DNA of 64,000 bases from Pocillopora damicornis (GCF_003704095.1 NW_020843990.1:1-64000), one strand, 5' to 3'. Counted from the first letter of the stretch, positions 1 to 64,000 are shown. Numbers and translations: made by a program. Notes: generated by a model from the sequence alone, not told the origin.

Positions 1-281
1 TACATGTTGATGAACTGCCACCAGAGTTGTCCATTCTAGAGAAGCTTGAACAGAGAATAGTGTTTGAAAAATCAATAGTTGTGCCCAAAGGTCAACAAAG
101 AAAGAGTAAAGGTGCAATCTGTAATATACCAGTTGAATGTGATCAAACATGCAATATATTACCACGTCCCCCTGAAAGATCTGGAATAATACTGTTGAAA
201 CTGAAAAGAAAATTGGAATTTAGAGGTCATGTCCATTTTCAAGCAGTGCGCCCACAAGTAGTAGATGACAACCTTTTTTGA
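1..281 (+). mobile_element. Helitron/Helentron Rep-helicase ORF fragment (DUF6570-like region)
   Basis: Translation PKGQQRKSKGAICNIPVEC...LPRPPERSGIILLKLKRKLEFRGHVHFQAVRP resembles the pre-Rep region of animal Helitron proteins. It is truncated and probably internally deleted. Confidence 0.7.
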
Positions 282-1025
282 AATAGCTGTATGCCCCTAG
301 TCTGACACCCGTAGTATCACTACACTTGATCTCAAGGATCCAGTACCATCCAGGTATTCCAGTTACTCTGTTCACAGTGTTTAGTATTTAACACTAAGTA
401 AAGGGAGGAGTGCAACATTTATCGTAAACTTGGAGCAAGGAATAATTACTCCTTCGAAAGTGTTCTCATTCCGTGGCCATTTCCTTGACAATCATGCCCA
501 CAATCAACAATTGTGAGTTCGCTCTTTCGCTCGCTTCCACCACCCGAGGGCCTGAGTCGGGCCTGATACCTGACTTACCAGGCCTAGAAATAGCACAGAA
601 GACTCTATTACCCCTGGCCTGTCATAGCAGGAAAGAACTACTAACACCGAAAATCCTGTGGCTAAACTTCAGAATACCCCGCAACTTTGGTCCGCCTCAC
701 TTACATGTGTCGGGGGGCTTTGAAGATCGAGGCATAACACAATAGACTCTATTCTTATTCAATGACATGTAAATGAGTTGCGGGGTATTCTGAAGTTGCT
801 CCAATCCTGTCAAATTGATAGCATTTGAGCAAGCCCTCATTATATTTGGATGCAATGTGCAAGCGTAACTTCACAAGTGAATAACTTTACGGGCCTTGAA
901 CAACACAAGACGGCGAGAGGTCTTCAGGTGGTTTGGCACTAATTATTAGTGCCAGATCCCTAGCAGACTTGTCACGGGCACGCTTTACCAAGATTCGGTC
1001 GCCTAAGCTAGAGCAAGTATTTAAA

Positions 1026-1808
1026 ATGTCCAAATCCAAAGATGTTGCAAAGAGTTACCAGCATGTGTCGCTTTTTCAAAGAGAGGAAGGAAAAAAACTG
1101 ATCGACGATGTACAGATTTATCGCGGATATGTTATCCTAGATTTGGGCTGCGGTACTGGAGAATTGTCTGCGTATCTTTCCGAGCTCGCAGGACAAGATG
1201 GAAGAGTCGTTGCCGTCGATCCCGACAGTTATCGATTAGAAGTGGCGCGAGAATCACATAGGGAAGTCAAAAATCTCACATTTCAAGAAGGAAGCTCTGC
1301 CAGCTTCCCAGGAATGGGCTCGGAGACTTATGACATCGTCTTTGCCAACTTTGTGTTTCACTGGATTCAGGATAAAGAAGAAGTATTCAAGAACATGTTT
1401 CGGAGCCTGAAACCAGCAGGGAAAATTGCCGTGAGTTACGCCGACCGCTTAGCTTCCATCTTCAGTAAAATTTATCGTGAACTTCAAAGCTCAGAAAGCA
1501 TGGAACTTATGCTAAGCAAATGTTATTTCGAGAGAAGGTCAAAAATTGAGAGCATGTGTTTGGCTGCGGGATTCGAAATTGTAAAAAGTGTGGACGTCAG
1601 AATGGAGGATCTTGAGTTCGAAAATGTTGAAAGTATGTGCTCATTTTTCTCGGCAACCAATCAAGGCAGGTTTGTTTCAGAGCTAGCCACGAGAGATAAG
1701 GTGTCGAGTTTTTGTGCTCAGTACACAGGCGGGGAAAATTCTAAACCGTTGACGCTATATACTGATGAAGGAGATTATTACTGCGTACTGATTGCAGCCA
1801 AACCATAA
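1026..1808 (+). CDS. Class I SAM-dependent methyltransferase (Tam/JHAMT-like), copy 1, intact 260 aa
   Basis: Start MSKSKDVAKSY at ATG 1026, matching the paralogs. Motifs ILDLGCGTG, VVAVDPD, YDIVFANFVFHW and LKPAGKI are present. Single coding exon. Confidence 0.92.
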   Translation: MSKSKDVAKSYQHVSLFQREEGKKLIDDVQIYRGYVILDLGCGTGELSAYLSELAGQDGRVVAVDPDSYRLEVARESHREVKNLTFQEGSSASFPGMGSETYDIVFANFVFHWIQDKEEVFKNMFRSLKPAGKIAVSYADRLASIFSKIYRELQSSESMELMLSKCYFERRSKIESMCLAAGFEIVKSVDVRMEDLEFENVESMCSFFSATNQGRFVSELATRDKVSSFCAQYTGGENSKPLTLYTDEGDYYCVLIAAKP

Positions 1809-2930
1809 AGAAAGTGTCGGCCTTTTAGATTGTAATTAAAATTGCAATTAGAGAACGTTGTTTAAGTGTTCGGGTTCCATTCGAATCTGGAATATGTCGT
1901 TTTTAGCTTTAAATTTTGTAGTGTACTGAAACAAAACTTATTACCATTTCTTTTAAGTCTGCAGAGCACCAAGCAGATTGCGTGTTAACAACAAAACATT
2001 TTTGTTCGTGACGAAACCGCTTTGTAACGCTTAGAATCAGTTCAAGTAGTAAGCTTTGGTTTTGTTTTCCCTGAAAATAACTGATATGATCTCGATAGCA
2101 TTTATGACGCAGTAAATTGAACATTTTCCTCCGTTAGGTTAGTTGTTACAGCAGATAATATTTGCGTCACAGAATTTAAATTTAGTAATGTTGCGGTGTA
2201 GGTTATGGTTGATTGCGCAAAATGTTAGAGTACTTTTCAATCACGGTCAGTTGAAGTGGCGCTTTGTTTAGCAGGCTTCATTGTAAGGGAAGGGCGTGTT
2301 AATTTTTATTTTCTAAGGGGGTTTACACATTGATGGTCAGCGGTCTGTCGAGGAAGAAGATTCGTTTGCATTCTTCCACTCAATGTGATCGTTCAAGTCC
2401 TCACAAATAACTTCCGTGTTTTGAATTGCTCGGGCGAGGTTGGAGGACTTAACTAATTGCATGCTTTTATCTCTCCTTTTTGAATTAAAAAAAAAACTAC
2501 GCTTTACACTGTAATTTTTTTAACCTTAAGTAAAAGGAGGAGTTCCACATTTATCGTGAACTTGGAGCAAGGAATAATTACTCCTTCGAAAGCGTTCTCA
2601 TTCCGTGGCCGTTTCCTTGACAGTCATGCCCACAGTCAACAATAGTGCGTTCGCTCTTTCGCTCGCTTCCACCACCTGAGGGCCTGAGTCGGGCCTGATA
2701 CCTGACTTACTAGGGCTAGAAATCGCACAGAAGACTCCATTTCTTCTGTCATAGCATCGTGAAAATAGAAAATCCATTTTCAAACAAGTTAACGAAAAAT
2801 TCAGATTAGGAAAGAACTACTGACACCAAGAACCCTCTCAAATTAATAGCATTTGAGCAAGCCCTTATTATAAGGGGGTCCAATGCGCGAGCCTAACTTC
2901 GTCCTTGCATAAGTTAAGGGGCCTTGGAAA

Positions 2931-3011
2931 TAGCCTAAGTGAAGACGTACCCTTCCCCCCAAGGTTCTCGCCACCTTGGGAGGGGGGGAGGGTATGGCTA
3001 TACATAGGCTA
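2931..3011. mobile_element. Short palindromic MITE upstream of MT copy 2
   Basis: TAGCCTA...TAGGCTA ends with an imperfect duplication of the ccttgaaca target. Absent at the same site upstream of copies 1, 3, 4 and 5. Related inserts at ~13723-13795 and ~26160-26200. Confidence 0.6.
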
Positions 3012-3129
3012 TCTTGAACAACACAAGACGGCGAGAGGTCTTCGAGAGGTCTGGTACTAATTATTGGTGCCAGATCTTTTGCAGACCTCTCGCGGGATTC
3101 GATGGCCTAAACTAAAGCAAGTAATAAAA

Positions 3130-3911
3130 ATGTCTAAATCCAAAGATGTTGCAAAGAATTACCAGCAAGTGTCGCTTTTTCAAAGAGAGGAAGGGAAAAA
3201 ACTGATCGATGATCTAGAGATTCATCGCGGACATGTTATCCTAGATTTGGGCTGCGGCACTGGAGAATTGTCTGCGTATCTTTCCGAGCTCGTAGGACAA
3301 GATGGAAGAGTCGTTGCCGTCGATCCCGACAGTTATCGGGTAGAAGTGGCGCGAGAATCACACAGGCAAGTCAAAAATCTCGAATTTCATGAAGGAAGCT
3401 CTGCCAGCTTCCCAGGAGTGGGCTCGGAGACTTACGACGTCGTATTTTCCAACTTTGTGTTGCACTGGATTCAGGATAAAGAAGAAGCATTCAAGAACAT
3501 GTTTCGGAGCCTGAAACCAGCAGGGAAAATTGTCTTGACTTACTCCGATCACTCAGCTTCCATCTACCATAAAACTTATAGAGAACTTCAAAACTCAGAA
3601 AGCATGGAACGGTTGCTAAGCAAACTTTACTTCGAGAGAAAGTCAAATATTGAGGGCACGTGTTCGGCTGCGGGATTCGACATCGTGAAAAGTATCGACG
3701 TCAAGATGAAAGATTTTGAGTTCGAAAATGTTGAAAGTATGTGCTTATTTTTCTCGGCAAGTAATCAAGGCAGGTTTGTTTCAGAGCTAGCCACGAAAGA
3801 TAAGGTATCGAGGTTTTGTGCTAAGTACACAAGCGGGGAAACTCTAAACCGTTGACGGTTTATACTGATGAAGGAGATTATTATTGCGTATTGATTGCAG
3901 CCAAACCATAA
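3130..3911 (+). pseudogene. Methyltransferase copy 2, 1-nt deletion near the C-terminus (frameshifted allele or homopolymer error)
   Basis: 782 nt from ATG to the ancestral TAA at 3909-3911, versus 783 nt in paralogs. ggggaaactct versus ggggaaaactct at ~3838-3842 gives an early stop at 3855. Confidence 0.8.
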
Positions 3912-4357
3912 AGAAAGTGTCGGCCTTTTAGATTGTAATTAAAATTGCAATTAAAGAAGGTTGTTCAAGTGTTTGGGTTCTGGTCGAATCTGGAATGCGT
4001 CGTCTTCAATTTTAAATTTTGTCGTGTTAACAAAACTTAGTACCATTTCTTTTAATTCTGCAGAGCGCCGAGCAGATTGCGTGTCAACAGCAAAGTATTT
4101 TTGTTCCAGATGGAACTGCTTTGTATCGTTGAGAATCGGTCCAAGTTGTAAGCTTTGATTTTGCTTTCCCTGAAAACAACCGATGTGATCTCGGTACAAG
4201 CGTTTATGCCGCATGCAATTGAACATTTTCCTCTGTTAAGTTAGTTGTTACAGCAGACAACATTTTGTGTCACAGAGAGTTAATTTAGTCATGTTGCGGT
4301 GTAGGTTATGATTGATTGCGCAAAATGTCAGAAAACTTTTCAGCTAAGTTCAAGTTT

Positions 4358-4431
4358 GAAATTCTAAACCGTTGACGGCCTATACTGATAAAGGAGATTA
4401 TTACTGCGTATTGATTGCAGACAAACCGTAA
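4358..4431 (+). pseudogene. Orphan 3' fragment of a methyltransferase copy, followed by its 3' flank
   Basis: Encodes NSKPLTAYTDKGDYYCVLIADKP*, followed by the shared 3' flank to ~4770. No 5' part is present. Confidence 0.85.
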
Positions 4432-5054
4432 AGAAGGTGACGATCTTTTAGATTATAATGAAAATTGTAATTACGGAAGGTTGTTTAAGTATTCGGGTTC
4501 CAGTCGAATCTAGAATATGTCGTTTTTAACTTTAAACTTTGTAGTGTAAACAAGGCTTACTATCATATCTTTTGTGATGATGCGATCTCGGTAGCATTTA
4601 TGACGCAGGAAATTGAACATTTTCCTCTTTGAACCAAGTTCTTACAGCAAACAATATTTTGTGTCACAGAGTGTTAATTTAGTCACGTTGCGGTATAGGT
4701 CATGGTTGATTGCGCAAAATGTCGGAATACTTTTCAACTACTGCGCAGGCGGCTAACGCAGGGTTCTCACAGTCATATGAAGAGGGTCGTGGTTAAAAGG
4801 GATGACCCAAAAGGACCTCATTGGTTAAAAGAGATGGCCCAAAAGGACCTAAGCTAAGCAAGCCTTCGTTATAAGGGGGTCCAATGTACAAGCGCAACTT
4901 CGCCCTTGAATAAGTTTGGGGGCCTTGAACAAAACAAGACGGCGAGAGGTCTTCAGGTGGTCTGGCACTAATTACTGGTTACTGATCCCTTGCAGACATA
5001 TCACGGGCACGCTTTACCAAGATTCGGTCGCCTAAGCTTGAGCAATTAACAAAA

Positions 5055-5233
5055 ATGTCCAAATCCAAAGATGTTGCAAGCAAGTGTCGCTTTTTCAAAG
5101 AGAGGAAGGAAAAAAACTGATCGACGATGTAGAGATTCATCGCGGTCATGTTATCCTAGATTTGGGCTGTGGCACAGGAGAATTGTCTGCGTATCTGTCC
5201 GAGCTCGTCCGACAAGATGGAAGAGTCGTTGCC
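5055..5233 (+). pseudogene. Methyltransferase copy 3, 5' fragment
   Basis: ATG at 5055 and a 10-nt deletion after DVA. Homology ends at VVA (~5233), where unrelated sequence begins. Confidence 0.88.
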
Positions 5234-5784
5234 AAACTCTTTTACACTGGTACATTTCCTTACGCTTGCACGGCCTCTACAATACCTTCTTTTCTGCTTT
5301 TTATTCAAAACATTAATATAATGATTTATTTCTACTTGTGCGTCTTCAACAACAACGGCAGCAATCCATCGTTCTGTGAAGAACAGCTTTCCGCCACTGG
5401 AGCACGCAACGGCTTTGGTTGGATATCTTTCACGCATCGCTTGGTAGTTAACAAGTGAAAAAAAAACAGCAATAACAACCGTAGAAAAAACGCTCTATTT
5501 CCGGCTCGATTGATTCCTTGCGTAAATCACTCATACTGTGTGGAGTCCATCGTTTTCCTATCAACCACGCAATAAAAAAAGTAGAATTAATCCATTCTCC
5601 CAGAGGTCATTATTTGGCGACCATGCCGCTGACAAGGAGCCAAATTGACCCTGGCTTTGGGGTCTTGACAAAAGACAGCCAGAGGTCTTCAGGTGGTCTG
5701 GCACTATTTATTAGTGCCAGATCCCTTGCGGACGTCTCACAGGCACGCTTTACCCAGATTCGGTCGCTTGAGCAAGTGATCAGA

Positions 5785-6564
5785 ATGTCCAATTCCAAAC
5801 ATGTTGCAAAGAGTTATCAGCAATTGTCGCTTATTCAAAGAGAGCATGGAAAAAAACTGATCGACGATGTACAGATTCATCGCGGACAAGTTATCCTAGA
5901 TTTGGGCTGCGGCACTGGAGAATTGTCTGCGTATCTTTCCGAGCTCGTAGGACAAGATGGAAGAGTCGTTGCCGTTGATCCCGACAGTTATCGAGTAGAA
6001 GTGGCGCGAGAATCACATAGGGAAGTCAAAAATCTCGCATTTCATGAAGGAAGCTCTGCCAGCTTCCCAGGAATGGGCTCGGAGACTTACGACATGGTCT
6101 TCTCCAACTTTGTGTTGCACTGGATTCAGGATAAAGAAGAAGCTTTTAAGAACGTATTTCGGAGTCTGAAACCAGCAGGGAAAATTGTCGTGAGTTACGG
6201 CGATCGCTTACTTTCCATCATCGATAAAATTTATCGAGAACTTCAAAACTCAGAAAGCATGGAGCGTATGCTAAGCAAACTCTATTTCGAGAGAAGGTCA
6301 AAAATCGAAGAGATATGTTCGGCTGCGGGGTTCGAAATTGTAAAAAGTGTCGACGTCAAAATGGAGGATCTTGAGTTCGAAGATGTTGAAAGCCTGTGCT
6401 CAGTTATCTCGGCAACCAATCAAGGCAGGTTTGTTTCAGAGCTAGCCACGAGAGATAAGATATCGAGGTTTTGTGCCCAGTATACAAGCGGGGAAAATTC
6501 TAAACCGTTAACGTTTTTCATGGATGAAGATTATTTCTACGTGTTGATTGCATCCAAACCATAG
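5785..6564 (+). CDS. Methyltransferase copy 4, intact 259 aa
   Basis: MSNSKHVAKSY start, all motifs intact, one-codon deletion near the C-terminus. Confidence 0.92.
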   Translation: MSNSKHVAKSYQQLSLIQREHGKKLIDDVQIHRGQVILDLGCGTGELSAYLSELVGQDGRVVAVDPDSYRVEVARESHREVKNLAFHEGSSASFPGMGSETYDMVFSNFVLHWIQDKEEAFKNVFRSLKPAGKIVVSYGDRLLSIIDKIYRELQNSESMERMLSKLYFERRSKIEEICSAAGFEIVKSVDVKMEDLEFEDVESLCSVISATNQGRFVSELATRDKISRFCAQYTSGENSKPLTFFMDEDYFYVLIASKP

Positions 6565-8086
6565 AGAAGGAGACGGCCTTTTAGATTATAATTGAAATTG
6601 CAATTAGAAAAGGTTGTTTAAAATTTCAGTCCAATCTGGAATATGTCGTTTTTAACTTTAATTTTGTGGTGTAAACAAAACTTATTACCATTTCTTTTAA
6701 GTCTGCGGAGCGCTAAGCAGATTGCGTGTCAACAGCGAAGAATTTTTGTCCCTGATGGAACTGCTTTGTATCGATGAGGATCGGTTCAAGCAGTAAGCTT
6801 TGATTTTGCTTTCTCTGAAAACAACTGGTGCGATCTCGCTACTTGTAGGCAATTAAACGATGTCGTCAGTTTAGTTAGTTCTTACATCAGACAATATTTT
6901 TGTCACAGAGTGTTGATTTAGTCATGTTGCGGTGTAGGTTATGGTTGGTTGCGTGAAATGTCAGAGTACTTTTCAGCTACTGCGCAGGCGCGTAACACAA
7001 GGTTGTCACGGTCAGATGAAGTGGTAGTTCGTTTAGCAGGCTTCATTGTGGGGTAAGGGCGTGTTAATTATTATTTCTTAAGGGGGTAGGGGAGGGAGTT
7101 TGTTAACGAAATAACAGAAACGACCGTGTCAATAAAAGCAGTATATTTTGTGGCATATGCGTTTTTTCCCCTTTTAAATAATCAGTGCTTCTGTTGCAAC
7201 AGAACGTAGAAAAGGGAATTGGGCTAAAATTTTCTTCATTATGTATTGCTCCTTAAACCATTAGGAAATCTGTTTCATTTGCAAGATTGTGGAGACTTTT
7301 TGTTAATTATACATTTTGCTAATTCGATGTAATATTAATTACTCCTTAATTTGACTTCAATTGTTTATATTTATACGTATCTGCGTACATTCTAATTGTA
7401 CTATGTACCTTTATTCTGAAAGGAATAAAGTAAAGGAATAAATAAAGGAATAAATAAATATTTAATTTTTCCCAAAATTCTTTTGGGAAGAATTAAGTAT
7501 ACCTGTATGTATGTGCCGAGTCTTCCGCATGTTTTGTGAAGTTTAAATTATGATAAATTCTTTTCTTTGTTTTTGGGTTCCCTGTGCAGTAAGGTGGGTT
7601 AGGTTCATGTGAAAAATAATAATGGACAGCTGTTTTTCTTGGGAATTGTATATATTTTCTGTGCAGTGGCAAAGATGGTTGAACATACATATTATATGTA
7701 GTTTGTGAATAAAGATGGGTGTTGATTACATCAAATATAGAGAAAAAGCGACTAAATTTTTTTCCTGATTCGTCTTTTCCTTTGGTTACATGACGAGGGA
7801 CTAGTTTCCCTTTGCTGGTACTTTGCAGTATGCATTCTCCCTTCAACTTTTCTTTTCCGGAATAACGACGGTTTCCAGTTGAATCTACACACAGTAGTAT
7901 CTCACTGTCGTTTTATAAGGATTGTTTGTGGTTTTTTCTTTACTATCACATACGAATTGCCGGTCGGTCATGTTGTTCCGCTGATAGCAGACTAGGTAGA
8001 GAATTACAATAGCTTTTGTTGTACAAACGAAAATTAGGGCATAACAAATACAGCTGTTTCCAGAAAAGTTGTGTAATTCCGCCTCA

Positions 8087-8296
8087 TTAGCCCTTCACAC
8101 CCTAACATCAGTAAGCATATTCTCCATACTGTTCTATATACATTTCCTAAGGTGCTGACAAGGAGAATTTGTAAACTGATCAAAGCTTTTTTCGTTGGTG
8201 ATCATTTCCTTTATTCTCATGACCTTAATGTGTGATCCAGGGGTGATATTGTGTGGAGAAATTAGATGCTAGTCTCTCTTTGGATTAAAGGGTTAA
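8087..8296. mobile_element. piggyBac-like MITE (TTAA-CCCTT...AAAGGG-TTAA), abundant family
   Basis: ~210 bp with CCCTT/AAAGGG ends and TTAA-type flanks. Related copies at ~24142-24352, 45160-45484, 48048-48240, 52955-53164, 54531-54740, 56153-56345, 59447-59671 and 61680-61840. Confidence 0.72.
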
Positions 8297-9021
8297 GTCT
8301 CTTTATGAGAGACTAATTACCTGCCTTGCTGAGGAAGAGGGAAGAGAGCAAACAATAAACTTAGCGGAGCCGCCTAAAAACGATGCGGAAGAACCCGCGA
8401 AAAGAATTTTAACTGCTTATAGTCATACCCAAGAAATACGAATGATTTATTAAATCGCGTGGAAACACGAAAAAATGGAAACACTTTGCTATCCATTGTA
8501 TAAACTTTTATGAAGTTGGATTGTGATCACAGTCAATTTATCTGAATATCTGAATTTATCGTGAACTTGAAGCAAGGAATAATTACTCTTTCGAAAGTGT
8601 TGTCGTTCCGTGACGGTTTCCTTGACAATCATACCCACAGTAAACAATAGCACGGTCGCTCTTTTCCTCGCTTCCACCACTTGAGGGCCTGAGTCGGACC
8701 TGATACCTGATTTACTTGGGCAAGAAATCGCACAGAAGACTCTACTGCCTCTGTCATAGCATCGTGAATATAGAAAATACATTTTCAAACAAGTTAGCGA
8801 AAAATTCAGATTAGGGAAGAGCCGCTGCCACCAAAAACCCTCTCGAATTGATAGCCTTTGAGCAAGCCCTCATTGAATAACTTTAGGTGCCTTGAACAAC
8901 AGAAGACGGCGAGAGCTCTTTAGGTGGTCTGACAATATTTATTAGTGCCAGATCCCTTGAAGACCTCTCATAGGCACGCTTTACCAAGACTCAGTCGCGT
9001 AAACTTGAGGAGGTAACAAAA

Positions 9022-9804
9022 ATGTCCAAATCCAAAGATGTAGCAAAGAGTTACCAGCATGCGTCGCTTTTTCAAAGAGAGGAAGGAAAAAAACTGATCG
9101 ACGATGTACAGATTCATCGCGGACAAGTTATCCTAGATTTGGGCTGCGGCACTGGAGAATTGTCTGCGTATCTTTCCGAGCTCGTAGGACAAGATGGAAG
9201 AGTCGTTGCCGTTGATCCCGACAGTTATCGAGTAGAAGTGGCGCGAGAATCACATAGGGAAGTCAAAAATCTCACATTTCAAGAAGGAAGCTCTGCCAGC
9301 TTCCCAGGAATGGGCTCGGAGACTTACGACATCGTCTTCTCCAACTTTGTGTTGCACTGGATTGAAGATAAAGAAGAGGCATTCAAGAACATGTTTCGGA
9401 GCCTGAAACCAGCAGGGAAAATTGTCCTGACTTACGGCGATCGCTTAGCTTCCATCTTCCATAAAATTTATCGTGAACTTCAAAACTCAGAAAGCATGGA
9501 ACGTATGCTAAGCAAAGTCTATTGCGAGAGAAGGTCAAAAGTTGAGGGCATGTGTTCGGCTGCGAGATTCGAGATCGTGAAAAGCTTCGACGTCAAGATG
9601 AAAGATTTTGAGTTCGAAAATGTTGAAAGTATGTGCTCATTTATCGCAGCAACTCATCAAGGCAGGTTTGTTTCAGAGCTAGCCACGAGAGATAAGGTAT
9701 CGAGGTTTTGTGCTCAGTACACAAGCGGGGAAAACTCTAAACCGTTGACGTTATATGCTGATGAAGGAGATTATTACTCCGTATTGATTGCAGCCAAACC
9801 ATAA
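9022..9804 (+). CDS. Methyltransferase copy 5, intact 260 aa
   Basis: Complete ORF with all class I methyltransferase motifs. Confidence 0.93.
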   Translation: MSKSKDVAKSYQHASLFQREEGKKLIDDVQIHRGQVILDLGCGTGELSAYLSELVGQDGRVVAVDPDSYRVEVARESHREVKNLTFQEGSSASFPGMGSETYDIVFSNFVLHWIEDKEEAFKNMFRSLKPAGKIVLTYGDRLASIFHKIYRELQNSESMERMLSKVYCERRSKVEGMCSAARFEIVKSFDVKMKDFEFENVESMCSFIAATHQGRFVSELATRDKVSRFCAQYTSGENSKPLTLYADEGDYYSVLIAAKP

Positions 9805-10947
9805 AGAAAGCGTCGACCTTTTAGATTGTAATTGAAATTGCAATTAGAGAAGGTTGTTTAAGTATTTGGGTTCCATTCGAATCCGGAACTTGTCGTTTTT
9901 AACCTTAAAGTTTGTAGTTTCATAACGCTAAGCAGATTGCGTGTCAATAATAAAGAATTTTTGTCTCGGATGGAACCGCTTTGTATCGTTAAGAATCGGT
10001 TCAAGTAGTAAGCTTTGATTTTGCTTTCCCTGAAAACAACTGATGCGATCTCGGTGGCATTTGTGATTTAGTAACTTAAACGTTTTCCTCTGTTAACCTA
10101 GTTCATATTTGTGTCATATTTGTGTTAACCTAGTTCATATCTGTCACAGAGTGTTAATTAGGTCATGTTGTGGTGTAGGTTATGGTTGACTGCGCAAAAT
10201 GTCAGAGTACTTTTCAACAACTGCGCAGGCGGGTAACGCAGGGTTATTATGGTCAGATAAAATGTTGGTTTGTTTAGCAGGCTTCATAGTAAGGGAAGGG
10301 CGTGTTAATTTTAATTTCCTAAGGGGGTAGGGAAGGGAGGTTATTTGCGAAATAACAGAAATGACTATGTCAATAAAGGCAGCATATTTTGTAGCGTATG
10401 CGTTTTATTAGCGGGCATTTTTTTTTTAATAATCAGGGCTAAAATTTTTTTTCATTAATTTTGTTCATTAAATAATTAGGAGAGCTGTTTCATTTACAAT
10501 AATGCCTATAATTTTTATTAGTTATATATTTTGCTTATTCAATAAAACATTAATTACCTTTTTATTTGACTTCAAATTTTTTACTTTTTATATTTATGTA
10601 TTTACATTCTAACAGTACTATGTATCTTTCTTCTAAAAAGCCTTTTTGGGAAGAATTACGTGTACCTGTCTGTATGTGTCGTGTCTTTTCCGCGTGTTCT
10701 TAAGTTAAAATTATGATAATTTATTTTGTTTGTTTTTGGGCCCCCTTGTGCGGGTAGGTGGGTTAGGTTCATGTGAAATATAATAATCGACAGGTCTTTT
10801 TCTTGAGAATTGCATTTATTTTCTGTGCAGTGGCATAGATGGTTGAACATCATGTCAACACCAATCATTAGTGCCAAGTCCCTTGCGAATCTCACACGGG
10901 CACGCTTTACTACGATTCGGTCGCCTAAACTTGGGTAAGTAATCAAA

Positions 10948-23803: not shown

Positions 23804-24819
23804 TAAGGGCGCGTTAATTTTTATTTCCTAAGGGGGTGGGGTAAGATTGTTGTTTGCGAAATAACAGAAATTAACATGTCAATTAAGGCATCTTATTTTG
23901 TAGCGTCTGCGTTTCATTAGTGGGCTTTTTTTGTTTTAATAATCAGTGCTTCTGTTGCAACAGAACGTAGAAGAGGGAATTGGGCTAAGGAGACGAATGA
24001 GAGAATTAGGTTCGCTTTCGTTAAATAAAACATTCTGGGTGCGAGCCCTCTCCTGTTCGTGGCTGTGCCATGATGTATAAACGAAAATTAGGAGCATTAC
24101 AAATACAGCTGTTTCGAAAAAAGTTGTGTAATTCCGCCCCATTAACCCTTTACATTCTTACATCAGTACGCATATTCTCCATACTGTTCTTTATACATCA
24201 CCTAAGGTGCTGACAAGGAGAATTTGTTTACCGATCAAAAGCTTCTTTCCTTGGTGATCATTTCCTTTATTCTCATGACCTTAATGTGTGATCCAGGGGT
24301 GATATTGTAGGGAGAAATTGGTGCTAGTCACTCCTATGTTTTAAAGGGGTAATCCATCATATTAACTTTTTTACCCCAAGTTATGAAGTTGGGTTGTGAT
24401 CACAGTTAATTTATCAGAATATCTGCGTTGTTTTGGCCAATGGTCAAATGAATGGAAGCGTTACACTTATCTCGTGAACCTGGGAAAAAGAAAAATTGTA
24501 CTCTCCCGAAATCGTTGTCGTTCCGTGGCCGTTACCGTGACAAGTATACCCACAGTCAGCAGCCTAGTGCGATTCGTAGCATTTCAACATGGCTATTATG
24601 GCGTGACACTGTTTTTTCGTTTAATGCTCAAGAGTTATTTACACATTGGCGGTCAGCAGTCTGTCGAAGAAGAAGATTCGTTTGCATTCTTCCACTCAAT
24701 GCGATCGTTCAACTCCTCAGAAATAACTTCGGGCAAGGTTGGAGGACTTAACTAACTACATGCTTTTATCTCTCCTTTTTGAATTAAGAGAAACTAAGCT
24801 TTACACTGTAATTTTTACT

Positions 24820-25455
24820 GGGATACCTGTGGTAGCCTAGTCATAACACCCCTTTGTTTTTTTGTCGTCTTTTTTTTTCTCCGCCACAAAATGGAAAAAT
24901 TGCGCAATAGTACCCATTGATCATTGGGCCCTAAACACCATGACAACTAGCTGATCACATGTGTTATCTTGATGATGATTGACGTTGTCATGCACAGACA
25001 GGGCCGGGTCACATGACGAACCACGAGATTTTTGCTTAAAAAACTCTTTTCTTAGCCATTTTGTATTTGTCTTGGGGTAGTTGTCTTGGCGATGGAGGTG
25101 TCACGGTTTTGGTTTACGTTTACCTGGAGCTTTATGGTGCAAACGCTCAAAATACTTACAGATGCATACACAAGTCGTATTGTTCGCGGCCAATCCACAC
25201 TAAAAGATGTTATTGAGCGGTATTTTTGGAACGGATTGAGTCGCGAACGCTTGAAAGCCATGAAAGCCTTGTATGCCTTAAAAGCTATGAAAGCTTTGTA
25301 TGCCTTGTATGCCGAGTATGCCAAGGTCTTAGTTGAAAAACGTACACTTGTTGAAAAATGCAAAATCTTAAATCTGAAAGTAAACTGCATATACTCTATT
25401 GAATCTATTGAACAACACTACTACCGTGAGACTGAAGAACAAAACTCTAATGGAT
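24820..25455 (+). mobile_element. Probable 5' end of a DNA transposon with a short 9-bp-period tandem repeat
   Basis: Abrupt break from array homology at ~24820. ORF piece LKDVIERYFWNGLS resembles an N-terminal HTH of integrase-type transposases. Repeat (ttgtatgcc/atgaaagcc)n at 25250-25322. Confidence 0.35.
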
Positions 25456-25555
25456 NNNNNNNNNNNNNNNNNNNNNNNNNNNNNNNNNNNNNNNNNNNNN
25501 NNNNNNNNNNNNNNNNNNNNNNNNNNNNNNNNNNNNNNNNNNNNNNNNNNNNNNN

Positions 25556-26048
25556 TGCTTAGCATACGTTCCATGCTTTCTGAGTTTTGAAGTTCACGAT
25601 AAATTTTATCGACGAAGGAAGGTAAGCGATCCCCGTAAGACAGGACAATTTTCCCTGCTGGTTTCAGGCTCCGAAACATGTTTTTGAATGCTTCTTCTTT
25701 ATCCTGAATCCAGTGAAACACAAAGTTGGAAAAGACGATGTCGTAAGTTTCCAAGCTCATTCCTGGGAAGCTGGCAGAGCTTCCTTCTTGAAATTCGAGA
25801 TTTTTGACTTCCCTGTGTGATTCTCGCGCCACTTCTACTCGATAACTGTCGGGATCAACGGCAACGACTCTTCCATCTTCAAATACGAGCTCGGAAAGAT
25901 ACGCAGACAATTCTCCAGTGCCGCAGCCCAAATCTAGGATAACATGTCCGCGATGAATCTCTACATCATCGATCAGTTTTTTTCCATGCTCTCTTTGAAA
26001 AAGCGACACATGCTGGTAACTCTTTGCAACATCTTTGGATTTAGACAT
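25556..26048 (-). CDS. Methyltransferase copy 10, inverted, 3' end in assembly gap
   Basis: MSKSKDVAKSYQHVSLFQREHG...SESMERMLS is open up to the gap. Upstream 26049-26600 is an inverted paralog of 2520-3129. Confidence 0.88.
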
Positions 26049-26715
26049 TTTGATTACTTGCTGAAGTTTAGGCCACCGAATCCCGCGAGAGGTCTGCAAG
26101 GGATCTGGCACCAATAATTAGTGCCAGACCACCCGAAGACCTCTCGCCGTCTTTTGTTGTCCTATGTGTAGCCGTACCCTCTCTCGCCACACGAAGGCTA
26201 TGTTTAGGGCCTCTAAACGTATGCAAGGGCGAAGTTACCCTCGTACATTGGACCCCCTTATTATGAGGGCTTGCTCAAATGCTATCAATTTGAGAGGGTT
26301 TTTGGCTTCAGTAGTTCTTTCTTAATCTGAACTTTTCATTAACTTGTTTGAAAATATATTTTCTATATTCACAATGCTATGACAGAGGTAACAGAGTCTT
26401 CTGTGCTTTTTTAGTCCCAGTAAATCAGGTATCAGGTCCGACTCAGGCCCTCAGGTGGTGGAAGCGAGCGAAAGAGCGAACTCACTATTGATGATTGTCA
26501 AGGAAACTGCCACGGAACGAGAATACTTTCGAAAGAGTAATTATTCCTTGCTCTAAGTTCACGATAAATGTGGAACTCCTCCCTTCACTTAGGTCAAAAA
26601 AATTACAACGTAAATTTTTGGTGCGTAGAAAGAGACAATACGTTTAATATTTGCTTGCAACTCATCGTCACGATTGGCTCAAACAGGGCTGATATCCCGA
26701 CATATTAATTGTAAA

Positions 26716-26832
26716 ACCGCGGACCACGGAATCCGAAGGTCTGAGGTTCGATTCTTCATGGGAACTCGGATGTTTTTCTTTTTCTTTTCCTTTGTCCTAC
26801 GCTCGTGACAAGACTAAAAACATCTTTCTCTA
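26716..26832 (+). mobile_element. tRNA-derived SINE fragment
   Basis: B-box-like ggtctgaggttcgattc followed by ttgtcctacgctcgtgacaagactaaaaacatctttctc. No full cloverleaf. Confidence 0.6.
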
Positions 26833-27602
26833 TTCTATATACAAACAATTGATAATAATTGACGAGCTCATCTCCATAATTTCGCTATATCTACAGCTCC
26901 CCTCCATTAAGAAAGCATTAGCATGGAACGCATGCAAGAGTTATTTTTTTGGGGGCTGTTTGGGGAGGGACACTCTTTATAACTGATGTTTTCATTTTTG
27001 TAACATTATAAGAGCGTAACGGAAAATCTGACTACGAAAATATCTCATTACTTTATCTTAAAGAGAAAGAAAAAAGATCTGATTTATCTGCGTGGATAAA
27101 TATTGTTCCGTAACGAGATAACGTCATCTGACCGCAATAACAATTACCTTGCGTTACCCGCCTGCGCAGTAGTTGAAAAGTATTCTAACATTTTGCAAAT
27201 TCAACCATAACTTTATTCATATGCATATGACCAAATTTACACAGTCTTTGACACGAAATGTCGCCCACTGGAAGGACTAGGTTAACTGAAGAAAATCAAT
27301 TTCTGGCTTCATAAATGTTACCGAGATTACATGCGTTGTTTTCGGGGAAACAAATTCATAACTTCACGCATTCAAAACAAAAACGGCTACATTGATGCCG
27401 ATTCTCATCGCTTCACTGGCATTGTTTTTAATCAGGGACATAGTGCTTTACTGTTTCCACACAGCAAACTAAATGGTCATTTCGTTTACATAACAAACGT
27501 TCCGGCCATAAACGATATATTACGAATTCCACAGGAACTCGAGTACGCAACCAAGCTTCTCTGATGCAAATCTAACAATAATCTAAAAGGCCGTCACGTT
27601 CT

Positions 27603-28385
27603 TTATGATTTGGCTGCTATCAATATACAGTAGTAATCTTCTTCATCAGTATACAGTTTTAGCGGTGTAGAATTTATCCCACTTGTGTACTGAGCACAAA
27701 AACTCGATAATTTGTCTTTCGTGACGAGCTTTGGATCAAACGCATCTTGCAAATATACCGAGTAAAATGAGCACATACTTTCAACATTTTCGAACTCAAA
27801 ATCTTTCATCTTGACGTCGAAACTTTTAACGATGTCGAATCCCGCAGCCGAACACATGCCCTCAATTTTTTACCTTCTCTCGAAATAAAGTTTGCTTAGC
27901 ATGAGTTCCATCATTTCTGAGTTTTGAAGTCCACGATAAATTTTTTGAAATCCAGAAATAAAGTGATCGCCGTAAGACAGGGCAATTTTCCCCGCTGGTT
28001 TTAGGCTCCGAAACATGTTCTTGAACGCTTCTTCTTTATCCTGGATACGTTGAAACACAGAGTTAGCGAAGACGATGTCGTTAGTCTCTGAACCCATTCT
28101 TGGGAAGTTTGAAGAACTTCCCTCATGAAATGCGAGATTTTTTACATCCCCGTGTGATTCTTGAGCCACTTGAAGCCGATTGACATCAGGATCAACGGCA
28201 ACGACTCGTCCATCTTGACCTACGAGCTCGGCCAAATACGCAGACAATTCTCCAGTACCGCAGCCCAAATCTAAGATGACATCTCCGCGATGAATCTCTA
28301 CATCGTTCATCAGACTTTTTCCTATCTCTCTTTGACGTACCGTCTTTTCTTGGTAACTCTGTGCTGCTTGCTTGGAGTCCGACAT
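27603..28385 (-). pseudogene. Methyltransferase copy 11, most divergent, in-frame TAA
   Basis: 783 nt like intact copies, with TCA(Ser)->TAA at 27870-27872. YD->ND and HW->QR changes in conserved motifs. Confidence 0.85.
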
Positions 28386-29859
28386 TGCGAGTGATTTGCT
28401 GACGTCACCCAGAAGAGCAACAATTAATATTTAACATTTAATAGTTAATAGTTAAAATAATGGTTTATTTAGTACAGGATTAGTAAATAGCGAATCACAA
28501 TCGTCTTTAGAGCAAGGGAAACCGCTAATGTGTAACAAAAAGATTAATTTCACATCTTCCGAAGAGTAACAAAACAAATTGTCCTCAAATGTAACAAAAT
28601 AAATTGTCCTCAAATGGTACAAAGAGGGTCTTAATCGTCAGCCCTTTTCGGCTACCGGTTAAAATTATTAAAAACAAACATGGTTTAACCTAGCAAACGA
28701 CGATTCCATTTCATCGAAAGTGATTCGGACATAGAAGGAACAATAGACCTTTTTACAGTTCCCAGCGCCATACTGGATTAGTAACCGCGCACACACGATA
28801 ACGAGGCTAGGGTTAATCCGGCGTTTCTTTCAAACTGCTGATCTGCTGACATTTCACGTTCTTATGCACTTTTCAATGCGATTTCTCTCTGCAAAATGGT
28901 TCTTTAATACAACAATATGGAAATTTCGTCATTAGATAACATCCAGAAACTCGAAGCAAAAGATTTCAGGGAGATTTTAAAATCTAATTCAAAATCGATA
29001 GGCGGAATTAGAGCCGACTTAGTGTCGAAAGTTTATGCTTTGCTGATCTGACACATCCTTCCATCGAGTAGCGGAGAAAACCGAGAACTTCTTACAGATG
29101 TCCAGGACCTAGAACAAAACCAGAGCGACTTCAAATACGAAGCAACTATGGTAAGGATTTCAGCCCTTGGATGGTCGAGAGGTCTCCGTAATTTACCATG
29201 AATTTCATTCAGCTTTATGATTACCCCGTGGTTTCACGAGAATATCGCCACATTGTGTTGAGAGGAACACATTACAGGAAGTACCACAGAAGTTGTTCAG
29301 TATGGCTTAGAAAGCGAGGCAAAGGCTGTAGCCATCTAGGTCGAGGAGATTTTTCATTGCTGCTGTTGTTGATGTGGTATTTGTTGTTGTAGCATATTCT
29401 TCAGTTAAAGTTGTTCCCATTTTGTTTATCAAGATGTATTTTAGTTTGCCATTTGTACATTGTATCTGATGGGAAACTATACAATAGAGCCTGTAGAACC
29501 ACTTGATTATAACCCTTCTTTCTATCAACCCATGAGGGAAACTTTAGCTAACAGATGTCATAATATTTTGAAACCTATCTGGCCCAGGACAACTTATGCT
29601 CGTTATACATTGAAAAACCATTTCAGTTCGTGACTCATGGTAATCTATTAGGCGGCAAGACAGCATTGAAAGAATCAGACCAAAATAATAGACAATTTAA
29701 AAACTCCCAAAAGTGACTGATTCATGTAACTTCTCCCTATAANNNNNNNNNNNNNNNNNNNNNNNNNNNNNNNNNNNNNNNNNNNNNNNNNNNNNNNNNN
29801 NNNNNNNNNNNNNNNNNNNNNNNNNNNNNNNNNNNNNNNNNNGCTTCTGCATAATTATG

Positions 29860-30800
29860 ATGAGCTACCTTGTATTTTTTCATGTATATTATTAATATGT
29901 AATCACATGATTTCTTGTTCAATTTGGAATAAATACGCACTTGTCAATATTTTCAAAGACCACAAATTGCACTTGCCCTACAGGCTCGTGCAATTTTGTT
30001 AGTCTTCGAAAAAATTTACTTGTGCTTATTTATTTCAAAATGCGCTAGAAATCATGTGATTACCTATACTAATAATGGTAATAGGACCAAGTAGAGTCCA
30101 ATCCAGTCCAACTCGTGATAAACAAATCACACTCCTGCTTTGCAGCTGTACAATTTTGTGTATCACTCGTATGATTACAGACAGAATTGGACGACTCGAA
30201 GTCCTGTTACCAATTAATAAAAACTATCACAAAATTCGAGAAAGAAACTAGACAGGTTATACGTTTTCATAAAAAAACTCCAGTTAACTCAGTGGAATGT
30301 GCAACAATACGCGCGCATATGATGCGTTCTGTCCACTTACACAGCAATGACGTGTTAACTGTCCCTTTAACTGTCCTCTTACACTATTCAATTAAAAGCA
30401 TGACACATGCACTGCCCCTATCAGTAAAGGTAACATGATTTCGAATGCAATTTGGGGCTAATATGCACTTGAAAGATTTTCAAAGACCACAAATTGCAAT
30501 CGCTCTACAGGCTCGTGCAATTTTATAGTCTTTGAAAAATTTATTCGTGCTTATTAACTCCAAATTGCAATCGAAATCATGCTGTTACTTGTTAATAATT
30601 GACATGAAAAACGCGTCACTGAAAGTCAAGACGGACGAAATGTTTGCAGCGCGCGCTATTTGTAATTTGCACTCGTGTTGCATGAAAAAAGCACTCGTTT
30701 TCAGCCAATCAGAAGCACGTAAATCATGTATATTATTAATGCTTAAATCGGGCAGGTGATGACCAATCACGTTCGAGAATCTTGTTATAGTTTTGATTAA
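29860..30800. repeat. Cluster of nested palindromic MITEs
   Basis: gtaatcacatgattt...aaatcatgtgattac (29900-30063) and a related copy at ~30428-30590, both with internal tttcaaagaccacaaattgca repeats. Confidence 0.6.
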
Positions 30801-31422
30801 ACACGGTAAATCAGACGTGGCTTCTTATGGTCGAATTAAACACTTTTCTTCTTATGCGGAGAGGGATCAGAGACACGCTTACACTCGAACATCGAACGAG
30901 TGCCTTCTCAGCCCCTCCTGGGGTGTGCGCGCAATATTGGAATTGCCGTGACGCACTGAAGTGCCATTAGTGCAGTCAACGTTACAGTGACCCCTGATTA
31001 AGCACTCCCAAGTTTAATGTTAAAATTTTATTTAGATTCATGTAGAGTTATCATCAAATTTCGAATTTTCAGTCCATCTAAGATGAAAAATATACTTAAT
31101 TTACGCTTGAACTTTTGGTGTCTCTCACGAGCTGATCTCGCAATCACTTTGCTTTCTCAAAACTCAAAGAAGCTTGTTAAGCTTCTAAGGGACAGACATA
31201 AATCCTTCGGTGGTTTGTTCAACCTGACGGAGGATAACGAAATATGTATATATATATGTATATAAAAAATTTATATATCTCAACGTGAATTTGAAGAGCT
31301 ATGCCTGTTCGCATTTCTAACCTCATCTCATTCATTTTAACACCTACAAGTTTTCTCAGAAGAACCATACTTCTTTCCAAAAATAGGAGATCAAAAGTAA
31401 AAGAGCGCGATACATCGCAGCG

Positions 31423-34400
31423 TTAATCATCTGTCTCTTTAAGTTCACATACAGTGTCACATACGGGGTCTTTAACAACGTTTTCAAGGACGGGGTCTGA
31501 CAGAAAGTCGTCAAGAGAAAGAGATGTACATGTACTGTCGACGTCTTCAAACAACGGCAAACGATACGTCACGGCAGGTGCATGTTCTGGCTTAGAAATG
31601 TCATTTATTTCGCTTGCAGTGCTGCTCTCTTGTGTTGCAAGCTCACCTGAACTTTTGTTTACATTCTCGGGATCAAGGTTTGCATGCACTGTGCTTTCAA
31701 CCACAATAGTAGCACCATCGTCTCCCGACGTTATGACTGAAGAGGCACCGCCCAGCCGAGCTGTCTTCATATTGGCGATTTCTGATCTGAGCTGGGACAG
31801 TAAGGTTGTGGCTCTTTCACCCAAGCTTGAAACGCTCTCATGGAACACGGAGCTGCTTGTAACGATGGCATCTTCTTCATCATCACCCGGTTTTCCGCGA
31901 TTAGACTTTGCCAAAGGCAAACTACCTTCTGCTCCTCTTAAAGACTTCACCTCATTTTTATGGAGTTCTTCATGCATATCTCTCTCCTTCTTGAAGGATG
32001 TGTCGTCTCTAGTTTTATCACTACCTGCATCACCTCCGGAAAGTTTCTGATCTAAATTCTTCACATGGAACGAGCTCGAGAACTTCCAGGCTAAATCGGT
32101 GTAAGAATAGTTTTCAGCTGTGCCTTTCCTCTCGTTTTGGTTCCTGTGAACTTCCTTCTGGACATTGCTTGTGTCCCCCTCGTCACTATCTTCATCATCA
32201 GTTGGAATTGGACTACTAACAATTATTTCCGGTATGCTGGCTTGTAAACTCTTTCCTTCAGATGCTCCCCAGTTCAGGTCCTTTTCTGTTGAATCAGATT
32301 CTTGAGAATCCACAAGCGAGCAAAGAACACGTGGAGCCGTATTCTCCATCACTTGACCTGTTTCAACGTGAGGTTTCGAGGTGACTTTCTCAGAAAGAGG
32401 CTCATTTTGGTCAAGGGAGGAAGGAGATCTCCTTTCCTCGAAAAGTTCTCCTACACCGCGTGCAACATCATTATTTCTCTCCGTTTCAAGATCTAAAGGT
32501 CCTTGGGGTGCTTCCTCAGTATCGTTCTCGCTATGTTTCGTTTCAGGAAGGGACAATTGTTTCTCCTCCATTCCCGGTGCGGCTGATGACAATCTGGTTT
32601 CCCCTTCAAAACTATTCGATGAATTCGCGATATTCAGTCCGGAGTCCTTTTGATCACACTTTGTAAGAGCTAATCGGAAAGCGTCCTGATCCATTCTGCC
32701 TGCAAGTGGAGCTTCTTTGTTTAATTCAAGATCTGATAGAACCGAATCGTCTGTGAACAATAATTTGCCTCCAGACTCTAGTTCACCTGACACGGGAATA
32801 TTTTCATCACAATTTTTCAGCTCTCCTTTTTCGTCTCGTTCCTCAACTAGCGAGCGTTCAGGGGACGGGCCTGAGGTAGCATCGGAATGCTGAACAGGAG
32901 GCGATAACGTAGGATCCTCGGCGAACTTTGTTTCTACGCTCTCCTTTGATGTGTCGAATGTGTCGTAGAACTGATCCTGTCCTTCTGAATCCGTCTTTTC
33001 AGCTTCGTGTTGAGGTTCGTTGTCTTGGATTTTACCTGCAATGAATAGTCAGCGATTGTTGAGAACCAATATGGCAGGTGTAGATAAAAAGCTTCAAGCT
33101 TTGCAAACTTTTTATTGTTCCAGCGCCTTTAATTCTGTCGTCAACACCAATACCCAAAGTAACAGTAACGTCCAATCAGAGTACAGACCACCATAAACCG
33201 CGTTTAGCGCGGGAAAACGCAGGTGACCAAGACGCGATTGGTTTTGGTTTTGCATCTGATTGGTTGAGAAGGTGGTGTGAGTTTTCTGATCCTGTCACAG
33301 AACGTTGTGCGTTTTAACCCTAAATAAATTCTGGGTAAAATCATATTTTCAAAATCACGCTTTCAAAATTTCACCCTCCCGAACTTAACATTAACTGGAT
33401 GTATTTTGAAACGAGAGTCCGAATCCTCAAAAGACTCTGCAAAATTTTCAGGTTTTCCATAAAAAGCAGTAATTGCGTCCACTACTTACCAAATGACAAT
33501 AAGTTTTTTTCAATATCTCGAATCAGTAGAACATTGACATTCCAGCCAAAAGTAACGGGCATTAAACAACACAGCATTGAAATCAAGTTACCTTTAGTGA
33601 GATCATTTATCTGGGATGTGACAACATTCAACTAAAAACAAAGAAAAGAATACGAGAGTCACATACATCACAAACTTGACCTGTTAACGCCTTTACCCTA
33701 CAACCGCACATTTTGATTCAAAATTTATCCTTTATTAGTATTGAGACTACTCTTTGCTTAATGTTAAAATGATCTCAAGAAACAAGATTATCAGGGAGAG
33801 AGAGACCTAAAATAGGTTTTTGAGCGAGGACATAAAGAAGCGTTCATCACCTGTGTCTGTAGCTGGCGACACATTGCAAAGAGCATTGCAACTTGATCCT
33901 GGTTCATTCTCTTGCCGGGAAACAGCTAAACCATACGGAATAAAAACACTTTTACTGTTGGTCGATGGTCTTGAGCATTTTTCATACGTTTTTTTTTTCG
34001 ATTAAACTTCCCTAGCAGGCGTTTAAATTAACCCTGTGCGGATAATTTAGGACGGCACACGCAAGAGAGGGGATACGAATGCGAGAGAGTCATACGGAGT
34101 GTCTCTACAGCGTGGTTGTTCTCTCGCACGAGTTTTGACCGCGTTTTTACGAGTGCTTTTAGGACTGGCTGTGAACGATACTTCTTGTCAGTCAATGACA
34201 TATAATATATGTTAATTTTTCGAGCTTAGTGATGTATTGTAAGTTACAAATAGGTTGTAGGATAATAAAGCAACTTAATGGAAAAAATGTTTATTTACCT
34301 TTCTGGCCATACATCCTCTCCTAAAATTAACAGAACAAAAATCAAACCAAGGAAATTGAGAACGAAATTGACATATTTTACAACATATCGTGGGACAAAA

Positions 34401-48700: not shown

Positions 48701-51700
48701 TAGAGCGACAAAGGAGGAGGGGTCGGGAGTACTAGCTAGCCCTCGTCCCTTTTTTAACTGTGATTATTATTTTTTTTTAAGTCAACAACTTACTAGCCTA
48801 ACAATTCAATTGATAGAAGAATGCGAATCTCCGTAATTAACGAGATATTTAGAGCTCATCCGCTAAAATTTCACTGTTTAATAGGACAACACAGCGTGGA
48901 TGTCGACATGACAGTCAAGTAGATACCCTGGGTGTGATGCGTTTGATTAAAGCCGGTCCCCCCCACCCCCCCGGAAGAAATCCCAGCTAAGCTCCTGCCT
49001 CATCTCTAAATCCTTCGGAAACCAGGTGCAGGCACCAGCCTCTTGGCTGCAGGAAAATTAAATACATGTTGCGGTGACAGAAGTTTGTCCCAATTAACCG
49101 CCTAACGTTTTTCGCTCACTCACCCGTCTTTGTGAAATACCACAAGTAATTGCGATGTCACTTATCCACGATTCAGCAAACATCATACCCTAAAAAAAAA
49201 AGGGTAATCATACATTGATTAGGTTGTAAGTTTGGTATCTTTAAAAATCAAGTTATAGTTTGATTTCGGCCCATTAAATTGACCAGTCATATCGCACGTA
49301 GTAACTGAGAGATTCAACAAGATGCATGACCTTCAAGCTAGTTTTTAAAATCAAACTAGAACTTTTTATTCAAATTCACTCGTAGCCTTCACGCGAAAAG
49401 AAAACTCCTGACTGGCAAAGAATACCATCTCAGTTACTCTGTTGTCAATCGCACAAAATCAACTAATAGAACAAAAGTATTTCAAACCTGCGGCCCGCCG
49501 AATCCTCTGAATGCAGTGTTGGAAGGAATGTTCGTCTTGCACAAATACCCATGTCCCCGAATATTTGGAATAAGGTAACAATTTTCCATGTGGAAAATCG
49601 CGCGCTCCATAACCTGCGGAAAACAATCATGCGCTTATAAGGGAAGAATTCAAGGACGGAAGCTGAGCGAATGAGATTAATAAGGGTTCTAGATAACAAC
49701 TCACAGATTTTGACAGATCCAAAGAATTTCCAGCATTACTGTACATTTTGACATCAAGAGCTTTGATTTTCCCATTTGCTGTGAAGCCGACCTAAAGATA
49801 AATAAGGAGTGAAGAGGAAATATGTGTCATTTTTCATCACTTTGAAAGGGAATGGGATCGTTAAAAGTTGTCATAATTGGAATAACACATGGAAAAAAAC
49901 TCTTTCGAAGTAGAAAACCACCAGAGGCGAGAATAAACGGAAAACGGACAACCTCCTGAGAAGATGAATAAGATAAACACGAGTTAAATATAACAAAAGA
50001 CCGTGGACAACGCAGATCACCTCAATAATCCCAGTTAGGATTTTTGGCAAATCAGCCTGCATACTGATTAATACTGATTGGATCAGTATGGATTAGTATG
50101 CGTCATCGTAGAATATGTATTGTACCTTGTATTTGGCTAAGAACGGGTGCCTAGTGCCAGTACTCTTCATGTCTTCATCTCGGTCAAGCATGCAGCGCAC
50201 AGGTTTACCAACCCTGAAACACAAATGACACAGGAATACTCGTATATTCGTTGTAATGAGTTAGAAATTTTTGGTGTCTCCGTCTTAAGATAATTACAGG
50301 CTGTACCAAACCGCACATGCTACAAACAGGGAAATATTTTCTACTTCCCTTTCAAGATTTGAAGACTTTGCCACTTACAACTCAAAGACAAAATATACAT
50401 AACTAATAAATGAATAATGAAATAGAAAAAAACTTAAAAGAAGGTAAAATAACTTACTTAGCTGCCGCCACAGCCACAACATTGCTCAGAAAGCAGTTAC
50501 GTGTCTCTTTACCACCAAATCCACCACCTGATTTATCAGAGCAAAAAAATAATTAAGTCCTATTCGACTACGAGCAGTCCCTCCTTTTCTGCGAAGTCCG
50601 TAGCGCGAGTAAAAAAAATCGGATCAATATCAGTATCTAGGCAACTGCCCCACCTACCCCATCCCCTAACCCAACAATTGGGTTAGGGTAGGGGTAGGGG
50701 TAGGGGTAGGGGTAGGTGGGCAGTTGCCCAGATACTAATATTGATCCAAAAAATAAACGAAAAAAAAAAACCAAAATTGATGTTAGCGCGCCGCACAGCA
50801 TTTTGAGAGTGGGGCACCTAACTCCCAGAGTTCCACGAGGTGCATTAGCATCAAATTTTTTTTCACCAATTCTTTTTCTACTCGCGAGACAGACTTCATC
50901 GTAAAGCAAGGATTGCTCGTAGTCTAAGTCCTATCAATTTTCCATTTAAGGAGTGTGACGTCTTAAAGTAGCCAATGGCATTGAAGCAATTTTTACGTCT
51001 CCCTTACCCATTCTCTTGGTCCGCACGACTATTCTGTTGGCAGGTACGCCCAATGCGCTGGCAACAAGTTTCTGTGGATTTTCAAAAAAAAGAATGATAA
51101 CTTGCAATTGAACTTCGACAATAGTGGATGGAGATTACCACTCTTATCCGACCCTAAAGAACACATTTATGTCCGCTGTGTAGAATATTGACCCACCACT
51201 GTCAGCAGAGAAGATTGAAGTAATTCAAGACTAAAGTGAAGTGATCGAGAACTTGCAATTTATGACGTAAGTAATCAGGTAGAAGGAGGTTGGAGAATTT
51301 GATACAATTTAGCAAACCAGATAAGCAGTTGAGGGTTTGTATAACTTTCGAGAATTCTTTCACCTTCTTTTACTGAAATAACTTTCTTAAAAAATGCAAG
51401 TGAATCTAAAACGTGACAACCACGTTTAAAAACTCTCATTCAGACACCAATCGCGTTTATAACCTCACGTCCAAACACCAACCGCGTTTACAACCTTACG
51501 TTCAAACACATCTACCGACAACTAAAAGCGCGTAGTCAGGAAACAACAGCAACAAAAAATGCTCTCCTACCTGTGTCAATGTTGGATTTTGTGTAGAAAC
51601 AAAAAGTTCCATCTCGCCATCTTCTCCCCTTGGAACAGCGATTGTTGCTTGTGTTTCCAGATAGAAGTGTTCCTGAAACAAAGAGAAAGTAATTAGTTTT

Positions 51701-54700
51701 TGTGCAAAGGGGAAATACTTTTTTTACGAATGTTGATAACCTTTTCAACTGGATAGTGTTTCATCGGTTTTGTCCGCACAGAGTCGCCGAAATTTCGGCC
51801 AGAGAATTAGTTCTAATCCTTGAAAGAGAAAGAAAGTTGGCTATACAAAGATGACTCACCTTGAGAGACTGCAGTTTCAACATTCTGCCCACTTCTTGTA
51901 CACAAACGTCTTTAAAATTTTATCTTTTACAATCATTTGATTCTAACCTGTCCTCCCACTCTCATCTCCCCTTCTAACACATGATCTGATTCAGCAAATC
52001 CTGCTTCTAGGTCTCCTTTCTGAATGCACATCGGTTCAGGGTTCAAATATGACTCCGCAGCTATAGCTTCCTGTCCACAAATAGAACAGATGCTTAAGTT
52101 TGTAGCTCTTCACTAAAAGTAAACTGTGAGTCTGGAGGCAATGGAAACTCTTAAATCAGCCTGCAGGAAAGGCGGCATTTTCTTTTGCGTTTCCAGGCCA
52201 ACGGAGGCGCGGTGAACGCCAGACAAGCTCGAGGAAGGCATGGGGCGAGCGCAAACAGGGAGACACGAACGAGGGGAGCGGCGCGAAATATCCCCTCCTC
52301 TCAAACGTGACTCGCCTTTAGCATATTCCTCGCGTTCGCAAAAAAAAAAAAAGCCTCCATTTGCATCAGAAATGTAAAAACCATGTAAAAGTGAACATTT
52401 TACCTCAATGGTTATTATTCTGGGAAGGTCCTCATAGGTGACCTTCACCAGCTGGGCTGCTTTTTGGGCCTGGGCCTGAGTTTCAGCGACAATGCCACCT
52501 ATTACCTGACCCACGCATGTCACCTATAGTAGAAAAAAAGGATAAATTTATGCAGAGGGAAGGGGTTAGTGCAGTCAAGTGCAAACTTTTTAAGTTAGAA
52601 ATCTTGTGTTGTTTCTGCCTTAATTAAGGGTCAAATGAAACAAAAGCAGGATTCCACAGCTCTACGATTGAGCTTTGTATCAAATACCATGATTTGGAGA
52701 AGAAAATAAGACGGGAATTGTCACGCTGCATTCCACTTAATCTACCAGTTTAACGTCAACGGCATTTTTCTATTCACCTGCGAGCTAATACTCTTTTCAA
52801 ATAAAACACAATGGCTTCAAGATTAAAGTAACCTTCCAAGGCGCCTGTCAATGACACGCAAAATCTAGAGGTTTAGAAATCAAACTGGCTCACGATTGTG
52901 AAACAAAACAAAATGGATCGAAATCCTTCAACAACAACTCAAAAAATGACCTTATAACCCTCCAATCCCACAGTGTGACTAACATCTAGTTTCTCCTTAC
53001 AGTATCATCCCTGAATCAAACATTCAAGTCATGAGAGTAAAGGAAATGATCGCCAACTTGAGAAGCTCTGATTGTTTGACAAATTCTCCTTGTTAATAAT
53101 ATGATAAATGCGAAGAGGAAAGTTTGGAGAATATGCATACTGATGTTAAGGTGTAAAGGGTTAAATCCTCGAACACTCCACATTTTTACCGTGAGGTGTA
53201 CGACATAACTGACAGCCGCGCGACACGGAACTTCGATGATGCATTTCCAGCTTTGAAACTCACTTGCAACTCGCGTGTTTGTAGTTCACGTATAATTTTC
53301 GAGTTGTTGCAAAATACAAATCACATCACACATCAAAAAGATAAAGAAAAAAAGGTACCTTTTCTGAGGCGAAGATCTCCTCGTCAAAGATTACAGGCCC
53401 TGTCGCGTTGCGACCTGGTACATCATCCACACCAACATATCTTTTAACCCCTGGTTGACGAAGTGCTTCACTTGGATCAACACCCCTGAAAATATCCAAA
53501 AACTACAAAGTTAATATCTTATGTATCAGAGTGCCCCCTTTGTTATTTTAAATAAAGCTCTGGGAAGCAATAAACATGTTCCTTTTCCTTACAGTTGAGA
53601 GACATACTGTGAGAGTAGAGTATTTTACCCTTGAACACAATCCAATAACATGGCCAGGTCTGGAACCCAGACCTCTCGACCCAGATCCCATCGCACTGAC
53701 CATAAGGTCCACGCGTCTCCGCCCCGTAATAGAAAGCAGGCAGCACCACAGTTTCTTTGGAAACTTCTTGCTAAAGAGCTTTTTTTTTTTTTTAAAGTTT
53801 TGGGTGGAGAGTTTGGCACGACCTAATTGTTTGGTTTAAAACGAGCGCGTGACGCGAATAAAGTGCGATTCTTTTTCTCTTGTAAGAGAGAAACTGGTCT
53901 TGCTTGTTAGTAAAGTTCTCTCTCCTGAAACTGCCGTAGTTTCGACTCGAAGCCAAGGATGCCTGATGAAATGCTAGGAGGGTAACGTTATAGTGGACTT
54001 GCATCGCATCCAGGGGGGGAATTAGTGATACTCCTAGTCGCTGCACGCTAAAGGAACCTGGAGAAGCACTTTACTAGATGGGCCGCTTAGCTCAAGTCCT
54101 TTTTTTCCAGACAGTATCAAAGCTTTATTTAAAAGAAAACAAACAATTTTCTTACAGGATTTTCGCATGTGCACGCTTGCTGAAGACGACACCCAAGTAA
54201 AGTTCTCCTTGAAAGGGAAAAATACAGCAATTTAGCTTTAAATCAACCTTAACTTGAAGTTTGAGACATTAATTCTTTGGATTAGAAATGTTGTTTTTTT
54301 TTCGCACGGTACCTTCAGTAAATTCATCTTTATCAAAGTAAAATAACTACGCAATCCTTAAATGAACGATTGATCCTTTTTTCTCACGATGTAAGAGTCA
54401 GGCTGAACGATATAATCGTGCAATCAATACACGATTGAAGAGCCAAACTCTTTCATTGTGAAACAAACGATTAAACGTTCAGCTATCTATCGAACCACGC
54501 TGAATAACAACATTTTTCTATAACCTATGTAATCCTTTAACTCCCAAGATCTGATGGTTAATTCCCCCCTCTAGCTGCTACACACTTCCTTTTCAATAAG
54601 TTAAGAGAGTTTGGTGTTAGATCAAGATAAAAACTTCTTCCTGATAAGTTTGAGTGTTCTCATTACCTGTTTGCTGGATAATGCATGGATGTTGTTGGGA

Positions 54701-55927
54701 GAAGTTGCATGTCAATCACTTTTGGGAGTTAAAGGGTTAAATACATTACCTGCATATTTAGGAATGTCATCGCAATAGACTGCCTCTCCTGTGGTTTGTT
54801 TGGCAGCTGCTAAGTGAGGCACAGGCCTACCAACAACATCTTCGATTAACTGATCACTGGGGACTTCCTGAAGTAATGACAATTACAGATGCGTGGACGT
54901 CAAGATAATATTTGTAACCCCACCCCCACCCCCACCCTATTAAATGGTTTTCTTCAAAGATAAACACTTACCTGAAATGTCTGGGTACTGTATGTTGTAT
55001 CTCTTTGAAAATGACCAGTTCCGCTTATAAACGACTTGGGTATATCAGCCTTATATGCTACCTATAAAACGAACAAACACTATTTTATTCATTTGAGTCT
55101 GGGTGCTTAATCAAATAAATATAGCAACACTAAATAAAGTAAAATTTTATTTCCGAAAAACATTCGTAAAGGTGCACAAAGTATACCTCTTGATTACTCA
55201 GCTGCAAGGTAACGTTTAAGTAGAACTTGAAGAAGAAGCTTGAGGCGAGCGATCTCCTGTACTCCACCTGACCGCCAGGTGCTCCGGGTGCAAGCGGCAG
55301 ATCTTCAGCCAACAGCTGACAAGCTTCCTGTACTATGCTCTCATTCCAAGTTCTACAAGAGAGAGTACAAACTTGATTACCATAATCGGTCTTAAGGCTA
55401 CCCTCCCTCGCTCACATCATACTACTCAAAGAAAAGTTAAGTTCATATCAGAGTATAGGTGATAAAGAGAGCACACTAAGAACTGTCATTCCTTTTTGGC
55501 GAAGTCCATGGCGCAGGTTTAAAAGAAAAATCAGTGAAAAAAAAACAGATTGATACTAACGCGCCGCACAGAACTCTGAGTGTGAGGTGCAGCAAACCGA
55601 ACCTCGCTAGTAAACCTTTCTTTTCATGCACCTCACCCTCAGGGTTCCATGCAGCCCGCTACCATCAATTTTTTTGTTTTTCATATTTTTTTTGACTTGC
55701 ACGACGGGATTCGCTGAAAAAGAGGGAATACTCGTAATCTATGAACTGCAGCGCACATACAGAACAAATAGTGCACATGAGTGAAAGATCCCACAAGTTA
55801 GAGAATACGTCAGTGTTCCTTGGTTATCAAAACTTAACCCAAATAGTTTATTAAAATGGAGAATTCCGTGTCTATTCACAAGTTTAAAGGATCAGGAAAA
55901 ACCCTTAACAACCCTGAAATTAATAAA

Positions 55928-55972
<45 letters not shown>

Positions 55973-58900
55973 TATAGCAGGTAATTTAGTGTTAACAACT
56001 GGGTTGAAAACGTAAATTAGCCACCGTAAAGGGTAAAAAAGCTGACGTTTCGAGCGTTAGCCCTTCGTCAGAGCGAAATTGAAAATTAGCCCGAAATTAG
56101 CCTGCAAGATAGCTTCACTTGTTTCTTAAGCAAAGGTATACAGTAACAAGCCTTAACCCTTTCACTTCCAAGATCTCATTAGCAATTCTCCTTACTGCCT
56201 GTGGCACAATTCTTATGATGTTACTTCAGAGAATTTGGTATTGGATCAACTAATAATCCCCTAACTTATATTTTTCTATATTCTCATCACTTGTCTGCTT
56301 GAAATTGTTTGGATAGTGTAAGGAGAAATTCTGTCTTGGTCTCTCAGCCAAACTAAGCAGTCACCAAATTGTCTCAAAATACCTGCCAGTGAGCCCTTTA
56401 ACAGTTTTCATTGCCATGACTGTTGTGGGGGCCAAGCCTCCAAAGCTGAAACTGCAATCCTGGATTTGCCATGAGCTGGATTGTGTTTCTTTATCAAACA
56501 ACACTCTCATGCCTGTATTGACTATAGCGATGTCATCTTCACGCCGTCGTGCTTGTTTAAATGCAAACACATATTCGTGCTGAAAACAGTAATATTTATT
56601 TACAAAATGAAAAGACAAATTTAGGGTAAAAATCATACTATTAGAAACAAATGCACTAACAAAGAAATGCAAGTTGCACCTTTTCTGTGAATGGAATAAA
56701 AATATCAACCAATATTTCATTTGCTTGCAAAATTGTTCTTCTGTAACCAGTAAAGAAATTCTCATCCAGTTTCACTTTTCTTCTTTTTCCTGTGATGCAA
56801 GAAACCAGAAATAAGATTCATGCTTCCAAGATAGCTTGATATCAAGATAAAAAATAGCAGCTTACAAGGTTTAAATGAATGCAGTGGGGGGGGGGGGGGG
56901 GNNNNNNNNNNNNNNNNNNNNNNNNNNNNNNNNNNNNNNNNNNNNNNNNNNNNNNNNTTCCATCTAAGGGGGGAGAGGCAAAACTCCTAGTTTCTTCATA
57001 TGACAGAAACTGACATCCCATTGAGCTCCAGCATTGTTGGGCCTACATTAACAATTTCCAAACAGCAGGTGTACCTCCAGCAGCAGCTAATGTAAGAGGG
57101 CATCTTGCAGCCATTAACACTGGATTTAAATCTGATATCGGACTGGCTGTCATAATGTTTCCTCCAATAGCCTGGAAGGAAAAATCATGTCAATATCTGT
57201 AAGATAAGTCTCGTAAAATTATCACTCAGATTGTGGCCCATGACTTCAATGAATCCAATTTTATTTGAACAATGCAATGGCAAAAGAACTATAATTGAAT
57301 AATTTTAACTGACATAAACTAAGAATATTCTTTCATTATAAAAGAAAGAAAAGGTATGGTTTACTTACCCCAACATTTCTAATCTGATGACCAGCAAACC
57401 ACTTGAGCATGTGAAGTATTGCTGTGAACCATCTGGTCTTGAATTCTGTAGAAGTAGAATAATGTAACACAACAGTTATGCACAATGACCAAACTCCCAG
57501 TGCTGAACAATACAACAATTATCATTCAGTTCAGTCAGTCGTAATGATCTTAATTAGCCCTTTAAAGCTCCTACTTCCAAATTCATTCTCTATTCCAAGT
57601 CGCGACTTGCCAAACTCAATAGCTCTAATTACAACAAAAATTGACAGCTTAATTAAAATGATAAGATATACAGAACAACTGGACAGTGATTTTCCCAAAG
57701 TTAACTAGTTATTTAAGTTTAGTTCACCATTCAAAGAAATCTGTTTAATTTAAGACTACTACCTGGCATGGACTGGCAAGCCTCACTAAGAACCTCTTCC
57801 AGAGTAGTCAGCGTCACTGATGCACCAAACCTGATGCCCTCTGCAGTGTGTTCCACGGCATTCAGCTCCGAGATGTGAGTAGGAGCTATCAGGATTGGAT
57901 AACTCTGATTTTTGAATTTCATCTCAATTCCTGTCAATGAAATGATGTTAATTTTAAAAATCATGATTAATTAAGGTGATAAACAAAAAGTTTGGAAGGG
58001 GAATTTAGCTGTCTGTCTTAGGTCACTGAGGTTTTTTATGGACCTTGTTCAGATAGCAATATAAATAATTGAAAGGCTGAGTATTTGGTGAAAAGACAAA
58101 ACTGCAATAAGACCTCTTGATGAGAGAATTGGACCCAGAGGCCAACTTTCACTAAGCGGGACACTGAATAGTGAACTAGGGTGTCAAACCCTGGCTGGTG
58201 ACACTGTGGCATGCTGCTAGACAAGGCACTTAAATCTCACACAACCTGCCTCCAACAGGTTTAAAAGGATTATGGGTACTGCAAAACTGTGAAGAAACTT
58301 GAGAAAGTGTCCATGAGGTAGGGAGGGGGTCAGGGGGTAGCCTTTATTTTGTTAGGCCACCATCCCATTTAAGGATATCAGGGGAGGTGTGAATTGATTT
58401 ATTATCATTAATAGCTCCTCAATAGAATTTTAATAAATAAATGTCAATACTGTATCATAGATTAGTTCTGACATCTCTCACCTATTTCAGTGTTACCAAT
58501 CACAAGTTTAGCTTGTGGATATTTTGTTTTCAGCTCCAACAACTCTTCCAGTGTTGTTGGTCTGATCCAAGTTGAATTATCTCCTTTGATATATAGAGTT
58601 CTTGGTTTGGCGGCTTCTGGGAGCTTTGGAGAAAATTAATGAATTGAAAATATTCTACTACAATCTTGAGTGTACTAAATTATCACCCTGTTGGAGATCT
58701 GTATCTGTACTAAATTCTCCAAGCATTTCAGCACTCCCCTGAACAAACTGGTAACTATGAAAATTAGCAAAACCAAAAATTAGTAAGAATATTATTCCAA
58801 TTTAACCCAAAATTCTCTTGAAAATCCAAGAGAGAAAGAGAGTTTCCTATCAGATAATTCATTAAGAGTCACTTTGACCATTAAGTTTAATTTTTACTGG

Positions 58901-61900
58901 TGGACAGGGGGGCCACATTTGAGTCTACTTAGAATCTTAGATTGCTTGAGAGCTATTAATACTCGGTAATCCAAAACTGGGATCATAACCATATTATAAT
59001 CTTAGGTGAAATTGGGGTAATGACAACATTCCCATTTTTCCCATGTATGATGACATGTGAAAACTATATTTTACTGATGTCACAAGCTGGAGTGGAACTC
59101 CTGCTTATTACAACTCCAGCAATGTAGTTCAAATTAGATTATAATGAGCAACAGGGTAACATGATAGTATTCTGCTTCCAATTCCACCAGTTCTACTTTT
59201 ATTAAATCAATCTGTATACTTCCAACAACCTCTCTAACATTTAAGCTGAGAGTGAACAAACTCACCATTAGTTCAGGTGGGAAGATAACGTCCTGAGTTG
59301 GGTCATATGGTGTAAATTCTGTTGACTTGAACAACTCATTGCAGCCCTGTAAGCATAGAAATAAAGCAACTTATTTATTTTTATTTTCTTTTCGACAACA
59401 AATCTAAGGTAAGGTTCTACTATCACAGTGATAATAGTCAATCCTTTAACCCTTTCAAATCCAAGATCTCATAAGTAATTCTCATTATTGTCTGTCATGC
59501 TTATGATGTTAGTTCAGAGAATTTGGTATTGGATCAACTACTGTTCTTATCCCCTAATTCATACTCATCATAATTTATTCTCGTCACCTGTTTGCTTGAT
59601 AATGTATTTATTTGATATTGTAAAGAAAAATTATGTCTTCGTCATGATTACCCATGAGAGTCAGAGGGTTAAGACTAAGCAGCAAATTAAGTCCGAAAAA
59701 TTTGTAAGAAAATTGGAAAACAATCATTTTCTCAACTCACATTTACAACTCCATTCTGCGATATGCCATTAGCGGTTCCATTTTGGTCCATTTCAGAGCA
59801 GCAACCATTAACACCTTTACCGCAACATTCCTTTCACAAAGATTGGAATTAATAAACATGTATTAAGTAAAAAGAAGATCAAAATGATGCTAAAATTTTC
59901 ATACTGCACTGAATTTAAAAGAAAAGAGCTAAACTGAAGCTTGCTAGGTCCAGTGCTGTAAGTTACAAGTGGAACACTACCTTTGTGAAGGTTTTGAGTC
60001 CTTCCAAAATTGGACGATATCCAGTACAGCGACATAAATTACCTGGTGGGAAATTGACAGAGGTATAGATGTGACGTCTAAAGCGACTTTATGATAAGAT
60101 GTACATGGTTCAAATGAGGAGTCAATATGCTCAAGAAAAGGTATCTGTAAAACCTCTGCCAAAAAAATTGAAGATATATTTGTTACTGACCTACTCATGT
60201 TCATGACACTTTGAAGATAACACATTTTAGATTGATGTGTTTCAAAGAAAAATTAGAGGAAAAACATGATTCTCATCTCTATCTTCATTATGAAAAGAAA
60301 CCAATTAATACTTTTCTCTATTTTTCTTCTGGTTTAAAAAAAGAATTTCAGACACTGATTATCTGCCTTGTACACAACCTTCCATGGGCAAGAGGGAGTT
60401 ATGTGAGACTTCACAACTCTGGTCAACTGAACACAAGAGGACCAATGCAAAGGTAACTTTAATGTACAATTTCAAAAACGAGTGTGAGGGTTTCATCTGG
60501 GTATCCAACCACAAGAAAACTGATGAGAGCACGAGGCTGCACAGGCCACGTGCTTTTATTGTGTTGGACTGTTTGGAAACCCTGATGAAACCCAATGCAC
60601 AAGCCTTAGAAATAGCTTCTCAGTCATGCCTCAGGAATAAAAAGAAAATGGAAATATTCCAATTTTTCACATGTTGTCAATTAATCACATGCTGTCATTC
60701 AAATTAAGAAATGAGTTTACTAGAGTTTGATGCTTTATCACAAGCAAGGCTTTGATACCATATGAAACTCATGGATAGCGTGTCATTCCAGTGTTTCACC
60801 AGGGTTTCAAACCAAATGCACTTTACAAAATTGGCATTTATGTGATAAAAAGGAAATAAGTTTGATTTCCTGCTACTTCCCTCTGTACCTTCAAAAGCGC
60901 TTTCCATCTCTTTATTAGTTGGTAGAGGGTTGTTTCTCAAAAGTGCATACATTGACATCACAATCCCTGGAGTACAAAATCCACATTGTGACCCATGACA
61001 CTTGGCAATCCGCTCCTTAGAACCAGAATAAATATGAATAAACCAACCTGTTTAGCACTTTTAAGAACTAGTTTCTAAAAGGATCGTTTAAATAACTTTA
61101 AAAATGAAAATTTTCAAACCCCCTCTAAAATTGTTTTTCATGCAATAGACACTCAGACAGGGTACACAAAATTGCCATATTTAAAGGTTGCATTCTTGTT
61201 GCTAAAGAAACAGGGCTACTTGTTCTTAGTTAATGACCAAAGTTCTTAACAACTCCTCTTAATAATAATTACAATTATCTGAAGATCCATGAAACTTGTC
61301 ACTGAGTAACTCAATTCACCCCACAAGATCACTTTAATCCATCTTTAGGCATTACATCATTTCAGTTTTAATTCCTTCTCTTATTTCCCAACTCTTAACA
61401 GAGCTGCCTCAAACAAACTGCTGTTACCCACAATGCATAATTCTGTGGCTAAGGGAGCAGAAATATCTAAGAAGACTTGAGATCCTCCTCTGATCTGCCA
61501 CTTAACTGGATTATTTCATCACCTCACCCTGAGTTATTGACTCTCTACATGTTCAAATAACTTTGCACTCCAGTTATAGTTAGGACTTTAAAAACTGCTA
61601 TAATTTAACATTCTATTTGATCCTATATATCTGTCCATAATGTTTCCATCAGTGCACATGTGATATACATGTTTTTAATGCTTTAACTCCCAAACTCGGA
61701 ATGACACTCCCCTCCAGCTGCTATACACTTCCTTGGTGTCAAATCAAAATAACAACTTTTATCTAATGAGTTTGACTATTTTCATCATTAAGCTGTTTGC
61801 TGGATAATGTATGGATATCATAGAGAAAAGTTGTATGTTACCTGCACAGGATGCAAGACAGTTTTGGTGCTTCCAATTCCTTCCACTGTGGTTACAGCCA

Positions 61901-63976
61901 TTCCATCAACTGCACACAATGGCATCAAACAGCCATTTGCAGAGAAATGTCTAGTTAATGTCAAGGTCAGAGGACACAAAGTTAACTCAACTTGAAATCT
62001 GTAACATAGGCCATGGATACTTCAGATTTTAACAATCTTCTCCTGCATACAGCCAAACCTCTTGATTCAGGAATTTTTATAATGATGGGAGGGGGGTTGA
62101 GCTTTGACTCAGAAAATAAAGATTCTTTTTCTCTTATAAAAAGGCCTCAAAAAAAGTAAACAAATATTCAAGACAATTAAATTTCAAACAATTCTTGTTG
62201 AATATTAAGTGAACATGACATTTGGTTGTTACTAGAGTTTTGGTTTCAGACAAGAAGTAAGCACATAAAATAGGAGGGGGATCTGAAACCTCATGAAGCT
62301 CCCCCTTGTTGCATCACCATAACCATTCAACCTCTTCCAGTTTTCTGCAGACTTCGAGTTTCAAAAGGATACTTAATCTTATTATTTCCATGATCATACT
62401 TAGAGATCATAACAGTACATGCTCCACAGCCACCTTCACCACATCCAAGCTTGCTACCTGTCAAACCCACTGATTACCTTTGTAAGGAATATGAGATATA
62501 TCTTCCCTTGTACACATATTTCTTGAGCAAAATGGAACAGAAAATAAAAATCGTCTCAGGTTTATTCAAAATATTCACTTTGCGTTCAGCAAATAGTTGT
62601 TGAATACTACTCAGTTGAATAGTGCTTTTTTTCCTGCATGTTGATTGGCTACCTTGAAGACAATATCTTGAGGCAAGTATAATTCTCCTTCGAGCTGCCA
62701 AAGAGCATGAAAATTAACATAGTAGGAAATAATTGTTTTGTTAAATATTGTATCATCCCACAATCATATCCTAAGCTGAAAATCATGATTTCCATCTGCT
62801 GTCAAGCACTATATAAAAAAATTAAACATCCTTTGTTGAAAAAAAAAAAAAGAAATTTGAAAAAGTTTAATCCCTCAGAGATGCTTAAACAAAAAGCATC
62901 TAGAAAATGTGTTTATTTGCATGATAAAAAAAGAGGAATTTGGAATTTGGATTGAGGATTTGCTCATGGCTGATAAGAATCACTTCGTGCTACAAAGATT
63001 AACCAGTTTCATATAAAATCCAACTGAGCATCTGATATTTTTTTTTTTCATTTTGTGAGGTGCGTACTCAAATAATTATTTACTTCATTGTTTCTGTTAA
63101 CCACTTGTCTCCAACAGAACGGTGGATAACTGTTAACTTTGTGGAATTAATTCATAGTGAATTACAAAAAATAAAAATAAAACAGAACATAGCAAAATTC
63201 TGAAAGTCACGTTACTCTGCATATTCATGCATGATTTTATTGAACCAACATGCAAATATTTTCCTTAACCTTTAATCATAAGTTTGTACATTATTCCAGT
63301 GGAAAGAACAAAGAACACCTGTATAGACAGCCACAGACATCTCCTTCGAACACATGTGCGTTCCATGCATTTAAATTTGCCAATCAAATTTTACTCACGT
63401 GCCGATTTTCATAACATATAATGGCCAAAATCGAAACAATGAGCTCTATACGTGTCACTATCAATAGCCAGTCAGTGATTCACATGTTTGCTGATCATAA
63501 TGGATCAAATTACAATTTTCAGTTAACCTCAGGAAGGTCCTAAGGTCAGGAAGGCGTGACATTTGTGCTTAAGACTCACAAAGCATGCACAGCACGTCAA
63601 GTTTACGATCAGTAAGTTTTAGTCAAACCATCTTGAATCATTGAATTGAAAAATCACCCAGATGACTTGCTAATATTTTTGTAAAGCGCCCGTCCACAAA
63701 AATCCAAAAACAGAGGGATCAAAATGTGCATGGTAATGAAAGGATACAATGATTTCGCAGATAACAGAGCAAAGTCATTTCTGGCTGTGCCTTTGCTTCG
63801 ACAACCTGCGATGAATAAAATTAGACTAAAACTTGTAGATATAAACCAGATCAAGGGTGTGTGGCGTGCGTGCATTTGAACTCAAAATCGTGTATCTCTT
63901 CGCAGTCTATACGTGAATAACGTACCTTTCTGCCATTGACAAAGAAGACAATCTCTTCACTGGCTGACGAAGGCAT
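42785..63976 (-). CDS. XDH: Xanthine dehydrogenase/oxidoreductase, apparently complete multi-exon gene
   Basis: Exon 1 [17 protein letters not shown] (63926-63976). 2Fe-2S motifs [18 protein letters not shown] and [14 protein letters not shown] domain [16 protein letters not shown] and RREDDIAIV. Moco domain [21 protein letters not shown] and AVGEPPLFL. Last exon [16 protein letters not shown] (42785-42835). The Glu802/Arg880/Glu1261 equivalents and the FFxGYR Tyr indicate XDH rather than aldehyde oxidase. Confidence 0.96.
43390..43450. repeat. (AGTC)n tetranucleotide microsatellite
   Basis: About 11 perfect agtc units followed by agac units. Confidence 0.9.
43462..43613 (-). mobile_element. 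Penelope-type repeat with a mutated hammerhead motif
   Basis: Paralog of 55922-56076. Minus strand reads GCT-CTGACGA-AGGGCTAGCACTC-GAAATTTC-AGC. Confidence 0.6.
45840..46000. repeat. Minisatellite, ~20-bp unit (gtccgattttagacactaa)
   Basis: About 7-8 degenerate tandem units, followed by (actg)n-like repeats to ~46230. Confidence 0.8.
50564..50926. mobile_element. hAT-like MITE with a nested palindromic MITE (50621-50747)
   Basis: TIRs T(C)GACTACGAGC / GCTCGTAGTCTA and 8-bp TSD AGTCCTAT at 50556-50563 and 50927-50934. Inner element GGATCAATATCAGTATCT...AGATACTAATATTGATCC. Degenerate host-family copy at ~55474-55741. Confidence 0.85.
53595..53722 (-). mobile_element. tRNA-derived SINE
   Basis: A/B-box-like tggaccttatggtcag...ggtctgggttccagacct followed by tgtgttcaagggtaaaatactctactctcacag. 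Related copies at ~39730-39820 and ~58160-58260. Confidence 0.6.
55922..56076 (-). ncRNA. Penelope-like repeat carrying a minimal type I hammerhead ribozyme motif (56041-56074)
   Basis: Minus strand GCT-CTGACGA-AGGGCTAACGCTC-GAAAC-GTC-AGC: CUGANGA and GAAA cores, GGGC/GCUC stem II, palindromic ACGU stem III, GUC triplet and 3-bp stem I. Confidence 0.65.
61951..62372 (-). other. U12-type (minor spliceosome) GT-AG intron 3 of XDH
   Basis: Donor GTATCCTTTT and branch-like ACCTTGAC ~10 nt before AG. The reading frame is restored (KIK|HFSANGCL). Confidence 0.85.
62470..63747 (-). other. U12-type GT-AG intron 2 of XDH
   Basis: Donor GTATCCTTTC and branch-like TTCCTTAC just upstream of CAG, with no polypyrimidine tract. 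The frame is restored (LRNHL|GLTGSKLGC). Confidence 0.85.
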
Positions 63977-64000
63977 CGTGTCTATAAAACTTATATTGGT

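Follow-up and report, generated by a model that had tools for sequence, protein, structure and literature searches.

A tandem array of single-exon methyltransferase genes in the coral Pocillopora damicornis, with birth-and-death evolution, gene conversion and a variable loop near the putative substrate pocket

The pocilloporid coral Pocillopora has about ten single-exon genes arranged head to tail in a genuine tandem array, which in Pocillopora damicornis lies at positions 1026 to 28385 of the 64,000 nt stretch of DNA analysed (GCF_003704095.1, NW_020843990.1:1-64000; the window). With moderate confidence, the array is read here as a set of class I SAM small-molecule methyltransferases that evolve by gene conversion and birth-and-death, with putative carboxyl O-methylation as their chemistry and pocket tuning under weak diversifying selection at a few codons. 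The tandem, intronless, birth-and-death family of the original prediction was borne out by pseudogenes and remnants as well as by lesions confined to particular lineages. Every motif and variable string that the prediction cites is present in the sequence, and the site said to carry five residues (codons TTC/TAC/ATC/GAA/GTC) is codon 146.

By tblastn of the window and a whole-genome search, 12 pieces were recognised, which amount to about eight gene-length loci and three small remnants. Five of the loci are intact single-exon class I SAM methyltransferase genes of 259-260 aa; the others are a frameshifted copy (1 bp), a pseudogene, and a gap-split gene. The intact genes, all on the plus strand, are designated c1 (1026..1808, 260 aa, found as an ORF and by tblastn), c5 (5785..6564, 259 aa), c6 (9022..9804, 260 aa, the reference copy), c7 (10948..11730, 260 aa), and c8 (17530..18309, 259 aa). 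The DNA of c1 is 99% identical to that of its ortholog on the long-read contig described below. Copy c2 (3130..3911, plus strand) is full-length, but loss of one base pair at CDS nt 710 (codon 237) leads to a premature stop. The long-read contig and the Tara scaffolds carry an intact c2, and the deletion is either a true allele or an assembly error. The remnants, also on the plus strand, are the C-terminal 23 codons of a copy at 4360..4428 (tblastn), common to the long-read and Tara loci, the N-terminal 63 codons at 5045..5233 (tblastn), kept in related loci, and the 5' flank with the first codons of a copy at 13796..13938, found by blastn of the repeat unit. A LINE-like retrotransposon with RVT_1 at 19150..21489 on the minus strand is broken by assembly gaps; it occupies the same place on the long-read contig, where Exo_endo_phos was seen too. 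Copy c10 is split into its 3' end (last 40 codons, 22708..22831, of which the searches matched 22708-22828, plus strand), beginning at gap 22608-22707, and its 5' part (N-terminal 164 codons, 25556..26048, minus strand), cut by gap 25456-25555. Copy c11 (27606..28385, minus strand) is an older paralog with 72% identity, an in-frame TAA at codon 172, and Gln-Arg in place of the His-Trp discussed below.

The same array was found on an independent, gap-free long-read contig of 1.06 Mb (ctg66866_91x_l), collinear and 97-99% identical, and on Tara Pacific metagenome scaffolds with two to five adjacent copies each. No intact gene of the window is spanned by a run of N. The gaps at 20591-22205 fall inside the LINE-like reverse-transcriptase region, and ORFs read through N (20269-20715, 21127-21489, and 25368-26114) were rejected as not valid. 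Comparison with the long-read contig shows two pieces of the window, 1-20590 and 22708-25455, to be inverted with respect to the pieces next to them. One intact long-read gene matches both the fragment at 22708 and that at 26048 (99.2-99.8%); given the flip, the two annotated 'fragments' are therefore a single gene, c10, a practical result for this scaffold. Since the long-read contig orders and orients the pieces between the 100-N gaps differently, continuity across those gaps is unsupported. Such mis-orientation, and a contig that begins within the locus, would suit an assembly artefact in which the copies are stacked haplotypes or collapsed or expanded repeats, but the order of paralogs, remnants, and LINE insertion is identical on the gap-free long-read contig and several Tara scaffolds, and dS is 0.1-0.25 between paralogs versus 0.00-0.10 between orthologs. 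Mis-stacking of haplotypes, a danger named in the original prediction, was rejected because the long-read contig has the array and so do the Tara scaffolds; the artefact explanation is extremely improbable and effectively refuted. Bacterial contamination or recent horizontal transfer was likewise rejected, as the best prokaryotic match is 32% identical, a LINE lies in the array, and polyA-library contigs cover it.

The array is expressed, with at least three copies under contigs from RNA runs. These RNA-derived contigs come from four studies, namely one confirmed polyA library and three runs that are probably RNA; they are collinear on c5, c6, and c7, and no splice joints within the CDS were found in them for these three copies. 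On c5 they cover the CDS and run on for about 1.2 kb into the 3' UTR, and between genes they leave 8350-8949 and 10550-10949 empty.

Pfam profiles Methyltransf_31 (the top hit), 11, 25, and 12 all scored over their cut-offs. Motif I LDLGCGTG (GxGxG after beta1) and the acidic D65 at the end of beta2 are invariant across 60 family members. The AF2 model of c6 (pLDDT 93.5, pTM 0.90) has the seven-stranded alpha/beta fold, and Foldseek returned at least 500 methyltransferase matches (best E = 3e-17), including 3ccf, an uncharacterised Anabaena methyltransferase, and JHAMT 7ec0, with TM of about 0.7. The best structural match is 3ccf, which has the LHW motif in common with the coral proteins. In phmmer, the catalytic pair His115-Trp116 of silkworm JHAMT (7ebs), directly after beta4, is matched position by position by coral H112-W113; His112 is present in 59 of 60 family members and Trp113 in 56 of 60, with the c11 lineage as the exception. 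The catalytic Gln of the N-terminal helix in JHAMT is Gln14/15, and alignment ranges (query 8 to chain 5) place Q18, kept in 58 of 60 members, opposite Gln15. A PDB search with the N-terminal helix alone gave no usable match, and in a search with residues 1-118 JHAMT was not among the matches listed. Judged from these alignments and the conservation, the JHAMT-type His-Trp is kept and the JHAMT-type Gln is probably kept.

Full-length NCBIfam matches were obtained to two carboxyl O-methyltransferases, BioC (TIGR02072; residues 8-239, 85.5 bits, under the equivalog cut-off of 184.95) and Tam, trans-aconitate 2-methyltransferase (NF002463; residues 22-222, 55.4 bits, under the equivalog cut-off of 297). 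The coral enzymes would be expected to O-methylate carboxyl groups, putatively of small hydrophobic acids. A different chemistry, with methyl transfer to N (as in PEAMT), S (as in thiol methyltransferases), or arsenic (as in ArsM), is an unlikely alternative for which several matches speak: plant PEAMTs (N-methyltransferases) are the best PDB sequence matches (E = 1e-17, SAM domain only), arsenite methyltransferases score too, the thiol methyltransferases TmtA and GtmA are among the Foldseek matches (TM about 0.72), and a Stylophora homolog is labelled 'arsenite methyltransferase' in a published table. The PEAMT, arsenite, and thiol methyltransferase matches are, however, confined to the SAM-binding half (residues 20-141), those of PEAMT stopping at residue 137-141 with no similarity over the substrate-binding part, whereas BioC, Tam, JHAMT, and 3ccf match over the full length, and 56-59 of 60 members have the His-Trp by which JHAMT anchors the carboxylate.

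JHAMT has the same fold and the His-Trp after beta4, and probably a counterpart of the N-terminal-helix Gln conserved in the coral family, but only about 20% sequence identity; the likeness described here is one of fold and residues, and the coral genes differ in having no introns. BioC and Tam are the best full-length profile matches, although the coral scores are far under the family cut-offs (85 vs 185 and 55 vs 297, respectively). The closest prokaryotic homologs are 30-37% identical; unlike the bacterial enzymes, the coral genes belong to an animal genome that has LINE elements and yields polyA-library contigs, and they form a tandem array, not an operon. Among plant SABATH enzymes, carboxyl methyltransferases have expanded in tandem in particular lineages, and a few residues of the pocket determine which substrate is preferred, but SABATH is a separate methyltransferase family without detectable sequence relationship, and the comparison is an analogy only. 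JHAMT genes, too, have often been duplicated within single genera, with catalytic residues lost in some paralogs (PMC10015273, PMC8526772). The original prediction knew of no characterisation of such a system in this kind of animal, which is slightly overstated, as the supplement of Noel et al. 2023 (Genome Biol 24:123) already lists orthogroup OG0000235, which may include these genes and is described as a JHAMT-like SAM-dependent methyltransferase (IPR025714, Methyltransf_31); it is significantly amplified in corals relative to sea anemones, and 80-96% of its members are in tandem. Its description fits the coral array in top Pfam hit and tandem layout, but it is a bare table row that offers no analysis of gene structure, selection, gene conversion, or catalytic residues; methyltransferases are not mentioned in the main text of Noel et al. 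2023, only in its supplement, nor in PMC13044578. As a duplicated enzyme family, the coral array is a good, if fairly ordinary, example.

The copies fall into nine orthogroups, all with bootstrap support of 100%, which arose before the sampled Pocillopora lineages diverged and after the split from Stylophora. They evolve by birth and death, with frameshift, stops, deletions, and remnants, and by frequent short gene conversion among paralogs. Lesions were found in c2, c11, c1 alleles, and one c7 allele; eight orthogroups keep intact ORFs across lineages, and dN/dS of orthologs is 0.17-0.66. Recombination was detected by the PHI test (p < 0.001), and AICc gains in breakpoint analysis are consistent with recombination among copies. 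The 'frozen SAM core' noticed earlier is indeed near-identical, but third codon positions are frozen likewise: they diverge by 0.05 in codons 31-60 and 121-150, compared with 0.15-0.22 in the other codons and in the flanks, which indicates homogenisation by gene conversion as much as protein constraint. The SAM-binding half is homogenised by conversion even at silent sites, and conversion also carries the variable beta5-alpha6 'cassette' between paralogs; the cassette of c12 was found within the c6 ortholog of the long-read contig. Apparent fast evolution of that c6 ortholog (20 replacements) was rejected, as 25 of 28 differences are states present in other paralogs and are due to gene conversion. 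Much apparent repeated substitution is accounted for by cassette exchange among paralogs.

In JHAMT, the pocket is formed by the helix after beta5, the following loop, and a C-terminal loop (pocket residues from PMC8526772). The original prediction placed the variable segments in the substrate cap, and three of four do fall on JHAMT pocket elements, i.e., the N-terminal helix next to the catalytic Gln, the beta5-alpha6 region, and the loop that follows alpha7. The remaining segment (codons 206-212) maps approximately to the end of helix 201-211, just before an alpha9-alpha10-like loop. Distances of variable sites to the active site were taken by homology, with an uncertainty of about two residues. 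Codons 139-148 (in c6 9436..9465, plus strand, at the beta5-alpha6 junction) align with the pocket helix alpha-6 of JHAMT. They are the only segment with omega above 1 (about 2), and the equivalent codons behave alike in every copy.

Selection was analysed with a codon-model likelihood written for this work, whose M0 lnL of -3602.36 equals that of IQ-TREE. For the whole gene, M0 omega is 0.50. The site models proposed in the original prediction favour positive selection, with 2dlnL of 25.1 for M1a vs M2a and 29.6 for M7 vs M8; the use of four partition trees gives 2dlnL of 19.0 (p = 7e-5), and with nine representatives p is 0.0019 with a single tree and 0.035 with partition trees, the most conservative design. 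Likelihood-ratio tests of this kind are inflated by recombination. In a tree-free test, omega above 1 in codons 139-148 was not significant against neutrality (p = 0.07-0.15). Two sites were rejected as selected: site 126, with recurrent CpG transitions (CGG to TGG or CAG) common to paralogs, and site 85, whose support was gone with partition trees. In codons 131-150, nonsynonymous to synonymous changes are 24.5:4.5 (Fisher test vs the rest p = 0.0028, scan-corrected 0.012), and codons 121-150 are the sole window of codons with first and second positions more diverged than third (0.132 vs 0.056). Of the hypervariable segments originally proposed, codons 139-148 thus stand out significantly from the rest of the gene, but the other three (N-terminal, 164-170, and 206-222) have omega of 0.4-0.7, which relaxed constraint fits.

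A possible, though less probable, explanation is that redundant duplicates drift under relaxed constraint, with conversion shuffling variants, without adaptive change of specificity, and with the loop as the least constrained surface. About 40% of sites belong to a class with omega = 1, which therefore points to redundancy relaxing constraint broadly, and the gene-wide omega, the three segments just named, the lack of significance against neutrality in codons 139-148, the fall to p = 0.035, the lesions named above, and the hypervariability of the same positions across the whole family all agree with drift. Against it, 55-60% of sites have omega = 0.08, eight orthogroups are intact across lineages with constrained orthologs, and the replacement excess is clustered, in the only codon window where first and second positions outrun third, on the homolog of a pocket helix. 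We see some evidence for adaptive change, in one short loop only, near the likely substrate pocket. In the favoured reading of pocket tuning, codons 139, 147, and 244 may be under weak diversifying selection, most other variable positions would be merely weakly constrained, and residues 139-148, the 165-168 loop, and residue 244 are predicted to tune the fit of the acid.

A survey of sesquiterpenoid pathway genes that included P. damicornis and S. pistillata reported cnidarian genes for the mevalonate and isoprenylation steps and for ALDHIII, and its conclusion was that in cnidarians the pathway has no JHAMT step and goes no further than farnesoic acid (PMC9181382). It is a rather remote prospect that the array is a coral toolkit for varied methyl esters of small signalling or defensive acids, with specificities of the beta5-alpha6 cassette made by diversifying selection and spread by conversion; methyl farnesoate and oxylipin or fatty-acid esters are possible products. 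If true, a methyl farnesoate product would overturn the conclusion that cnidarians make no sesquiterpenoid beyond farnesoic acid. The locus is a compact natural case of gene conversion homogenising the cofactor-binding half of an enzyme and transplanting a putative specificity loop between paralogs. If the copies truly differ in substrate, corals would have a small, fast-evolving set of carboxyl methyltransferases, which would matter for the chemical ecology of corals and for the question whether cnidarians produce methylated signals of sesquiterpenoid or lipid type.

Twelve methyltransferase-like pieces are present within 1026-28385 of the window, as located by ORF listing and by tblastn with the copy at 9022-9801 as query. 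Five of them (c1, c5, c6, c7, and c8, starting at 1026, 5785, 9022, 10948, and 17530, respectively) each consist of one intact ORF of 259-260 codons. Copy c2, starting at 3130, is full length but lacks 1 bp at CDS nt 710, and c11 (28385-27606, minus strand), an older copy, has 72% identity and an in-frame TAA. An N-terminal piece of 164 codons (26048-25556, minus strand) and a C-terminal piece of 40 codons (22708-22828, plus strand) each abut a 100-N gap, and short remnants at 4360, 5045, and 13796 were found by tblastn or repeat-unit search. All strings quoted in the original prediction were found in the sequence, including the five codons at position 146 (numbering here follows c6). The closest named proteins to the array product are from Stylophora pistillata and Pocillopora damicornis. 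A LINE-like element with RVT_1 is coded at 19150-21489 (minus strand), with an Exo_endo_phos endonuclease in a related contig. The array is flanked by an acidic, Ser-rich ORF of 456 aa (31423-32793, minus strand) without a Pfam match but 98% conserved in the long-read contig.

No N run is crossed by an intact gene, and the gaps at 20591-22205 fall inside the LINE-like element. The window contig begins inside the array locus, and its pieces between gaps are 1-20590, 20691-22607, 22708-25455, and 25556 onward. A 47-kb stretch of the gap-free 1.06-Mb contig ERZ25067899 ctg66866_91x_l, from an independent long-read assembly of a close relative, was compared for order and identity only, and matches the window at 97-99.8% identity. 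Along this stretch, the 456-aa flanking gene comes first, followed by c11 and by a single intact gene, c10. This gene aligns with window 26048-25556 at 99.8% and with window 22708-25455 at 99.2%, so the two gap-bounded pieces are halves of c10. Window 20691-22607 follows in reverse, then window 1-20590 with c1, c2, two remnants, c5, c6, c7, c8, and the LINE; beyond the LINE come more remnants and c12, a further full copy. Every copy in this contig is on the same strand, and by this order and strand, window pieces 1-20590 and 22708-25455 are flipped relative to it, probably because scaffolding misoriented them at the 100-N gaps. Stacked haplotypes as the source of the copies were rejected, because the long-read contig is collinear and Tara Pacific metagenome scaffolds carry 2-5 adjacent copies ordered as in the array. 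The LINE-like insertion downstream of c8 is at the same site in both assemblies and is therefore older than their divergence.

The array appears to be transcribed. Four studies (a confirmed polyA metatranscriptome plus three runs that are probably RNA) supply contigs, unable to rank expression between copies, that are collinear with three units: c5 with about 1.2 kb downstream, c6 with about 0.7 kb downstream, and c7. The contigs do not cover 8350-8949 and 10550-10949, and no splice joint was found in the coding regions of c5, c6, and c7. A whole-genome search (234.35 Mb, 4393 contigs) revealed distant paralogs elsewhere, each matching as a single block, so the whole family is intronless. Single-exon paralogs of 45-48% identity are on contigs C1208, C1129, C109, and C573, and broken family pieces of 84-92% identity with three stops are at C1457:254296-255456. 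A short repeat between c5 and c6 (7950-8349), with similar copies at 24071-24352, 45157-45305, and 52955-53164, reaches about 7,000-30,000 in summed contig depth, with many loose ends, in all four runs; the repeat is probably a dispersed element, SINE-like or similar, that is transcribed at a high level.

Pfam Methyltransf_31, 11, 25, and 12 all matched above cut-off. The AlphaFold model (pLDDT 93.5) has class I topology and, following the strand 128-138, a helical insertion. Foldseek matches were 3ccf, 4VPMT2, JHAMT 7ec0 (TM 0.70), TmtA/GtmA, and Tam-like enzymes, all small-molecule methyltransferases. The best full-length profile matches, both far below family cut-offs, were BioC and Tam, which are carboxyl O-methyltransferases. 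In juvenile hormone acid methyltransferase (JHAMT), Gln15 and His115 are catalytic, and the pocket is lined by Trp116, helix alpha6 (142-151), alpha7/loop B (167-175), and the alpha9-alpha10 loop (PMC8526772). In phmmer alignments, coral H112-W113 are opposite His115-Trp116 of silkworm JHAMT2, and G139 and L142 are opposite its pocket residues Leu142 and Met145; by alignment ranges only, Q18 would be the equivalent of the catalytic Gln. Among 60 family members with identity down to 44%, 58 retain Q18, 59 retain H112, and 56 retain W113. Six to eight or more different residues occur at each of positions 139, 143-148, 166, 168, and 244. Carboxyl O-methylation is most likely the chemistry of the array enzymes. 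Farnesoic acid, fatty acids, and oxylipins as candidate substrates are our guesses.

Recombination screening, proposed with the original prediction, revealed pervasive recombination (PHI p < 0.001), and adding breakpoints around nt 180, 330-360, and 540 brought large gains in AICc. The SAM core had been described as frozen, and its low divergence is real, but the silent sites are frozen as well. Divergence at third positions is 0.05 within codons 31-60 and 121-150, compared with 0.15-0.22 for distal coding sequence and 0.13-0.23 for flanking DNA, so at the level of DNA the core has been homogenised. Only in the codon block 121-150 does divergence at first and second positions (0.132) exceed that at third positions (0.056). 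Nt 381-470 of the long-read c6 are 97.8% identical to c12 and 92.2% identical to c6 of the window, and represent a concrete conversion event. The c6 ortholog pair differs at 28 positions, 25 of which are states found in other paralogs.

Pairwise dN/dS is 0.36-0.72 between window paralogs and 0.17-0.66 between orthologs of the window and the long-read contig, with no silent differences in the c2 pair. Site models were computed in our own codon-model code, with M0 likelihood identical to that of IQ-TREE, and refitted with partition trees because of the pervasive recombination. With 23 sequences and a single tree, 2dlnL was 29.6 for M7 vs. M8, the comparison originally suggested, and 25.1 for M1a vs. 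M2a; four partition trees reduced the latter to 19.0 (p = 7e-5). With nine representatives, M1a vs. M2a gave p = 0.0019 on a single tree and p = 0.035 on four partition trees. Single-tree classes were 4-6% of sites with omega of about 3.5-3.9, 58-61% with omega 0.08, and about 38-39% neutral. Sites 139, 147, and 244 are the recurrent candidates. Site 85 lost support once partition trees were used. At codon 126 (9397-9399 in c6), CGG to TGG and CGG to CAG recur in several orthogroups; recurrent CpG transitions are the better explanation for this site, and CpG hypermutability here imitates positive selection in the site models.

In a tree-free check based on minimum mutation counts per codon column, omega was about 0.54 overall and about 2.1 in codons 131-150 (N:S 24.5:4.5). 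This stretch differs from the remaining gene (Fisher p = 0.0028, scan-corrected 0.012); against neutrality it is not significant in the tree-free check (p = 0.15; codons 139-148, p = 0.065). The predicted adaptive diversification of the hypervariable segments may hold in part: omega of about 2.1 is restricted to codons 131-150, whereas the N-terminal helix, 164-170, and 206-222 have omega of 0.4-0.7 and look weakly constrained. The data are suggestive of adaptive diversification confined to a few beta5-alpha6 codons and residue 244. The array is real and mostly constrained.

A tree of 27 unique sequences has nine orthogroups, each with 100% support. In the protein tree, Stylophora-type sequences are outside the c1-c12 clade and c11 is outside both, so the expansion, or its homogenisation, is Pocillopora-specific. 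In place of the catalytic His-Trp found in every other family member, the c11 lineage carries Gln-Arg, even in intact ORFs, and is reminiscent of inactive silkworm JHAMT isoforms. Its ORF is intact in one Tara scaffold (L033:940-1722; protein cluster of 169 sequences) and pseudogenised in the window genome and the long-read contig. The c11 copy may be a non-catalytic paralog. In some Pocillopora lineages c1 alleles have a stop at codon 15 (L025:470, L028:625), and in one a c7-like copy (L022:10149-10737) has an internal deletion of about codons 68-127, so the presence or absence of functional copies varies between lineages. In a language-model atlas search, the nearest clusters beyond Cnidaria were bacterial; the best bacterial homolog, from a Verrucomicrobium species, is 32% identical over residues 3-218, and insect JHAMT is lower, about 20%. 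Bacterial similarity and the absence of introns suggest, as a lead, that the anthozoan family may have an ancient bacterial origin.

No characterisation of such a system in this kind of animal had been known to the original prediction, but the JHAMT-like orthogroup OG0000235 (IPR025714) is already listed as amplified in corals relative to sea anemones (adjusted p = 6e-8), and 80-96% of its members are arranged in tandem (Noel et al. 2023). It is not discussed in the main text of that paper or in another coral gene-family paper (PMC13044578). According to a survey of sesquiterpenoid genes, the cnidarian pathway stops at farnesoic acid, without the JHAMT step (PMC9181382). JHAMT duplications are common in arthropods (PMC10015273), and with the OG0000235 listing this means that the array is not new in kind. 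The Pocillopora array is thus a fuller description of a system of known kind, one that is shaped by birth-and-death dynamics, and in which gene conversion homogenises the cofactor half and moves the putative specificity loop between paralogs.
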